From: a virus
Taxonomy: Duplodnaviria; Heunggongvirae; Uroviricota; Caudoviricetes
Strand: one strand, 5' to 3'
Length of the DNA stretch: 64,000 bases
IMG/VR virus record: IMGVR_UViG_3300010882_000009
Part shown: in pieces, positions 1 to 64,000 of the stretch
How positions within the stretch are numbered: position 1 is the first letter of the stretch
How the letters are laid out: each line of letters begins with the position of its first letter
Program-made: the position numbers and the translations under genes
The notes under the pieces: generated by a model
Told to the model about the DNA's origin: nothing
Seen by the model: the letters and a program-made list of their open reading frames with translations, nothing else
Databases searched by the model: none

Positions 1-2
1 CT

Positions 3-212
3 GCTATTGAACAGCTTGCAATAAAAGAGTATATTGATGAAAACGGTACAAGCCGGGGCGGTGAAAATAGAACTCCAGAAGCAATACTCATACGTAGGCT
101 TGCAATAATGACGCATTCATTACCACATATAGGCATAAGCAAGGAGGAATTTATAAATAGAGTAAATAATGTTATAAAATCTTATGTAAATATCAAAGGG
201 ATTGATTGTTAA
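3..212 (+). CDS. hypothetical protein, 3' part (gene starts upstream of window)
   Basis: open frame 3 from window edge to TAA at 210-212. Confidence 0.4.
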   Translation, partial: AIEQLAIKEYIDENGTSRGGENRTPEAILIRRLAIMTHSLPHIGISKEEFINRVNNVIKSYVNIKGIDC

Positions 213-257
213 CTAACTAGTATTTTATATATAGTTATTATATTATAGGGGGTAGTT

Positions 258-635
258 ATGACAGCTCATGATTTACATAAATATTGCTTAGAATCTGGCT
301 TAATAAAATCTTTAACACAAAAAATTAACATCATTGTTAATTTTGATATATCATGTAGAGGATTACAAGGAAAAGATTTAGCAGAAAAATTAGTAAGTAA
401 ATTCTTTAAAAAAGAAAATTTATCTTTTGATGGTTGGCATGTTGCAGAAATACCATTGACCGGGGAGCATGTGTGTATTTGCATTGAGAATTTGGAAACA
501 AAACAAGCTATAGCTCTTTATTTTAAGGAAGACGATTCATTAACCAATATTGCTGTAGGGCAATGTGATGAAGCTTATTGTGAAAGTATAAGAGACGCAA
601 TTAAACATCCAAAATCTTATTATAAAGATAGATAG
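258..635 (+). CDS. hypothetical protein (125 aa)
   Basis: track ORF; RBS tagggggt 8 nt upstream of ATG. Confidence 0.55.
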   Translation: MTAHDLHKYCLESGLIKSLTQKINIIVNFDISCRGLQGKDLAEKLVSKFFKKENLSFDGWHVAEIPLTGEHVCICIENLETKQAIALYFKEDDSLTNIAVGQCDEAYCESIRDAIKHPKSYYKDR

Positions 636-702
636 CTTTTTAGGAGGTTTGAAGCAGTTACGAAATAACGTAACAAACCGTAACAATATATGAAATTCAG
701 TC

Positions 703-731
703 TTGACATATATCTGTTTGTATGATATACT
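703..731 (+). promoter_or_regulatory. sigma70-like promoter TTGACA-17-TATACT upstream of tnpA
   Basis: TTGACA 703-708, 17-nt spacer, TATACT 726-731, ATG at 749. Confidence 0.45.
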
Positions 732-748
732 TAATGTGAGGTGATAAC

Positions 749-1414
749 ATGGATGCTATATTAAGTATACAAAAAGCAGGGAAAATGCTTGGCGTTACTC
801 CTAAAACTCTTAAGCTATGGGATGAACAAAATAAACTTAAACCATATTTTAAAACGTCAGGAGGGCATCGCAGATATAGGCTGTCTGATATTGATGAATT
901 TATTGGATGCAACATTATTATTAAACCAAGGGTTTTTATTTATTGTCGTGTATCTACTAAAAAACAAGAAGATGCTGGGAATCTTTTGCGGCAAGAACAA
1001 AGGCTTGTGTCGTACTGTCAAGATAAAGATTATGAAATAGTCTCTGTGTTCAAAGAAGTAGCATCTGGAATTAATGATAATCGCAGAGAATTAATAAAAA
1101 TGTTTAAAAGGCTATCTGATGCAGATAAAATTATTGTTGAATATAATGACCGTATAGCTAGATTTGGGTTTAATTATCTAAAAGAATTTGCAAATTCATA
1201 TAACGTTGAAATTGAAGCCATTGAAAATAATATTAAATTAGAACCAAATGAAGAAATGGTAAATGATTTGGTAAGTATTGTAACTTGCTTTAGTGCAAAG
1301 ATTTACGGGGTAAGAGGCGGAAAGAAAATCAAGAAAACTCTTGATGAACTTGAAATAAAAAGATTAGAGGGGAGTGATATCAGTGAAGATAACAGTAAAA
1401 TCAATGCTGATTAA
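749..1414 (+). CDS. tnpA: IS607-family transposase TnpA: MerR-like HTH plus serine recombinase (resolvase) catalytic domain
   Basis: N-term HTH LGVTPKTLKLWDEQNKLKP..GGHRRY; catalytic YCRVSTKKQ serine motif; RBS gtgaggtga. Confidence 0.85.
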   Translation: MDAILSIQKAGKMLGVTPKTLKLWDEQNKLKPYFKTSGGHRRYRLSDIDEFIGCNIIIKPRVFIYCRVSTKKQEDAGNLLRQEQRLVSYCQDKDYEIVSVFKEVASGINDNRRELIKMFKRLSDADKIIVEYNDRIARFGFNYLKEFANSYNVEIEAIENNIKLEPNEEMVNDLVSIVTCFSAKIYGVRGGKKIKKTLDELEIKRLEGSDISEDNSKINAD

Positions 1415-2849
1415 TGTTGATAATTCTTGTGACAATATATTATCTAGTATGATGTTAGTCTTCTGCTCTGCTATTAGATTCTCCTTTAAACGCTTGCTAG
1501 AAGATGTTAAAATTTGTGATCTAGAAAAAATAGTTGCTCTTAAATACAATCTAAATATTCGTCAAGCTAAAGATGCTGTAGAAAATGCTAGGCAAACTAT
1601 CGCTTCTCAAAAAGAATTGGTCAAACTCAACTACAAAAATTATACTGCTAAAATTATTACTATAGAAAATGCTTTGAAAAATAATAAATTGTCTGAGAAA
1701 AAACGTAAAGCATTATTGTCTAAGTTCGATAAACGTAAAAGAAAACAATTATATTACAAAAATTTTATTGATACTAATACCATCCCCTCAGTTATATTTG
1801 GAACTAAAGAATTATTCCTTAAACGATGCAAAGGTTTAATCTCAAAACAAGAATGGCAAAATGCTCGTAATAACAGGATTTATAGTAGAGGAGATAAAAC
1901 TAAATCTGGGAACCCTAATCTTAGAGTTATTGTAGATAATGATAGAAATACTTTTCTTGAAATATCTACGTTAGAAAAAACATCAACGAATAGAGCAGTA
2001 AAGATAAGAGTGCCATTATATCTTCCTCAAAAAGTCTCAAAGAAAACTGGTAAAATTAATGGCAGAGACTATAAAAATATGATTATTGATTATGTTAAAA
2101 CCGGAGAGGCTTATCAAGTAGAGTTGATTAAGAAAAACAGCAAATACTATTGCCATATTACTTTTGACGAAGCAAAGATAAGAGATATTACACCTATATA
2201 TACAGGACACAATGCTTTGCTAGGTGTCGATACTAATCCAGATGGATTCGGATTAACTCTTATAAGTAGAGATGGTAATTATAGCAAACATATTTATCTC
2301 AAACAATCCGAATTAAAATATGCACGTAGTAATCGTAGAACAAATTTATGTGGAGAGATATCTAAACAAGTTATAAATTTTGCTAAACAACATAATTGCG
2401 GAATTGCTATTGAAGATTTAAAGTTTGCTAATGATAAAGATGTTGGCAACAAATTCGCTAGAATAAAACATCAATTTATTTATAGTAAACTATTGCATAT
2501 GCTCGAATTATGTTGCAAACGAAATAATGTAGAGATAGTAAAGGTTAAGCCGCAGTTTACGTCTAAGATAGGATTATATAAATACTGCCATCAATATGGA
2601 ATGGATGTGCATAATGGAGCAGCAATGGTTATAGCACGGAGAGCTTATGGACTAAAAGAGAAAGTGCCAAAGTTGTTAAAATACATGTTTGTCAAAGATG
2701 ATAATATAAGTAAATTTAATCAAAAGAACGAGTGGAGCAAGTGGTCAGCGATTAACAAAGAAATACAAAAACAAATAAAAAATATAAAAATGAAGGGAGG
2801 TACTGGTTTCTGGCAACATGATAGGAAGATGATATTAGGACTGGTGTAA
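1383..2849 (+). CDS. tnpB: TnpB-like RuvC-fold protein (IS605 OrfB family), zinc finger degenerate
   Basis: RuvC-I LLGVDTNPDG, RuvC-II GIAIEDLKF, RuvC-III MDVHNGAAMVIARRA; overlaps tnpA 3' end; start uncertain (GTG 1374/1383 or ATG 1404); no CxxC..CxxC. Confidence 0.8.
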   Translation: MKITVKSMLINVDNSCDNILSSMMLVFCSAIRFSFKRLLEDVKICDLEKIVALKYNLNIRQAKDAVENARQTIASQKELVKLNYKNYTAKIITIENALKNNKLSEKKRKALLSKFDKRKRKQLYYKNFIDTNTIPSVIFGTKELFLKRCKGLISKQEWQNARNNRIYSRGDKTKSGNPNLRVIVDNDRNTFLEISTLEKTSTNRAVKIRVPLYLPQKVSKKTGKINGRDYKNMIIDYVKTGEAYQVELIKKNSKYYCHITFDEAKIRDITPIYTGHNALLGVDTNPDGFGLTLISRDGNYSKHIYLKQSELKYARSNRRTNLCGEISKQVINFAKQHNCGIAIEDLKFANDKDVGNKFARIKHQFIYSKLLHMLELCCKRNNVEIVKVKPQFTSKIGLYKYCHQYGMDVHNGAAMVIARRAYGLKEKVPKLLKYMFVKDDNISKFNQKNEWSKWSAINKEIQKQIKNIKMKGGTGFWQHDRKMILGLV

Positions 2850-3060
2850 CAACTGTTCTTTTAGATATAAGCTGCCAAAGTACACGCAGAGAAAGGCTTT
2901 GGCGGTAGGTATGAAAGAGGAATGGGTAACACCTGTAATCTTGTAGAACGTTATTATAATATATAGTAATGGCAATGCGAGATTTTAAGACAACTGTCTT
3001 AATCCTAGTAACTGAATCCTGTGACGTTACCGCTCTATTCATTGCTAATAGAGTGAAAAA
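2790..3060 (+). ncRNA. candidate omega-RNA / IS right-end region (speculative)
   Basis: GC-richer structured segment (GCCAAAG..CTTTGGC hairpin at about 2873-2903) overlapping tnpB 3' end and the 265-bp noncoding stretch before the next RBS-supported start at 3116. Confidence 0.25.
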
Positions 3061-3115
3061 TCATACAAACATATTGATGTTATGTTTTGTTACGATTTTA
3101 GAAACCAGGATTATT

Positions 3116-3499
3116 ATGAAAATTAAAATATTAGATAAAAATAATAGTGCAGTAAAATTTGCATTCTTTAGTGCAATAGGCAGTGAATATTATAAAATAG
3201 ATCAAATAACTGAAGCAGCATATAAAGAAGATGCAGCATATGGACGTGACTATGATATTATATTCACTGTAAATGGAGTAGAATTAAATTTTCAAAACTT
3301 TATTAATAGGCTATGTGATTCATATGATACACAAGTTGAAGATGCTGCAAAAAGATTGATTACAAATAAATTTGCAACATTAAATAATAGGCTTGACGAA
3401 TTAAGCAATAATTTAAATAATAATATTAATGAAATAAATTTAGATATTGATGATATGTTTAAAGCAATAAAAAAGAATGTTAGGAATATATTTGAATAG
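3116..3499 (+). CDS. hypothetical protein (127 aa)
   Basis: track ORF 2969-3499 trimmed to internal ATG with RBS aggatt; upstream 49 codons look like IS end, not coding. Confidence 0.5.
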   Translation: MKIKILDKNNSAVKFAFFSAIGSEYYKIDQITEAAYKEDAAYGRDYDIIFTVNGVELNFQNFINRLCDSYDTQVEDAAKRLITNKFATLNNRLDELSNNLNNNINEINLDIDDMFKAIKKNVRNIFE

Positions 3500-3541
3500 A
3501 ACTGATGTTTGATTCAAATATCTTATATGTAGGAGGGTAAT

Positions 3542-3748
3542 ATGTTAACAGATGAACGCAGAAGAATTATTATTGATGTTTTAAGTAGCAGCAAATATAT
3601 AGAAAGTAATACTCAATTACGTGGAGTTCTTGGAGTATTTTTGCATACAGATAAAGGATGGAGCGCAATAACAAATTCTGAAGTTACAGATGCAGAATTC
3701 AAAAATATATTTGAATTAAAAATTAATGAAATTTTATCAGATGCATAG
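3542..3748 (+). CDS. hypothetical protein (68 aa)
   Basis: RBS aggagggt. Confidence 0.55.
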   Translation: MLTDERRRIIIDVLSSSKYIESNTQLRGVLGVFLHTDKGWSAITNSEVTDAEFKNIFELKINEILSDA

Positions 3749-3778
3749 TATAATGACTATTTTATAGTTTAATATTTT

Positions 3779-3803
3779 AATCAAATTGTTATTCTATTAA
3801 AAT
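3779..3803 (+). promoter_or_regulatory. intergenic palindrome motif copy (variant left half AATCAAA)
   Basis: AATCAAA-ttgtta-TTCTATT-AAAAT. Confidence 0.6.
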
Positions 3804-3823
3804 ATATAATAATGAGGTGCAAA

Positions 3824-4231
3824 ATGTTTGATAGGTATAAATATAAAAATGGTTGGTTAATGCAGGTAACACTTGATTGCGCTTCAGAACTAGCCGGACA
3901 CCAAGGTATTATCTCTTCACGTTTTATAGAAGAAGATAAAGAAGATATTAATGATACTGATATATTCTATATTTTACGCTTTAACGGTAATACAACAGGG
4001 CTATACTCAGAAGGCCAACTTAATCTTATACAAGAAATGGATATAACCAAATCGCAGATGTTCTATCATTCATGCCAATGCGGTGGCGGGGAACTAGAAG
4101 ATGGAGGAAATTTCTATTCTTTTTTAGATATAGGAAGGAATAATAGTATTGAATGCATACATTGTAAAGAGTATATATTTCAAAATGAAGTTGAAATTCA
4201 GGCGGCTATTGATGCATATATAAATACATAA
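3824..4231 (+). CDS. hypothetical Cys-rich protein
   Basis: track ORF trimmed to ATG with RBS atgaggtg; CQCGGG..CIHC. Confidence 0.55.
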   Translation: MFDRYKYKNGWLMQVTLDCASELAGHQGIISSRFIEEDKEDINDTDIFYILRFNGNTTGLYSEGQLNLIQEMDITKSQMFYHSCQCGGGELEDGGNFYSFLDIGRNNSIECIHCKEYIFQNEVEIQAAIDAYINT

Positions 4232-4433
4232 AAAATGCGTATTCAGGAATTAACCAAATTGCAACGCAAATAGATGTTGCATAAAATATTCTACAATGTT
4301 ATAATAAAATCATGAGGTGATTATATGAAAGAATATATTAATCATAAAATTGGCGAACCAATAACAATGCCGGAATATTGCTTTCTCCAATAGAACAGTG
4401 GGAAGAAGGTTGTTATAATTATAAAAATGACTA

Positions 4434-4688
4434 TTGATTTATAAAATACATGTTAAAAGCAAATTTGAATCAAATGATGATTCTATTAAAATATTGAGAG
4501 GGTTGTATAATATGCATATTGGTATTGAAATAGAAATTATGCACTTTAAAAATGGGCCTGTAAAATATTATAGAGCTACATATAAAGATGATTGTACATC
4601 AATAAACTTTAAATGGACTACATGTAAACAAACTGCCATTAATGATATGTTAGATATTATTAATTCTGAAGTATATGACGAAGAATGA
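4434..4688 (+). CDS. hypothetical protein, start uncertain (TTG 4434 or ATG 4512)
   Basis: track ORF; no clear RBS at 4434; RBS gagggttg before ATG 4512. Confidence 0.35.
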   Translation: MIYKIHVKSKFESNDDSIKILRGLYNMHIGIEIEIMHFKNGPVKYYRATYKDDCTSINFKWTTCKQTAINDMLDIINSEVYDEE

Positions 4689-4699
4689 AAGGAAGCATA

Positions 4700-4984
4700 A
4701 TGAATATGAATAATGAATTAATTAGTGCATACGAACTTTTATGCCCACAAAACCATTTTTGTGAAGTAGCGCATTTATCAGTAGATTTATGGATAGTGGT
4801 ATGGACAGTTTTCTATATAGCATATATATATATGTTATATAAAGCAAAATTGGAATTTAATGGCAAAGTAATTAGCAGTATATTTGGTAGGGCTTTATTA
4901 TCATTAGCTCATGCAGGTATTCATACACTTATCATTTGCTTGCCATTATTGATAATACTACATTTTGTATTTGGGATTAGCTAA
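4700..4984 (+). CDS. small membrane protein (2 predicted TM)
   Basis: RBS aaaggaagc; hydrophobic helices. Confidence 0.5.
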   Translation: MNMNNELISAYELLCPQNHFCEVAHLSVDLWIVVWTVFYIAYIYMLYKAKLEFNGKVISSIFGRALLSLAHAGIHTLIICLPLLIILHFVFGIS

Positions 4985-4998
4985 ATTTGGAGGGCAAT

Positions 4999-5223
4999 AT
5001 GAAATTATATGTAGTATATCTTATTGATTATTCTGATAATAATTTTGAAACCCCTGTTGCCGGACAAGTAATAATGAAGTTTGCTGAGAATAGTCAAGAA
5101 GCAATTAAACTTGCTAGTAAAACAATTTGTTCGCATGGGAATTATTGTAAATATATTGCACAGAAAATTGAATTAAATAATATTATTGGTAACAATACTA
5201 TTTATATGGAAATAAAGTTTTAA
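4999..5223 (+). CDS. hypothetical protein
   Basis: RBS ttggaggg before ATG 4999. Confidence 0.5.
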   Translation: MKLYVVYLIDYSDNNFETPVAGQVIMKFAENSQEAIKLASKTICSHGNYCKYIAQKIELNNIIGNNTIYMEIKF

Positions 5224-5224
5224 A

Positions 5225-5266
5225 GCAAACTACCCACTACCATTAATGGTATCGGATTTCTCGCTT
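5225..5266 (-). repeat. structured repeat element copy C (reverse orientation)
   Basis: revcomp AAGCGAGAAATCCGATACCATTAATGGTAGTGGGTAG matches copies at 13868, 16592, 52585. Confidence 0.6.
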
Positions 5267-5289
5267 AACTTTAAAAAAGGAGTGTTAAT

Positions 5290-5706
5290 ATGGATTATAA
5301 AACAATATCAGATAATTACAAAAACTCTCATCCGCGGCTATATGTATTAGCTCATTGTGATACTAACCAGCAAAATACATTTATTCAAGATGCAAGAGAC
5401 AATGGGTATTTCGCAGAGCCAATAAGGGCAAATTGTTTTGAACTTAAATTAGATAACAGGAATATGATATTTGACTGTGATGGTAGTAAGGTTGATATAA
5501 ATGAATACGCATTTGGTAAAACACAATTTACAAAAATAACGCCAAGATTATCAATAACATCAATGTCTCCAGATGATGCAGCATATTACTATAATTGGTG
5601 TCCACTTGAGTGTATGTTAGACCATTCAAAGATTCCATTAAATAACATGCATGATGCTAGGATATACAGTAATGCTTGTATATATGATGATGCTAGTGTA
5701 TTTTAA
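5290..5706 (+). CDS. hypothetical protein (138 aa)
   Basis: RBS aaaaggagtg. Confidence 0.55.
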   Translation: MDYKTISDNYKNSHPRLYVLAHCDTNQQNTFIQDARDNGYFAEPIRANCFELKLDNRNMIFDCDGSKVDINEYAFGKTQFTKITPRLSITSMSPDDAAYYYNWCPLECMLDHSKIPLNNMHDARIYSNACIYDDASVF

Positions 5707-5729
5707 TAGAAGACAAATTCTATTAAAAT
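5705..5729 (+). promoter_or_regulatory. intergenic palindrome motif copy
   Basis: AATAGAA-gacaaa-TTCTATT-AAAAT. Confidence 0.65.
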
Positions 5730-5778
5730 TTATATACATACAATAAAAACAAAAATATTATTTAAAAGGATTGATTTT

Positions 5779-6360
5779 ATGAAAAAGTATAGTTTTACTG
5801 GTGATACTAAGATAGTAAATGGAATAACACTACAAAGAATTAAGGCGAATGTTGATTTTCATTATGTTAGTGTTGGAGACTTGGGTGGATGGATAGAAAA
5901 TGAATCGAATCTTTCAAATAATGTAAATAATAATGCTTGGGTGTCTAATGATGCCCAGGTATACGGTAATGCCCAGGTATCAGGTAATGCCCAGGTATAC
6001 GGTAATACCCAGGTATCAGGTAATGCCCAGGTATCAGGTAATGCCCAGGTATACGGTAATGCTAGGATATACGGTAATGCCCAGGTATACGGTAATGCTA
6101 GGATATATAGTGGAGAGTGGGAAGTATCACCATTATATATACAAGGAACAAAATGGGTGTTCTGTATGGTATCAAAAACTGAAATAAAAATTGGATGCCA
6201 AATTCATACAATAGATAAATGGAGAGAAAATTACAGAATAATAGCAAAGAGACACAACGCAGTTGACATTATTGAAGAATATGTAATGTATTTGAATGTT
6301 GCTATTGCAAGGTATGGACTTGGTGATGCTATTTTACTCGAAGATATTGCTGTAAATTAG
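5779..6360 (+). CDS. hexapeptide-repeat (beta-helix-like) protein, 9 x GNAQV[YS]
   Basis: period-6 aa repeat with aliphatic every 6th residue; RBS aaaaggattg. Confidence 0.6.
   Translation: MKKYSFTGDTKIVNGITLQRIKANVDFHYVSVGDLGGWIENESNLSNNVNNNAWVSNDAQVYGNAQVSGNAQVYGNTQVSGNAQVSGNAQVYGNARIYGNAQVYGNARIYSGEWEVSPLYIQGTKWVFCMVSKTEIKIGCQIHTIDKWRENYRIIAKRHNAVDIIEEYVMYLNVAIARYGLGDAILLEDIAVN
5947..6108. repeat. 9 tandem copies of 18-bp unit ggtaatgcccaggtatac (coding)
   Basis: near-identical units differing at 1-3 positions. Confidence 0.9.
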
Positions 6361-6366
6361 TATTTA

Positions 6367-6391
6367 AATAGAATACAGATTCTATTAAAAT
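6367..6391 (+). promoter_or_regulatory. intergenic palindrome motif copy
   Basis: AATAGAA-tacaga-TTCTATT-AAAAT. Confidence 0.65.
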
Positions 6392-6420
6392 ATTAGTGGT
6401 TGATTAGCTTGCTTAATTTT

Positions 6421-6440
6421 AATAGAATACTTGTTTTGTT
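6421..6440 (+). promoter_or_regulatory. degenerate motif copy
   Basis: AATAGAA-tacttg-TTTTGTT. Confidence 0.35.
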
Positions 6441-6464
6441 GATATTAGAAATGGATGATAAAAA

Positions 6465-6770
6465 GTGTATACTTATACTATAGAACATAAACATGGGCAC
6501 TACCTTATAGTAAAATTTGACGATCAAGCTGGATGGTATCTTGATATAATATATGTTGACGAACAACATCGTGGGAGCGGTATTGCAAAAGAAATGCTTG
6601 CTGAAATAGCAAATGAAGATAACTATGATAGACCAATATATCTAAAAGCATCAAATTGTTATGGGTCTGATGTTTATAGATTAGTAAAGCTATATGAGTC
6701 GTTCGGATTTAGGCAAGCTAGACAGGTAGATATTAGTACGCCATTTGATTACAATATGGTGTTAGATTAG
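6465..6770 (+). CDS. GNAT-family N-acetyltransferase (small)
   Basis: VDEQHRGSGIAKEML matches GNAT motif A (Q/R-x-x-G-x-G/A); GTG start. Confidence 0.6.
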   Translation: MYTYTIEHKHGHYLIVKFDDQAGWYLDIIYVDEQHRGSGIAKEMLAEIANEDNYDRPIYLKASNCYGSDVYRLVKLYESFGFRQARQVDISTPFDYNMVLD

Positions 6771-6781
6771 GGGTGTTTTAC

Positions 6782-7306
6782 ATGGAGTGGAAAAGCATAG
6801 CCATAATACAATCTGAAACAACAAAGTTAGATTATTACAGCGAATTCAATTTTGCTAGAGCTGTTGCACTAACAAAATTTATGAGAGAAATTGAAAGTAA
6901 GTATGCAAATGATTTTAAAATAATTACAGCTTGCCCTTTAATTCTAGTTAATAGAGACTTGTCAAAAGAAGAATGGATTGAAACATTTACTTTAGGATTA
7001 TGGGTTAAGTTTGCAATAGTGGATATGGAGTATTATTTTGAAATGGATAGAAATCCATTCTTTAGTGCATATATTGTAAAAAGCTATAGAGTAGATAGCA
7101 GTACAAAAATGTACGAGTATGCAGGTGAAATGAATGATATGCTATATAAGAATGTTAATTTTAATGCGAATGAAAAAACTATCGCACAACTTGTAAAAAA
7201 CTTTCATAAAGCATTTACTCATGTAATCAAGCGTAATTCTAGTATGTATTTAGAAGAAATACCAGCATATGCAAGAGAACTAAAGCAGACTATATACAAG
7301 CACTAG
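6782..7306 (+). CDS. hypothetical protein
   Basis: RBS taggggtg before ATG. Confidence 0.55.
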   Translation: MEWKSIAIIQSETTKLDYYSEFNFARAVALTKFMREIESKYANDFKIITACPLILVNRDLSKEEWIETFTLGLWVKFAIVDMEYYFEMDRNPFFSAYIVKSYRVDSSTKMYEYAGEMNDMLYKNVNFNANEKTIAQLVKNFHKAFTHVIKRNSSMYLEEIPAYARELKQTIYKH

Positions 7307-7310
7307 TTTT

Positions 7311-7335
7311 CATAGAATTTCTATTCTATTAAAAT
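7311..7335 (+). promoter_or_regulatory. intergenic palindrome motif copy
   Basis: cATAGAA-tttcta-TTCTATT-AAAAT. Confidence 0.6.
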
Positions 7336-7353
7336 AATCTTGGAGTGAGTGTT

Positions 7354-7932
7354 ATGAATAATAAAATGTCAGAAGGAACAATTGCTTACTATATAAACAA
7401 TATAATAGCAGAGACGGAAGCAGAAATTAATTCAAGCAAAGAATATACTGATAAAGCCAAAACAGAAACAGAAAAGTTAAATTATATTCGATATATTGTT
7501 GGGATGCAATTTGTTATTGACAAGCTTAAAGAATTAACTTTTAAAGACAGGTTTCCGTATGCTCCAATGCACGATATTTATAATGGTGATAAAAAATATT
7601 ATGAAATCTCATGGAATTATTACAATCCACGTATTGTTGAATGTGAATCATGTGACACAGAACAAGATGCTATTGATACGCTTATTGATATTATTGAAAA
7701 AGAATGCCATGAAAAAGATATACCAATTGAAGCATTTTTCATTCCATATGACAGAATAAAAGACGAATTGAACGACGATTATGATTATAACAAAGTAAAT
7801 TCAGATATGTATATACAAGGTGGCAATGCAGGATTATATCTTGATACAAATGGGTTATTGCAAATAAAAGAGGTAACGGCTGATGAAGCAAGAATTATTA
7901 ACTATAATATTAAAAATGCATATCCATTCTAG
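7354..7932 (+). CDS. hypothetical protein
   Basis: RBS ggagtgagtg before ATG. Confidence 0.55.
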   Translation: MNNKMSEGTIAYYINNIIAETEAEINSSKEYTDKAKTETEKLNYIRYIVGMQFVIDKLKELTFKDRFPYAPMHDIYNGDKKYYEISWNYYNPRIVECESCDTEQDAIDTLIDIIEKECHEKDIPIEAFFIPYDRIKDELNDDYDYNKVNSDMYIQGGNAGLYLDTNGLLQIKEVTADEARIINYNIKNAYPF

Positions 7933-7954
7933 TTTTTATAAATGAGGTGATGTT

Positions 7955-8245
7955 TTGATAAAACCGATGTTTGGTTCAAACAATCAAGGATACTTTTCAG
8001 TTGTTCAAATGAAAACATTTTTAGATGAACAACAGAAAAAAGGAATAGAAATTAAAAACATATGGTATAACTATGGGCTTCTTAGTATTTTAAGCGAATT
8101 TAAGATAACAGCAAAAGGATTATCTGGATATGATGCTCTCAGTAATTATTGCTACTTTAGCGATTCAAATAATATTAAATTTTGGAAAGCTAATATCATG
8201 CAATATTTTGCTGATGGGATTAATACAAATGCTGTGTCAGCATAA
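7955..8245 (+). CDS. hypothetical protein (TTG start)
   Basis: RBS atgaggtg 6 nt before TTG. Confidence 0.45.
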   Translation: MIKPMFGSNNQGYFSVVQMKTFLDEQQKKGIEIKNIWYNYGLLSILSEFKITAKGLSGYDALSNYCYFSDSNNIKFWKANIMQYFADGINTNAVSA

Positions 8246-8392
8246 TATACAACAGCGACAATATATTATAGAGTGCAATTTTTTGTTGTGCTGCATGCCG
8301 GATATTTGGTATGAATATGGCGGCATGTTGTAGAGCAAAAAACATACAGATACAGGTGTGTGGATATTGTTCTTTAGTTTTTCATAAGTATC

Positions 8393-8419
8393 GCCGGGGC
8401 TGACTGATCCAGTCCCGGC
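8393..8419. other. GC-rich hairpin (10-bp stem, 7-nt loop) in 225-bp ORF-free gap
   Basis: GCCGGGGCTG-actgatc-CAGTCCCGGC; no U-tract on either strand. Confidence 0.5.
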
Positions 8420-8469
8420 ACCTCCCTAAAATAATTCTCCAAGTAAATAATAATGAAAAGGATGAGTAA

Positions 8470-8652
8470 ATGATGAATTTGGAAAAATATTCAGATAATC
8501 AAATTATAAAAATTGTTAATGATAAATTAAAAACTGGCGAATGGAATTGTGACAAGTTCAGAGAATTTGCTGAATATTTTAATACGTATAAGACATGCAG
8601 AGATTATATTCAAGCACAACTACAAAATATTAACGATAGGAAAGATTTATAA
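8470..8652 (+). CDS. hypothetical protein (60 aa)
   Basis: RBS aaaaggatgag. Confidence 0.5.
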   Translation: MMNLEKYSDNQIIKIVNDKLKTGEWNCDKFREFAEYFNTYKTCRDYIQAQLQNINDRKDL

Positions 8653-8682
8653 ACAAAGTTACTGGTAATGTCGTTAAATTTG

Positions 8683-8707
8683 TATAGAACGATTATTTGA
8701 TTAAAAT
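8683..8707 (+). promoter_or_regulatory. motif copy (variant right half)
   Basis: tATAGAA-cgatta-TTTGATT-AAAAT. Confidence 0.55.
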
Positions 8708-8727
8708 ATAATAATAGGGGTGATTAA

Positions 8728-8838
8728 TTGAGATGCATTATTTCTACTTTGCTTGTTTTGGCTTTCTTTTTTGCTGTGTTGTTTAATATTAAAATAGATT
8801 TATCTTGTATACTTGGAACTTTTAATAAATATAATTAA
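8728..8838 (+). CDS. possible 36-aa hydrophobic peptide (TTG start)
   Basis: RBS aataggggtga 5 nt before TTG; below track size cut-off. Confidence 0.25.
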   Translation: MRCIISTLLVLAFFFAVLFNIKIDLSCILGTFNKYN

Positions 8839-8859
8839 ATATAGAAAAGGTGATTGAAA

Positions 8860-9288
8860 ATGATAGATAAATTAAATTTTTTTAGTCTTGATATTGGTGA
8901 AGTAAAAAATATTCTTAAAGAATATATGAATAAAACAAATACTCATAAAGAATTTATTAGTTTTATTCCAGAAATAGCAAGTGATTATCAAGCAAAAATT
9001 GAGCATGAACTATTAAGAACTAAAATGTGTGCGAACGCACTTCTTGTTTGCAATGATATTGAAAAGTGTGTTACAAAAGATAATTGGTTTATATGGGCAA
9101 GATTTTTAGATGTAACAGAAAATGGGATATTTAATAGTATAAATATGTTGCAACCAAATGTTATACTTAATAAGATTATTGAAATAGTTTCAGATAATAA
9201 TATTATAGACAATATTGATATTTGTGGAGAACGTTACAATTTATTGCAACTTATTTGTAAATTAAAACATAAATATTTAAATGATTAA
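8860..9288 (+). CDS. hypothetical protein
   Basis: RBS aaaaggtga 8 nt before ATG. Confidence 0.55.
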   Translation: MIDKLNFFSLDIGEVKNILKEYMNKTNTHKEFISFIPEIASDYQAKIEHELLRTKMCANALLVCNDIEKCVTKDNWFIWARFLDVTENGIFNSINMLQPNVILNKIIEIVSDNNIIDNIDICGERYNLLQLICKLKHKYLND

Positions 9289-9306
9289 TTGGAAAGGAGT
9301 ATTTGT

Positions 9307-9471
9307 ATGTTAGAAATATTACAATATGTATTGCCATTTATATTTTCTAGTTTCTGGAAATGGCTAGGAACAGTAATATTATGTGCTGTGATTTTTGGTG
9401 GGCTTGGATTAATGTTTAGTAGAACTACAAATATTATTAATAAAAATGTCAAAGAAGATAAATTAAAATAA
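9307..9471 (+). CDS. small membrane protein
   Basis: RBS aaaggag; two hydrophobic segments. Confidence 0.45.
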   Translation: MLEILQYVLPFIFSSFWKWLGTVILCAVIFGGLGLMFSRTTNIINKNVKEDKLK

Positions 9472-9484
9472 AGGATGTAATGAT

Positions 9485-9880
9485 ATGACAGTATTAAGAG
9501 TTTATTTTACAAGTAAAACTATTGTAGATGTACCATTCCATGTCCAGCAACTTGAAATGTGGTGTTCTGATGACAAACAAAAGTACAATTCTTATGGAAC
9601 AACTACAATTCCTGATGATGTTTATATTGAAAGTATTGAAGAAGACAAGGAGTATAATTGCATTACCATAAAAATGACAGATGAAACAAAATTATGGACG
9701 TATAAAGTTGGTTATTTTAAAACAGAATGCTATGAAGGAGTGCTACCATCTACTAGAGTAGAGTTAGTTTCTGGTGTTGATCATGTTCTTCCCGGGATGT
9801 ATACTGTTGATGAAATGGCGCGTCTTGATAATATTCTACAATGGAATCCGAAGGTATTACAAACGGTAGATATACCGTAA
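9485..9880 (+). CDS. hypothetical protein
   Basis: RBS aaaggatg. Confidence 0.55.
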   Translation: MTVLRVYFTSKTIVDVPFHVQQLEMWCSDDKQKYNSYGTTTIPDDVYIESIEEDKEYNCITIKMTDETKLWTYKVGYFKTECYEGVLPSTRVELVSGVDHVLPGMYTVDEMARLDNILQWNPKVLQTVDIP

Positions 9881-9915
9881 GATATTTGAATGGTACCATT
9901 ATTTGAAGATGATGA

Positions 9916-10158
9916 ATGGAGAAATTTATAATGCCAAAAATGAATCCTGGTGATACTAGAAAACTATTGCCTATTAAGGCTGGAGAAATATATGGTGGAG
10001 CAGATGTCACGCCATTAATGTCTAAACTAGCTTGTGAAAAAGTAACAATTAAATCAATATATGATGGGGTGTTCTATACGTTAGAGCTACATAAAATACT
10101 TAATGCTGTGGGTCTGTACAATTGTACAGATGAGATGTTTAATTGGGACGATGATTAA
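9916..10158 (+). CDS. hypothetical protein, paralogue of 51117-51344
   Basis: shared TP[LI]MS.LA.E.VTI and CTDEMFNWDDD / WTDAMFDWSD. Confidence 0.55.
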   Translation: MEKFIMPKMNPGDTRKLLPIKAGEIYGGADVTPLMSKLACEKVTIKSIYDGVFYTLELHKILNAVGLYNCTDEMFNWDDD

Positions 10159-10260
10159 TTTGTATCTTTACAATATTTTATATTATGATATACTTATAAG
10201 AAATGATAGCTTTATCATATATCAAAATTAAAAAATAAATCAAAATAGGTGGTGCTTTGC

Positions 10261-10671
10261 ATGGCAGAAATAACTAGTCTTCACATAAAATTTAGGTCTG
10301 TTGCAAAAATTAATCAGGAGAAAACACCTGATATATTTGATACAGGAATGTATATACTTTGTATGGATAAAAATGAAATGGGATTCGCATTTGAAACAAC
10401 GCAAGTAGATATATCATTTAAAGATGGATTCATGTATATAGAATGCAAGCATAAAGATATTGCTGCGCATCATACGTATGAAGATTTTATTAGCGATCCG
10501 TTTACGGCAGATGAATTATGTAAAGCTATTAAAAATTCAAAGATGTCACACTACACACAAGTGTATCATGAATGTAAAATAAATGAATCTGATCCAGACA
10601 ATGTTGATCTTGCAATAGAGAAAATGGTTTTCTATGATAATTTCAATCAAAAATATGATTTATGGGAATAG
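10261..10671 (+). CDS. hypothetical protein
   Basis: RBS aataggtgg before ATG. Confidence 0.55.
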   Translation: MAEITSLHIKFRSVAKINQEKTPDIFDTGMYILCMDKNEMGFAFETTQVDISFKDGFMYIECKHKDIAAHHTYEDFISDPFTADELCKAIKNSKMSHYTQVYHECKINESDPDNVDLAIEKMVFYDNFNQKYDLWE

Positions 10672-10681
10672 CAATAATTTT

Positions 10682-10706
10682 TATAGAATGGCAGTTCTAT
10701 TAAAAT
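10682..10706 (+). promoter_or_regulatory. motif copy
   Basis: tATAGAA-tggcag-TTCTATT-AAAAT. Confidence 0.6.
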
Positions 10707-10725
10707 CATAGAAAGGATTGAGATA

Positions 10726-11136
10726 GTGCAGATTAGTAATAATAATTATCCTTTTATAATAAATAATAAAAAAGGATTCAATGGTTGGAATTTTCAAGAC
10801 GAAGATTACATTAAGCTAGAAACTCCAGTAGTGCTTAGCGATTTTAGCAAATATGAACACGATATAAAATCAACACTTCTTGTAGCAAATATGGATTTGT
10901 TTGAAACATCAGAACTAATTATATTAAATGAATACGGGAAAGCTGCAACTGAAAAAGTAGATAAATTGCTAAAAATCCGTCTTGGATGTAATTATATTCA
11001 TGTTGGCAAGAGAGCTTGGTATGCTGACGAAAATTCGCCGTATTATATGGTTAAGCGTACTACATGGAATATGATTAAATACACTGAAACATTTAGTGAT
11101 TTATGTATATGGCTTGATAGGATAATTGCTACATAA
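10726..11136 (+). CDS. hypothetical protein (GTG start)
   Basis: RBS gaaaggatt. Confidence 0.5.
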   Translation: MQISNNNYPFIINNKKGFNGWNFQDEDYIKLETPVVLSDFSKYEHDIKSTLLVANMDLFETSELIILNEYGKAATEKVDKLLKIRLGCNYIHVGKRAWYADENSPYYMVKRTTWNMIKYTETFSDLCIWLDRIIAT

Positions 11137-11159
11137 TATAAATATGGGGTGGATAGTTT

Positions 11160-11522
11160 ATGTTTATACTAAATAAAAATGCAAGTTATATAAAACCCGG
11201 TGATATTGTTGCGTTTGATCCTGGTGATCACTTAGGAACCAGAAACAAAGAAAAGACACTTGTAAAAGTTACCAGAATTAAAACTGAAGATATTTACTAT
11301 AAAAATAATGCTAGTGAAAAAATACAAGAATGTATAATAGCTTATTTTAATATTATCACATCTATAAATAAAGGATGTAAGATAGATTTAAGCAAAGAAT
11401 ATTTTTGTAATGTGAATTGGCTATTTCGACTGGATGATATCAAACTTCTTATACATGAAGGAATATCAAATAGTAGAATAGCAACTATAATTAAAGATTT
11501 TAATGATGCACAATCTAAATAG
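11160..11522 (+). CDS. hypothetical protein
   Basis: RBS tggggtgg. Confidence 0.55.
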   Translation: MFILNKNASYIKPGDIVAFDPGDHLGTRNKEKTLVKVTRIKTEDIYYKNNASEKIQECIIAYFNIITSINKGCKIDLSKEYFCNVNWLFRLDDIKLLIHEGISNSRIATIIKDFNDAQSK

Positions 11523-11542
11523 AACACGTCTTCTATTAAAAT
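11518..11542 (+). promoter_or_regulatory. motif copy
   Basis: AATAGAA-cacgtc-TTCTATT-AAAAT; overlaps stop of previous gene. Confidence 0.65.
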
Positions 11543-11557
11543 TATAGGCAGGTGATT

Positions 11558-12067
11558 ATGAAGATCATCCGTTATTCAACACAGGGTTTTAAACCTCAAT
11601 ATCAGTCATATCATTATGGTTACATGGTTGACTATTATTTAAGTGGTGAAGCAGAGAAAGTAATTAAAGAAGCTGAACAAAATAATACACTTACTCCTTA
11701 TACTATAAAAAATCTTAAGGAACAATTGCATAAAAATATTGAACAAGCAATGCGTTATAAAAATATTATCAAATATGGCGTATGGGCATTCATTGATGGG
11801 CATAAGAGTAATTTGCTTCTTAATCATCTTACTCGTCCAGTTCCTTGCTGGGAAGCAGAAATAGATAATGATACTGAAGTTATGATTTTTAATATTATTA
11901 GCTTTAACTGTGAGAATCGTGATACATTCAAAGTATCGGAACAGATTTGTAATGCTGGGTTCTTTATCCCAGCTAGTAATATGAGTAGCATAAAAAATAT
12001 AAGAAGAAGATACTCAAAATCATCTTCTATTAAAAAAACAAATAGAAAGGATAGTTGCTATGGCTGA
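11558..12067 (+). CDS. hypothetical protein
   Basis: RBS gcaggtga. Confidence 0.5.
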   Translation: MKIIRYSTQGFKPQYQSYHYGYMVDYYLSGEAEKVIKEAEQNNTLTPYTIKNLKEQLHKNIEQAMRYKNIIKYGVWAFIDGHKSNLLLNHLTRPVPCWEAEIDNDTEVMIFNIISFNCENRDTFKVSEQICNAGFFIPASNMSSIKNIRRRYSKSSSIKKTNRKDSCYG

Positions 12068-12317
12068 TAAAAGCGGATTATTTGAAAAAGTTAGGCAAGC
12101 CTTTATTTTTCTTGTGTCTAAAGAGTATAGAAATATACTCAATGCAAGATGTGAGTTTTGTAAAAGCTGTAACATTAAGGCGGATAATAAGAATTCTGTA
12201 GTATCAAATTATGAAGGAGACACATACATAACATACACAGCAGGATATACGTGCCAAAATTGTTTCGCTAATTCAACTGCAAAGCAGGTTTGGGTAAAGG
12301 ACGAATTCGTATTATAA
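12060..12317 (+). CDS. zinc-ribbon protein, paralogue of 62669-62956
   Basis: CxxC...Y.CQNC..S.A.QVW shared by both. Confidence 0.55.
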   Translation: MADKSGLFEKVRQAFIFLVSKEYRNILNARCEFCKSCNIKADNKNSVVSNYEGDTYITYTAGYTCQNCFANSTAKQVWVKDEFVL

Positions 12318-12344
12318 TTCAAATAGTTAACAAGGAGGAATATC

Positions 12345-12425
12345 ATGGAAAATAATATAGAATATAACCCATACGATGATTCTGAATACGATGATGATTA
12401 TTATGATTTCGAAGACGATTATTAA
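12345..12425 (+). CDS. hyper-acidic 26-aa microprotein MENNIEYNPYDDSEYDDDYYDFEDDY
   Basis: strong RBS aaggagga 5 nt upstream; below ORF-track cut-off. Confidence 0.4.
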   Translation: MENNIEYNPYDDSEYDDDYYDFEDDY

Positions 12426-12445
12426 GATTAGAAAGGAATTATATA

Positions 12446-12637
12446 ATGGATAATATATTTGATTTGACAGTCAATGAATTTTCAACTATACTAAAAATAG
12501 CAATGTTAGAAGCAAATCCTTCATTCATAGTTGATATTGAATGCATTTCAGATGATACAACTTTAACTGAAACAATATTCAAATACAAACGTAATGGGCA
12601 GCGGTTTCAGGTGGCAGTTGTTAAACTTGATGATTAA
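12446..12637 (+). CDS. hypothetical protein
   Basis: RBS gaaaggaa. Confidence 0.5.
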   Translation: MDNIFDLTVNEFSTILKIAMLEANPSFIVDIECISDDTTLTETIFKYKRNGQRFQVAVVKLDD

Positions 12638-12641
12638 TTTA

Positions 12642-12666
12642 AATAGAAGTTATGTTCTATGCAAAC
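12642..12666 (+). promoter_or_regulatory. motif copy
   Basis: AATAGAA-gttatg-TTCTATG-CAAAC. Confidence 0.5.
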
Positions 12667-12690
12667 ATTAAAATTAGGAGTGTGGTAAAC

Positions 12691-12948
12691 ATGAATGATC
12701 TAAATAAATGGTATTGTAGAAATAGTGACGGTTATACACGGTGCTATGTGGCAAATGGGTATAGTCATAAATTTGTAACCATTCAAAAACTATTTGATAT
12801 AGCAAAGGCAGACTTTCCAGAAATTTCAGATGAAGAGTTTGAGGTAAAAACCATAGTAAATAGCGATAGAATAAAGGGTTTTTCCTGTATATCTTTTCTT
12901 GCACATAGAGAGCCGCCGAACGACTATTTTTATAGCGAAGAAAATTAA
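12691..12948 (+). CDS. hypothetical protein
   Basis: RBS aggagtg before internal ATG of track ORF. Confidence 0.5.
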   Translation: MNDLNKWYCRNSDGYTRCYVANGYSHKFVTIQKLFDIAKADFPEISDEEFEVKTIVNSDRIKGFSCISFLAHREPPNDYFYSEEN

Positions 12949-12973
12949 TGTAGATAGGATGGATTAATGTTTG

Positions 12974-12998
12974 CATAGAATATTGATTCGATTAAAAT
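12974..12998 (+). promoter_or_regulatory. motif copy
   Basis: cATAGAA-tattga-TTCGATT-AAAAT. Confidence 0.55.
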
Positions 12999-13021
12999 AT
13001 AATAAATATTTAGGAGGAAAT

Positions 13022-13609
13022 ATGAGTCTTATAGTAGGAAAAATTATATTTGCAGTAGAATCACATTGCGAACATAAATCTACTGCATCTGGAATAATAC
13101 CAGTATTTGAAGAGGCAAGAATAAGAGCAATTATTGATCGTAGATTTGGTGATATTGATATGCTACATCCAACAGTATATCTTGTTGATAACAAATTAGA
13201 AGTATTGCCAATGATTAATGAAAAAAGCAAAAAATATATAAAAGAATTATTGATTGCTAATTTACTAAAAGAAGTTGAATTTGGATGTACTCGATTTATG
13301 AATAGCACAAAACAAATGTTGCGTGGAATTTTACGAGAGCTTCATGATAATAACAATGATAAAATACATGTTTTATGGTCTGAAGAATTAAATAGCGAAG
13401 ACGAAAATAAACCAGAAAGGCTTTCGTTTGACGAATTTATGTCAACATTTGTATCTCCAGCAAATGACTATGTTGGTTCTGATAAATGGTTCGCAAAAAT
13501 GTACAATCATGGCATTAGTAGGTATGACATAAAATGTATATCAAATCATTTATGTAATGGTACTGATGAAAAATTTGTTTATGAAGAATATTATATGCAG
13601 GCATTATAA
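13022..13609 (+). CDS. hypothetical protein
   Basis: RBS taggaggaa; track start 12971 lies inside the motif. Confidence 0.55.
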   Translation: MSLIVGKIIFAVESHCEHKSTASGIIPVFEEARIRAIIDRRFGDIDMLHPTVYLVDNKLEVLPMINEKSKKYIKELLIANLLKEVEFGCTRFMNSTKQMLRGILRELHDNNNDKIHVLWSEELNSEDENKPERLSFDEFMSTFVSPANDYVGSDKWFAKMYNHGISRYDIKCISNHLCNGTDEKFVYEEYYMQAL

Positions 13610-13642
13610 ATAAAAAAGATAATAATATAAGGATGAAAAAAT

Positions 13643-13855
13643 ATGCTTAGAATGAATGTTTGTCTTATGATTATTGGTCTTATACTATTCATTATTACAT
13701 TATTAATAGAAATAAGTCTAAAACTAGCAAATCAAGATAGCTTGGCAAGAATGTTTACAGACAATACAAATGATGTAATATTAACATTGATTACTTTGAT
13801 AATTTGTTTTGTGCTTTGCTTTTGGGGAGCTAAAATCTATAATAATAGGAATTAA
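13643..13855 (+). CDS. small membrane protein (2 TM)
   Basis: RBS ataaggatg. Confidence 0.5.
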   Translation: MLRMNVCLMIIGLILFIITLLIEISLKLANQDSLARMFTDNTNDVILTLITLIICFVLCFWGAKIYNNRN

Positions 13856-13867
13856 TTTATAAAATTA

Positions 13868-13914
13868 TAGCGAGAAACCAGCTACCATTTAGGGTCGGAG
13901 GGTTCACATAAATC
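13868..13914 (+). repeat. structured repeat element copy A
   Basis: TAGCGAGAAACCAGCTACCATTTAGGGTCGGAGGGTTCACATAAATCA. Confidence 0.6.
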
Positions 13915-13990
13915 ATGGATTCTATTCAATTGATTATTTGTTTTATTTATTGTATAATTTTTATAGAATGCTTAGAAGGATGTGATATGA

Positions 13991-14311
13991 ATGGTTTTAA
14001 ATATCTCTATCGAAGATGAACAATCAATTATTAAACAGATTAATACAGCAAGATATAATATTGCAAATGATATATATCTTGTACAAGAATACAAAATATT
14101 GTGGGAAGATGGTATATCTATTGCAGGATGGTATGGTCATGTAATAAAAGAGTCTATGTCGTTAAAAGAAGCTATACAGTTTGCTAAGCAATATGAAAAT
14201 GAACATGGAGAAAATACTGCTGGTGTGTTTGTTGCAGCTACACCATATGGGAATGAATATAATGGACATCTTATAGATGCTATAACAAGAAAGAAATGGG
14301 GGATTGCTTAA
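13991..14311 (+). CDS. hypothetical protein
   Basis: RBS gaaggatg. Confidence 0.5.
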   Translation: MVLNISIEDEQSIIKQINTARYNIANDIYLVQEYKILWEDGISIAGWYGHVIKESMSLKEAIQFAKQYENEHGENTAGVFVAATPYGNEYNGHLIDAITRKKWGIA

Positions 14312-14312
14312 A

Positions 14313-14678
14313 ATGGATAAATATAAAATTGCAGAAAAAATTTATATGATTCACAAAGAAATATCAGAGTATGACAATCATCAATATCATTTCAATGTAT
14401 TTGTAAATAGTGCTGGTGATGTATGGCGAGGAGATTTACATATTAATAGCAATTCATATACGATATCAGATAGCGAGTATATTTATGAATTTAACCTATA
14501 TCCGATTTTTACTACAAACGAAATAGAATCTATGGGCGACAATCCAGAAGATGGAACTGTAATAAGCGAATGGAAAAAAGAATCAGACTCATCAATGAGA
14601 CGCTATGCTAATGAAATCGCTTATGCAATTGTGAATGGTTCGTCAATAGAGGATATATCCCCAAATATGTGGGGTTAA
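14313..14678 (+). CDS. hypothetical protein
   Basis: RBS tggggga before ATG. Confidence 0.5.
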   Translation: MDKYKIAEKIYMIHKEISEYDNHQYHFNVFVNSAGDVWRGDLHINSNSYTISDSEYIYEFNLYPIFTTNEIESMGDNPEDGTVISEWKKESDSSMRRYANEIAYAIVNGSSIEDISPNMWG

Positions 14679-14707
14679 TTAATACATTAAATTGAGTATG
14701 ATTAAAA

Positions 14708-15214
14708 ATGAATAGATTGAGCGTTCTTCCTGTCGGTCTGAAAGTTAAAAACACAAACGGATATGACTATTTGATAATAGCACAAAATGAAAATTATACA
14801 TTGCTATTTAGGAATATAGGTTATACAAAGTATGTTGTAGCATATAATCTTTTTACAGATGACAGACATTACCCAGATGAATTCTATGATATTAGCAATT
14901 GTGTTGATCCATTTGTAAGTTGGCAGAATGGACAATATTTTGAGGATTTATCTGATGCATATAAATACTATATAGGGAAAACTGAATGCAATAGTGATAG
15001 GAAGCACAATACAATCCGGGATATGATTAACGCCGGGATAGAAATTCAAGGTAAGGTTTCATGTATTGTGTGGAATATAGAGCGTTTAACATATGATATA
15101 GTTTTTGATGTTAATAATTTTGAACTAGAAGATATTGAATCTCTTAGAATTGATGATGAAGTAAAATATATGTATACTAATAATAGTATATTGACATTCG
15201 AAGTTAATATTTAA
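14708..15214 (+). CDS. hypothetical protein
   Basis: track ORF; weak RBS. Confidence 0.5.
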   Translation: MNRLSVLPVGLKVKNTNGYDYLIIAQNENYTLLFRNIGYTKYVVAYNLFTDDRHYPDEFYDISNCVDPFVSWQNGQYFEDLSDAYKYYIGKTECNSDRKHNTIRDMINAGIEIQGKVSCIVWNIERLTYDIVFDVNNFELEDIESLRIDDEVKYMYTNNSILTFEVNI

Positions 15215-15242
15215 GAATGATTTTTAGATAGGAGAATTTATT

Positions 15243-15470
15243 ATGGTTAAAATTGAAATTAAAACAGGAAACGCAACATTTAGTGATGGTAATGATGGAA
15301 TAGAAATTGCACGTATTCTAAATAAAGTTGCAAAACAATTCTCAGATGGGTATATGTCTGTTAAGTATGGATGTACAACAGAAGCCAATCTGTCTGATAT
15401 TAATGGTAATAAAATTGGTAAATGCGAGTACAGAAACGACAGCGAGCCAGAAAATGAAGATGAATATTAA
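15243..15470 (+). CDS. hypothetical protein with acidic tail
   Basis: RBS ataggaga. Confidence 0.55.
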   Translation: MVKIEIKTGNATFSDGNDGIEIARILNKVAKQFSDGYMSVKYGCTTEANLSDINGNKIGKCEYRNDSEPENEDEY

Positions 15471-15497
15471 GATGAATATGAAGGGGTAGGAATCGAA

Positions 15498-15671
15498 ATG
15501 AAAAAAGAAAAATTTCTATGCGAAACGAATACACCAGAAGTATACAGTCAAATTGTTAGTGCTGCAGGACTTGATGTTGTGTTTGAATATGGGCAATGGT
15601 ATGTAAAAGTTTGCGGTGCTATGTTTGCCGTAGTTGATACAAATAATGGCATTGCTTTTGAGCAGGCTTAG
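15498..15671 (+). CDS. hypothetical 57-aa protein
   Basis: RBS aaggggtagg; below track cut-off. Confidence 0.4.
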   Translation: MKKEKFLCETNTPEVYSQIVSAAGLDVVFEYGQWYVKVCGAMFAVVDTNNGIAFEQA

Positions 15672-15769
15672 CATTTGGCAGCAATACATATATCAGACAA
15701 AGAATATAGTCCGATATATATTTCAATCAAACGGATATTCTATTCAAATTTGAGTAATGGGGGTTCAGA

Positions 15770-16327
15770 ATGGAGCTTATACGCTTTAAAAAATATCATG
15801 AAACGCCAGAGAAGTGTTATAAATGTGAGCAATTGCTGTATGATTATTGCGATAAGTGTGGGGATTGGAATGGTGTTGCTTGCCCAGAATGCGGAGAAGA
15901 TTTATACATAATTGAAGCGTTTATTGTCTTCACAACTGATAAGTATGATGGTGTGCATAGATGTAGTAGTCATACTGCAACGTTGATTTTAAATGGCAAT
16001 AGTTTCGCTAGTATTCATATAAGTCAAGATGAAAGCGACGAAGGGGGAGATATTGCTTATTTACAATTAGGTTATATAGGTGCTGAACATCAAACAAAAG
16101 AGATTGCCGATATTATCGCTGAATTTGCTAGATGGGCGAGATTTGATTGGGCTAACCCGGACAAGAAAAGCGAGTTGCCAACTCTCGTAAGGCTTCTAGG
16201 ATTTATTGACCACAAAGATATGGCATTCCCGTACAATTTAGAAAAGTTCATCGCACTTAATGACGCTACAAAAATTAATGCAGATCATTTACTAAATGAT
16301 TTTACGTCTAGAGTTGTTGGGGCATAA
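15770..16327 (+). CDS. hypothetical protein with N-terminal zinc ribbon
   Basis: CYKC..CDKC..CPEC; RBS tgggggtt. Confidence 0.55.
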   Translation: MELIRFKKYHETPEKCYKCEQLLYDYCDKCGDWNGVACPECGEDLYIIEAFIVFTTDKYDGVHRCSSHTATLILNGNSFASIHISQDESDEGGDIAYLQLGYIGAEHQTKEIADIIAEFARWARFDWANPDKKSELPTLVRLLGFIDHKDMAFPYNLEKFIALNDATKINADHLLNDFTSRVVGA

Positions 16328-16373
16328 ACTTTTAATTAAATATTAGAGTGCATGAAAGTATCTATGATTTAAA

Positions 16374-16571
16374 ATGGCTATAAAAATAGACCATATAACA
16401 AGGCAAACAGATATGCCAAAATGCTGCACAGAATGCAATTATATATCGGCTAATAGTAATGGTCTTGTTATGTACTGTTACATAACAGGTGAAGTATTAT
16501 ATAGAGCAACTGATAAAGAAGATTGTAAAAATAGAGGTAAAAATTGCCCATTAAAAGAAGTTAACAGATAA
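16374..16571 (+). CDS. small Cys-rich protein
   Basis: CCTEC..C..C; start uncertain. Confidence 0.45.
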   Translation: MAIKIDHITRQTDMPKCCTECNYISANSNGLVMYCYITGEVLYRATDKEDCKNRGKNCPLKEVNR

Positions 16572-16591
16572 CGAATATACTAATTTAAATA

Positions 16592-16637
16592 GCCCGGCGA
16601 GAAATCATATTCCATTTATGGGTAGTTCACATAAATA
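16592..16637 (+). repeat. structured repeat element copy B
   Basis: GCCCGGCGAGAAATCATATTCCATTTATGGGTAGTTCACATAAATA. Confidence 0.6.
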
Positions 16638-16659
16638 AAAATCACAGGAGGGGTGAATT

Positions 16660-16977
16660 ATGAGGAAAATAGATGCAGAATATTTTAAGAGCGACATTCT
16701 TAATTCAAATTGCTTAAATGATAACCTTGAAACTAAAGTAAAAGAATGGTTTGGGAAAGGTGCAAAGTATCATGTTTTAAAAGAATGTGATAATTATACA
16801 TATATTCAATTCATTTGTTGGCACGGTTCTGATATATCACTAGCAAGACTGCTTAAAATAGGCTATGGCATGGGTATTAGCGTTGATTATACTTTATCGC
16901 TTGATGATTGTGATGGACGAATTGACTTTGATGACATATGTTTATTTATTGGTAAAATAAGCGAGTTTTTATTTTGA
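16660..16977 (+). CDS. hypothetical protein
   Basis: RBS aggaggggtg. Confidence 0.55.
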   Translation: MRKIDAEYFKSDILNSNCLNDNLETKVKEWFGKGAKYHVLKECDNYTYIQFICWHGSDISLARLLKIGYGMGISVDYTLSLDDCDGRIDFDDICLFIGKISEFLF

Positions 16978-17000
16978 TAGAACAGTTATTCTATTAAGTT
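16976..17000 (+). promoter_or_regulatory. motif copy
   Basis: gATAGAA-cagtta-TTCTATT-AAGTT. Confidence 0.55.
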
Positions 17001-17020
17001 TATTTTAGGTGGTGATATGT

Positions 17021-17224
17021 ATGAATTACAGAACAATTGGCGATGAGTGCAATGAGTTTGGAGTCGCTTGTATAGATCATAAGATTCCAGAACATCATCA
17101 AAACAAAATAATTAATAAAATGGAAGAATTAATTAATGTTGCGAATAGCGAATTTTTAAAATGGCTTGATGAAAATGGATATGAAAAATATATGTGGTTA
17201 ATAGTCAACAAGCCCATCAGCTAA
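17021..17224 (+). CDS. hypothetical protein
   Basis: RBS taggtggtga before ATG. Confidence 0.5.
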   Translation: MNYRTIGDECNEFGVACIDHKIPEHHQNKIINKMEELINVANSEFLKWLDENGYEKYMWLIVNKPIS

Positions 17225-17237
17225 AGCTAATGGGCTT
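17210..17237 (+). other. perfect 8-bp-stem hairpin spanning stop codon
   Basis: AAGCCCAT-cagctaaagcta-ATGGGCTT, followed by ccgcgccgg (no U-run). Confidence 0.4.
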
Positions 17238-17295
17238 CCGCGCCGGACTATGTGAATAAGTCTAAATAGAATTAGATTATAAGGAGTGATATTAT

Positions 17296-17508
17296 TTGCA
17301 TAAATTAAGTGTATGTCCAGATTGCGGTTCTGAACTAAATTATTCTCAATGGTTTGTAGAAGAAAAATTATACAAGTTAGATATAAATGGTATGCCATAT
17401 AAAAAGGCATACAAAAGCATAAAGCAATTCCCTTATGCTCCTGAGTGTGGTATCATATGTATCAATCCTGAGTGTAGCTATACTGAGGTTCCAAGCAGTA
17501 GAGTTTAA
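17296..17508 (+). CDS. zinc-ribbon protein (TTG start)
   Basis: CPDC..C..C; RBS ataaggagtg. Confidence 0.4.
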   Translation: MHKLSVCPDCGSELNYSQWFVEEKLYKLDINGMPYKKAYKSIKQFPYAPECGIICINPECSYTEVPSSRV

Positions 17509-17527
17509 ATAGAATATTAGTTTTATG
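17508..17527 (+). promoter_or_regulatory. degenerate motif copy
   Basis: AATAGAA-tattag-TTTTATG. Confidence 0.35.
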
Positions 17528-17551
17528 TAGAGTTAATATGAGGATGATAAA

Positions 17552-17791
17552 ATGGAATTTATAAATATATTTTGCGGAGCGTTTAATAAGTTAGCTCCGA
17601 AGCGTGTATATAGTCAATGTGAAATAGCAACAGAATCAATTAGAATATTGAAAGTATCTGATGAAACAGATGAGGCTGGTTTGATTAGAAAAATAACGGG
17701 GAAAAGACATCCTGACGAGCAAATAGAATTAACTGTTGACGAATACACAACAATAGTTGCTGATGTTGTTTCGATTTTTAGGTTTGCATAA
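17552..17791 (+). CDS. hypothetical protein
   Basis: RBS atgaggatga. Confidence 0.5.
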   Translation: MEFINIFCGAFNKLAPKRVYSQCEIATESIRILKVSDETDEAGLIRKITGKRHPDEQIELTVDEYTTIVADVVSIFRFA

Positions 17792-17875
17792 GAGCAAGTT
17801 TGAATAGAATACAACATTTACTAAACCTTTATAATAGTTATTAATTGTAATTACTGATAATAGTATGAGGCTTAA

Positions 17876-18082
17876 ATGATCAACAATCATGATAAATATG
17901 GAATGCTATATGTAAAGCATTATGAAAATGACAATAATGTGTTTTGTCGCTGTGAATGTGGTTTAAATATAATTATCGCCGCCGACCAATTGAATGACAG
18001 TAGTTCTTGTGGTTGTATAAACAGAAAACTACTTCTTTCACTGGTAGGTGCTGTATCCGCGCTGGTTTTGATGTTGCAGTAA
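17876..18082 (+). CDS. hypothetical Cys-rich protein; may continue by frameshift into 18007-18222
   Basis: overlaps a TTG-start ORF in another frame in a GC-richer stretch. Confidence 0.4.
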   Translation: MINNHDKYGMLYVKHYENDNNVFCRCECGLNIIIAADQLNDSSSCGCINRKLLLSLVGAVSALVLMLQ

Positions 18083-18236
18083 GTCAAAGTGCAGGTGTTC
18101 TTGGATTTACGGCTGGTGATTTACGTAGAATGTATAATGGAGTAGTTCAAGATTGGACAACAAGTTTAGACTTGGATACTCCATTTGAACAAATACCTGA
18201 TGACGAACATATATGGTTATAAAAATTGATAGTTTT

Positions 18237-18261
18237 AATAGAACTGTAGTTCTATTAAGAT
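18237..18261 (+). promoter_or_regulatory. motif copy
   Basis: AATAGAA-ctgtag-TTCTATT-AAGAT. Confidence 0.6.
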
Positions 18262-18280
18262 ATAGATTGGAGATTAAATT

Positions 18281-18658
18281 ATGACTTTATTTGAATTAAA
18301 CAAAATAGAAAACGATTTATATATGCGATATAATAATAACATTCCAGAAGCTTGTGAAGAATTAAATAATATACAAAGGCAAAAAATAAATGCTGTACTT
18401 GAAAAATATGGCACAGCATATATTGGCAACACTAATTACTATGGAGATGAACGTAAAAAATTAACTGCTGATAAAATATTTAAAGAATATAATGGGCAAC
18501 ATATTTACAATTTTGCTGCATCAATTGTTATTCCAAAAAAAGATGATAAATTAGAAGAATTAATTTTAAATTTCAATAAAACTTCTTCTCCTAGCATTCT
18601 TGATATTATATGGAATAGAGTTATCGCACTTGGCGGAGCTAATTTGATATGGAGTTGA
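18281..18658 (+). CDS. hypothetical protein
   Basis: RBS ttggagatt. Confidence 0.55.
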   Translation: MTLFELNKIENDLYMRYNNNIPEACEELNNIQRQKINAVLEKYGTAYIGNTNYYGDERKKLTADKIFKEYNGQHIYNFAASIVIPKKDDKLEELILNFNKTSSPSILDIIWNRVIALGGANLIWS

Positions 18659-18749
18659 TTTAAAAACACTTTATTGCTTGCATATAAAAAATAGATGTGA
18701 TATTATTATACTATTGAATTAAAAAATTATACGAACGGATGGTATTAAT

Positions 18750-19208
18750 ATGAATATGTCAGAAGATAATTTTGCAAATAGCATTATGGAGTTTTTAAAT
18801 AGCAAAGAACTAAAACAATACACTGTAAATGGAAATACATTTTATAACAAAACAGATGCTATAAACACTTTATTAGAATTGATTACTAGCCAAGATGATG
18901 ATGGAGATATTGTAAACGGCAAATTAAATATTGATAATGCAAATAAATTTAAAAGAGCCTGTGATATTGCATATAAATTATGCAATAATGTTGGAAGTAT
19001 AAGTATAGACTTTAATGATAAAAATAGTATTGCAATGTGTTGGATAAACTGCGCAGAGGTTATGGTTGATAAACATGATTGTAAATATAGTAATATATTA
19101 TCTGAATTTGATAGTCTAATAAGCTTTCTAGCAATCACAAAGGGGAGTGCTGCTTATCCTCATGATACTCAAGTTGTATTCTCGGTAAGCGATGTATTCT
19201 ATGAGTAA
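18750..19208 (+). CDS. hypothetical protein
   Basis: RBS acggatgg. Confidence 0.55.
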   Translation: MNMSEDNFANSIMEFLNSKELKQYTVNGNTFYNKTDAINTLLELITSQDDDGDIVNGKLNIDNANKFKRACDIAYKLCNNVGSISIDFNDKNSIAMCWINCAEVMVDKHDCKYSNILSEFDSLISFLAITKGSAAYPHDTQVVFSVSDVFYE

Positions 19209-19237
19209 TATTAAATAAAATAAGGGCGGAATTTATT

Positions 19238-19450
19238 GTGGTTATTCATAAGAAGTATAATTGTATTGTAACTTCAACTGAAAGTGCTATTAATAAAATA
19301 AAAAGTATTGGAATAAATGCTTCTATAGTAACAAAAGACAAAAGAACGGGTAAGTATTTACATATGTATAGAAATAGCGATTTTACACTAGAACAACGTA
19401 TTGTAATTAATAAAATAATATTAACATGTACATCTAACAAAGCAGCATAA
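19238..19450 (+). CDS. hypothetical protein (GTG start)
   Basis: RBS aagggcgg. Confidence 0.4.
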   Translation: MVIHKKYNCIVTSTESAINKIKSIGINASIVTKDKRTGKYLHMYRNSDFTLEQRIVINKIILTCTSNKAA

Positions 19451-19486
19451 TAATATTTGTATAATAAAAAAATGTAAGGAGCATAT

Positions 19487-19717
19487 ATGTTTAAATCATA
19501 TTACAAAGCTACCTTACATATGAAGAGCGGAAATACTTTAGAATACTTTATATTATCAGATAAAAAAAATACGGCTGATATATATGAAGAAGTAATGTTT
19601 CAAGAAGGTACAAATGATTTTGTTAAAGTTGCTGAATTCTATACAAAGCCAAATAGATTAACTGGGATTTCATATGTTAGCCCTATAGATATTGAATCTA
19701 TTGATATTAATTATTGA
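19487..19717 (+). CDS. hypothetical protein
   Basis: RBS taaggagc. Confidence 0.55.
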   Translation: MFKSYYKATLHMKSGNTLEYFILSDKKNTADIYEEVMFQEGTNDFVKVAEFYTKPNRLTGISYVSPIDIESIDINY

Positions 19718-19766
19718 TAAAGAAATTATATTATAATATAAAAATTTAAAAAGGATGGTGCTTATA

Positions 19767-20441
19767 ATGAATAAATTAAATTTAGCAATGGTTTCAGGTA
19801 ATAATAGCAGTATTTTTTATGGTGTTTGTGGAGAAGAGGCTTTTATAGACAGCCATGGAGATATGTTATACACTGGAGATTTAGTCAGATTATTTTATGA
19901 TGAAGACGGAACGAATTATGGCTTGCGCGCTGTTTGCAAATACGAAAATAAATTCATTGTTATGGGGCTTGCTGAATTGGGAGCTGACTATCATGAAGTT
20001 TGGAGTGTTTATAAAGAGAAGTCCTATAAGAGTATGAAGATTGGCGATTCTGATTCTGCAGGAACTATGTATATAAGTTCAGAAGATGTAGTGAGCAACA
20101 AAGAAACTAAATCTAATAGGTCTATAAATATAGAAACAGATGAAAGTATTAATCCAACAACCGTATTGTTAACATGTAAAAAAACAGGTGTAGAAGAGTT
20201 AAGAAAGGCTGTTGTAGTTGATGATATGATTGTATTATTTAACTATGCAGATTTAAATTTTAATAGTCTAGTTGGCGATATACTTCCATTTACAGTAAAG
20301 GAAATTACAAAAGAAGAACAAGATGATTTTATGCATAAGTTAACTATGAATACAATAAACAAATTAATTGAAGAATATAATAAAAATAGCGATGATAATA
20401 TATTTTATGAATTTGATAGGTTTAAATTTCATAAAAGTTAA
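19767..20441 (+). CDS. hypothetical protein
   Basis: RBS aaaaggatggtg. Confidence 0.55.
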   Translation: MNKLNLAMVSGNNSSIFYGVCGEEAFIDSHGDMLYTGDLVRLFYDEDGTNYGLRAVCKYENKFIVMGLAELGADYHEVWSVYKEKSYKSMKIGDSDSAGTMYISSEDVVSNKETKSNRSINIETDESINPTTVLLTCKKTGVEELRKAVVVDDMIVLFNYADLNFNSLVGDILPFTVKEITKEEQDDFMHKLTMNTINKLIEEYNKNSDDNIFYEFDRFKFHKS

Positions 20442-20468
20442 AAATAAAATATATAATAGGTGATAAAA

Positions 20469-20768
20469 ATGATAATTACCAAACATGCAGCGCAAAGAAC
20501 AAAGGAGCGTTGTGGCATTCCTAAAAAATCTGCTGAAAGGATAGCAATGATAGCTTTTGAGAATGGAATTTCTCATAAAGAGTGTAATGGAAAACTAAGA
20601 AGATATATTGACAAAATATTCTTAACATATAATAAGGGTGCTAATATAAGAATATATAATAATCATATATACATATTTACAACAAATGGAACTCTTATAA
20701 CTGTTCTTACATTGCCAAGTGAGTTTAGTGGGACAGTCAATAAGCTAATGAAAAAAAAGAGATGTTAA
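20469..20768 (+). CDS. hypothetical protein
   Basis: RBS ataggtga. Confidence 0.5.
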   Translation: MIITKHAAQRTKERCGIPKKSAERIAMIAFENGISHKECNGKLRRYIDKIFLTYNKGANIRIYNNHIYIFTTNGTLITVLTLPSEFSGTVNKLMKKKRC

Positions 20769-20795
20769 TATAGATTTTTAAATTAGTTATGTTTA

Positions 20796-20820
20796 CATCA
20801 AATATGTCTTCTATTAAAAC
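20796..20820 (+). promoter_or_regulatory. motif copy (variant left half)
   Basis: cATCAAA-tatgtc-TTCTATT-AAAAC. Confidence 0.5.
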
Positions 20821-20839
20821 ATTGAAAGGATAAACAAAT

Positions 20840-21172
20840 ATGTATTATAATGAAACAAAAGTTAGACAAATATCTATTTCTGAACTTGCCTATAAAATTG
20901 CAGCAATAAGTTCATATGACGTTACTATTGATTTTTGGGAAGATATTGATTTTGCAGGACGTGGTATAAATGTTTATTCGGCTAAATTTATTCATGAATT
21001 TGATTCAGATATGCTTATAATTAATATATGGGGCGGCGGCTCATCAACAGTTATTGACTTTTCGCCGGGAGAAACATGCGATGATGAAATTATCAGATTA
21101 ATTGATTGTTTAAATAAATATGCTGATTATATTGGTACTGAATGTTTTTATATTCCTGTTAATGAACTCTAA
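20840..21172 (+). CDS. hypothetical protein
   Basis: RBS gaaaggata. Confidence 0.55.
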   Translation: MYYNETKVRQISISELAYKIAAISSYDVTIDFWEDIDFAGRGINVYSAKFIHEFDSDMLIINIWGGGSSTVIDFSPGETCDDEIIRLIDCLNKYADYIGTECFYIPVNEL

Positions 21173-21217
21173 GTTTGAATAAAATAAACATTCTATAGGA
21201 ATTGGGTGATGTGATAT

Positions 21218-21997
21218 ATGATTAAAGTTAAACGAGATACTACTGCTGATCTGTTCAATGAAGTATTAAGTCTTGTAAAGAATAATGGGCATTATAAAAA
21301 AGCAAGAGATATTATTGAATATGAAACAAGTTATAAGCCTCCAATTGAATTATCAAATTATGAATTTGATTTTAATGCCGTTGTAAATTTTGGTACAAAT
21401 GAAGGGGTATATATTAACGTATTTTTATCTGGTAACTATCTTGAATCAGACAACAACCCAAGAAAAATATATGATATTGGAACATTTTTAACTCTAAGAT
21501 CTGATTTAGAAGCAATGCAAATTATGGGAGAGCTTTGTGGTTCATTAACTTATTATGCTAGTAAATATATTAATGAAAATATTGATAGATATACACCAAC
21601 AAAAGAATTTGAATTGGAAATAAGAAAGAAAAATGCTAGTGATGCACGTAATCAATATATTTCTTCATTGTCTAAAATTAAAGCAAAAGATGAAGATTGT
21701 GGCGAATGCAAAATATGCTACTATAATTTATGCCATGGAAAACAGTATGGTTGTAATGCTGGAATTAATAGGTTTATAATGAAAGAAGTTGACAGCTATT
21801 TAAATAGATTTGATAGTGATAATAATTATTTTTGTATATTAGATAATTCGTACAATAAGAATTGCGATACATTTTCACATTATGTTACTATTCTAACTGG
21901 GCATGACTACTGTGACTTAGATATTTATAAGTCTATAGCTTATGTTTATATTTGGTTATGTACGAGAAAACAAGATTTTGAACATTTAAAACTCTAA
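21218..21997 (+). CDS. hypothetical Cys-rich protein; C-terminus formed by a duplicated segment
   Basis: RBS ttgggtgatg; contains repeat copy 1 and ends inside copy 2. Confidence 0.55.
   Translation: MIKVKRDTTADLFNEVLSLVKNNGHYKKARDIIEYETSYKPPIELSNYEFDFNAVVNFGTNEGVYINVFLSGNYLESDNNPRKIYDIGTFLTLRSDLEAMQIMGELCGSLTYYASKYINENIDRYTPTKEFELEIRKKNASDARNQYISSLSKIKAKDEDCGECKICYYNLCHGKQYGCNAGINRFIMKEVDSYLNRFDSDNNYFCILDNSYNKNCDTFSHYVTILTGHDYCDLDIYKSIAYVYIWLCTRKQDFEHLKL
21481..21600 (+). repeat. direct repeat copy 1 (about 120 bp, about 88% identical to 21981-22100)
   Basis: aacatttttaactctaagatctgatttagaagcaatgcaaattatggg... Confidence 0.85.
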
Positions 21998-22100
21998 GAT
22001 CTGATTTAGAAACAATGCAAATTATTGGTGAACTTTGTGGCTCATTAACATATTATGCTTATCAATATGTTAATGCAAATATTGATAGATATAAACCAAA
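21981..22100 (+). repeat. direct repeat copy 2; encodes start-less paralogous peptide in another frame
   Basis: translates TFKTLRSDLETMQIIGELCGSLTYYAYQYVNANIDRYKPNLI after a TGA. Confidence 0.85.
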
Positions 22101-22126
22101 TTTAATATAGAAACGAGGTGTCGTAA

Positions 22127-22360
22127 GTGAATTATATTCAAGAGTTAATGGACTCAAAGAATATTAATACAGAAGAAAGGTTTATGCTTATTGATAAAAA
22201 AGATGGATATATTTTTGACAAACTCTATTATTTTAATGAAGATTATATATTAATAATTGATCATAGCAAAGATGGATTGTTTATAGGAATTGAAAGTATT
22301 GCAAGTATTGAAATTTACAGCCAGTTAATGTCTGGAATGCTTGAAGTGAAAACAATATAG
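22127..22360 (+). CDS. hypothetical protein (GTG start)
   Basis: RBS aacgaggtg. Confidence 0.45.
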   Translation: MNYIQELMDSKNINTEERFMLIDKKDGYIFDKLYYFNEDYILIIDHSKDGLFIGIESIASIEIYSQLMSGMLEVKTI

Positions 22361-22374
22361 ATAAAAAATATTTT

Positions 22375-22394
22375 AATAGAATCAACGATTGATG
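22375..22394 (+). promoter_or_regulatory. motif copy (variant right half)
   Basis: AATAGAA-tcaacg-ATTGATG. Confidence 0.4.
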
Positions 22395-22420
22395 CAAAGT
22401 AAAAAAGGAGGCGATGAAAA

Positions 22421-22774
22421 TTGTACAATAAGAACAATCCCAATTTTTGGGATATCGAAAACGAATATGATGCAACTCATTATTTACATTCCATGATTGC
22501 CAACATATCAAGTATTGATGACAACAGTGAAAGAAACAAGTTATTTACAATATACAACTCACGAAAATACGAGCTGAGAGAGAGGGGGATGTATCCAGCG
22601 GAAACAGTAGAAGAACAGCTAACAGAGATAAGCGTCAGTCAAGTTGAATTTGACGTGGTTGAGCGAGTAGTAGACGACTACTGTATCCATTGTCCATACC
22701 TATTCCCGGATGAAGATGACCCGTGCAATGGCTGTCACGTAAGAGGTATTATCGACTCGATGAAAGTTAGATAG
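22421..22774 (+). CDS. hypothetical protein with C-terminal Cys cluster (TTG start), GC-richer
   Basis: RBS aaaaggaggcg; CIHCP..CNGCH. Confidence 0.45.
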   Translation: MYNKNNPNFWDIENEYDATHYLHSMIANISSIDDNSERNKLFTIYNSRKYELRERGMYPAETVEEQLTEISVSQVEFDVVERVVDDYCIHCPYLFPDEDDPCNGCHVRGIIDSMKVR

Positions 22775-22779
22775 GTTTG

Positions 22780-22804
22780 AATCAAACCAACATTCTATTA
22801 AAAT
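22780..22804 (+). promoter_or_regulatory. motif copy (left AATCAAA)
   Basis: AATCAAA-ccaaca-TTCTATT-AAAAT. Confidence 0.6.
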
Positions 22805-22836
22805 AAAATTATGATTTATAAGGAGATATAAATAAA

Positions 22837-24093
22837 ATGAAAAATAATACATATAGAATTACCAATAATGATATAAAAGGAATGGAAGTACTCGAAATTA
22901 GCTATAAAATATTCAATAATGATTGGACTACTCAATATGGGAACTATTGCTATGTAGATGAAAATGGTAATGTAGAAGGCTCTATTCATAAAGTTGATGG
23001 CGATATTAATGCTTGTAACTGGGGCCTACATTCAAGTAAAAACCCATTAGATTGCTTAAAATTCTATCCAATGGTTCAGTGGAATAAATATGCAATTGTA
23101 AAATCTTATGGCAAAGCAAAAGAACATTCAGATGGAGATAAAATAGTTTCGCAAATATTGAAAATTGATAAAGTTTTATCATGGAGCGAATTCCTTAACG
23201 AAATAAAAAATTATAATAATGGTAATACCGATATGCATGGCTCTGGCATTAGTGATGGCTCTGGCATTAGTGATGGCTATGGCATTAGGAATGGCTATGG
23301 CATTAGGAATGGCTATGGTATTAGGAATGGCTCTGGCATTAGGAATGGCTATGGTATTAGTGATGGCTATGGCATTAGGAATGGCTATGGTATTAGTGAT
23401 GGCTATGGCATTAGGAATGGCTATGGTATTAGTTATGGCTATGGCATTAGTGATGGCTATGGCATTAGGAATGGCTCTGGCATTAGTGATGGCTCTGGCA
23501 TTATGAATAGCTCTGGCATTAGGAATGGCTATGGCATTAGTGATGGCTATGGCATTAGTGATGGCTATGGTATTAGTTATGGCTATGGCATTAGTGATGG
23601 CTATGGCATTAGTTATGGCTATGGCATTAGTGATGGCTATGGCATTAGGAATGGCTCTGGCATTAGTGATGGCTATGGCATTAGGAATGGCTCTGGCATT
23701 AGTGATGGCTATGGCATTAATTATGGCTATGGCATAAACAATTCAAAATACTGTTATAAATGCGAAGGTATATCAAGATGTATAATGTGTTATGATTTTA
23801 CGGGGAAGTTATCTGTGTTTAATAAGCCTATAACAGAAACACGGTTTAATGAAATAAATAATACAATAGAAGAATTATCGGATGGCTGGTATCCTAAGTT
23901 TAATAATGCTTTTGATTTATATAGTCAAAACAATAGCAAATGGGAATCAACACCAGTAACGATGATAAAAGAAAAATCAATAAAAGAAGCATATACAGAT
24001 ATGCCGAAAGAATTAATTGAGTATATCAAGTCTATTAATGAATATGATGAAAATATATTTAATATAATTATTGGATTAAAGGATGGGGAATAA
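22837..24093 (+). CDS. tandem hexapeptide-repeat protein, 28 x G[YS]GI[SR][DN]
   Basis: period-6 aa, aliphatic every 6th residue; N-terminus resembles that of 5779-6360; RBS taaggaga. Confidence 0.6.
   Translation: MKNNTYRITNNDIKGMEVLEISYKIFNNDWTTQYGNYCYVDENGNVEGSIHKVDGDINACNWGLHSSKNPLDCLKFYPMVQWNKYAIVKSYGKAKEHSDGDKIVSQILKIDKVLSWSEFLNEIKNYNNGNTDMHGSGISDGSGISDGYGIRNGYGIRNGYGIRNGSGIRNGYGISDGYGIRNGYGISDGYGIRNGYGISYGYGISDGYGIRNGSGISDGSGIMNSSGIRNGYGISDGYGISDGYGISYGYGISDGYGISYGYGISDGYGIRNGSGISDGYGIRNGSGISDGYGINYGYGINNSKYCYKCEGISRCIMCYDFTGKLSVFNKPITETRFNEINNTIEELSDGWYPKFNNAFDLYSQNNSKWESTPVTMIKEKSIKEAYTDMPKELIEYIKSINEYDENIFNIIIGLKDGE
23239..23742. repeat. 28 tandem 18-bp units ggctatggcattagtgat (coding)
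   Basis: units differ only at 3 codon positions (tat/tct, agt/agg, gat/aat). Confidence 0.9.
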
Positions 24094-24566
24094 TGTTAAA
24101 AATTATTGATGGCGATATTTTTGAATCTAATGCAGATATAATAGCTCATCAGGTAAATTGTCAAGGGGTAATGGGCGGTGGTATCGCGCTTCAAGTAAAA
24201 AGAAAATATCCAAATGTATTTAAGGAATATAATAAATATTGCAACAGATATAAAGGCGTTTCGTTTAATTTGTTAGGTAATATATATACTGTAGGCATAC
24301 AATCTCAATATCCTGATTTGCCAAGACGAAGATATATATGCAATTTATTTGGACAAGATGAATTTGGTGGCAATAGATGTCACACAGATTATGATGCGTT
24401 AAGGTTATGTTTAAAGAAATTAAATATTATAGCAATAGGAAATACTGTAGCAATACCATATATGATGAGTTGTGCATTAGCAGGTGGCGATTGGGATATC
24501 GTATCAAAAATGATTGAAGAAACACTTACTGATTGTGATATAACATTATATAGATATAGCGTTTAA
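24093..24566 (+). CDS. macro domain protein, TARG1/OARD1/DarG-like ADP-ribose hydrolase fold
   Basis: GDIF..ADIIAHQVNCQGVMGGGIALQVKRKYP and ..GGDWDIVSKMIEE..DCDITLY match TARG1 architecture; ATG overlaps upstream stop (taATG). Confidence 0.7.
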   Translation: MLKIIDGDIFESNADIIAHQVNCQGVMGGGIALQVKRKYPNVFKEYNKYCNRYKGVSFNLLGNIYTVGIQSQYPDLPRRRYICNLFGQDEFGGNRCHTDYDALRLCLKKLNIIAIGNTVAIPYMMSCALAGGDWDIVSKMIEETLTDCDITLYRYSV

Positions 24567-24571
24567 CTTTG

Positions 24572-24596
24572 AATAGAAGTACGATTCTATTAAAAT
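24572..24596 (+). promoter_or_regulatory. motif copy
   Basis: AATAGAA-gtacga-TTCTATT-AAAAT. Confidence 0.65.
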
Positions 24597-24621
24597 TTTA
24601 TTGAGGTGTGGATGGTTAAAT

Positions 24622-25107
24622 ATGAACAATATATTATTTGATGCTGATTCTAATAATATAGTATTATGCAATGAGTGCAATTATGAGTTTAAATACGTAA
24701 ACTTGAAATGTTATGGATATGATTGGTATGCGGTATGTCCAATATGTGAATGTTATATAGATGTTAAAGTTGATGATATATATAATGATTATCTACATGG
24801 ACGTTGCGATGAATATGCATTAAAAAAATATCAAGATGGCGATATATTTATCATTGTAACTGAATATGATGAAGATATTAATCGTATTTGTTTGATGCAT
24901 TGTTTCTTAAAGAGAGAAGATAAATATATTGATGCAAGAGGAATATTAAATACTATTAATGATGTATTAGATGAATTTAATATAAATGATGATGATATTA
25001 ATCGCTATGATGAATATGATATTTATAAGTGTGATAGTATAAATGAATTTAAAAAGTTATACAAATATTTAGGATGGAAACATTTAAAATTTAATAAAAT
25101 ATTATAG
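24622..25107 (+). CDS. hypothetical Cys-rich protein
   Basis: RBS tgaggtgtgg; CNEC..CPICEC. Confidence 0.5.
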   Translation: MNNILFDADSNNIVLCNECNYEFKYVNLKCYGYDWYAVCPICECYIDVKVDDIYNDYLHGRCDEYALKKYQDGDIFIIVTEYDEDINRICLMHCFLKREDKYIDARGILNTINDVLDEFNINDDDINRYDEYDIYKCDSINEFKKLYKYLGWKHLKFNKIL

Positions 25108-25126
25108 TATATTGGAGGAATTTAAT

Positions 25127-25354
25127 ATGAAACTATTTAGTGTTAATGTTCAATGGGGAGACGATACAGGAGATACAATTCATACTTTGATTGCCGAATG
25201 CAATTCATGGCATAATTTGCCTATAGGATATTCAGATGAACAGATATTCTTCTATGGTATGAATGAAAATAATGTGCGAAATGCCGTAGCCAGTGGAGAA
25301 TTATATGAGGATGAATGGAGAATATTAGAACTTTATGAAGTAATTGAATATTAA
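25127..25354 (+). CDS. hypothetical protein
   Basis: RBS ttggagga. Confidence 0.5.
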   Translation: MKLFSVNVQWGDDTGDTIHTLIAECNSWHNLPIGYSDEQIFFYGMNENNVRNAVASGELYEDEWRILELYEVIEY

Positions 25355-25380
25355 TAAGCAAATAATAGGAGCTGATAATT

Positions 25381-25518
25381 ATGCCTAGTTTTTTGAAGTG
25401 GTTATTAGTAGCGTTATTAATTGAGCCATTAACACTACTTTTTCTTTGGAATGTGATTATTGTTGCTATGTTTGACACATCAAAACAACATTTGGTGAAT
25501 GGTTTTGGATTTCTGTAG
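25381..25518 (+). CDS. possible 45-aa membrane peptide
   Basis: RBS taggagctg; hydrophobic. Confidence 0.35.
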   Translation: MPSFLKWLLVALLIEPLTLLFLWNVIIVAMFDTSKQHLVNGFGFL

Positions 25519-25560
25519 TAGTTAATTCTATATATATAATTGTAAACGGAGCAGAATTTA

Positions 25561-25585
25561 AATAGAAAATACATTTTATTAAAAA
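25561..25585 (+). promoter_or_regulatory. motif copy
   Basis: AATAGAA-aataca-TTTTATT-AAAAA. Confidence 0.55.
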
Positions 25586-25604
25586 ATATTAGGAGGCAAC
25601 GAAT

Positions 25605-25859
25605 ATGACTGAAACAGAATATGCTAAAGAAACAAGTCGTGAAAAAATTATTGAACGCATGAAAGGTATAAATAAAGAATTGCTCGAAATTTTAGTAGAC
25701 ATTGCATTTGAAAATATTGATGGAAAACAGTTTGACTATGTAAATAGTTATCAACTAGCAGACGCTACAACAAGCATACATAATATTATATTAAATATTA
25801 ATCATATTGTATTTCAATGCGAAGATGATGACAACGAATATGATAGTAAGTTTGAATAG
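25605..25859 (+). CDS. hypothetical protein
   Basis: RBS taggaggc. Confidence 0.55.
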   Translation: MTETEYAKETSREKIIERMKGINKELLEILVDIAFENIDGKQFDYVNSYQLADATTSIHNIILNINHIVFQCEDDDNEYDSKFE

Positions 25860-25879
25860 AAAGTATATTCTATTAAAAT
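25855..25879 (+). promoter_or_regulatory. motif copy
   Basis: AATAGAA-agtata-TTCTATT-AAAAT; overlaps upstream stop. Confidence 0.65.
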
Positions 25880-25892
25880 TTGGAGGGACAAT

Positions 25893-26132
25893 ATGAATAA
25901 AAAAGCATGGCGCAAACTTATAAAGGATTACACAAATAAAGACAACTGCGACTTCATGAAAAAGCATAAACTCACAATACATAATATGAATGTTTTTTGT
26001 ATGTGTGCCAACGAATATGAAAAAGCAGGATCAACAAGAACATGCATAAGCGATGTAGCTAAACTGTTTGAATATTTTGGGTTTGATGTTGCGTTTGAAG
26101 ATGGGAATAGAATCAATTATGCAATAACATAA
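25893..26132 (+). CDS. hypothetical protein
   Basis: RBS ttggaggga. Confidence 0.55.
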   Translation: MNKKAWRKLIKDYTNKDNCDFMKKHKLTIHNMNVFCMCANEYEKAGSTRTCISDVAKLFEYFGFDVAFEDGNRINYAIT

Positions 26133-26142
26133 CCTATATTTG

Positions 26143-26162
26143 AATAGAAATTACAATTGATG
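26143..26162 (+). promoter_or_regulatory. motif copy (variant right half)
   Basis: AATAGAA-attaca-ATTGATG. Confidence 0.4.
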
Positions 26163-26172
26163 GGGTGTATAT

Positions 26173-26598
26173 ATGAACGATTTTTTAAGTAATTCTGACG
26201 ATATGACAAACAATACAGCAAGTCAACTCATTGGATTAGAAATCTCAGAAGCGATAGACAAGCTCGGAAATAAGTGGACTTGCCTTGAAAAAAGTAGTTC
26301 GCAATGTACACTTGTAAGGGCTGGTGTTGGCTTGATAATGCTTATTATGAATGGAAATAGCATTGTTGTTCAAACGCCGACAAGCAATATTTTGACAGAT
26401 GAGCAATGCTTCGAATGCATAAGTAATATAGTTTTTAATAAACTTTTAGACAATGAAGGTACTGCGGACTACTCAATACATGATGCGATTTATGATGTAT
26501 CTACAGAATATAACTTTGATATTCCTGCTGATGATGGAAAGTATATCACTCTTGTTGATAATTTGCTGAGAAGCATTGAATTCCGTCTAGGTGATTGA
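26173..26598 (+). CDS. hypothetical protein
   Basis: RBS tggggtg. Confidence 0.55.
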   Translation: MNDFLSNSDDMTNNTASQLIGLEISEAIDKLGNKWTCLEKSSSQCTLVRAGVGLIMLIMNGNSIVVQTPTSNILTDEQCFECISNIVFNKLLDNEGTADYSIHDAIYDVSTEYNFDIPADDGKYITLVDNLLRSIEFRLGD

Positions 26599-26603
26599 GT
26601 TTG

Positions 26604-26628
26604 AATCAAAGCTGTCTTCTATTAAAAT
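26604..26628 (+). promoter_or_regulatory. motif copy (left AATCAAA)
   Basis: AATCAAA-gctgtc-TTCTATT-AAAAT. Confidence 0.6.
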
Positions 26629-26647
26629 ATTAGAAAGTTGGGATAAT

Positions 26648-27262
26648 ATGGAATATTATAGGAATGTACATTTTAGAATAGATAGTGGCTATAAGTGGGG
26701 TAGCGGTTGGCAAGGATGTTCGTCTGAATCTATAGAAGGATTTAATAAAGAAATACAACAAATATTTATAGATGCTGGATGGACAATAACACTTGCTAGA
26801 TTTTCATCATCATGTCCAAATGCTATTAAAGGAAAAAGCAAATTATACCTTCACCCGATGGAAGTAGGTGGAGCTGTTGAAATTGGGCTAATTAAAGAAG
26901 TCGAACAAATACTGTCAAATGGACAATTCTTTGTGTATCAAGAGACATATATCTATGGCGTTCTACATGATATGTCTGACGAAGAATATTATGCATATCT
27001 TGAGGCTAAGAAAAGTGATATTGAAAATGAAATTATCAATCAGTTTAAAACAAAGCGTAAAAATCTTTATATTACTGCAACATGGAAGCCACTAGAAAAT
27101 ATAAGAGAAAAATTCAGAGTTAAACGGATAGACTGTAATATTGGGCGGGCTAGTAGCGACATAGAATTGCTGTATATCAATGAATTATTTATTGCGTTAT
27201 TAGCAGATGGGAAAATTATCGAGTCTAAGACTAAAAGCGGCGTAGGATATAGAACAGCATAG
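26648..27262 (+). CDS. hypothetical protein
   Basis: RBS gaaagttggg; track start lies upstream of the motif. Confidence 0.55.
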   Translation: MEYYRNVHFRIDSGYKWGSGWQGCSSESIEGFNKEIQQIFIDAGWTITLARFSSSCPNAIKGKSKLYLHPMEVGGAVEIGLIKEVEQILSNGQFFVYQETYIYGVLHDMSDEEYYAYLEAKKSDIENEIINQFKTKRKNLYITATWKPLENIREKFRVKRIDCNIGRASSDIELLYINELFIALLADGKIIESKTKSGVGYRTA

Positions 27263-27281
27263 TATATAATGTGAGGTAAAT

Positions 27282-27572
27282 ATGGACGATCAATTAATAC
27301 TTATAGGATTCATATTTAAAAGCACTTATGAATATGAAGATGATGGGTTCTGCCACATATGGGTAAGAGTAAATGCCAATGTATCGTCAGTGTATGATAC
27401 TATGCGCGAAGTTATAAATAGAAATAAGCATATAATTGAATATGATAACGATAGCGACAAAGATGATTTATGTGACATTGTAGAAGCAATTATGAAAGAT
27501 TCTGGATACGATTGGTATTATCATATATCGCTCCCAGTATTAATAAATGGTGTTATTGCATTTCATGTGTAA
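27282..27572 (+). CDS. hypothetical protein
   Basis: RBS tgaggtaa. Confidence 0.55.
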   Translation: MDDQLILIGFIFKSTYEYEDDGFCHIWVRVNANVSSVYDTMREVINRNKHIIEYDNDSDKDDLCDIVEAIMKDSGYDWYYHISLPVLINGVIAFHV

Positions 27573-27610
27573 AAATATATATAATAAAATATAACAAATG
27601 GAGGTTTAAA

Positions 27611-27955
27611 ATGTATTCAAGAGAATTTTTAGAACAAATGAATAAAGATGATATAATAACGCTGTTTCTAGCGAATATAAAAGATTCAAGTAATATAAGA
27701 GATTCAAATGATGAAATTTATATTTGTGGCTATGTAAAGAGGATATGCGATGGATGCCCGTCTGTATTTATGTTTCATGATATTAATGGTTATTCCTATC
27801 GTTTTTGTCTTAGATATGGTAGTTGGAGATTAGAAAATACTACATGGGATAAACTTGTATGTTTAGGGAATGCAGATAATAGAATGGATGGAATATGTAG
27901 TTGGAGTGATGCGAAAAGATTTATGGCTAAAGCAGGATATTATATTATTGAATAA
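27611..27955 (+). CDS. hypothetical protein
   Basis: RBS aaatggaggt. Confidence 0.5.
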   Translation: MYSREFLEQMNKDDIITLFLANIKDSSNIRDSNDEIYICGYVKRICDGCPSVFMFHDINGYSYRFCLRYGSWRLENTTWDKLVCLGNADNRMDGICSWSDAKRFMAKAGYYIIE

Positions 27956-27984
27956 TAGCAAAAAAAATAATTGGAGTGATATGT

Positions 27985-28248
27985 ATGAAAACTATATCGG
28001 CTAGTGAAATTAATAAAATCCGTGAAGCAAGCGATAAACTAAAAGGCACAAATGAGTATAACAAATATTATATGGAGATTGATACAAAATGTAGTAACAC
28101 ATGGAAATTCCTTAGTCATGGTCTTCCTATGACTGGTAGTATTGATGGAATTATTAAGAAGGTAAAAAATAGAACATATTTAATTATTGATGACACTCGA
28201 TATGAGCTAAGAGATGTGCATATTGAATTGCTAAATATTAGAGTATAG
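27985..28248 (+). CDS. hypothetical protein
   Basis: RBS ttggagtga. Confidence 0.5.
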   Translation: MKTISASEINKIREASDKLKGTNEYNKYYMEIDTKCSNTWKFLSHGLPMTGSIDGIIKKVKNRTYLIIDDTRYELRDVHIELLNIRV

Positions 28249-28395
28249 TATTGAGGTGTAATTATTAAGATACGTGAAGCATTAAATGATGATACTATTA
28301 GTTTTATAGATTTTTTCAATGCTATAAACCAAACTGAAACAGGATATTTAGATGGTATTAATAGCAGAGACATTATAGAACAATATATTATAGAA

Positions 28396-28581
28396 ATGAT
28401 TCAAAATGGGGTGGCTGTGTCTCATATACTATCAGCTATTGAGAATTCACAAGCAGATATTTTTGCTATTGATTTAGGATGGTCGCTGAATACACCATAT
28501 CCAATAGAGTCAAAGCAAGAATTAGTTAATGCACTTGAACTTGATGAAAATGATATGGATAAAGATATAGAATTTAAATAG
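28396..28581 (+). CDS. hypothetical protein; open frame extends 45 codons upstream to about 28261 without a canonical start
   Basis: protein-like upstream frame after RBS gaggtg at 28253-28258; only ATT/ATA candidates there. Confidence 0.45.
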   Translation: MIQNGVAVSHILSAIENSQADIFAIDLGWSLNTPYPIESKQELVNALELDENDMDKDIEFK

Positions 28582-28601
28582 AAACTACGTTTTATTAAAA
28601 T
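28577..28601 (+). promoter_or_regulatory. motif copy
   Basis: AATAGAA-actacg-TTTTATT-AAAAT. Confidence 0.6.
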
Positions 28602-28636
28602 ATAACTGGTAGCGACCAACGCTGGAGGTAACGATT

Positions 28637-29005
28637 ATGGGTTATTGCATGTATATGCAAGATAGTAGTTTTAAAATCATTAGTGCAAATAAAGACAAGG
28701 CATTGGCACTTCTAAAAAAGTTCGTGGAAGATAAAGAACGTATGTATTGGGTAATACCAAGTATGGTAATGCATGCAGATAACTTAACTGATGCTATCGA
28801 GGAGTGCCGCTGGATCGTTGAGGAAGACAATGATGGTAATATTGTCTCTATTGAATTTACTGGAGATAAACTAGGTGAAGATGAGCAAATTTTTAACGCA
28901 ATAGCACCTGCCGTTGAGAACGATTCATATATCAAGATGGAAGGTGAAAATGGTGAGATATGGAAATGGGTGTTTAATAATGGTAAGTGTAAAGAAGAAT
29001 ATTAA
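28637..29005 (+). CDS. hypothetical protein
   Basis: RBS tggaggtaa. Confidence 0.55.
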   Translation: MGYCMYMQDSSFKIISANKDKALALLKKFVEDKERMYWVIPSMVMHADNLTDAIEECRWIVEEDNDGNIVSIEFTGDKLGEDEQIFNAIAPAVENDSYIKMEGENGEIWKWVFNNGKCKEEY

Positions 29006-29012
29006 AAGTTTA

Positions 29013-29037
29013 AATAGAAACTCTGTTCTATTAAAAT
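29013..29037 (+). promoter_or_regulatory. motif copy
   Basis: AATAGAA-actctg-TTCTATT-AAAAT. Confidence 0.65.
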
Positions 29038-29050
29038 ATGGGGTAGTACT

Positions 29051-29422
29051 ATGATTAATTTATTAAAAAACTATATGAACGGATGGACTTGTACTGACGC
29101 AAGCGATTATCAGTATCAAAAAAAGCTAAGTGCAACTGTTTTCGCAATGATACAGGTAATAGAGATTTCAAACAACACATGGACAATAGTTGCCGACACA
29201 ATTGACATTGAAGAATACAGCGAAGAAGAAATTGAATCATATGTAGTTGGATATTATGAGTCATTAGATGAACTAATTAAAGAATATAAAAAATGCTCAA
29301 ACGGAGTTATTGCTGAATGTATATTCGAATGCACAGGATTTGGTGATTATGAGTTAGAAGAAACAGTCATAACTGAGGCGCAAGCTGTAGACTTTATTTA
29401 TAGATATATTAATAAGGAGTGA
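29051..29422 (+). CDS. hypothetical protein
   Basis: RBS tggggtag. Confidence 0.55.
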   Translation: MINLLKNYMNGWTCTDASDYQYQKKLSATVFAMIQVIEISNNTWTIVADTIDIEEYSEEEIESYVVGYYESLDELIKEYKKCSNGVIAECIFECTGFGDYELEETVITEAQAVDFIYRYINKE

Positions 29423-29427
29423 TATAT

Positions 29428-29700
29428 ATGTTTAAGTTTATTAACAAAGAATATATTGTATTAGATTCGCCTATACCAAATGATGAAATTGAAAAAATGG
29501 AATGTGGCGATATAGTAGAAGGTGTTGTGGCTGTATGGATTGCCGATTTAGTTCAATTGGAATTTGAGGATTGTATTGATTTTTTATCAGATAAATTAAT
29601 TGATAATGAATATGATTTGCATTGGATTGATTATAAAACAGTAGGAGTTGCTGATAACGGGAAAATACTTGTTCATGTCAGCGGAGAGATTCAGAAATAA
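29428..29700 (+). CDS. hypothetical protein
   Basis: RBS aaggagtga. Confidence 0.5.
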   Translation: MFKFINKEYIVLDSPIPNDEIEKMECGDIVEGVVAVWIADLVQLEFEDCIDFLSDKLIDNEYDLHWIDYKTVGVADNGKILVHVSGEIQK

Positions 29701-29704
29701 TTTA

Positions 29705-29729
29705 AATAGAAACACTCTTTTATTAAAAT
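29705..29729 (+). promoter_or_regulatory. motif copy
   Basis: AATAGAA-acactc-TTTTATT-AAAAT. Confidence 0.6.
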
Positions 29730-29758
29730 ATTTGTAAAAAATAAAAGGAGAGTATTAT

Positions 29759-30220
29759 ATGCCAATATTTAAATTTGGAGACAAGGTAAAAATTAAAGAT
29801 GATATTGTTCCACATAATTTTTATGGTAGGGGGAAATTGTATTTTGGTTCTAAAATGAACAAGTTAAAGAATAAGGTATTAACAATTTCTAGTGTTGAAC
29901 ATCTAGATACTATATATCATGTTTTAGAAGATAATGATAATTGGTCTTTTAATGATGAGATGTTTGATATAGTGGAAATGGCAGACAATAAACGATATAA
30001 TATTGCTATTTCAAAAAAATCAGATGAAAATTTTGAGAAAGATTATGTTTATAATATTTATGATATTACAAATAATTATGTATCGTTGGCTAATGATAAC
30101 AATAAATGTTCTCTAATTGGAATTAACAGCCAAGATATGTTATTTATATTTAATGCAACGCAAGATGAATTAATGATTTTAATTGATAAAGGTTATAACT
30201 TCTCAAAGTATAAGTTTTAA
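29759..30220 (+). CDS. hypothetical protein; C-terminal half paralogous to 43104-43343
   Basis: shared YNIAISK..NIYDIT..FIFNAT..KGYNFSKYKF. Confidence 0.55.
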   Translation: MPIFKFGDKVKIKDDIVPHNFYGRGKLYFGSKMNKLKNKVLTISSVEHLDTIYHVLEDNDNWSFNDEMFDIVEMADNKRYNIAISKKSDENFEKDYVYNIYDITNNYVSLANDNNKCSLIGINSQDMLFIFNATQDELMILIDKGYNFSKYKF

Positions 30221-30240
30221 AAATAATGAGGTGTTGGATT

Positions 30241-30561
30241 ATGACTAAGGTTATATTTAGAAAGCACAAGGACTATAAAAAATTAGCAGGCGATGGAATT
30301 GTAGCTTTCTTTCCTGGAGAGGAAGTTGCCTATGATAGAATATTATGTTATGAACATTGCGGTCAGCATAATGAAGCAAGTTATTCGTATTATCTAGAAA
30401 ATACAGTTAAGGCTAAGCCAGAAGAATATGCGAGCCTACTAAACGAACTGATAAATATTGTTGGATATGACGACCTAAAAATTATGCAGAAAGTCATGCA
30501 TAGCACAATATCTGATAGCTGGCGCAGATGTTATAAGCATAGTAATGAGATTAATATTTAA
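30241..30561 (+). CDS. hypothetical protein
   Basis: RBS atgaggtgttgg. Confidence 0.5.
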   Translation: MTKVIFRKHKDYKKLAGDGIVAFFPGEEVAYDRILCYEHCGQHNEASYSYYLENTVKAKPEEYASLLNELINIVGYDDLKIMQKVMHSTISDSWRRCYKHSNEINI

Positions 30562-30585
30562 ATAGAAATCATCTTCTATTGAAAT
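30561..30585 (+). promoter_or_regulatory. motif copy
   Basis: AATAGAA-atcatc-TTCTATT-GAAAT. Confidence 0.6.
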
Positions 30586-30664
30586 TTAAAAATATATATG
30601 TTATTATAATTTTAATAAGGTGTTGAATTTTCTATTCAAAATATAAATAAAAGGAGAATGCAAA

Positions 30665-31102
30665 ATGAAAAAAGATTATTATACCATGAATGGATGTATT
30701 GATTTAGGTAATAATGAAGTATCAATGGTAGCAGATAACGATGCAGATTTTTGGAGTATTTATTATACACGCGATGCATATTCTTTGGGTGAACAACAGT
30801 GGATTGCTGATTTTGAAACAAAATATGATGCCGAAAAGTATAATGAAAAAATGAATGAATTATGTAAAGACTATAACGCGAAACCAACCGTTTTGCAAGT
30901 TAGAAATATGCTTAACAAAGAAACAGTTGTTTCATTTATTTTGAAAAAAGATTTCCGCGCAGGTATGTATAATTATATTGTATATGATAAAAAAATCGCG
31001 GATTGTGTTGATATAATTAAATTATATGATTATTATCAGATTGATGAAATGTTGAACTCATATTTGCGATCATCAATATGCTTATTGATTGAAGAAGTAT
31101 AG
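30665..31102 (+). CDS. hypothetical protein
   Basis: RBS aaaaggaga. Confidence 0.55.
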   Translation: MKKDYYTMNGCIDLGNNEVSMVADNDADFWSIYYTRDAYSLGEQQWIADFETKYDAEKYNEKMNELCKDYNAKPTVLQVRNMLNKETVVSFILKKDFRAGMYNYIVYDKKIADCVDIIKLYDYYQIDEMLNSYLRSSICLLIEEV

Positions 31103-31168
31103 TATAGTTATAATGAATGCTCGAAAAGCTAACTCATTTAGGTGTGGGAGTGGGAGTGGTGAAAAGAT

Positions 31169-31501
31169 ATGCAAGTCAATAAGAACTTATTATTATGCAT
31201 AACATCAATTTTAGGAATGGTTGTAACATTATTTTCATTTGTTTTATTTAGAAATATTATTAATAGCGTTGTTATTGCAATAAAGACTGATGTTAACTTC
31301 TCATATTTTCAAGGTAATGTTGGAATGTTGGTAGTAGAACTTAGTAATAATATTAATATTATCAAGGCTTCAAATTTAATATTACATTTTATAATATTAT
31401 TACTAATTACAACTTGTGCATTGAATAATTGGAATTTGTATTTAAAAAACAAAAATATTAAAAGAGTAACTGGAGGATTTGAAAATGATAAAAATAATTA
31501 A
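31169..31501 (+). CDS. small membrane protein (NfeD-like partner position)
   Basis: 2-3 hydrophobic helices; overlaps downstream SPFH gene by 17 nt. Confidence 0.5.
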   Translation: MQVNKNLLLCITSILGMVVTLFSFVLFRNIINSVVIAIKTDVNFSYFQGNVGMLVVELSNNINIIKASNLILHFIILLLITTCALNNWNLYLKNKNIKRVTGGFENDKNN

Positions 31502-32534
31502 TCTTAAAAAAGCAATGGTGTTAGTGTTTATGTCAGTTATCTTATTGTCTCAAACCGGATGTTTTGTAAGGCCATATAATAAGCCTTCTGTAGTACAAGT
31601 TGAAACAAATGAATCCGCATTTCTAGTTGATATGCGTTCTGATGCAGCAGTAACGACGGATTCTATGACACTTATTCAACGCAAAGATATTATAATAGAT
31701 GGTTATTGGATACAGACAGGAAGGCTCCCAATAAGTGGGCATTATCGTCCTACACAACGTGTATTAGTTGTTCCACGCCGCCCAGTTGAGGTTCAATGGA
31801 ATGGGAACAATGGGAATCCTGTAGTTCGTGCTGTTAGCAGTGAATCAGTTGGATTTCAAGTCCCATTAGTATTGAATGCAACAATTCAAACAGATGAAGA
31901 CGCATTAAAATATTTAAACTGGTTTCGCTCAAATAATAATATTGATGGCGGTGCAATGAACAATGTTAGGGAAGAAGCAGAGGCATTAGAAATTACACTA
32001 AACAGGGTAGTGTTTCCAGTTATTAATAATGTACTATCTAGTATGTTTTTAGAAAAGACTATAATTGAGGCTGAATCACACAGAGTAGAATTTGTAAAAC
32101 AAGCTTTTGAAGCTGCAAAAGAAGAGGCGTATAAATATGGAATAACACTTTTAATTCTTTCGTCTACAGATGGTCTTTTGTATGATGATTCAGAATTCCA
32201 GAATAGAATAAATCAATTGGCTGTCGCAAAGATGCGTGAAAATGTTCTAGAACAAGAAAATGCTAATGCTTTAGCTGAACAACAGGTTGCTATGACTAAC
32301 GCTAACACTGCTGCTGAAGTTGCAAAAATACAAGATTTAACATTAGACATCCAACGTCGCCAAATGGAAATTGAGGGGCAACGTAAGTTATATGAAGCAG
32401 AGGCCGATGCGATACGTTCAAGAGGTAAAAACCAATGGCCCACAACTCTTATTGTGCAAGATTTAGATGCACTTGGGAACCTTGGTATAATACCTGTAAT
32501 AAATAACAATCAACAACAAACAACACAACCATAA
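31485..32534 (+). CDS. SPFH/band-7 (stomatin-prohibitin-flotillin) family lipoprotein
   Basis: signal peptide plus lipobox LSQTGC; SPFH-like core and Ala/Glu-rich coiled-coil C-term; locally much higher GC. Confidence 0.6.
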   Translation: MIKIINLKKAMVLVFMSVILLSQTGCFVRPYNKPSVVQVETNESAFLVDMRSDAAVTTDSMTLIQRKDIIIDGYWIQTGRLPISGHYRPTQRVLVVPRRPVEVQWNGNNGNPVVRAVSSESVGFQVPLVLNATIQTDEDALKYLNWFRSNNNIDGGAMNNVREEAEALEITLNRVVFPVINNVLSSMFLEKTIIEAESHRVEFVKQAFEAAKEEAYKYGITLLILSSTDGLLYDDSEFQNRINQLAVAKMRENVLEQENANALAEQQVAMTNANTAAEVAKIQDLTLDIQRRQMEIEGQRKLYEAEADAIRSRGKNQWPTTLIVQDLDALGNLGIIPVINNNQQQTTQP

Positions 32535-32563
32535 TCTAATCCTATCACTGAATAATCTTACAT

Positions 32564-32604
32564 ATATTGCTGCCTACTATATTAGTGTATGTAGGCAGCA
32601 ATAT
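32564..32604 (+). terminator. intrinsic-terminator-like hairpin (perfect 14-bp stem)
   Basis: ATATTGCTGCCTAC-(13 nt)-GTAGGCAGCAATAT then atatacattt; just after SPFH gene. Confidence 0.45.
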
Positions 32605-32666
32605 ATATACATTTCAAGTTTACAAAAGATGCGCGGCAAGCCAACTCATAAAGGAGGATCTGATAT

Positions 32667-32951
32667 ATGTTAGGTTCATGGCATTCTATAAAATCACCTA
32701 GAGATTTTAGTGAAATCGAAAAGCATTCAAATGCTAAATATAAAAATGATTTTGTTAAACCAGAATTCCCATTTGTATTTGTATACAGATTAAATAATGG
32801 TGAAAACGAAGTGATGTTTACTAAAACTATTGATTCAGCAAATAATTGGATAGAACAGCTAACTAATATTCATGGTGATGAATTTATTGTAATTGACTTG
32901 TATGAAATAAATCTAATTAAGCATCATGTTTTTAGTCAAAATTTTAAATAG
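32667..32951 (+). CDS. hypothetical protein
   Basis: RBS aaaggagga. Confidence 0.55.
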   Translation: MLGSWHSIKSPRDFSEIEKHSNAKYKNDFVKPEFPFVFVYRLNNGENEVMFTKTIDSANNWIEQLTNIHGDEFIVIDLYEINLIKHHVFSQNFK

Positions 32952-33001
32952 AAAATGTATTCATATCAAACAAATTATATAAGTAAAGGGAGTTTTTTAT
33001 T

Positions 33002-33169
33002 ATGGTTTATGAGAAGGTTAATTCAGGTGCAAAAAAAATATTAATAGATATAAGTCAACCAACTTATAAGGTTAATGCAGAGGCTGGATATCTAAAAGAT
33101 AATGGCTATGTGTGTACAGATTTTACTGAAGATTCTTTAGTGTTTGAATTAGAAATTAAATTCGAGTAA
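33002..33169 (+). CDS. hypothetical 55-aa protein
   Basis: RBS aaagggag; below track cut-off. Confidence 0.4.
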   Translation: MVYEKVNSGAKKILIDISQPTYKVNAEAGYLKDNGYVCTDFTEDSLVFELEIKFE

Positions 33170-33197
33170 CATTAAATTAAGAAAAGGGGTATGATTT

Positions 33198-33428
33198 ATG
33201 TGTAAAATTAATTTAGCTAATGCTATTACACAACAGAAAAATCTAGATATTCATCAAGACTGGTGGGTGAATAAAACAGAACAAGAGTTGATAGATGGGC
33301 TTCAAAAGAAAGTTGAAGATATGCAAAATATTATCTCAAAAATTGAAAGATATGAAGATATAACACAGCATGAAATGGCACTAGTTTATGATTTGAAAAA
33401 GTATATCAAGATAATAACTGCCGAATAG
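33198..33428 (+). CDS. hypothetical protein
   Basis: RBS aaaaggggta. Confidence 0.5.
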   Translation: MCKINLANAITQQKNLDIHQDWWVNKTEQELIDGLQKKVEDMQNIISKIERYEDITQHEMALVYDLKKYIKIITAE

Positions 33429-33439
33429 GATAGTGTTAT

Positions 33440-34114
33440 ATGAAATTGCGTCTAAGTACCGAATTGCTTCCAGTTGTAGACGTTGGAATGTATTGTTCAC
33501 ATCTTTCTGTGGATGAGATATTTGGCGTATGCATCTATGAAATAGAATCCAGTAACATACTCACGCCAGATGAAATTGACTACGCGCTTAACGCTCCATT
33601 TGATATTGATAAATATGAGAATGTCGTGACGAAGTATGCGATGGAACAATTAGATGATTTCTTTAAAGATATTGCTTATTGGGATAACATACACGCTACA
33701 CTGCTACCGGACGGTTCTATTCATAGTCCGAGTGAGTATAACTTTCGCACGAATGAGCTTCATTTTGAGCTTGATATTCATGAATCAGAAATAAGAAAGA
33801 TTCAATCAAGAACAATTGGAGATAAGGATTTCATGAAATGGATATATGATAAATATAAAAGTTGTAGTGGTTTCATAAGCTTTATGCCATACAGAGAGGA
33901 TGAGTATGTTAAAGCAATACATGGTAAAGACCTAGAAAGAGCAGTTGCTATGTACTTGGCGTACTTATTCAGAAATAATAGCAATAAGGATTACTATACA
34001 GAAAGTGTCATAGAATTAGTATCAAGCAATCATGGGTATTTCGATTTCGTTAATGACGACAGAGCGCATGAGATATATGCTAAGGTTGTAGATGCAGACA
34101 ATTGCGCATCTTAA
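33440..34114 (+). CDS. hypothetical protein, paralogue of 41178-41858
   Basis: shared LP[VI]VDVGMY and KxFxKWxYxxYKSxxGFxxxxP..xDE[YF]. Confidence 0.55.
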   Translation: MKLRLSTELLPVVDVGMYCSHLSVDEIFGVCIYEIESSNILTPDEIDYALNAPFDIDKYENVVTKYAMEQLDDFFKDIAYWDNIHATLLPDGSIHSPSEYNFRTNELHFELDIHESEIRKIQSRTIGDKDFMKWIYDKYKSCSGFISFMPYREDEYVKAIHGKDLERAVAMYLAYLFRNNSNKDYYTESVIELVSSNHGYFDFVNDDRAHEIYAKVVDADNCAS

Positions 34115-34129
34115 ACAAGCATACAATTA

Positions 34130-34154
34130 AATAGAATTGTAATTCTATATAAAT
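34130..34154 (+). promoter_or_regulatory. motif copy
   Basis: AATAGAA-ttgtaa-TTCTATA-TAAAT. Confidence 0.55.
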
Positions 34155-34168
34155 ATGAGGTGATATGA

Positions 34169-34465
34169 TTGTTTGATATAAATTTATATTTACAATTATG
34201 CAAAGAATATGGTGTTCAAGCTGCAGATATACAAGAAGGTAGTATAATTGTTGATAGTAAAACGCCTGAAATAGATTATATTGTAGAGACTATATGGGAT
34301 GAGCTTGAAGATATTCCAATAAATCTAGAAGATGAAACACTTGATGAAGACTTTTATATATGGGAGAAAGGCGATGACAAGTATGAAGATGTGTGGAGGT
34401 GGTTTGACGTACACCACTCAAAAGGCGTTGCATATCTTGTCAATGAATATGAAGGGAAGGATTAA
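34169..34465 (+). CDS. acidic hypothetical protein (TTG start)
   Basis: RBS atgaggtga. Confidence 0.45.
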   Translation: MFDINLYLQLCKEYGVQAADIQEGSIIVDSKTPEIDYIVETIWDELEDIPINLEDETLDEDFYIWEKGDDKYEDVWRWFDVHHSKGVAYLVNEYEGKD

Positions 34466-34470
34466 ATTTC

Positions 34471-34495
34471 AATAGAATAATACTTCTATTAAAAC
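34471..34495 (+). promoter_or_regulatory. motif copy
   Basis: AATAGAA-taatac-TTCTATT-AAAAC. Confidence 0.6.
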
Positions 34496-34529
34496 TAACA
34501 ATTATATTAATTAAAATGGAGGAATTTTA

Positions 34530-35501
34530 ATGAAGGAAAAGTTTATGGAATGGGTAAAGTCAACCGACCAGAGTATCACAATTAAAGATAGTAGTCGTAC
34601 TTGCCATTTTTTTAGATTCCCTCGTAATAAAAGTCTTGACCTTATCTTCTGCCAAAGTATATATCATAGCAACCATATTGTAAACAATGATTTTAAATAC
34701 TATGCAATATATGATAATAGAACCTGTGAGTTGCATGATATTAAATATAACCTTGCTCATTGTTTGGGAATAAAAAATAACAAAAACTATAGTGAAAATT
34801 GCAAAGAAGGTTACGGCAAAGATTATGTAGAAAAGGTTCAAGAGAAGCTAAATATTCTTATAAACAACGATATAAATAATACTCTAGTTAAAAGCGATGA
34901 AGAAATTAGAAATAAGAATTGGAATATGCGAGAGATCGAATACATTAGAGAGCATAGGGCAGACAATGATGTTAGACAGTATTTCTTGGCAGGGAATGTT
35001 CCTTCTGACATCGTGTTTAATGCATGTTATACTATTAGCGAATGGACGTATGACTTATTCATTGAATATCTTATGGATGAGGAAGCATCTGTTAATAAAG
35101 GTGTTGAAAATATGTTGGAGAAAAAGGCAGACGATATCTATAAGCAATTCGTAGAGAATGCTATCATACGGGAAGACCTAGCAAAATTAATTGCTGAAGC
35201 AGATGAAGGTAATGAGCTTTATATTGCTAGAAATATAATAAACGCAATTAAGCCATTAGATATCAAAACAGTTAAAGTTACAATAAACATGAACGATAAA
35301 GAATTAACTTTTAAAACAGATGCTAATCAGTACACGTATTATAGCGGTAATAAGTATTGGGGTTATAATGTTGCTTCAGCAGATAGGGTGGCATATGCAA
35401 AGATGTTTGGTAATATAAATAATGATTATTTGCCTAGTAATATTGTACGAATAACACATGGCAAGAAAGTATTGTATGAAAACGTGAAATTAGCAAATTA
35501 A
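34530..35501 (+). CDS. hypothetical protein (323 aa)
   Basis: RBS atggaggaa. Confidence 0.55.
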   Translation: MKEKFMEWVKSTDQSITIKDSSRTCHFFRFPRNKSLDLIFCQSIYHSNHIVNNDFKYYAIYDNRTCELHDIKYNLAHCLGIKNNKNYSENCKEGYGKDYVEKVQEKLNILINNDINNTLVKSDEEIRNKNWNMREIEYIREHRADNDVRQYFLAGNVPSDIVFNACYTISEWTYDLFIEYLMDEEASVNKGVENMLEKKADDIYKQFVENAIIREDLAKLIAEADEGNELYIARNIINAIKPLDIKTVKVTINMNDKELTFKTDANQYTYYSGNKYWGYNVASADRVAYAKMFGNINNDYLPSNIVRITHGKKVLYENVKLAN

Positions 35502-35749
35502 ATATACGTGGGTGACAACTAATATGTTTGAAGTTTGGAAATATGATATTAAAAATGGTGTGTGCGTTATAAATTAAATAGTTCTAATGAATGGAATTTT
35601 ATGTATACATATTCAGCAAAGAAAGAAGAAGCAGAATCATTGCGAGACAATCTATTAGAATATTCGAAGAATGCAAAACAATATATTCTATCAAGAATTG
35701 AAATTTAAAACCCGATGATGATATAAGATGTATGGGGGGAATAACTATT

Positions 35750-36073
35750 ATGCTTGATAATATAAAAATGACTGATAAAATATTTGATTTGATATATTCA
35801 GCAAAAACTGCAGAACTGAATAATATCTGCACATTATATAAATGCAATGAACAAGATTTTATATTAACATTAAAGCGTAAACTATTAGCAAGTAATATGC
35901 ACTGTGGAGCATGTAATATGGCAGTAGATTTTTTAATTATTGAGTCAAATAAAGGCATATTGCATAATACTTATGAAATAGCTATAGCTGAAAACATACT
36001 TGCAGCCGCAGTATATTATGCAAACGGTTGTGGGAAAGATCCATATTATTCATTTAATTTAAAATTGATTTAG
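35750..36073 (+). CDS. hypothetical protein
   Basis: RBS tggggggaa before ATG. Confidence 0.5.
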   Translation: MLDNIKMTDKIFDLIYSAKTAELNNICTLYKCNEQDFILTLKRKLLASNMHCGACNMAVDFLIIESNKGILHNTYEIAIAENILAAAVYYANGCGKDPYYSFNLKLI

Positions 36074-36087
36074 GTTGGAGAATATAT

Positions 36088-36255
36088 ATGATTGGATGGA
36101 TTTTATTATATTTATTAATAGGAATATTATTTTCAACAGGATATTCAAAATTAATTGATGATGATGATATTTTTATTCTTGGTATTATTGCAATTGTATG
36201 GATAGTATTATTGCCAGTAGTAATTATATTGGTACCATTGGAGCTATTGTTTTAA
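36088..36255 (+). CDS. 55-aa two-TM membrane peptide
   Basis: RBS ggttggag; MIGWILLYLLIGILF..IIAIVWIVLLPVVIILV. Confidence 0.4.
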   Translation: MIGWILLYLLIGILFSTGYSKLIDDDDIFILGIIAIVWIVLLPVVIILVPLELLF

Positions 36256-36273
36256 TTTTTAATAAAATATTTT

Positions 36274-36293
36274 AATAGAAATTCCATTTGATG
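36274..36293 (+). promoter_or_regulatory. motif copy (variant right half)
   Basis: AATAGAA-attcca-TTTGATG. Confidence 0.4.
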
Positions 36294-36311
36294 AAGATTG
36301 GAGGGACTTAT

Positions 36312-36617
36312 ATGAATAATTCATTATCTTTATCAATTATTGACAAGGCAGAGCGTATAGTTCTCCAACAGCAATATCAAAAATTAATATATGACACACT
36401 ATGTTATTGCGATAAATTGAATGGTCTTGGAGATGAAGAAGATAAAGTTGAAGCAAAACGTTTAGAATCCGTAGTGATTGAGATGAAATACAATTCATTG
36501 CCTTCAAATTTTGAAGAATTATCAACTAATGATTTCGCATTTTTTTATGGACAATTTTATGGAATGCGAACTGGATTGGATTTAATGCAGTCTGAACTTG
36601 ATGATGAAGGATTGTGA
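36312..36617 (+). CDS. hypothetical protein
   Basis: RBS ttggaggga. Confidence 0.5.
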   Translation: MNNSLSLSIIDKAERIVLQQQYQKLIYDTLCYCDKLNGLGDEEDKVEAKRLESVVIEMKYNSLPSNFEELSTNDFAFFYGQFYGMRTGLDLMQSELDDEGL

Positions 36618-36684
36618 TGATTATGAATATAAAAATAAAAGACAATAGGTGTTGGCATTATGAAGTAATCGAGTAATTAATTTT

Positions 36685-36709
36685 AATAGAACTCTCATTC
36701 TATCAAAAT
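36685..36709 (+). promoter_or_regulatory. motif copy
   Basis: AATAGAA-ctctca-TTCTATC-AAAAT. Confidence 0.6.
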
Positions 36710-36733
36710 TATAAAGTGGGGGGAATATAAATA

Positions 36734-37237
36734 ATGGCTAATATAATATTTTCTAAAATATATACAAAAGAAGAAATGATACAAAACTGTTGGTCATTAT
36801 GTGGTAGAAGATGCTATGATTGCCGTGATTGTAATTTCTATAATGTTATTGGTTCAACTAAGTACGAGTATACAGAAACAATATGTGATAACGGTAAATT
36901 GTTAAATGAATGGAATGAAGTTGAATTAACATTTGATAAGTTATATGAAATAGCAAATGCAAGAGAAGATTGGGAGTGTATACCAATACACCCTGAAATA
37001 GTAACATTTGAAAATGATGTTCGATATGCTGCTATGTTAGAAACTGATTGTTTTATAGGTTATACAGAGGGGATGCACATAGCTGAATATGCAAAAACTA
37101 AGATAGATAAACTTGGAATATTAGATGCAATAAAATTTGCGAAAGATATTACAAAACAAATTGTAAGTGAAAAGAATGATCAAGGGCTTAAATGGATTGA
37201 CAATTTTGATGTAGTAAAATATATTAGTGGAGCATAG
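36734..37237 (+). CDS. hypothetical Cys-rich protein
   Basis: RBS gtgggggga. Confidence 0.55.
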   Translation: MANIIFSKIYTKEEMIQNCWSLCGRRCYDCRDCNFYNVIGSTKYEYTETICDNGKLLNEWNEVELTFDKLYEIANAREDWECIPIHPEIVTFENDVRYAAMLETDCFIGYTEGMHIAEYAKTKIDKLGILDAIKFAKDITKQIVSEKNDQGLKWIDNFDVVKYISGA

Positions 37238-37240
37238 TCT

Positions 37241-37537
37241 ATGCATGTTGTGTTGTTATATATTGTATCATATGGATATGGATTGACACCAATTCATATC
37301 AAAATTCTAGCAAATCAATTAAATGTTGACGAAGATTATAGGTTTATTGAGTTGCATGAAAATAACTTATCTGCATATGGATTTATTTCAAGTAGTTATT
37401 ATCATGAATATGATTATAATTCAGAAAGAATAGCAGTGCAGATGCATGAAATAATTGGTGATTGGACATTGTTAAGTTATCATAATGAATATACTATTAG
37501 TGATAATAAAACATTCTTAATATATTGTGAGAGATAA
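37241..37537 (+). CDS. hypothetical protein
   Basis: closely follows upstream gene. Confidence 0.5.
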   Translation: MHVVLLYIVSYGYGLTPIHIKILANQLNVDEDYRFIELHENNLSAYGFISSSYYHEYDYNSERIAVQMHEIIGDWTLLSYHNEYTISDNKTFLIYCER

Positions 37538-37549
37538 TGAGGTGAAATA

Positions 37550-38023
37550 TTGAAAAATAACGGATTAAGGATTGTTAATGACTTTGACTATATCATTCTT
37601 GATAGAATAATGGAAGATAATCAGAATATTATTGATAGTGGTATGTGTTGGAATGAAAATTATATTACACTTGATGATATTCGAAGTGGAATCGCTAATA
37701 GAATAGAAGAACAAACCGAACAATACAAACCACACTACTATAAACATGAAACTTTTAAATCTGATGAGTGGCACATTGGCAGAGTAATATATTTTGTAAA
37801 TAATCCAGACATGATAACGCCTATAGATATTACAGCAGATATTTATAGCAATAGATATAAGTGCATACAAAAAACAAATGTTAGTATTGATGATGGTCAT
37901 CATAGACTAATAGCACACTTGATTTTAGGTAATAAAATTATTAAGGCATACTACAGTGGAAGGTGTGACTTACTAGATTATCTAACCGGGCAGACTGACA
38001 AGAAGCCTATAGAGTGGGTATGA
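37550..38023 (+). CDS. ParB/Srx-fold (ParB-like nuclease domain) protein (TTG start)
   Basis: C-terminal DDGHHRLIAHLILGNKIIKAY resembles ParB N-domain core; RBS atgaggtga. Confidence 0.5.
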   Translation: MKNNGLRIVNDFDYIILDRIMEDNQNIIDSGMCWNENYITLDDIRSGIANRIEEQTEQYKPHYYKHETFKSDEWHIGRVIYFVNNPDMITPIDITADIYSNRYKCIQKTNVSIDDGHHRLIAHLILGNKIIKAYYSGRCDLLDYLTGQTDKKPIEWV

Positions 38024-38099
38024 TATACTCATTATTAATATAGCAAGTATCAGAAATACAAAGAATAAAATTATAAATAGGATTAAAGGGGATGATATT

Positions 38100-38387
38100 A
38101 TGACAGTATATGTTGTTACATATCATTATAATACAAAAAAAGATTGTTCTGGAGCGATGTGTGTTGGTACTTTTGCTGATGAGAATGAAGCATATAGTAA
38201 AATGCTAAATGAATATGCAGATAAATATGAGGAAATTATAAGAAATGGAAATTCAGGCTACATTAATCTTGAATCTACTTATATAGATAATTTAGAAGCA
38301 AAAATAAAACTTGACTTGAATTCAGAAGAGATATACATATTGAATTGGTGTATTTCAGAACATACAGTACGGCAAAATGCAATATGA
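38100..38387 (+). CDS. hypothetical protein
   Basis: RBS aaaggggatga. Confidence 0.55.
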   Translation: MTVYVVTYHYNTKKDCSGAMCVGTFADENEAYSKMLNEYADKYEEIIRNGNSGYINLESTYIDNLEAKIKLDLNSEEIYILNWCISEHTVRQNAI

Positions 38388-38463
38388 GAAAATTATTAGT
38401 CGGTGCAAATATTAATATGCGATATGCAGAGCAGCTTATAATTAAAATAGAAAGGTTGATACT

Positions 38464-38697
38464 ATGTTAAATATATTTGAACAAGCTGATAATAACCTGA
38501 GTAAAGGATGCGAAAGAGAAGTTATGGATAGAATATACGACAAATTATTCAACAACGATGAAATGCCAAAGTTCCCAATAGAAGAAATAGATGACCAATG
38601 TATAAACCATGACGAAAAAAGAATTGAGTTTGCAATAAGAGGGAATTTATACCATGTTCATGTTGCATTAGCAGATCAAAAATTGGTGATAAAATGA
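38464..38697 (+). CDS. hypothetical protein
   Basis: RBS gaaaggttga. Confidence 0.55.
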   Translation: MLNIFEQADNNLSKGCEREVMDRIYDKLFNNDEMPKFPIEEIDDQCINHDEKRIEFAIRGNLYHVHVALADQKLVIK

Positions 38698-39014
38698 TTA
38701 ATAATAATAAAACAGATAATAGCAACAAAATTATACTTGATTTATGTGGTGGAACAGGGAGTTGGGCTAAACCATATGCTGATGCAGGATATAATGTAAT
38801 AACAATAACATTGCCTGATTATGATGTAACAGATGTTGTGTTTTCAGATGATTATATGGTGTTTAATAAACAAACATATAATGTAAATGATTTGGGAATT
38901 AAATATGAAGATGTTTATGGAATATTAGCGGCCCCACATATTACTATTAATGCATGCTTAAAGATTATAGAAAAATGCAAACCTAAATTTTGGGCATTAG
39001 AGAATCCAGTTTGA
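38694..39014 (+). CDS. hypothetical protein
   Basis: ATGA stop/start overlap with upstream gene. Confidence 0.5.
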   Translation: MINNNKTDNSNKIILDLCGGTGSWAKPYADAGYNVITITLPDYDVTDVVFSDDYMVFNKQTYNVNDLGIKYEDVYGILAAPHITINACLKIIEKCKPKFWALENPV

Positions 39015-39042
39015 TATCTGCGCGAAAATAAGTAATATAGTG

Positions 39043-39067
39043 AATAGAACCGTTATTCTATTCAAAT
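39043..39067 (+). promoter_or_regulatory. motif copy
   Basis: AATAGAA-ccgtta-TTCTATT-CAAAT. Confidence 0.6.
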
Positions 39068-39105
39068 AAAAGATATAAACTGTTATGTAGATTAGGAGGC
39101 CTGAT

Positions 39106-40218
39106 ATGAAAACATATGTAGGTAAGTACGAGTCAGCAAGAAAACTTGGTGAAAAAATTAAAGCAAATGGATACAATCATGTGGTAGAAAGAATTGATGG
39201 CAATGTAACTGGTAAAATAGTTTTAACACGTACTACCAATTTTGAAGAAGGCCGTGAACACTGGACAGAAGTTGATAAAATAATACTTACTACATCTTTT
39301 AATGGTGAGACAGATAACAAAGTAGAAGTTTTTGAACAGTCTGAACATGTAAATGAGATTATAAATAAAAGAACAATAAAACATATTATCAAAGAAGTCG
39401 ATCCAGATGGTTGTGAATTTAGTTTCTATTTTGAAGACGATGGAATTAAAAGCAATATTGATTGGAGAGAAACAGAAAAGAAATTTAGTACTTATACCGA
39501 ATGGGAATATAAGCGTGATGATAATGGTATATGCATCCGCAATAATAAACTTGATTCAAATGGCAACCCAATAACAAAACAATATGAGTTGAATCCGTAT
39601 GGTTATAATTTATTCGTAATATGCAATGATCGCTATGGTAGAACAAGTGGGTTTAATAATGAAGAATATAATATACTTGTAAAAGAATTTGACAAATGCG
39701 CAGAAGAAGTATTAGACATTGACTGTGCATGCTCTAATTACAGTAGCTATGGTGCAATGCTAGTTGATTACGGATTGATTAACAATAAATATAATGGTAA
39801 GGCAATCAAGTCTCTTGTGGAATTATTTAAAGATGATTGTGAATCTTCAGCAGAAAATATAGCAAGAATGCTTTCTATTGTAAGAAAAGAAGAGTGGGAC
39901 ATTATTAGTGTATCAGGTTATAGCCAGGGTGATTACGCTTATGTTCTTTACTGTAAAGATCACTTTAAAGATGAGAAGTCAGCACGTTCTTATGGAGAGA
40001 TATGGTTAGGTTGTGGAAAAGAATTTTATGTAATTGATTTAGATGAAGACGGAGAAGAAACACATTCTTGTGGTGGTTATATTATATCAGATTGTCAAGC
40101 GTATCGCGATGAAGATTATAAAAAGATTATTTGTGAGTGGGCTTGTATAAAAGAAGAAGAAACAGAATTACAGATGATTGATGGAAGTAGTATAGAATAT
40201 AGTTATCGTATTGCATAA
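39106..40218 (+). CDS. hypothetical protein (370 aa), GC-richer than surroundings
   Basis: RBS taggaggcc; no recognisable domain. Confidence 0.6.
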   Translation: MKTYVGKYESARKLGEKIKANGYNHVVERIDGNVTGKIVLTRTTNFEEGREHWTEVDKIILTTSFNGETDNKVEVFEQSEHVNEIINKRTIKHIIKEVDPDGCEFSFYFEDDGIKSNIDWRETEKKFSTYTEWEYKRDDNGICIRNNKLDSNGNPITKQYELNPYGYNLFVICNDRYGRTSGFNNEEYNILVKEFDKCAEEVLDIDCACSNYSSYGAMLVDYGLINNKYNGKAIKSLVELFKDDCESSAENIARMLSIVRKEEWDIISVSGYSQGDYAYVLYCKDHFKDEKSARSYGEIWLGCGKEFYVIDLDEDGEETHSCGGYIISDCQAYRDEDYKKIICEWACIKEEETELQMIDGSSIEYSYRIA

Positions 40219-40224
40219 TATTTA

Positions 40225-40249
40225 AATAGAATTGAATTTCTATTCAAAT
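40225..40249 (+). promoter_or_regulatory. motif copy
   Basis: AATAGAA-ttgaat-TTCTATT-CAAAT. Confidence 0.6.
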
Positions 40250-40282
40250 ATTATTAATAAAATATTAAAGAGGAGTAGTTTT

Positions 40283-40651
40283 ATGTTAAATAAAATTAAA
40301 CTTTATTCTTTAGTTAACTACTTTGATGTATGGGGTAATGATGAAGATGGTTATGAGGTTAATAATATAAGTTTTTACTGTAATAATATTCCTATTTCAG
40401 ATGATACTAGCCAACAAGATATACTCGATATGTTAGTTAAAATTGGATTCTTAACAACAAATAATATTTCTCTATATGAAATTTCGGATAATGCTGATGG
40501 ATTCATTGAAATATTCCAAGCAGATAATTTGTATCCGTTGTGTTCATTAAGAGAACACTCACCTAGCAATGGAAGCCCATACCCTACTATGTCAGATAAG
40601 AAGATTATAAAATTATTAGCTGGTTTTTATTTTAACCTGCTAACAATCTAG
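40283..40651 (+). CDS. hypothetical protein
   Basis: RBS agaggagtag. Confidence 0.5.
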   Translation: MLNKIKLYSLVNYFDVWGNDEDGYEVNNISFYCNNIPISDDTSQQDILDMLVKIGFLTTNNISLYEISDNADGFIEIFQADNLYPLCSLREHSPSNGSPYPTMSDKKIIKLLAGFYFNLLTI

Positions 40652-40695
40652 TTTAAAACAAAATATAAAATAAACATAAAAGGCTGGTGTATTTT

Positions 40696-41145
40696 ATGGT
40701 TGTGGAAAATAGTATGCCTTGTAATGATTGTATACATGAGGATGTATGCATGTACAAAGAAAAATATAAAGAATCTTTTCATATTATTATGAATGTAGAA
40801 ATTGCAAACGAAGATTTGATTGATGTAGAAGTAAAATGCAAGAAACAAAATTTAAAAAGCATCGTCAGTCCAAGTGTTAATATGAAAGCAGAAACTAAGG
40901 AATTGTATAATTATACTATTAATAATTTTGAAAAAGAATTAAATAATAAAGAATTAAATAATGTAAGCCTAACAAGCGTTGTGCCTATTATTAAGGTTGG
41001 ACTTATTGTTAAGAAGGCAATGACAATGTATATACAAAACTATTGTAATACTTCTGATATACTTTCTGATAACAATCCCTTCTCTAAAAATGATTTTATA
41101 AATGCTGCAAATATGGTTTGGGAATATAGACAAAATATGAATTGA
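40696..41145 (+). CDS. hypothetical protein
   Basis: RBS aaaggctggtg. Confidence 0.5.
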   Translation: MVVENSMPCNDCIHEDVCMYKEKYKESFHIIMNVEIANEDLIDVEVKCKKQNLKSIVSPSVNMKAETKELYNYTINNFEKELNNKELNNVSLTSVVPIIKVGLIVKKAMTMYIQNYCNTSDILSDNNPFSKNDFINAANMVWEYRQNMN

Positions 41146-41177
41146 TAACAAGCATATATTATAAGGAGTTGATATAA

Positions 41178-41858
41178 ATGGCAACTATAAAAATAGATTT
41201 AGATACAGATATTTTGCCAATAGTAGACGTTGGAATGTATGAAACTATTCTATCTATAGATAACATGTTTGATGAGACTGATAGTGTTGTATATGAGGCA
41301 AGTAATATATCTAAAAACGACAAAATATATTATGAAGCACACTGCAATACTAATATAGAGAAATATAAAAATATTATTACTGAATATGCATTAAATTGTA
41401 TAAAAGACTTCTTCAATGTACATATGAATAAAGAAGGTTGGGATGTTAAAGTTCTCGATAAGGCATGGATTTGGAGTCCTCAATATTATAACTATAATTC
41501 AGACCGCTTAGAATTTTCTATAGAAATAGATGATAAAGAATTTGCAAAATTGTGTGACACAGCACTTGGAGATAAGAAATTTTTAAAATGGGCATACGAA
41601 CAATATAAATCATATGATGGATTTATGTGTTTATTTCCACAGACAAAAGATGAGTTTATTCAATCAATATGTAAAAAAGATTATTATAAAATTGTATCAG
41701 CATGGTTTAGTTATCTTGGTGGATATTTTATAGGAAAATACGGATATATATATGATATATGCGAAGATATTGGATGCAACTATTCATATTATGACTTTTT
41801 AGAAGATGATAAATCAAAGCAGATATGGTTAGATGCATATGATGGAAGAATAAAATAG
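41178..41858 (+). CDS. hypothetical protein, paralogue of 33440-34114
   Basis: RBS taaggagttg; shared motifs listed at 33440. Confidence 0.55.
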   Translation: MATIKIDLDTDILPIVDVGMYETILSIDNMFDETDSVVYEASNISKNDKIYYEAHCNTNIEKYKNIITEYALNCIKDFFNVHMNKEGWDVKVLDKAWIWSPQYYNYNSDRLEFSIEIDDKEFAKLCDTALGDKKFLKWAYEQYKSYDGFMCLFPQTKDEFIQSICKKDYYKIVSAWFSYLGGYFIGKYGYIYDICEDIGCNYSYYDFLEDDKSKQIWLDAYDGRIK

Positions 41859-41901
41859 AATTATGTGTATATAAAAAATACAGAAAGGTGGTAAGTTTAT
41901 T

Positions 41902-42084
41902 ATGAAAGAAAAAAATAGCGAAATAATATACCAGTTTTATCCTGCTGTTATAATGTTCAAAAGCGGAAAGACTAATGAATTTAATATTTCGGCAAGATCA
42001 AATGATGAAGCAGAAGAATTATTACAAATTAAAGCTTCAAGACGCAAATGTGTTACTGGTACATTTTTAGAGTATAAAGACTAA
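41902..42084 (+). CDS. hypothetical protein
   Basis: RBS gaaaggtgg. Confidence 0.5.
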   Translation: MKEKNSEIIYQFYPAVIMFKSGKTNEFNISARSNDEAEELLQIKASRRKCVTGTFLEYKD

Positions 42085-42123
42085 TAGATTATGATCCAAT
42101 ATAATAAATAAAGGATGGTTATT

Positions 42124-42375
42124 ATGAGAATTGTAAAAACAGGAATTAATTGCATAATTATTAACGACAATATGCTTATAAGCTACGAAACTCACGTAGC
42201 AAGTGTTGTAAATAAAAAAATAGTAAGGCACTGGGATGGGTATAGCATGTCAACATTAAAACATATTAATATGTTCTTAGATTATAACGGCATTGAGAAA
42301 ATAAATAAGAAAATTTGGGAAAGTATGCCTATTGTTCAAGCAGTTGTTAGCGTTGAGTTGAAAGCTGCATCATAA
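42124..42375 (+). CDS. hypothetical protein
   Basis: RBS aaaggatgg. Confidence 0.5.
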   Translation: MRIVKTGINCIIINDNMLISYETHVASVVNKKIVRHWDGYSMSTLKHINMFLDYNGIEKINKKIWESMPIVQAVVSVELKAAS

Positions 42376-42510
42376 TTCAATCTTTATATAATGGTTTTTA
42401 TATATAAAAAAGAATATAATAGAATGCATAAAGTGGCTTGGACTACATATTATTTTTAGGATAGTGCTTTGGGAATTTTATGGAGTATCATTTATTAGGG
42501 GGAATCCGTT

Positions 42511-42717
42511 ATGATTAAACATACAAGAATGATAATTGTAGTAAGTGGAGGTAGGGTTCAAAATGTATATTCAGATAATTTAAATGTTGACATAGAAGTT
42601 CTTGATGAAGATACTATTGAGTATAACTATGATGATGATACAGGAGAATATAATAATCTACCAAGTGAATATGTAGAGTTATATGATGAAATTAAAGAAT
42701 TAAAACGAGTGCTTTAA
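42511..42717 (+). CDS. acidic hypothetical protein
   Basis: RBS tagggggaa. Confidence 0.55.
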   Translation: MIKHTRMIIVVSGGRVQNVYSDNLNVDIEVLDEDTIEYNYDDDTGEYNNLPSEYVELYDEIKELKRVL

Positions 42718-42721
42718 TCTA

Positions 42722-42746
42722 AATAGAACTGCTATTTGATTAAAAT
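42722..42746 (+). promoter_or_regulatory. motif copy (variant right half)
   Basis: AATAGAA-ctgcta-TTTGATT-AAAAT. Confidence 0.55.
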
Positions 42747-42835
42747 GGGGTGTGCTGATTGTTATAATAATAAGTATTGCAATTATTATTTATCTATGAT
42801 ATTATTAATAATAAATATTAGATAGGGGTACATTA

Positions 42836-43054
42836 ATGGATATTAATAAAAATAAAATTGATAAAACTCATTGGAAACGAATTAACTTCTATGATAATAA
42901 ATATACTATTCTAATTAACGAAAATGGAGTTCCTATGGAAGCATTACGATATGGAGAACCATGGCAAGATATAATAGGAGATAATCTAATATATCATATG
43001 CTTTGTAGGATATTAGAATTAGAAGATGAAATAGAATCTCTTAAAGCAATATAA
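42836..43054 (+). CDS. hypothetical protein
   Basis: RBS ataggggta. Confidence 0.5.
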   Translation: MDINKNKIDKTHWKRINFYDNKYTILINENGVPMEALRYGEPWQDIIGDNLIYHMLCRILELEDEIESLKAI

Positions 43055-43103
43055 TATAAATATTAATTAGCAATTTATTTTATCATAAAAAAGGAGAATA
43101 AAA

Positions 43104-43343
43104 ATGGAAAATAAATTATATAATATTGCAATATCAAAATTTACAGATGAAATATTTGAGAAAAATAAAGCATATGATATAGATAATATTATTGATAATT
43201 GTATATATATTACATCACGTAGGAATAAAAATATTATTTTAGGAATTGATGATACTGATTTTATATTTATTTTGAATGCTACAAAAGAATTTCTGATTCA
43301 GATATTTAATATATATGGTATTACCAACTATAAATTTGAATAG
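43104..43343 (+). CDS. hypothetical protein, paralogue of C-terminal half of 29759-30220
   Basis: RBS aaaaggaga. Confidence 0.5.
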   Translation: MENKLYNIAISKFTDEIFEKNKAYDIDNIIDNCIYITSRRNKNIILGIDDTDFIFILNATKEFLIQIFNIYGITNYKFE

Positions 43344-43363
43344 AACTAAGTTTCTATTAAAAT
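43339..43363 (+). promoter_or_regulatory. motif copy
   Basis: AATAGAA-ctaagt-TTCTATT-AAAAT. Confidence 0.65.
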
Positions 43364-43507
43364 ATTTTATAACATATATAAGGAGTGATAATTATTTGGT
43401 ATATTGTAATATCTGTTGTAGCATTAGTAACGATATGTTTTTTAAATAAATTTAAAATAAATAAATATAAACATAATGATAATGATAAATATAGGAGCAA
43501 AATTAAT

Positions 43508-43978
43508 ATGCAAGAATATTATATGTCAGATTATACCAGAGCATTATGTAGAGCTATAATTGCACATGATAAACAATATGATGAATCAGGATTGCCATAT
43601 GTGATTCATTTAATAGCAGCATCTGAACTTCTTGATACTAATGAAGGAAAAATAGCAGCTATATTACATGACATCATTAACATGAATCATGATAACGATT
43701 TATTAAATATAAATTTAATAGAAAAAGACTTTGATGAAAATATTGCAAGTATTGTTGATTGTCTTACAAAACAAGAAAGAGAAACATATGAACAATATAT
43801 GCATCGTGTTTGCAAAAATGAAATTGCAATTAAAATAATAATTGCTAAATTAAAAATTAAAATAAATAAAACACTATATGATGAAGATATTATTGTTAAA
43901 TTAGAAGATAAATTTAATGAATGGAATAAATGGATTAATATTTTAGAAAAATGTTTAGAAAAATATAATAAAAAATGA
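43508..43978 (+). CDS. HD-domain protein with RelA/SpoT (Mesh1-like small alarmone hydrolase) fold; ED diad not conserved
   Basis: AHDKQYDESGLPYVIHLIAASELL..KIAAILHDIINM matches SpoT HD region; RBS ataggagc; track start 43385 would add a TM segment. Confidence 0.55.
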   Translation: MQEYYMSDYTRALCRAIIAHDKQYDESGLPYVIHLIAASELLDTNEGKIAAILHDIINMNHDNDLLNINLIEKDFDENIASIVDCLTKQERETYEQYMHRVCKNEIAIKIIIAKLKIKINKTLYDEDIIVKLEDKFNEWNKWINILEKCLEKYNKK

Positions 43979-43988
43979 GGGCGATTGC

Positions 43989-44675
43989 ATGAATTTGTAT
44001 GATTTAAAGTCTGGAATGAGAGTAAGAACAAGAAATAATAATATGTATTTAGTAATTGAAAACTATATTACCGAAAAATATGGTAAACTTAATTTTATAT
44101 TGGCAAATTTTAATGGAGGAGGATTTAACGTCCCATGTTCTTATTCTGAAAATATGTGTAATCATTCAAATAATTTATATGATATAATGGAAGTATATAT
44201 TCCATGTACAGATAATGATATATTAAAAACATGTGAAAGTAGAATTAAATCAATTTGGCAACGCAATGAAGTAACTTTTGATAATTGTGATAATAGAATC
44301 TTGTATATAGACGATATGTTTTGTGATAGTAGAATATTGAGACAAGATATTGTCAATATGATGAAAAATAAAAATATACATACAAGCGTTATAGATTTAA
44401 GAGATGTAGATAATTTGCCAAGTGAAATTTGTGATTTTGATTTCATTTTGATAAATATTAATGATGTAACTAATTATATTTTATTATTAATAAGTAGGTT
44501 GCAAAAAATATTTTCATATTCATATTTTATAATTCTAACAAAAAATGATTCAGTTTCAGCAATGAAAGAATTAATTAATAATGGAATTAATGGTTATATT
44601 AATACAAGCAGCGATGAATATGATATTGTTTTAAATGATATTAGTTCACTCATAGATAGAAAGTTAGCGGAATAA
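43989..44675 (+). CDS. two-domain protein: N-domain paralogous to 51769-52110, C-terminal CheY-like receiver (REC) fold
   Basis: DFDFILININD..IILTKNDSVSAMKELINNGINGYI resembles REC acidic pocket and alpha4-beta5; RBS tgagggcg. Confidence 0.5.
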   Translation: MNLYDLKSGMRVRTRNNNMYLVIENYITEKYGKLNFILANFNGGGFNVPCSYSENMCNHSNNLYDIMEVYIPCTDNDILKTCESRIKSIWQRNEVTFDNCDNRILYIDDMFCDSRILRQDIVNMMKNKNIHTSVIDLRDVDNLPSEICDFDFILININDVTNYILLLISRLQKIFSYSYFIILTKNDSVSAMKELINNGINGYINTSSDEYDIVLNDISSLIDRKLAE

Positions 44676-44701
44676 ATTAAGATTATGTTGTATTATATTT
44701 A

Positions 44702-44726
44702 AATAGAATCATTATTCTATGAAAAC
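44702..44726 (+). promoter_or_regulatory. motif copy
   Basis: AATAGAA-tcatta-TTCTATG-AAAAC. Confidence 0.55.
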
Positions 44727-44758
44727 TTTTGTGATAATTAATAATAGGAGTGTTTATT

Positions 44759-44983
44759 ATGTCAAAATTTATTAGAAATTATAATGTTATATCAACTGGA
44801 AACGAAGATTTTAATACAATGATAGTAGATAAATATACTTGTATTATTTATAATAGAAGTTCAGGGCATAGTGATAAGGTGTTTTATCAAATGATTAATA
44901 ATGCATCCTCTAAAATAAAACCAGAACCATATTGGGCAAAGCATTATACAAATAGTAATGTTATGCATAGGTATTTTGGATAA
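44759..44983 (+). CDS. hypothetical protein
   Basis: RBS taggagtg. Confidence 0.45.
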   Translation: MSKFIRNYNVISTGNEDFNTMIVDKYTCIIYNRSSGHSDKVFYQMINNASSKIKPEPYWAKHYTNSNVMHRYFG

Positions 44984-45020
44984 CAAATTATTAATAATAA
45001 AAAGAATGCGTAGGTGAACG

Positions 45021-45122
45021 ATGGTGAAAAACAAAATATTATTCGTATTATCTTGTATATTAGGACAGCTTATTTTGGGATATATTATTTTTGGTATACT
45101 ATATTTATTATTTATTAAATAA
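45021..45122 (+). CDS. possible 33-aa membrane peptide
   Basis: RBS gtaggtga; fully hydrophobic. Confidence 0.3.
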   Translation: MVKNKILFVLSCILGQLILGYIIFGILYLLFIK

Positions 45123-45144
45123 GCAAATTTATGGAGATGGCTAT

Positions 45145-45441
45145 ATGATTATAAATATTGATCCAAATAAAAGATATATGTTAACTACAATTTCACATTC
45201 TGTAGGATGGAATATATATAGTGAGATATATACAGACTATACATCTGCATATAATGAAATGGTTAATAAATTAAATGCAAGTGTATGTAATGCATATAAT
45301 GATGTTACAGGTAAATTTGAAGAATGTACGCTAGATGATTATGAAGAAGGAGATTTTTGGGGTTTATCAAATGATTTTGCATGGTCTGATATTAGTCATA
45401 ATTGTTCAGATGCTTGGGTTATTACAGAATTAATAATATAA
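45145..45441 (+). CDS. hypothetical protein
   Basis: RBS atggagatgg before ATG. Confidence 0.45.
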   Translation: MIINIDPNKRYMLTTISHSVGWNIYSEIYTDYTSAYNEMVNKLNASVCNAYNDVTGKFEECTLDDYEEGDFWGLSNDFAWSDISHNCSDAWVITELII

Positions 45442-45474
45442 ATATTAAATAATAATTTAAGGAGATGATAATTA

Positions 45475-45927
45475 ATGGCTGGAGCAGATTATGGAGTTCT
45501 TATCTTTAATAAAGATAGATTATTAAATAATAATGGCAATGATACAACATATAAAGGAATTGACTTTCTAACTTGTAGAGGAACTATTTTTAGAATTAAA
45601 AATAGATATTGGAAAATAGATGGATTGATTAATGAGTTAGATGGATTTAATAATATTAGTACAGATGAAAATATTGTATTTGGAAAATATGAACATGACT
45701 TGATTACTGCATTTGCACTAGTTGATGAGCATGATATTACATATATGCAGATTGACATTAGTGGAATAAAATTTTATACTGTAGGCGGATATATTTATAA
45801 TGATATATTGCTTGAAACATATTTTAATTCATCATTAAAAGATGATTTTAAAATAAAAAATTTTCAACGTATAGCAATAGATGATATTAAAAATCGCATT
45901 ACAAGATATAAAAAATTATATAAATAG
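45475..45927 (+). CDS. hypothetical protein
   Basis: RBS taaggagatg. Confidence 0.55.
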   Translation: MAGADYGVLIFNKDRLLNNNGNDTTYKGIDFLTCRGTIFRIKNRYWKIDGLINELDGFNNISTDENIVFGKYEHDLITAFALVDEHDITYMQIDISGIKFYTVGGYIYNDILLETYFNSSLKDDFKIKNFQRIAIDDIKNRITRYKKLYK

Positions 45928-45946
45928 ATTATAAGGAGATGATAAT

Positions 45947-46126
45947 ATGGATAATAATATGATAAAAGAAAAAATTGTACGAAGAGATAAAGACGGTCAT
46001 TTAGAAATATTTTTAGGGGATGGCTTTTATAAAGCATATATGATTTTTGCACACGAAGATATTAAAAATTTTATTTTTGATGCAGCGGAACGTATATTAG
46101 AGTACGAACAAAAAGATAACGAGTAA
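45947..46126 (+). CDS. hypothetical 59-aa protein
   Basis: RBS taaggagatg; below track cut-off. Confidence 0.45.
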   Translation: MDNNMIKEKIVRRDKDGHLEIFLGDGFYKAYMIFAHEDIKNFIFDAAERILEYEQKDNE

Positions 46127-46139
46127 ATAATAATAAGAG

Positions 46140-46565
46140 ATGAGTGGTAATATGTATGTTAATTGGATTAAATGTAATGATAGAATGCCAGGAACAGAAG
46201 ATGTAAATAATATTGTAAGTTATGTTTGGACATTTAATAAGTACCATAAAGTAGGAATTTCTCACTGGATTGATGTAAGAAGTGATGTTAAGATGAATGG
46301 GGTTACACATTGGGCGGCTATATACATAGAAAAACCTTCTAACTATCCCAATTATCCAAATCAAGAAATAGAAAATAATGTTAGCTATTCTGTTGTGTCA
46401 GAAGATAAAGAATATGGAGAATATATTGAAGAAGACTATGGCGATAATTATGACGATGCATTATCTGGATATAATAGTTTAATTAACGATAGTTTAGCTT
46501 CGCAGGAATATAAATTTGTTCATCTTATACAAACGAAAATATTAGAACAATCTGATTTTAACTAG
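46140..46565 (+). CDS. hypothetical protein
   Basis: track ORF; start 46140 or 46152. Confidence 0.5.
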   Translation: MSGNMYVNWIKCNDRMPGTEDVNNIVSYVWTFNKYHKVGISHWIDVRSDVKMNGVTHWAAIYIEKPSNYPNYPNQEIENNVSYSVVSEDKEYGEYIEEDYGDNYDDALSGYNSLINDSLASQEYKFVHLIQTKILEQSDFN

Positions 46566-46616
46566 TATTAACATAAAATAATAGATTGTGTATGAATATG
46601 CGCTATGAAGTATCTT

Positions 46617-46641
46617 AATAGAAGTATGCTTCTATTAAAAA
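46617..46641 (+). promoter_or_regulatory. motif copy
   Basis: AATAGAA-gtatgc-TTCTATT-AAAAA. Confidence 0.65.
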
Positions 46642-46665
46642 TTATATTTAAAGGAGCTTATTAAA

Positions 46666-47091
46666 ATGGCTGAATTATATATTAATGGTTTTGTTGTAAC
46701 TGATGACTGCGGTGTTATTTCAGTTGATGAAACAAATAGAAAAGTGAAATTATGTGAAGCTAACTCTATACCTAAATTAGTTCATAATTTTGCATATGAT
46801 AATGGAAGTGTAAAAGGAATTAAGGATGGACTAGGTGGTGAAATGTCATATATCTATGATGCCAGTCTTCGAATTTACTTTACTAATCATAAATCTACAT
46901 TAGATGAAGCAGTTGGTTCATTGATATGTAAATTAGAAGGCGATATCGAAACAGATATAAGACTAACTGGATATTCAGAATATGCTATTACTGGGTATTG
47001 CTTAGAAACATTCCATATTGGCGGTTATGACTTAGAACGAGAAATCCATTCTCACATGGGAGAATATATGCATTTTATATTAGAGTGTTAA
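46666..47091 (+). CDS. hypothetical protein
   Basis: RBS aaaggagc. Confidence 0.55.
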   Translation: MAELYINGFVVTDDCGVISVDETNRKVKLCEANSIPKLVHNFAYDNGSVKGIKDGLGGEMSYIYDASLRIYFTNHKSTLDEAVGSLICKLEGDIETDIRLTGYSEYAITGYCLETFHIGGYDLEREIHSHMGEYMHFILEC

Positions 47092-47117
47092 TATTTATTA
47101 TATCAATTTATAGTTTT

Positions 47118-47142
47118 AATAGAAGATCATTTCTATTTAAAT
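47118..47142 (+). promoter_or_regulatory. motif copy
   Basis: AATAGAA-gatcat-TTCTATT-TAAAT. Confidence 0.65.
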
Positions 47143-47161
47143 ATTTTGAGGAGGAATTATA

Positions 47162-47479
47162 ATGGCAATAGAAGCCAATAACCAAATTATGAAATTTAAA
47201 GTAACAAATGATAAACTAAAAATGGAAATCACACTAAAGGATTTAGTATGGTTATTTCATAATAGCCCTAATAATATTGAAGATGACAAACTATTTGCAA
47301 AAGTAATTCCTGGGAAAAGAAAAGAGTTTGCTGAATGGGTTGTAAGTATGATGAATAGCGGCTCTCCTGATAACGAAGAGAATCCTGTATGGGGACAGCT
47401 ATTAGAAGAGATATTTAATATTATTTTCGAGGGGTATGACCCTTGCGATGAGTTTATTAATATTGCAGATGATTATTAG
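47162..47479 (+). CDS. hypothetical protein
   Basis: RBS tgaggagga. Confidence 0.55.
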   Translation: MAIEANNQIMKFKVTNDKLKMEITLKDLVWLFHNSPNNIEDDKLFAKVIPGKRKEFAEWVVSMMNSGSPDNEENPVWGQLLEEIFNIIFEGYDPCDEFINIADDY

Positions 47480-47589
47480 AATTAATTATAATTTGAAATA
47501 AAAGCTGCGTATGGTAGTTCACTAGAATATTATTTCTATTCATATATTTTTAGTGATAAAATATAATCAAATTTGCGAAAATATATTCT

Positions 47590-47889
47590 GTGAAGGATTT
47601 GATAGCATTGCGAGATACACTTATTGGTAAATTGGCAATAGTAAGAAAAGATTTAATTGAACATGAATTTTATGGTGGAATTAATGCTCAAGGTGCCCAT
47701 GTTCATTATGGTGGGCGTAGTGGAGAAATTATTGATCGTTGTCGGAATGATTATTCCAATGTAATGATGTACAGGATACGCCATATAGATATGTGGTTCA
47801 CAGAAGCAATGTTTGAACAAGTCTTATGCTCTTGCCGTGTTCAAAAAGAAAAAGAGATAAATATATGGGATACAGAAAATCGCGTTTAG
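47590..47889 (+). CDS. hypothetical protein (GTG start, no clear RBS)
   Basis: track ORF only. Confidence 0.4.
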   Translation: MKDLIALRDTLIGKLAIVRKDLIEHEFYGGINAQGAHVHYGGRSGEIIDRCRNDYSNVMMYRIRHIDMWFTEAMFEQVLCSCRVQKEKEINIWDTENRV

Positions 47890-47899
47890 CAGTTATAAA

Positions 47900-47970
47900 A
47901 CAGTGTATAATTATACATTTTTGATGTATAATTAATGTATAAAGTATTGAATAATGTATAAATATACATA
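47900..47970. promoter_or_regulatory. cluster of TGTATAA half-sites including two perfect palindromes (operator/iteron-like)
   Basis: TGTATAATTATACA at 47904-47917 and ATGTATAAATATACAT at 47954-47969 plus extra half-sites. Confidence 0.4.
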
Positions 47971-47978
47971 AAAATTTG

Positions 47979-48003
47979 AATAGAAGACGCATTCTATTCA
48001 AAT
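47979..48003 (+). promoter_or_regulatory. motif copy
   Basis: AATAGAA-gacgca-TTCTATT-CAAAT. Confidence 0.6.
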
Positions 48004-48041
48004 TAAAAAATAAAAATATTATAATAAAAGGGGTTATTTAT

Positions 48042-48998
48042 ATGTATTTGTTTAAAAGTGGAATTATTTTAAAGGATAGAGTTTTTATACCAGACTACGA
48101 CAATTATGCAGATATGTTTAAAGAATTAAATATAGATGGCAATCCCGAAAATACTAAGCCTATTTTTGTACGTGTAGAACTTATTCCACAAGACAATAAT
48201 GTCTTTTCTGATATTGCTACATGGAGATTTAATGTTAACCAAGATATAGTGCCTGACTGGTTTGTTAAAGATTATGAAAAAGAACGCATGATCACTGCAG
48301 TAAAAGAATGGGCTAAATCCCGTATTTATATTGGTGTTGACGGATTAGAATTGTCAACAGGAGCTAATTATTATTTAAAAGATTGTAACGATATTATATT
48401 GACAGGCAATGTAAATATTGCAATGTTGAAAAGCTCAACTGTGCGTCTGATGTGTGATAGCACAATTGTAGAAAAGATGTGTGATAGCTCAACTGTAGGA
48501 GTGATGTGGGATAGCTCAAATATAAGAGAGATGTGTGATAGCTCAACTGTAAGAGAGATGTGGGATAGCTCAAATATAAGAGAGATGAATGATAGCTCAA
48601 TTGTAGAAAAGATGTGGGATAGCTCAACTGTAGGAGTGATGAGGCAAAGATCAATTGTAGAAAAGATGTTGCAAGGATCAACTGTTAGAGATATGAGAGA
48701 TAGCTCAACTGTGCGTCTGATGTGTGATAACTCAACCGTAGAAACGATGTGGGAAAGCTCAATTGTAGGAGTGATGAGTGGAAGTTCAAATATAAGAGAG
48801 ATGTGGGGTAGCTCGACTGTAAGAGAGATGAGAGATAGCTCAATTGTGTCAATACAAAATAATTTGTTCTCAAAAGGTATAAAACAAGATAGTATTATAC
48901 TGTGTGATAATGCTGTAATAAAAGACAGTCGTACAAAAACAATCTATCATAGCGGAGATTGGAAACTAGTTTTAATTGAGAATTCTGAAATTAGGTGA
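48042..48998 (+). CDS. tandem 9-aa-repeat protein (16 x DSSTVREMW-like)
   Basis: RBS aaaaggggtt; period-9 aa repeats. Confidence 0.6.
   Translation: MYLFKSGIILKDRVFIPDYDNYADMFKELNIDGNPENTKPIFVRVELIPQDNNVFSDIATWRFNVNQDIVPDWFVKDYEKERMITAVKEWAKSRIYIGVDGLELSTGANYYLKDCNDIILTGNVNIAMLKSSTVRLMCDSTIVEKMCDSSTVGVMWDSSNIREMCDSSTVREMWDSSNIREMNDSSIVEKMWDSSTVGVMRQRSIVEKMLQGSTVRDMRDSSTVRLMCDNSTVETMWESSIVGVMSGSSNIREMWGSSTVREMRDSSIVSIQNNLFSKGIKQDSIILCDNAVIKDSRTKTIYHSGDWKLVLIENSEIR
48425..48860. repeat. about 16 tandem 27-bp units (coding)
   Basis: unit tgtgatagctcaactgtaagagagatg with point variants. Confidence 0.85.
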
Positions 48999-49002
48999 AT
49001 AT

Positions 49003-49563
49003 ATGTTTAAAACTATTGTACAACCAGGAATATTAACTAATATGCTGTTAGAAAGACTTGAAAAAGATGGAGAAACAAATGATAATGGGGATAGATGTGC
49101 AGGGGACTATTGTTTATTCTTAGAAGACAAAAATGGGAATAAAGCTTCACTACATATAACTGAAGAAAAATGGGATTTAGAACCAAGTGAATATTATTAT
49201 TCTATTCATCTTATCAACAACATAACATTTACAGATTGCAAGTTTTTATATTCTAATAATTTATCAAAAGATGACCTATTAAAAATTGTTGCTGAAATAA
49301 TCGAAAGCGAAACTATTGCTTCTAAAGAAGCGATAGAAATAGAAGAAAGAAGCATACAAGAAAAAGAAAAAGAAAAAGAATCAATAATTAATATATCATT
49401 TGATGAGTTGATTGTAAATAATGTGACAGAATATATATTTAGGCTTATAGATGATGGATGGACAGTTATAGATATTTATAACAATCTAAGCGATACATTC
49501 ACATATGAATTCATTATGCAGTGGAATGAAGATTGTGGAGACGGGATTTTTGATTTATTATAA
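49003..49563 (+). CDS. hypothetical protein
   Basis: RBS aggtga formed by upstream stop. Confidence 0.5.
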   Translation: MFKTIVQPGILTNMLLERLEKDGETNDNGDRCAGDYCLFLEDKNGNKASLHITEEKWDLEPSEYYYSIHLINNITFTDCKFLYSNNLSKDDLLKIVAEIIESETIASKEAIEIEERSIQEKEKEKESIINISFDELIVNNVTEYIFRLIDDGWTVIDIYNNLSDTFTYEFIMQWNEDCGDGIFDLL

Positions 49564-49579
49564 ATGGAAGGTATATAAT

Positions 49580-49858
49580 ATGAAAAGATATATATATTAT
49601 TTTCTTTATTTTAAAATCTCTTCAAAGTTCATTTTGTTGTCTAAACGATGTGAGAAATGTCATAATAAAGTGAAACTGAAAACAATGTGGAATGTAATTA
49701 ATAACATAAATAGCTGGAAGGGGTTGCAGAATGTTTGTGATAATATTATTTGCCACTACTTCTGCAGTAAATGCTTTAGTATTGATGATATAGGAAGGAA
49801 TGAATTAGAAGATTATCTTAAAATTAATGGCGTAGGATATACTAAACGTGCGTTGTAG
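49580..49858 (+). CDS. hypothetical Cys-rich protein
   Basis: RBS atggaaggta; CEKCH..C..C..C. Confidence 0.45.
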   Translation: MKRYIYYFLYFKISSKFILLSKRCEKCHNKVKLKTMWNVINNINSWKGLQNVCDNIICHYFCSKCFSIDDIGRNELEDYLKINGVGYTKRAL

Positions 49859-49919
49859 ATAATATTAAAAACGGAGCAAGCATTAATACATTTATAAATA
49901 AGGTTTAGATAAGGAGTAT

Positions 49920-50186
49920 ATGAAGATGTTTTTATATTTATTGTTAGGATTTATTACGGCTATGTTATTTATATCTTTTGCAAAAGATTCAAATGGGGTA
50001 AAGATTTTTAATAAAGACGACGACTATGTTAATAACGCTATTATTATAGTAGCATTAACAATAATTTTTCCATTAGTTTGGCTTTTGTATATTTGTTATA
50101 TATTTAGTGAATTAGTATTATTATGCTCTCATAAAATAAAAATATATGTTGATATTATAAAAAAGAAATACGATAGATATAATTAA
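49920..50186 (+). CDS. membrane protein (2 TM)
   Basis: RBS taaggagta. Confidence 0.5.
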   Translation: MKMFLYLLLGFITAMLFISFAKDSNGVKIFNKDDDYVNNAIIIVALTIIFPLVWLLYICYIFSELVLLCSHKIKIYVDIIKKKYDRYN

Positions 50187-50223
50187 TAAGTAGAATCATA
50201 AATTATATTATAAGGATGATTAG

Positions 50224-50457
50224 ATGTTAAAAATAATATCAAAAGATTATGATAAAGAGATTAGATGTAATGTCTGGCATTCACTAGAAGAATTTTTTGA
50301 TGATAATAGCAGTGAGTATCCAACAGTTAGTTTTGACGATGAAGTTATAGCAGTTATTCTTTTTGGTGCAACAATTTATTCATCATTCACTAAATATAAT
50401 GATAATAAAGATGATAAAGTATTTATTAAAGATATATATGAGTGGTTAAATAATTAA
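50224..50457 (+). CDS. hypothetical protein
   Basis: RBS taaggatga. Confidence 0.5.
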   Translation: MLKIISKDYDKEIRCNVWHSLEEFFDDNSSEYPTVSFDDEVIAVILFGATIYSSFTKYNDNKDDKVFIKDIYEWLNN

Positions 50458-50465
50458 AATATTTT

Positions 50466-50490
50466 AATAGAATATTTCTTCTATTAAAAT
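50466..50490 (+). promoter_or_regulatory. motif copy
   Basis: AATAGAA-tatttc-TTCTATT-AAAAT. Confidence 0.65.
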
Positions 50491-50555
50491 TTGTATTAAA
50501 ATTTTATTTGCAAAGAAATGAATTTTCACAAATTTTAGTTTAAGGATTGGTCATT

Positions 50556-51080
50556 ATGAATAATGAAATTATAGATAATATTATTAATATCTCTATTCTA
50601 GCTGGGACTCTTATTAATAAGAATATTATTAGTGATGATGATTTTAAAAGCAAAGATGGATTAGAAGGTACAATTATTAAAATTGCAAATGAAATGGAAG
50701 AAAGAAGCAAATATGATAATTGTTTTGATATTAATAAATTCGCATACGACAAATTATTAATCGCTTCAGGTAGAAAAAAAACGTTTAATATTAAAAGATT
50801 TTTAGAATTTCATAATATTTTAAATTGTATCCTCATTATAAATTGTAAAACAGAAGAAGAAGCTATAGATTTATTTAGAATATTTAGTGATAATAATATT
50901 AAATGGCATTCGTCATCTATTATTGACAAACAAAATACATACTGGCAATCACACAAAGAAAATACATGCTATTGTATAGAGAATGGTTGCATTTCATATG
51001 GGGCTTTAGTATATTTTAAACATTGTGAATACTATCATTATAGTAAAATATTAAGCTACTCAGATATTTTATTTGTATAA
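50556..51080 (+). CDS. hypothetical protein
   Basis: RBS aaggattgg. Confidence 0.5.
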   Translation: MNNEIIDNIINISILAGTLINKNIISDDDFKSKDGLEGTIIKIANEMEERSKYDNCFDINKFAYDKLLIASGRKKTFNIKRFLEFHNILNCILIINCKTEEEAIDLFRIFSDNNIKWHSSSIIDKQNTYWQSHKENTCYCIENGCISYGALVYFKHCEYYHYSKILSYSDILFV

Positions 51081-51116
51081 TTATTATTTGTAATAAATTT
51101 TTGGAGGGATATAATT

Positions 51117-51344
51117 ATGAAAATGGAATCTGAAGATTCGCGAAGATTATTATCAAATTTAAAAGCATTTGATACATATGATGGTATAATGGTTACTCCA
51201 ATAATGTCAGTATTGGCAGGAGAAATTGTTACAATTAATACTGTTGGAGATAAGACATATTCAATATGCAATCATGAAAAATCAAAATATTGTGTAATGT
51301 ATGATTGGACAGATGCTATGTTTGATTGGAGTGATAGTGAATGA
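51117..51344 (+). CDS. hypothetical protein, paralogue of 9916-10158
   Basis: RBS ttggaggga. Confidence 0.5.
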   Translation: MKMESEDSRRLLSNLKAFDTYDGIMVTPIMSVLAGEIVTINTVGDKTYSICNHEKSKYCVMYDWTDAMFDWSDSE

Positions 51345-51592
51345 GCAAAGAAAGATTTATAAAAGAATGCGGAATATTATTTAACTGTGCTGAAAGTTAT
51401 TTTCAAAAATTTGAATTAATAAAAGGTTCTGATCTTAGTAGCGACAGATATATAGATAACGATGATTATGTATTAGTATATTGTAAAGATGGATTACAAT
51501 ATGCAATTCATATAAATCCAAATTCAATCACTAGAATAGATATTATTAATGATATAGCGAATGGAATTAAATCAATAAGAATACAAAGATAG
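51341..51592 (+). CDS. hypothetical protein
   Basis: ATGA overlap with upstream gene. Confidence 0.5.
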   Translation: MSKERFIKECGILFNCAESYFQKFELIKGSDLSSDRYIDNDDYVLVYCKDGLQYAIHINPNSITRIDIINDIANGIKSIRIQR

Positions 51593-51768
51593 AACGAATA
51601 GGCATAGTAAAAATACATTTATATATCAATTATATCGGAAAACAGTACATGATTTTTAGTTTTTATTATTTATTAAAAACATAGGCAGAATGCACTTTTA
51701 TAATGGTGTGCAAAAATTAAATATGGCGCATACTTTTCGCATGAATAATTTCATAAAGGGGGGAGTAA

Positions 51769-52110
51769 ATGAAACTTAAAGATCTAAAAAATGGTATGAG
51801 AATAGTAGTTAGAAATAAAAGTATATTCGTTGTGTTTGAAAATATAAATACACGAATGAATGGGTTTGTAGAAAAATTTTTTGTAAAGTTTAGTGAACAC
51901 GAAGACGAAGAACTTAAAATTATACTATCGCGTTTATATGATATAAATATAGGATGCGGATTTATGGGTTCAAATAAGTATAATGAAGATATGCTTTGCC
52001 CAACAGATAAAGCATTTGATATTATGAAAGTCTTATACCCAAGAGGTGATATTTTCTTTTTATCACGAAAACTAGAAAATATGGATTTAATATGGGAGAG
52101 GAATAAATAG
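51769..52110 (+). CDS. hypothetical protein, paralogue of N-domain of 43989-44675
   Basis: RBS aaagggggga; shared M.L.DLK.GMR...RN......EN. Confidence 0.55.
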   Translation: MKLKDLKNGMRIVVRNKSIFVVFENINTRMNGFVEKFFVKFSEHEDEELKIILSRLYDINIGCGFMGSNKYNEDMLCPTDKAFDIMKVLYPRGDIFFLSRKLENMDLIWERNK

Positions 52111-52161
52111 GTGTATTATGTGGGTGTACATGAGATATTCAAGTGATAGGGGGTAAGTGAA

Positions 52162-52533
52162 ATGCCAAAGCGCATAGCAAATTTTGACACAACTGATGTA
52201 GATATTGTTAGTGAACCTATTCCAAAGAAAAAAAGAAGTTGGAAAAGCAGGATAGAAGAATCAGAAGATTTTGAAAATAAAATGAAGGAAGCAGCAACAT
52301 TAAAAGCAAGAGTAAATAAAACAAAAGATAGATGTAGTTTGTTTAAAACTGGATCTAGAGTAATAATAAATTTATATCCAGATACAGTAAGCGCATGGGT
52401 TGCTGATGATGTAGCTAAAACACTAGAAGGAACAGTAGTGCAAAAACTATATCATTTTATGTCTATAAAAACAGATAAATATACAACAAGCGTAAGTTAT
52501 ATAGATATAGATGATGTAAATTTAGTTGCTTAA
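52162..52533 (+). CDS. hypothetical protein
   Basis: RBS atagggggtaa. Confidence 0.55.
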   Translation: MPKRIANFDTTDVDIVSEPIPKKKRSWKSRIEESEDFENKMKEAATLKARVNKTKDRCSLFKTGSRVIINLYPDTVSAWVADDVAKTLEGTVVQKLYHFMSIKTDKYTTSVSYIDIDDVNLVA

Positions 52534-52541
52534 ACAATCAT

Positions 52542-52570
52542 TTGACAATAAACAATAGATATGGTATAAT
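52542..52570 (+). promoter_or_regulatory. consensus sigma70-type promoter TTGACA-17-TATAAT
   Basis: perfect -35 and -10 hexamers with 17-nt spacer. Confidence 0.5.
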
Positions 52571-52584
52571 AAATATTCTGTCAA

Positions 52585-52622
52585 TGCCCCACGCCCCTAA
52601 AGGGTAGCGGGTTTCTCGCTTG
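52585..52622 (-). repeat. structured repeat element copy D (reverse orientation), just downstream of the promoter
   Basis: revcomp CAAGCGAGAAACCCGCTACCCTTTAGGGGCGTGGGGCA. Confidence 0.55.
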
Positions 52623-52771
52623 TTCCTTATAAAAATTTTTCATTGCAAGAATTATATGAAAAGCTTAATAAAGAAATAAAGTATGAAATTATAGAATCAA
52701 AAGTTAAGCAATGGATAGAAAGTGGTTATTTATTTGAATATCCAACTGGAAGGTATATAATTAAAATATAA
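52601..52771 (+). pseudogene. start-less gene fragment (winged-helix-like C-terminus) homologous to 62020-62268
   Basis: ..NFSLQELYEKLNKEIKYEIIESKVKQWIESGYLFEYPTGRYIIKI*; no ATG/GTG; shares 17-bp identical core tgaatatccaactggaa. Confidence 0.35.
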
Positions 52772-52791
52772 TTAATAATTAAAAATATTGC

Positions 52792-52820
52792 TTGACTTTA
52801 TTATTTAATCATACTATAAT
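52792..52820 (+). promoter_or_regulatory. sigma70-type promoter TTGACT-17-TATAAT
   Basis: 24 nt upstream of ATG 52845. Confidence 0.5.
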
Positions 52821-52844
52821 GATATTATTTGAAAGGATATATAT

Positions 52845-53192
52845 ATGGAGAGTAGTATTATACATATACCTGCAGAAGTAGTATTAGCAAATTTATTAGC
52901 TAATAATAAAAATGATAATGGTATTTCTATTGATGATATTATGCAATATTATTCGCTTGTTAGTAAAATAGAAGGACTATTATATGATATTGTATTTAAT
53001 ATCAATACAAATGATATGAATTATGCTGTAATACAATATCCAAAATTATTCTATAAATTCCAGGATAGATATTATTGCAAACAAAATGCAAAAATAAATT
53101 TGCATAATTTTAATGGAAGGTATAGCCAAATTATAAACTATATATTAACAGATTGCGCAAACAACCTTAATATGAATAAGGAGATAAAATGA
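52845..53192 (+). CDS. hypothetical protein
   Basis: RBS gaaaggata. Confidence 0.55.
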   Translation: MESSIIHIPAEVVLANLLANNKNDNGISIDDIMQYYSLVSKIEGLLYDIVFNINTNDMNYAVIQYPKLFYKFQDRYYCKQNAKINLHNFNGRYSQIINYILTDCANNLNMNKEIK

Positions 53193-53737
53193 TAAATTTT
53201 AATGATATCCCACAATTCACAGAAAGTGGACAATGGGAATGTAGTTATAGTTTTAAATCTTTATTGGAATTCATTGATGAAGAAGTATCAGAGCGTGGAT
53301 TGCAGTTGAATCCAGATTTTCAACGTGGGAGGGTTTGGAGTAATGAACAAAGTTCTAAATATATAGAGTTTGTTTTACAAGGTGGTAGGACTGCAAATAT
53401 AATTTATCTCAACAATCCTTCATGGCATACTGTTGTTGATATTGATGATAATAGATATAATGATTTTGTATGCGTAGATGGATTGCAACGGCTTACATCA
53501 ATACGACAATTTATGAATAATGAGATAAAAGTATTTGATAATTATTATAAAGATTTTACTGGAACAAATAGAATGAGAATGTTAAATTTACGAGTAAATG
53601 TAAATGATTTAAAAACACGAGAGCAAGTTTTGCGTTGGTATTTAGAAATGAATAGTGGTGGGGTTGTTCATACTAAAGAAGAAATTGATAAGGTTAAGAG
53701 ACTGCTTGATGAAGAATTAAAAGTTAATTCAAAATAA
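53189..53737 (+). CDS. DUF262 (ParB/Srx-fold, GmrSD N-domain-like) protein
   Basis: NPDFQRGRVW and VDGLQRLTS motifs; ATGA overlap upstream. Confidence 0.6.
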   Translation: MINFNDIPQFTESGQWECSYSFKSLLEFIDEEVSERGLQLNPDFQRGRVWSNEQSSKYIEFVLQGGRTANIIYLNNPSWHTVVDIDDNRYNDFVCVDGLQRLTSIRQFMNNEIKVFDNYYKDFTGTNRMRMLNLRVNVNDLKTREQVLRWYLEMNSGGVVHTKEEIDKVKRLLDEELKVNSK

Positions 53738-53753
53738 AGATTGGAGACTTGCT

Positions 53754-54077
53754 ATGAATTATTTATATTCTGTTATTGCAAGTTGTAATAACGATGTTTA
53801 TATTAAAAAATATGAAATTATTAAAGAAACTGAAAAGCAATTTAAAATTAAAGATAATGGCTCATATTGTGAACGAACAATTAATAAGAGTTCACTTATG
53901 AATATAGATAGAGACTTTTTACTAGGTGTATTTTGCTATGAAGAACAGATTAATGATGCGATAAACTTATTAATTCTACACTATGATTCAAATATTGAAG
54001 CTTTACAGAAGCGTATTGACGGAGCTAATTTAATAATTGGTAAATTACATGCTTATGCTAAACTAAAATCTAAATAG
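53754..54077 (+). CDS. hypothetical protein
   Basis: RBS ttggagac. Confidence 0.5.
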   Translation: MNYLYSVIASCNNDVYIKKYEIIKETEKQFKIKDNGSYCERTINKSSLMNIDRDFLLGVFCYEEQINDAINLLILHYDSNIEALQKRIDGANLIIGKLHAYAKLKSK

Positions 54078-54097
54078 AACGTCCATTTGATTAAAAG
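54073..54097 (+). promoter_or_regulatory. motif copy (variant right half)
   Basis: AATAGAA-cgtcca-TTTGATT-AAAAG. Confidence 0.5.
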
Positions 54098-54152
54098 TAA
54101 TATATATAGTATAATTATAACCACAATAATTAGTTTTATAAGGAGGAATAAA

Positions 54153-54488
54153 ATGGCGATAAAGTTCAATAGCAAAGAGTTGCAAGAATTAGACGCAATA
54201 TGTAGAAAACACGGATATTTTGTAAATACAATAAGGCGATTCGCTAAAGCAGATATTCCAAATATTCATATAGCATCTTTGGGCGAAAGATATTATTCTG
54301 AAATATATCAGGTAGGTATAGATGCAACAAATGCATTTTCTGCTCAAACAATATCTTATGGTGCATTTGAAATTGATGAATATGAAAAATTTGTAGATGC
54401 ATCAAATAATATTTTAAAATTATTAAAAATACTTAATAATTTTGATTTTGCTAAAATATCTGAATGTGATTATTATTATGAATCATAA
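54153..54488 (+). CDS. hypothetical protein
   Basis: RBS taaggagga. Confidence 0.5.
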   Translation: MAIKFNSKELQELDAICRKHGYFVNTIRRFAKADIPNIHIASLGERYYSEIYQVGIDATNAFSAQTISYGAFEIDEYEKFVDASNNILKLLKILNNFDFAKISECDYYYES

Positions 54489-54515
54489 TATTATTTGTTT
54501 GTGAAGGAGATAACT

Positions 54516-55013
54516 ATGAATAATAATATATGTTTGAGTAAGCATGAAGAAAATTTTAAATATTTAGAAGGATGTTGTCTTAATGAAATTAATTGTGTAA
54601 AGACAAAGTTAAGAGATTTGTTATATAAACAAGAGCAAAATCAATTTTATAAAAGACAAATTGATTTTGCAAAATCTAATAATATTTGTCAATTTGATGA
54701 ATATAAATTCATGCAAAATGAAAGAACTTCTTATGAATATGAATTAGAACAAAAATATTTTACAGATTATGATATTAATAATATTATACTTAGTAGTATT
54801 GGCATTGGGATAAAAGATAAAAATGGAAGAGATATTCATATTGGTAATAAAATTAAGCATAATGATGATATATGGATAATAGGTTTTGGAGAATATATTG
54901 ATGAAGGTTTGGGATATAGTTATAATGCATATGGAACATATATACGTAGTATTGGGAATGATACTATGCCAATTGATTTGGATATTATTAAAGAATGTGA
55001 AGTAATTAGCTAA
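54516..55013 (+). CDS. hypothetical protein
   Basis: RBS tgaaggaga. Confidence 0.5.
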   Translation: MNNNICLSKHEENFKYLEGCCLNEINCVKTKLRDLLYKQEQNQFYKRQIDFAKSNNICQFDEYKFMQNERTSYEYELEQKYFTDYDINNIILSSIGIGIKDKNGRDIHIGNKIKHNDDIWIIGFGEYIDEGLGYSYNAYGTYIRSIGNDTMPIDLDIIKECEVIS

Positions 55014-55054
55014 TTAAATTTTTAAAAACACGGCGAGAATAGGAGATGATATAA

Positions 55055-55411
55055 ATGGATTTTGAAAAATTTATTGATGAAATAGTATTAGATAATCTGT
55101 ATAAAGAAGCAATTAATAATAGAATAGTATCATGTATTAGACGTATTGAATTACAATTTGCTAAACATACAGTATCAGTTCTTGTTCCATATGATTTTAT
55201 AGCGTATATTATTGGTGAGTTGAATGGAATGTTTAATGCTTGGAGTATGTTAAAAATTGTTAGAAATATGAATATTAAATTGGATTATAATAATAAGTTG
55301 ATTATCTTTAATAATTTAGAAGACAATTCGCAAATTAAGCCATATAATATTTCAATAAAAATACCATATGATACATTTATCCAAGATAAAATAAACGAAC
55401 AATTTAAATAG
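55055..55411 (+). CDS. hypothetical protein
   Basis: RBS ataggagatg. Confidence 0.55.
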   Translation: MDFEKFIDEIVLDNLYKEAINNRIVSCIRRIELQFAKHTVSVLVPYDFIAYIIGELNGMFNAWSMLKIVRNMNIKLDYNNKLIIFNNLEDNSQIKPYNISIKIPYDTFIQDKINEQFK

Positions 55412-55502
55412 AACAATACATTTATGAAAATTGAGGAGTAGATTATATGGGATTTGGAACCTCAGCGTCAGGGAAAGCATGTAATACAGGGGGTAATCAA
55501 TT

Positions 55503-55820
55503 TTGAAAATTAATGATTGCAATTCTTATCGAGTAGACCACAACTTTATCAATCGTATTAAAGAGTTACATGAGATTTATGGTGAATCATACCAAGAAAT
55601 TATGGCAATCGAAGAAATGGCAGAGCTTACTAAGGCTCTAATAAAGAAATTGCGCAAGAAGGAAAATATTAATGATATAATTGAAGAAGTAGCCGATTCG
55701 CTTATTTGTATTATATCATTAGCTCATTTATATGGATACGAAAAGGTAATGAGTATTATAAATCAAAAGTGGCAGCGGCAAAGTGAACGAGATAGTTTAG
55801 AGAAGTATGCTAATAAATAG
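55503..55820 (+). CDS. MazG-like nucleotide pyrophosphohydrolase (all-alpha NTP-PPase) (TTG start)
   Basis: EEMAELTKAL...EEVADSLICIISLA paired EExxE/D helices. Confidence 0.55.
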   Translation: MKINDCNSYRVDHNFINRIKELHEIYGESYQEIMAIEEMAELTKALIKKLRKKENINDIIEEVADSLICIISLAHLYGYEKVMSIINQKWQRQSERDSLEKYANK

Positions 55821-55960
55821 AGTAATATTACAGCTAACGAATTTTATATAGAAGTGTAATTTGATTCAAATTTTTGGATGATAGATAGGAGAATAAAATT
55901 GACAGTTAAAGAATGGAATAATTATAATGAACACAAAAATATGTGTATATTAAGGATAAA

Positions 55961-56203
55961 ATGATATATAAAGCAATATATGCATATGAAGATGCACATG
56001 AAGAAATATATGAGCTTCCAATAAATAGCGCATATAATTGTAGACCAAATAAAATAGCATATCCAGATTGTTGCGATTATGAATTTGTAAAAATATTAAA
56101 TGAGTGTGGAGTGGATTTATTATTTTCAAAATACATTGCATGTAGATTAAAAGAAGATGAAAAATATTATGGTGAAATATTAGATTATAATAATGGAGAA
56201 TAA
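55961..56203 (+). CDS. hypothetical protein
   Basis: RBS taaggata; alternative start 55943. Confidence 0.45.
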   Translation: MIYKAIYAYEDAHEEIYELPINSAYNCRPNKIAYPDCCDYEFVKILNECGVDLLFSKYIACRLKEDEKYYGEILDYNNGE

Positions 56204-56256
56204 AATATGCTAACTTTATCAGGTGATTCAGAAATCAAAAGAGAGGGTTGATTAAT

Positions 56257-56508
56257 ATGTTTGCTCAAATTTGTAAATTAAACGAAAAATATCCTATATA
56301 TAATAATGAAGATGAAATAATTGGCTATACTGATGAAAATGATACGATAATAATTACTGATGTAAAATCTGAATGGATATATGATATTTGCAAAGCAAAA
56401 TATGAATATTATACAATTATTATAAGTGGAGAGTATATAGGATATAATTCTTTAGTTCTTGATGAGTCTGATGTTGACAAATTAATAGATGTAGAAAGCA
56501 AGTTTTAA
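56257..56508 (+). CDS. hypothetical protein
   Basis: RBS agagggttg. Confidence 0.5.
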   Translation: MFAQICKLNEKYPIYNNEDEIIGYTDENDTIIITDVKSEWIYDICKAKYEYYTIIISGEYIGYNSLVLDESDVDKLIDVESKF

Positions 56509-56531
56509 TAGAAGAACTCTTCTATTAAAAT
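56507..56531 (+). promoter_or_regulatory. motif copy
   Basis: AATAGAA-gaactc-TTCTATT-AAAAT. Confidence 0.65.
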
Positions 56532-56555
56532 TTAGTGAAGGGAGTGGTATAATTT

Positions 56556-56768
56556 ATGGATAAAGATTATATGTTTTTAGGACATAGCCCAAACGGTTTA
56601 GAAATGTTTGGGAGGTTGATTGACAACAAAAAAAAATTAGACATAACAATATTTGTAGACGGTAGGCATATGCATTATGCAGAATATTCAAAAAACGATT
56701 TGGTTATTGCGACTAATGCATATGAAAAGTTTTGCAATTCACTTAATGGAGATAGCGAGATGATATAA
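56556..56768 (+). CDS. hypothetical protein
   Basis: RBS gaagggagtgg. Confidence 0.5.
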   Translation: MDKDYMFLGHSPNGLEMFGRLIDNKKKLDITIFVDGRHMHYAEYSKNDLVIATNAYEKFCNSLNGDSEMI

Positions 56769-57316
56769 TGGGTTATTTTACTATGTTTATTCTTTTGATT
56801 GTATTTTTTATTGTAGTTTCAAAATTGTATCGTGACGATTTTGAAAGAAAAATGAAAGCATCTGGCGAAATGCGTATAAAAAAAGATATTGAAACTGCTG
56901 TAAATATAGTAAGGAACACTAGAAATAAATCACATAGAAAGTTAAACATTGAAGATTTTTATAATGTAGCAAATAATTTTATATTATATGTAGATAGCGT
57001 GCCAACAAAATCCCTTATAAATTTTGCAAAGTCAGGACAATTACCAAATGATATGGAACAAAAGTTATTATTTTTATTAGAAGATGAACTTGTTGCATAT
57101 GCGATAAAAACATGTTATGTGCTTGGCGTTAATAGAAAAGAAGCATGTAATAATTATAAATTAGCAAGAAGCGAACTTAATATATTTTTAATCGAATGTC
57201 TTAACTATATTGAAACACAAATGGCTATAGATACTTATGACGATTTGTATACTATAGAATCTGATAATACACGACAATGTTTTGACGGCAAAGAAATTGA
57301 ATCTATTTTTGACTAA
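56768..57316 (+). CDS. N-terminally membrane-anchored protein upstream of FtsK-like ATPase
   Basis: TM helix FTMFILLIVFFIVVS; start overlaps upstream stop (taATG). Confidence 0.55.
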   Translation: MGYFTMFILLIVFFIVVSKLYRDDFERKMKASGEMRIKKDIETAVNIVRNTRNKSHRKLNIEDFYNVANNFILYVDSVPTKSLINFAKSGQLPNDMEQKLLFLLEDELVAYAIKTCYVLGVNRKEACNNYKLARSELNIFLIECLNYIETQMAIDTYDDLYTIESDNTRQCFDGKEIESIFD

Positions 57317-57336
57317 AGCTAAAGGCGGGAATTTTC

Positions 57337-58533
57337 ATGATTGATAAATATGCACAAGTACAAAATATATTAAAAGTGCTTGGTATAAATGCAATTGTAA
57401 TTGGAGATATACAAGGTCGTGTAACAACAACATACGAACTTCATATGGTAGACGGCGAAAAATCGGCAAAACTAAAAAGAGCTAAAGAAGATATACGTAT
57501 AAGGTTGAAAGCGGAAACTGTACAAATTGTGCAGATGGCTAATAATTCAATTGGAATAGAAGTTTCTAATAAATCTAATGAGATATTGAGAATTGGAGAT
57601 ATTATAAGATCTTCAGAATACAAAAGCTCAACAGCTCCGCTAAAGTTTGCAATTGGAGAAAGTCAATGCGGGGAAAAAATATATGGAAGCCTACCGGAGT
57701 TAAGAAACATATTAATCGCTGGGGCATCAGGTTCTGGCAAGTCTGTATTTATAAATGTATTAATATCAAGTTTAATAATGGAACCAGTAAAAGAATTACG
57801 GCTTGTATTATTAGACCCAAAGAAAGTGGAATTAACACCTTATGAAAATATTCCACATCTATTGGCCCCAGTTATAACAGATGAAAAAAAAGCAGAAATA
57901 ATGCTAGAATGGCTTTGCGAAGAAACAAATAGAAGATATGAATTATTAAATCAGATAGCAAAGCTAAATAATATTCCTATAAGAAATATAGATAGATACA
58001 ATGAGATATTAGAAAAGAATAATATGAATGACAAAAAGTTATATAGGATAGTAGTTATAATTGATGAATTATCTCAGCTTATAATGTCATCATCAAAAAA
58101 AGTAGAAGATGCAATAATTAAAATATCTCAGCTAAGTAGAGCTGCTGGGATTCATTTAATAGTAGCAACACAAAGACCATCTGCTGATATTATAACTTCC
58201 CGCATAAAAGATAACTTGCAGACTAAAATAGTATTTGCAGTAGATAAACCACAAAGTTCTATGGTTGCACTAGGTAGGACAGGTGCTGAATCATTACTTG
58301 GAAAGGGTGATATGCTATTTAAAAGAGAAAATGATATGAATCCTATGAGGATACAAGGGGCATATATCAGCGATGATGAAGTAGAAAGAGTAATTAATTA
58401 TTTCAGAAGTAAAAATATTTATCCTGTATTTGATAAAAGTATTATTGATGCACTGGAAGGAAAGCATGGGAATAATAGTAATGAGTTTCTAAGTAATATT
58501 TTTAGTGGATTAAGTAATAATGGTATATATTAG
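57337..58533 (+). CDS. FtsK/SpoIIIE-family DNA translocase ATPase (motor domain)
   Basis: Walker A GASGSGKS, Walker B VVIIDELSQL, ATQRPS, FtsK-like N-terminal beta-region; RBS aaaggcggg. Confidence 0.8.
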   Translation: MIDKYAQVQNILKVLGINAIVIGDIQGRVTTTYELHMVDGEKSAKLKRAKEDIRIRLKAETVQIVQMANNSIGIEVSNKSNEILRIGDIIRSSEYKSSTAPLKFAIGESQCGEKIYGSLPELRNILIAGASGSGKSVFINVLISSLIMEPVKELRLVLLDPKKVELTPYENIPHLLAPVITDEKKAEIMLEWLCEETNRRYELLNQIAKLNNIPIRNIDRYNEILEKNNMNDKKLYRIVVIIDELSQLIMSSSKKVEDAIIKISQLSRAAGIHLIVATQRPSADIITSRIKDNLQTKIVFAVDKPQSSMVALGRTGAESLLGKGDMLFKRENDMNPMRIQGAYISDDEVERVINYFRSKNIYPVFDKSIIDALEGKHGNNSNEFLSNIFSGLSNNGIY

Positions 58534-58554
58534 ACTAAAGGGGGCAATTATATT

Positions 58555-58962
58555 ATGTATACATCACAGCCTAATAACACATGGGTGGAACCTAAATCAA
58601 CAAGACAGTTTGCAGAATATGTTTTGGCATGTCCTAATACAATACATACATTTGCGACAAATGAGGCATATGTTAATAATGCCGATACTACAGAAACATA
58701 TGAAATTGTATGTGCAGATGTATATAACAATGGAGAGTATTATGCAGCAATAGGATTTGATTTGCCACCAACTACAATATTAGAAGATGCAGTATGGGTT
58801 GGCAAGTTAGAACATTACAATAGTGAACTAGAAGAAGAATTAGAGCCACAGTCAATGAAGTGCGTAAATGAATTAATAGATCTAATTATAAAGTTTAAAA
58901 AAGCCGTTGGTGCAAATAACAACAGAATATATGTAGATACTGAATATGTTGTTTATTTGTAA
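58555..58962 (+). CDS. hypothetical protein
   Basis: RBS taaagggggc. Confidence 0.55.
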   Translation: MYTSQPNNTWVEPKSTRQFAEYVLACPNTIHTFATNEAYVNNADTTETYEIVCADVYNNGEYYAAIGFDLPPTTILEDAVWVGKLEHYNSELEEELEPQSMKCVNELIDLIIKFKKAVGANNNRIYVDTEYVVYL

Positions 58963-58968
58963 TTAATC

Positions 58969-58997
58969 TTGACAATTACCCACGGCTAATATATATT
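58969..58997 (+). promoter_or_regulatory. sigma70-like promoter TTGACA-17-TATATT
   Basis: upstream of recombinase-like ORF; about 50-nt leader. Confidence 0.35.
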
Positions 58998-59053
58998 ATA
59001 TGAAACATGATATATAAACTATGTATAAATTAAATAAAGGATGGTGATTAGTC

Positions 59054-60109
59054 GTGGGTAAACAAGTTAGGACATTAATGTTTAACAGGAATTTGAAAGA
59101 AGAGTACATTGATTTTGAAAAAAAGGAAAGCAATAAAATTGCATTGGAAAACTATTTTAAACGACTATACGATGCAGAGGTTTCAACTGGCGATAATGGT
59201 ACAGATATAATATTTATGACTTACGATGAATTAAAAATAGCATTTTTATCACTAGGGATAAGACGAGATTTATCAATATCTCATTTTTTAGCATCAATGA
59301 GAGGATATGCATCGTGGGCTTTGTTAGTAAAGGGGATTACAAAAGACAAAAAGGCTTTTGACATAATGACTGTAGATGCATTAAAAGAAAAAAGCACAAT
59401 CACTAGTAAGATGCTAGGGGATTATGAACAGCTTAAAACTATTATTTTTAATGGACTTGATACAGTTAATTATCCTAATGCATCTATGCGAAATAGTTTA
59501 GTATTACATTTGGTTTTTGACGGGTTAACATTCAATGATATTGTAGATTTAAAAAAATCCGATCTTGATTTAAATACAAATTCAATAACGCTGGGGGGTG
59601 GATATATTGTAAAGTTATCTGACGAGACAGTTGATTTGTGGCTTAGATTTCAAGATGTTGATGGAATAGAAAAGAAAAATGCACAGGCGGAAAGATCAAC
59701 AAAATCAACAACAGAAGAATATATAATGATTCCTCTAATAGATAACGACTACTTAATACGACCACAATTAAGGCAAAATGCAAGAACACAGCAAACACAG
59801 ATTCCGTTATCTTCATTAAATCGTATTATACGTGTTATATATAAGACTTCAAAATCAAGCGAACAGCTATCTCCTTCTACTGTTCGCATATCAGGTGTAT
59901 TTCATAGATTATATCAGTGTGAGCTAAAAGGAGAAATAAATGGTGTAAAAATTACATCTGATATTGATAATTATGAATATGAAATTGCAAAATATCTTGC
60001 ATATCATCTTCGTGTTGAGTATAATGACAAAGGAGAGTTGATGTTAAAATTATTGAGATGGAGGAAAGATTATAGCGATTGGAAGTATGCATTTGGTTAC
60101 ACATCTTAA
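59054..60109 (+). CDS. divergent tyrosine-recombinase-like protein (GTG start), call tentative
   Basis: candidate box I R in SMRNSLVLHLVFDGLTFNDIVDLKKSDLDL, K in GYIVKLSDE, box II-like STVRISGVFHRLY, C-terminal Tyr candidates; RBS aaaggatggtg. Confidence 0.4.
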   Translation: MGKQVRTLMFNRNLKEEYIDFEKKESNKIALENYFKRLYDAEVSTGDNGTDIIFMTYDELKIAFLSLGIRRDLSISHFLASMRGYASWALLVKGITKDKKAFDIMTVDALKEKSTITSKMLGDYEQLKTIIFNGLDTVNYPNASMRNSLVLHLVFDGLTFNDIVDLKKSDLDLNTNSITLGGGYIVKLSDETVDLWLRFQDVDGIEKKNAQAERSTKSTTEEYIMIPLIDNDYLIRPQLRQNARTQQTQIPLSSLNRIIRVIYKTSKSSEQLSPSTVRISGVFHRLYQCELKGEINGVKITSDIDNYEYEIAKYLAYHLRVEYNDKGELMLKLLRWRKDYSDWKYAFGYTS

Positions 60110-60143
60110 ATAATAGTAGTCAAATTAGAAGGGAGATGCTTTT

Positions 60144-61244
60144 ATGCCAGCAGCAAGAACAAAAGCAAAAGCAAAAGAAAAATCAAATATGATAGTGCCC
60201 GAGCATGTTGTAAAGCCAGTATATGTAGTAATAGAACCTGAGTCAAGCAAGGTTGATATGAGTGTATCAAGTGTTGCAAACAAATTTAAAAACAGAACTA
60301 TTATTACAGATATTTTAGAACAACGTGGTGATGTTTGGCATCCTATTGTTAAAGGAATGTTTATTCGCGCCTTAATAAGAGGTGTCCAAATACCACCATT
60401 GTACTTCAACAAAGCTGAAAAGACTAGCGAAGCGTTAGACGGACAGCAGAGGATTAGAACAATCTCAGGATTTATTCATGGAGAATTTTCTATCCATAAA
60501 GATGTTCCACCTATACGTGTAGAAAAAGATGGAGTTGCTGAAGATTTTGTAATAGCACGACTATATTTTAAAGACTTACCTACTGATATACAGGATAAGT
60601 TAAAATCAACTGTATTATTATCTTTTACATTTTTTAATATGACACATGAAGAGAAGGTTAATTTTTTCATTGAAATAAATAGCAACAAACCTATATCCCC
60701 TGCTGACTTTTCCCGTATAAGAATATGCAGTAGACATATATTCATTAAACTTGCAAAACTTCCGGGGATAGCCAGTGTATTAAAGGATAGTAAGAAAAAG
60801 AAGTTGGAAGACGAAGATATTCCGGCAGATGCAGCAATAATGGCATACGCTAGTAACCATTCATTGATGAACGATAAAAACGGAAGACATATTCTTTGGA
60901 CGCAAGAAATAACTCCTGAGCAGGAAGAAGAAATGACAAAAGCACTTGACTATATGAAGACATTCTTTGTTATTATGGCAGACATGAAAAAAATGTCTAA
61001 TAAAATAAAGAATAGAAAAACGCACATGGTTTCATTAATGTACATGGCTATAATTGCTATTCAGAGATGTATAAGCGCAGAAGACTTCGCAGAGAGGGTT
61101 AAAGGATTTTTTAATACAAATGATGACCGGGCAAGTCACGATGAAGGATACAACAATGCATGTTCAGCGGCAAGCGCAAAATTATTAAGCGTATCTATAC
61201 GCAGAGATATATTGCGAAATGTAATTTATAGAGATATTGGATAA
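60144..61244 (+). CDS. DUF262 (ParB/Srx-fold) protein with DGQQR motif
   Basis: EQRGDVWHP...LDGQQRIRTISGF; RBS gaagggagatg. Confidence 0.6.
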   Translation: MPAARTKAKAKEKSNMIVPEHVVKPVYVVIEPESSKVDMSVSSVANKFKNRTIITDILEQRGDVWHPIVKGMFIRALIRGVQIPPLYFNKAEKTSEALDGQQRIRTISGFIHGEFSIHKDVPPIRVEKDGVAEDFVIARLYFKDLPTDIQDKLKSTVLLSFTFFNMTHEEKVNFFIEINSNKPISPADFSRIRICSRHIFIKLAKLPGIASVLKDSKKKKLEDEDIPADAAIMAYASNHSLMNDKNGRHILWTQEITPEQEEEMTKALDYMKTFFVIMADMKKMSNKIKNRKTHMVSLMYMAIIAIQRCISAEDFAERVKGFFNTNDDRASHDEGYNNACSAASAKLLSVSIRRDILRNVIYRDIG

Positions 61245-61265
61245 AAATAAGTAAATAACAGATTA

Positions 61266-61285
61266 GGCGAAAGCCTTTTCTGATA
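61266..61285 (+). terminator. weak terminator-like hairpin plus T-run
   Basis: AGGC-gaa-AGCC followed by ttttct. Confidence 0.25.
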
Positions 61286-61419
61286 TATCACATTACAATA
61301 TACAATAGATATTAGGGGGATAGAAATTTGCTATACATTTTATGGTATCTTGATAATGATATTAATATGTCATTATTAAGATGCTATAAAATAAAAATGG
61401 AGGTGTGGTGATAAATTGA

Positions 61420-61563
61420 ATGTTTAAATTTTTGATGTCTAAATATTCATTAAGTTGTTGGTTATGTAGAACAGAATGGACTTATTATAGTAAAAAAGAA
61501 GTAAAATCATTTTTAGATGGAAGCAAATATAAATGCCCGAATTGCAATGGAAATATTTCATAG
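61420..61563 (+). CDS. 47-aa zinc-ribbon protein
   Basis: CWLC..CPNC; RBS tggaggtgtgg (long spacing). Confidence 0.35.
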   Translation: MFKFLMSKYSLSCWLCRTEWTYYSKKEVKSFLDGSKYKCPNCNGNIS

Positions 61564-61710
61564 ATTCCACTTGGCCCAAATATTCCTATACCAAAAAAAC
61601 AAGAACAATAAGAAATTTCTGCGCCATTAGAAACTTGTATAGATGGCTATTCCATGTTACATTTATACAGCCGGGAAAAGATTTGTAGGAATATATCAAT
61701 TGATTGATAC

Positions 61711-61739
61711 TTGACAATATACAAACGTTATATTATAAT
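61711..61739 (+). promoter_or_regulatory. consensus sigma70-type promoter TTGACA-17-TATAAT
   Basis: perfect hexamers; 32 nt upstream of ATG 61772. Confidence 0.5.
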
Positions 61740-61771
61740 ATACAAATGATATATAGAAAGGATTATAATTA

Positions 61772-61987
61772 ATGCATCCATACCTAAAAGAACATGGATT
61801 TCCTCAGATTCCAAAAGGGGTTGTTATATGGGTAGGCTATTGGAAAGATGGAAAGATTACACATGTATGTATTGGGAAGCCAACAGAGCGTAATGTGTAT
61901 CATTTATGTGAGGTTGTAGACGGGAAGCTAGTTAAAATAACAAAAGATTCTGATTCTAGGAAGTTCGATGATATAGTGTTCTCTTAA
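61772..61987 (+). CDS. hypothetical protein
   Basis: RBS gaaaggatt. Confidence 0.55.
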   Translation: MHPYLKEHGFPQIPKGVVIWVGYWKDGKITHVCIGKPTERNVYHLCEVVDGKLVKITKDSDSRKFDDIVFS

Positions 61988-62019
61988 GAATAAAAAATAT
62001 ATTTAATAAAAAAATAGGT

Positions 62020-62268
62020 GGATTTTATAAGTTAGAAATTAATGCTAATAATTCAGAAATATATAATGCTAAGATATTAAATGTAATTTATAAGCTTAAA
62101 TCTTTTTCATTAAAGCAGTTGTATGACAATCTTGATAAAAGTATTCCAATAGAGATTATTAATTCTAAAGTTAAATCATGGCTAGACGATGGATATATAT
62201 ATGAATATCCAACTGGAATATATACATTATGTAATAACGATAAATATTTAGCAGAAATGTTGCATTGA
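62020..62268 (+). pseudogene. start-less gene fragment homologous to 52601-52771
   Basis: ..SFSLKQLYDNLDKSIPIEIINSKVKSWLDDGYIYEYPTGIYTL..*; open frame from 61972 with no ATG/GTG; core 62202-62218 identical to 52735-52751. Confidence 0.35.
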
Positions 62269-62364
62269 TATGGCGGCGAATAGATATACTATAATTATGC
62301 TTTATAGGCATAAATAATTCATATAGATAGTATGATATCATACCGCAAAGGCATAAAATATTTT

Positions 62365-62389
62365 AATAGAAGTGCAGTTCTATTAAAAT
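62365..62389 (+). promoter_or_regulatory. motif copy
   Basis: AATAGAA-gtgcag-TTCTATT-AAAAT. Confidence 0.65.
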
Positions 62390-62448
62390 ATATGTATACG
62401 GAAGATGAGAATGTTTGTATGTAAATAAATTCTAGGAGAGAACATATC

Positions 62449-62610
62449 ATGAAAAGGTTTTTTCAGACAATAGCAATCTTGCTAGTAATGCTACTGTTAA
62501 TTTTGGGATCTACATATCTTCTGAATATTTTTAATTTTGAAAGATCAATGGCATTACTTGCATTATTGCTATGTATTGTCGGTATTTCTATATATAAGAA
62601 TTTGCCTTAG
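62449..62610 (+). CDS. 53-aa two-TM membrane peptide
   Basis: RBS taggagaga. Confidence 0.4.
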   Translation: MKRFFQTIAILLVMLLLILGSTYLLNIFNFERSMALLALLLCIVGISIYKNLP

Positions 62611-62628
62611 TATGTTAATGAATATTTT

Positions 62629-62653
62629 AATAGAAGAATTATTTGATTAAAAT
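62629..62653 (+). promoter_or_regulatory. motif copy (variant right half)
   Basis: AATAGAA-gaatta-TTTGATT-AAAAT. Confidence 0.55.
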
Positions 62654-62668
62654 ACTAGGAGCAAACTA

Positions 62669-62956
62669 ATGGTAATTATTGATAAAATAGATTCATTTTT
62701 CAAAAAACCAAAGGAAATCACAGATAAATGTTGTGCATTCTGTAACAGTTCAAATGTCACTGTTACAAATAATATAGAGGAAGACAAACATATTTCAGAC
62801 TGTTTTAGAATTGTAAAGTATACTGCTGATTATGACTGCCAGAACTGTGGCTGCTCATGTAAAGCAGAGCAAGTATGGAATGCTTCAAAGTGTTGGAATA
62901 TTCATGAATGGGTTAGGCCGTTTAAATATAATAAATATAAATATAAATATAAGTAG
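62669..62956 (+). CDS. zinc-ribbon protein, paralogue of 12060-12317
   Basis: RBS taggagca. Confidence 0.55.
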   Translation: MVIIDKIDSFFKKPKEITDKCCAFCNSSNVTVTNNIEEDKHISDCFRIVKYTADYDCQNCGCSCKAEQVWNASKCWNIHEWVRPFKYNKYKYKYK

Positions 62957-62973
62957 TGAATTGAGGGGTATTA

Positions 62974-63192
62974 ATGAGAAAAAATGAAGAAGTTAAGTTG
63001 CCTAAAGAGTTAACTAGGATTCCTGAACCTATAACTGTAAAAGAGGATTTTGATTTAGGATTTCCAGGGCCACCTGATCCAGAGGTAGTCGAAGACAAAC
63101 GACATAAATTTGATTATGCTTGTTTGATTTTGATTTCAATATTTATAATTGCAATATTTTTCATAGGTATGATTTTGCCAATGTTTCAATAG
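62974..63192 (+). CDS. hypothetical protein with C-terminal TM helix
   Basis: RBS tgaggggta. Confidence 0.5.
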   Translation: MRKNEEVKLPKELTRIPEPITVKEDFDLGFPGPPDPEVVEDKRHKFDYACLILISIFIIAIFFIGMILPMFQ

Positions 63193-63212
63193 AAGGCTTA
63201 TTTTATTAAAAT
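63188..63212 (+). promoter_or_regulatory. motif copy
   Basis: AATAGAA-ggctta-TTTTATT-AAAAT. Confidence 0.6.
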
Positions 63213-63228
63213 AAAAAGGAGATTTTAT

Positions 63229-63858
63229 ATGAGTCATAGCAGTTTATATGTAATTGATAAAGAGTTTTATGGCAGTATAGAATTTGAGTATAGTAATTCA
63301 TGGTTATTTAGTCCAATAATTTGGGATGTATTGCTTGATAAATATATGAAAAAAGAAATACAAACAGAATTTGGATACAGGAAAAATATGATTAGAGATG
63401 GTAATGAACTTCATCCAAAATTAAATGATATAATAAATAATTGCAATAGTCTTTCAGATAGAATATGCTGGGAATTATCAAATCAACAGATATTTCATAC
63501 AAAAGACAAAGATATTATTATACAAGGAATAAAACATTTTTTATCTACTAATAATAAATATCATATCCAAAATGAAGAAAAAACTTCTTATTTAAATTTA
63601 GAACATATAATAAAAAGATTTACAGAGATTGCTGATGATATAAAATCATTAGATGAAAATGAAAGCCCTTACTTTATACTAAAGAATACATCATGTGATT
63701 CTAGTGTAGAATTTTTGTTTACAAGGTGCGATGAAGAAGAATATGTAGAACAATCATTGTCAGAGTTAAATGAGGCAGTAATTGAGTTTGTATCAATAGA
63801 AAATAATACTATTAACTTTATTGATAATTTAAGCTATTTTAATAAATTATATAATTAG
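63229..63858 (+). CDS. hypothetical protein
   Basis: RBS aaaggagat. Confidence 0.55.
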   Translation: MSHSSLYVIDKEFYGSIEFEYSNSWLFSPIIWDVLLDKYMKKEIQTEFGYRKNMIRDGNELHPKLNDIINNCNSLSDRICWELSNQQIFHTKDKDIIIQGIKHFLSTNNKYHIQNEEKTSYLNLEHIIKRFTEIADDIKSLDENESPYFILKNTSCDSSVEFLFTRCDEEEYVEQSLSELNEAVIEFVSIENNTINFIDNLSYFNKLYN

Positions 63859-63913
63859 AAGCTATTTATATATTCGCTCCAAATAAAGTAATGCTAGGAA
63901 TAGGAGAATGTTA

Positions 63914-64000
63914 ATGAGTCGTACTACATTTACAATTTATGCAATAATTATTTCTTTAATTTGTGTTTTATCTGGATTAAAAACTGGACTTACAATTGGA
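63914..64000 (+). CDS. membrane protein, 5' part (continues past window end)
   Basis: RBS ataggagaatg; hydrophobic N-terminus. Confidence 0.4.
   Translation, partial: MSRTTFTIYAIIISLICVLSGLKTGLTIG

Follow-up and report, generated by a model that had tools for sequence, protein, structure and literature searches.

We analyzed a 64,000-nt stretch of viral DNA (hereafter, the window), which is part of a large AT-rich mobile element, either a phage or an integrative element. An earlier note on this DNA had singled out two open reading frames, one for an HD-domain protein and one for a MazG-like protein. Both are real, with intact frames of 156 and 105 codons, respectively (Table 1). The HD gene is uninterrupted in a region of 25–26% G + C, and independent gene callers predicted the identical 156-aa product on other contigs. 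The DNA of the contigs carrying this gene is 100% identical throughout; thus, they provide no variation for dN/dS or polymorphism analysis. The next gene (ORF 43989–44675, 228 aa) begins 10 nt downstream of the HD gene. We considered its product as a functional partner of the HD protein and rejected it, as it is an ORFan. Its AlphaFold2 (AF2) model from the single sequence was unusable (pLDDT 32), and its sole PDB hint was a CtrA receiver domain (E = 0.07).

The element showed no match to phages by megablast, and its FtsK-like protein had only approximately 40% matches, spread across gut Bacillota and Bacillus and Listeria phages. A gut Bacillota bacterium is the probable host. The element also encodes a DarG-like macrodomain and, upstream, a Lar restriction alleviation gene, both of which are candidate counter-defence genes. 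In an operon-signal search, promoter-like sites were not above the shuffled expectation and no terminators were found. No tRNAs or Rfam families were detected in the window. The products of the HD gene, the ORF next to it, and the MazG-like gene matched no defence model in PADLOC.

Table 1 Features of the HD and MazG-like genes in the window.
Feature	Position	Strand	Basis
Aph1-like HD-domain protein ORF, probable pseudo-hydrolase, 156 aa	43508..43978 (including stop codon)	+	ORF, Pfam, PHROG, PDB, fold
AGGAG ribosome-binding site, 10 nt 5′ of the ATG at 43508	43493..43497	+	Sequence read directly
His34 codon, motif HD2, first metal ligand, retained	43607..43609	+	119/119 His in family
His54-Asp55 codons (CAT GAC), motif HD3, retained	43667..43672	+	Alignment
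Degenerate HD4 region: Asn58, insertion Met59-Asn60-His61, then Asp62	43679..43693	+	Alignment, model
Rewritten HD5/HD6 helix I111-I-A-K114-L-K-I-K118	43838..43861	+	Alignment
Phe136 codon replacing family Tyr (Aph1 Y134, pyrophosphate contact)	43913..43915	+	Alignment
MazG-like all-alpha NTP pyrophosphohydrolase ORF, 105 aa, TTG start, intact	55503..55820	+	Motifs, PHROG, profile
EEMAE metal-binding motif, residues 37-41	55611..55625	+	Invariant in 50/50 viral homologues
EEVAD metal-binding motif, residues 61-65	55683..55697	+	E62, D65 50/50; E61 49/50

The HD protein is a member of the RelA/SpoT hydrolase superfamily and, within it, falls into the clade of Aph1, a (p)ppApp hydrolase. Pfam HD_4 and TIGR00691 matched its first 100 residues, HD_4 with 27.5 bits, marginally over the cut-off of 27.2, and PHROG 990 matched with an E-value of 2.4e-18. 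The best PDB sequence match was Aph1 (7smg, 6.6e-10), and the Rel/SpoT hydrolase domains in the PDB gave 1e-6 to 1e-5. We collected 3900 homologues at E ≤ 1e-3 among 1.84 billion representatives, and the profile built from them matched Aph1 at 3.2e-52, Rel at approximately 1e-20, and Mesh1 at approximately 1e-15. The AF2 model of the protein had a pLDDT of 93.7; the alignment was the main driver of this high value. Using Foldseek, the best fold match was again Aph1 (TM 0.84/0.91, rmsd 1.7 Å), and the TM score was at most 0.72 for Mesh1, RelH, and PaSAH (0.70 for Mesh1). All of the top 41 Foldseek matches were Aph1, Mesh1, RelH, SAH, Rel, or SpoT. The Pfam, PHROG, and PDB matches, the number of homologues, and the AF2 superposition indicate that the homology is far from chance. 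Thus, the assignment to the RelA/SpoT hydrolase type made in the earlier note was correct at the level of the superfamily. The closest family is Aph1 rather than the SpoT/Mesh1 group it had named, as the protein is closer to Aph1 than to (p)ppGpp hydrolases by both sequence and structure.

Close relatives are lacking in the databases we searched. The closest relative among 15 billion proteins shares no more than approximately 40% identity, and a word-indexed search of 5.8 billion clusters matched the protein only to itself. No close relatives turned up in IMG/VR, GTDB genomes, or JGI metagenomes either, and tblastn against GenBank phages gave only matches of 34–36% identity.

We aligned the HD protein with 119 stand-alone homologues, in which 15 near-invariant columns define the active site. 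In characterized enzymes, the HD4 Glu-Asp pair serves the nucleophilic attack, the HD5 Asp is a Mn2+ ligand, and the HD6 Asn contacts the base (PMC9293644). In Aph1, N114 contacts the ribose, Y134 contacts the pyrophosphate, and D24 and R119 are specificity determinants (PMC10083569). Of the four metal ligands, the HD protein retains H34, H54, and D55, all in invariant columns. The true motif in this family is H54-D55-x-x-E-D, and I56-I57 corresponds to the variable xx (V/I/L in the family). The ED diad is therefore absent, as noted earlier, but it was not replaced by Ile-Ile: the HD4 Glu column (Glu in 118/119; Aph1 E57) is occupied by N58. An insertion of three residues, M59-N60-H61, follows N58 and is shared by only one of the 119 relatives (P0034), so that D62 occupies the Asp column of the diad after the insertion. 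This insertion is the sole lower-confidence loop of the AF2 model (block mean pLDDT 72). Together with H34, H54, and D55, the loop residues His61, Asp62, and Asp64 might in theory form a new metal site.

The region downstream of HD4 is altered as well. The Lys column at position 111 (119/119; Aph1 K107) is Ile, the fourth metal ligand in HD5 at position 114 (Asp in 117/119; Aph1 D110) is Lys, and the base/ribose-contacting Asn in HD6 at position 118 (113/118; Aph1 N114) is also Lys. Residues 106-124 contain no Asp or Glu; thus, we rejected other alignment registers for the HD5/HD6 helix, because no shift brings an acidic residue in. Further, the Tyr column at position 136 (116/118) is Phe, and the Lys column at position 26 (96/119; Aph1 K25, base recognition) is Glu. 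The nucleotide-contact residues are thus also mostly changed. Ile111, Lys114, Lys118, Phe136, and Glu26 had been missed in the earlier note. In total, HD4, HD5, and HD6 are lost, which corresponds to three of the six catalytic motifs and about half of the catalytic residues.

Such deviation is rare in the family: at least four differences among the 15 active-site columns were observed in 4/119 members, including the HD protein. The loss falls disproportionately on the active site: the HD protein agrees with the consensus at 60% of the active-site columns (family, 93 ± 8) and at 64% of the other conserved columns (family, 78 ± 7.5), and equally divergent members retain 93% of the active site. 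The deviations amount to 6/15 active-site and 13/36 structural columns, numbers too small to be statistically significant alone. We also examined whether the HD protein and P0034, which has the 3-residue insertion and has lost the Glu and Asp, form a degenerate subclade. This was rejected, since the relatives of P0034 all have intact HDxxED and KxxDLxDN motifs. P0034 is located in an unrelated phage replication module.

The nearest known system is Aph1 (adenosine 3′-pyrophosphohydrolase 1) from a Bacteroides caccae prophage (PDB 7SMG; Ahmad et al. 2023, PMC10083569), which hydrolyzes ppApp at about 478 per min. Both proteins are of approximately 145–156 aa, adopt a stand-alone eight-helix HD fold with H..HD, and are encoded on mobile elements. 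Aph1 has the signature residues D24, R96, D116, R119, K133, and Y134 (PMC10083569), and three of the six are present in the HD protein (D24 as D25, R96 as R100, and K133 as K135). Two others are changed (D116 to N120 and Y134 to F136), although the D116 column is also Asn in 18/119 family members, and no residue corresponds to R119 (L123 or a deletion). Unlike the Aph1 gene, the HD gene does not adjoin a MuF-Apk toxin or a Tis1-like immunity gene. With small alarmone hydrolases and long RSH proteins (Mesh1 3NQW/5VXA, RelH 7QOD, PaSAH 6YVC, RelSeq 1VJ7, SpoT 7QPR), the HD protein shares the HD1–HD6 framework. However, it is distant from them (E-values of 1e-6 or weaker, TM 0.57–0.72, rmsd 4–8 Å), and its HD1 residue is Asp, as in the Aph type, and not Arg. 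A precedent for the loss of catalytic residues is the pseudo-hydrolase HD domain of E. coli RelA, which has kept a non-catalytic (regulatory/structural) role (PMC8012599; PMC4974054). Both are RSH-type HD domains with lost catalytic residues, but that of RelA is part of a larger protein, a ribosome-bound synthetase of 744 aa, whereas the domain described here is the whole protein.

The second gene encodes a MazG-like protein whose motifs EEMAE and EEVAD, read correctly in the earlier note, lie at invariant or near-invariant columns of 50 viral homologues. The residues of EExxE...ExxD (E37, E38, E41, E61, E62, and D65) are all present, as are all columns conserved in at least 90% of these homologues. 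PHROG 2245 matched at 1e-14, and Pfam MazG PF03819 scored 17.7 bits, under its gathering threshold of 22. The family has 264 relatives in IMG/VR and is common, stand-alone, and phage-borne. The protein resembles PHROG 2245, 5IE9, 2Q73, B. subtilis YpjD (2GTA), SSO3215 (1VMG), and cyanophage MazG (PMC6850273) in its EExxE...EExxD motifs, all-alpha architecture, and length of approximately 100 aa. Its profile differs from small MazG-like NTP pyrophosphohydrolases of solved structure in matching them weakly (5ie9, 2q73, 2gta, and 1vmg; E = 0.002–0.1), and the Pfam score is sub-threshold. Judging by its sequence, this gene is an ordinary intact small phage NTP pyrophosphohydrolase gene of a type that phages of Bacillota-type hosts commonly carry. 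The most likely role of its product is to sanitise the (d)NTP pool or to bias it.

The best explanation of the locus, to which we assign a probability of about 0.55, is that the HD protein descends from Aph1, has lost its chemistry, and has a non-catalytic role, the MazG-like gene being separate and intact. The HD gene would then encode a stand-alone HD-fold protein derived from the small (p)ppApp pyrophosphohydrolases of the Aph1 family. The fold, H34/H54/D55, and three Aph signature residues (D25, R100, and K135) would have been preserved, the general-base Glu of HD4 would have been lost to Asn58, and the insertion would displace its partner Asp. The remodelled pocket may bind a partner protein or another phosphorylated ligand. 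Since HD4 to HD6 are all gone, the protein is most likely a pseudo-hydrolase, predicted from its residues to hydrolyze neither (p)ppApp nor (p)ppGpp. The earlier note had proposed an altered activity or substrate; the missing diad does imply an altered or lost activity, but as the damage extends beyond the diad to HD5 and HD6, no hydrolysis is likelier than a different substrate. It is rather unlikely that the protein still works as a phosphohydrolase, with its active site rebuilt and its substrate possibly changed. In such an enzyme, the metal would be held by H34, H54, and D55 with Asp62 or Asp64 (or His61), which the insertion places in the stretch H61-D62-N63-D64 beside the HD motif, and K114, K116, and K118 would accommodate a phospho-substrate that is different or carries more charge. 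The invariant HD motif with three of the four ligands, together with the selection on the ORF apparent from the drift simulation described below, is in accordance with this possibility. Mesh1 also acts on NADPH. The HD superfamily is chemically versatile, as Mesh1–NADPH and Mesh1–PAPS complexes in the PDB (5vxa, 9chy) illustrate. However, an E-to-N substitution in HD4 (E62N) alone inactivates RelHCg, as do N126D/L (PMC9293644). The HD5 helix has no acidic residue in any register, neither the invariant Lys111 nor Asn118 is present, and the model has its lowest confidence at the insertion loop. Moreover, the arrangement occurs in no subfamily, and P0034, with its similar insertion, is itself isolated among relatives with intact motifs. 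The HD gene is also unlikely to be a decaying Aph1-type accessory gene that drifts under AT mutation pressure and has no present role. Its replacements (N, I, K, K, F, and E) all have AT-rich codons in a region of low G + C, but the codons of the consensus E, D, N, Y, and K are AT-rich as well; therefore, composition does not force the changes. The degenerate members of the family (P0034, P0101, and P0026) are sporadic and single, so that the pattern resembles repeated loss and not a selected subfamily. No orthologues were found in IMG/VR, GTDB genomes, JGI metagenomes, or clustered proteins, and the damage covers substrate-contact residues besides the catalytic ones. On the other hand, all 156 codons are uninterrupted and preceded by a good ribosome-binding site, and the structural columns are conserved to the same degree as in divergent active members. 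We performed a neutral-drift simulation (3000 runs) at the local base composition with 6/15 invariant sites changed as the target. An in-frame stop codon arose first in 99.1% of the simulated lineages, where the six changes were taken as neutral, indels were left uncounted, and other causes of selection on the ORF (for example, translational coupling to the downstream gene) were ignored. This result argues against a plain neutral relic. As the ORF is still intact at 25% G + C, retention of the HD protein for a non-catalytic role appears more likely than a dead relic.

A more specific proposal is that a dead Aph1-fold protein is kept as a decoy or sponge for (p)ppApp, 3′-pyrophosphorylated tRNA, or a toxin or defence protein. 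We consider this quite improbable, and the alteration of most nucleotide contacts weakens the alarmone-sponge idea. If true, a toxSAS/Apk-type system would be neutralised without hydrolysis, akin to the Tad/Acb2-type sponges against cyclic-nucleotide signals. It would also be the first stand-alone pseudo-SAH having a function; to our knowledge, including a non-exhaustive literature search, no stand-alone pseudo-SAH has been described. The earlier note had further hinted that the HD and MazG-like proteins target a nucleotide second messenger or an alarmone-based defence. Our results make it highly improbable that the two act together to reduce such a messenger or an alarmone and thereby blunt the defence. 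Toxins that produce (p)ppApp or pyrophosphorylate tRNA, some of which serve in anti-phage defence, are neutralised by enzymatic antidotes, namely Aph1/SAH-type small alarmone hydrolases (PMC10083569; PMC7229694), and the macrodomain and Lar genes on the element are in line with a counter-defence role. However, the HD protein has lost its catalytic motifs, and 11.5 kb with approximately 27 ORFs separate the two genes. An Aph-like gene was found within ± 5 kb of none of 80 MazG-like viral loci (0/80; 652 kb). Cyanophage MazG, the sole phage MazG tested for this activity, is reported not to hydrolyze magic-spot nucleotides (PMC6850273). Pfam scans of the plus-strand ORFs of at least 50 aa in the window, concatenated and excluding a few near either end, detected no RelA_SpoT synthetase, Apk, or toxSAS domains. 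The pairing with a synthetase toxin is true of Aph1 itself, but most Aph homologues also lack that context (PMC10083569). Thus, the HD and MazG-like genes have no detectable functional link.

The MazG-like gene is ordinary, and the HD protein is a single orphan sequence; its present value is therefore modest. If its chemistry is lost and the gene is nevertheless kept, the HD protein would be a candidate pseudoenzyme that acts as a binder or decoy and not as a catalyst. The results also caution that Pfam HD_4 alone is insufficient to annotate this ORF and similar sporadic ones, such as P0034, P0101, and P0026, as active (p)ppGpp/(p)ppApp hydrolases. If this explanation is correct, the pseudo-hydrolase idea, which so far comes from the N-terminal domain of RelA, would extend to free-standing proteins.

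The HD-domain protein (156 aa) and the MazG-like protein (105 aa) are encoded by intact ORFs at exactly the coordinates proposed in the earlier note. An AGGAG ribosome-binding site lies 10 nt 5′ of the HD gene ATG, and gene callers predicted the identical 156-aa product on independent assemblies. The open frame extends upstream to a GTG at 43385, which would add 41 residues with a hydrophobic segment of transmembrane-like character (IIIWYIVISVVALVTICFL). The GTG overlaps its own AAGGAG, which makes it an unlikely start, and database gene calls begin at the ATG.

The HD protein barely exceeded the gathering threshold of Pfam HD_4 (27.5 against 27.2 bits). It matched PHROG 990 ('metal-dependent phosphohydrolase') at 2.4e-18, and TIGR00691 (spoT_relA) matched residues 1 to ~100 at 3.3e-12. 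Among solved structures, the best match was Aph1, a (p)ppApp hydrolase of a Bacteroides caccae prophage (7SMG, E 6.6e-10), followed by Rel/SpoT hydrolase domains (1e-6 to 1e-5). Searched exhaustively with HMMER, 1.84 billion representatives yielded 3900 homologues; the best shared 31-43% identity, and the majority were stand-alone proteins of ~140-160 aa. A profile built from 83 homologues matched Aph1 at 3.2e-52; the corresponding values were ~1e-20 (Rel) and ~1e-15 (Mesh1). The AlphaFold2 model based on the homologue alignment was confident (pLDDT 93.7, pTM 0.88), with a single dip in the loop past the HD motif. Foldseek placed Aph1 at the top (TM 0.84/0.91, rmsd 1.7 A) and Mesh1, RelH, PaSAH, SpoT, and Rel far lower (TM 0.57-0.72). 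By sequence and predicted fold, the HD protein is a homologue of the Aph1-type RelA/SpoT (RSH) hydrolases. The family assignment of the earlier note stands, as the best structural matches were not unrelated HD phosphodiesterases; its description 'SpoT/Mesh1-like' fits the superfamily, but the closest type is Aph1.

We compared the active-site residues in an alignment with 119 stand-alone homologues and Aph1. The protein retains H20, Q23, D25, G28, P30, Y31, H34, H54, and D55, and also T87, E92, Y94, Y97, R100, N104, A107, and K135. The HD4 Glu (118/119 relatives) is replaced by N58, an invariant Lys (119/119) by I111, and the HD5 Asp, the fourth metal ligand (Aph1 D110; 117/119), by K114. K118 replaces the HD6 Asn (Aph1 N114; 113/118), F136 a Tyr (Aph1 Y134; 116/118), and E26 a Lys (Aph1 K25; 96/119). 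N58 is followed by a three-residue insertion (M59-N60-H61) and D62, giving HDIINMNHDND; only one of the 119 relatives, P0034, has such an insertion. HDxxED is plain in ~140 of 149 homologues, and the motif is wholly lost, or HD itself missing, in just four. Since residues 106-124 include neither Asp nor Glu, HD5 cannot be restored by a register shift. The homology and the loss of the Glu-Asp pair had thus been recognized correctly, but the residues were mismapped and the damage incompletely described: I56-I57, taken for the replacement of the pair, are the variable positions of H-D-x-x-E-D.

In RSH hydrolases, the HD4 Glu-Asp serves nucleophilic attack, HD2, HD3, and HD5 bind Mn2+, and the HD6 Asn contacts the base; E62N, D63N, and N126D/L mutants of RelHCg are inactive (PMC9293644), E62N being the same substitution as Glu to N58. 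In Aph1, N114 binds ribose, Y134 contacts pyrophosphate, and D24/R119 set adenine specificity (PMC10083569). Three of the six Aph-signature residues are kept (D24, R96, and K133), whereas D116 is Asn, Y134 is Phe, and R119 has no counterpart. Having lost three of its six catalytic motifs and roughly half the residues that contact substrate, the protein would be unlikely to hydrolyse (p)ppApp or (p)ppGpp.

We favor a pseudo-hydrolase that would be retained to bind or act as a decoy rather than to catalyse; the overall statement, a non-hydrolytic Aph1 derivative, has a probability of about 0.55. The protein matches the consensus at 60% of active-site columns (family 93 ± 8) and at 64% of other conserved columns (family 78 ± 7.5), and members equally divergent keep 93% of the active site. 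This disproportionate loss is suggestive of retention, on small numbers. The protein might instead be an active enzyme with a re-modelled site, a reading which ranks next and which we consider improbable. A relic, ranked third, is rather doubtful. We modelled neutral drift, starting from a 'repaired' ancestor with the base frequencies of the region (40% A, 34% T), taking changes as neutral and ignoring indels; an in-frame stop arose ahead of the sixth change among the 15 invariant sites in 99.1% of the 3000 runs. An intact 156-codon ORF is therefore difficult to reconcile with a relic in free drift, which likewise indirectly favors retention. The frame could also be under selection on other grounds, since the next gene begins 10 nt downstream.

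A conserved 'dead' subclade was also considered and rejected, because only 4 of the 119 members, this protein included, have at least four deviant residues among the 15 active-site columns, and they are scattered. Relatives of P0034 have fully intact motifs, and P0034 itself sits in an unrelated phage replication module. No relatives above ~40% identity were found in any collection searched, and the contigs carrying the HD gene are identical in DNA.

Last in rank, and very improbable, is the scheme of the earlier note in which the HD and MazG-like proteins act together on alarmones; its expectation of altered activity is supported for the HD protein, but the enzymatic pairing is not. The MazG-like protein scored 17.7 bits against Pfam MazG (threshold 22) and matched PHROG 2245 ('nucleoside triphosphate pyrophosphohydrolase') at 1e-14. 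It has at least 264 relatives in IMG/VR; aligned with 50 of them, it retains all invariant or near-invariant columns (Q31, E37, E38, M39-K44, K48, R51, E61, E62, D65, K89, R92, and R96). The family profile weakly matched small MazG-like NTP-PPases (5IE9, 2Q73, YpjD 2GTA, and 1VMG). None of 80 MazG-like viral loci had an Aph-like gene within ±5 kb, and here 11.5 kb and ~27 ORFs separate the two genes. The classic candidate for a ppGpp-hydrolysing MazG, from a cyanophage, does not hydrolyse magic-spot nucleotides (PMC6850273). The MazG-like protein is ordinary and shows no link to the HD protein, and PADLOC matched neither. Upstream, a strong GAGGAG ribosome-binding site precedes a mini-ORF (MGFGTSASGKACNTGGNQF) whose TGA overlaps the MazG-like TTG (TTTTGA), an arrangement that points to a leader peptide or to translational coupling.

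Features of the window and the evidence for each
Feature	Coordinates	Strand	Basis or remark
IS607-like unit	749-2849	+	MerR-HTH + serine resolvase (749-1414) overlaps 491-aa TnpB-like protein
Tandem-peptide-repeat proteins: YdcK-type, DUF7666, 340-aa ORFan	5779-6360, 22837-24093, 47976-48998	+	
Macro-domain protein, stand-alone, 157 aa	24093-24566	+	Pfam Macro, 23.5 bits (cut-off 22)
Band_7	31479-32534	+	Pfam
GNAT	within window	+	Pfam
ORF with 'DDGHHR' motif	37550-38023	+	by eye
ORF with 'DLCGGTGSW' motif, 106 aa	38694-39014	+	by eye
Upstream extension of HD frame	43385-43507	+	
HD ORF, 156 codons, intact	43508-43978	+	read from sequence
ORFan, 228 aa	43989-44675	+	begins 10 nt past HD gene
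Two DUF262/GmrSD_N proteins, FtsK/SpoIIIE-type DNA translocase, MrpR-type tyrosine recombinase	53189-53737, 57337-58533, 59054-60109, 60144-61244	+	Pfam
Mini-ORF, 19 codons	55448-55506	+	
MazG-like ORF, 105 codons, TTG start	55503-55820	+	read from sequence
Paralogue pairs	9916-10158/51117-51344, 12060-12317/62669-62956, 29759-30220/43104-43343, 33440-34114/41178-41858, 43989-44675/51769-52110		

The window has a G+C content of 25-30% and a strongly positive GC skew throughout, the cumulative skew climbing monotonically (0.22-0.34 per 4 kb); the HD and MazG-like genes both lie in a low-G+C block (25-27%) at 40-56 kb. It is filled with small ORFs, nearly all of them on the + strand; those of 50 aa or longer number 136 without overlap and cover 87% of the sequence. 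Neither tRNA genes nor Rfam families turned up in it. A Pfam scan of the + strand ORFs down to 50 aa in length, covering all but a few close to the two ends, gave very few matches and no RelA_SpoT synthetase; besides the entries marked Pfam in the table, it matched the YdcK solenoid and DUF7666 proteins and the IS607-like resolvase with its TnpB-like gene. Five paralogous ORF pairs share 29-45% identity (E 1e-8 to 1e-44); the genes flanking the HD gene on both sides have paralogues elsewhere, and the HD gene has none. The paralogy of the downstream ORFan covers its N-terminal ~95 residues (29% identity, 1.4e-9). The ORFan's C-terminal half resembles a degenerate receiver of the CheY type in which Asn occupies the phospho-acceptor site, the sole support being a CtrA receiver match (E 0.07); Pfam gave no match, and its single-sequence AF2 model was unusable (pLDDT 32).

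The Macro protein matched PADLOC DarG at 5.9e-22 over the macrodomain half only and may serve as an antidote against defence by DarT-type DNA ADP-ribosylation. The TnpB-like protein showed a faint Pfam Cas12f1-like TNB match and a precomputed SSO2105_N match. Among the repeat proteins, the YdcK-type carries beta-solenoid repeats (GNAQVYGNAQVSGN...), the DUF7666 protein ~30 repeats of GYGI(R/S)(N/D), and the 340-aa ORFan (M/V)xDSSxV(R/E)(E/K)M-type repeats; the last has a ~600-bp copy, 85% identical in DNA, on the same contig 5′ of the window (L085 4340-4964). The 'DDGHHR' motif is ParB/sulfiredoxin-like and 'DLCGGTGSW' resembles an S-adenosylmethionine-binding motif, the latter ORF apparently being a truncated DNA methyltransferase; neither had a Pfam match at E 1e-3.

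Contigs with the HD gene reach 225 kb, and the size class of one is 0.2-1 Mb. The element is therefore probably an integrated element or prophage of very large size, hosted by an AT-rich Bacillota bacterium of the gut. The DUF262/GmrSD_N proteins are NsnA-like by PADLOC, and the translocase (Pfam 2.6e-47) has FtsK relatives at ~40% identity. Together with the recombinase, this cluster looks like maintenance/transfer-type machinery, as much integrative/plasmid-like as phage-like. On the same contig beyond the window, a Lar restriction-alleviation gene lies upstream (L085 1751-1972). Downstream (L083 12174-20630) are a nucleoside 2-deoxyribosyltransferase-like gene, a 454-aa CCA-adding enzyme (PolyA_pol + HD), HTH_17, and a phage-type integrase. 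Because toxSAS toxins pyrophosphorylate the tRNA CCA end, a tRNA 3′-end repair enzyme and a (probably dead) Aph-like gene on one element are a curious combination. From its context, the HD gene plausibly lies in an accessory or counter-defence region, a setting that is not in itself evidence of function; its product is a stand-alone, degenerate member of the known Aph1 family.
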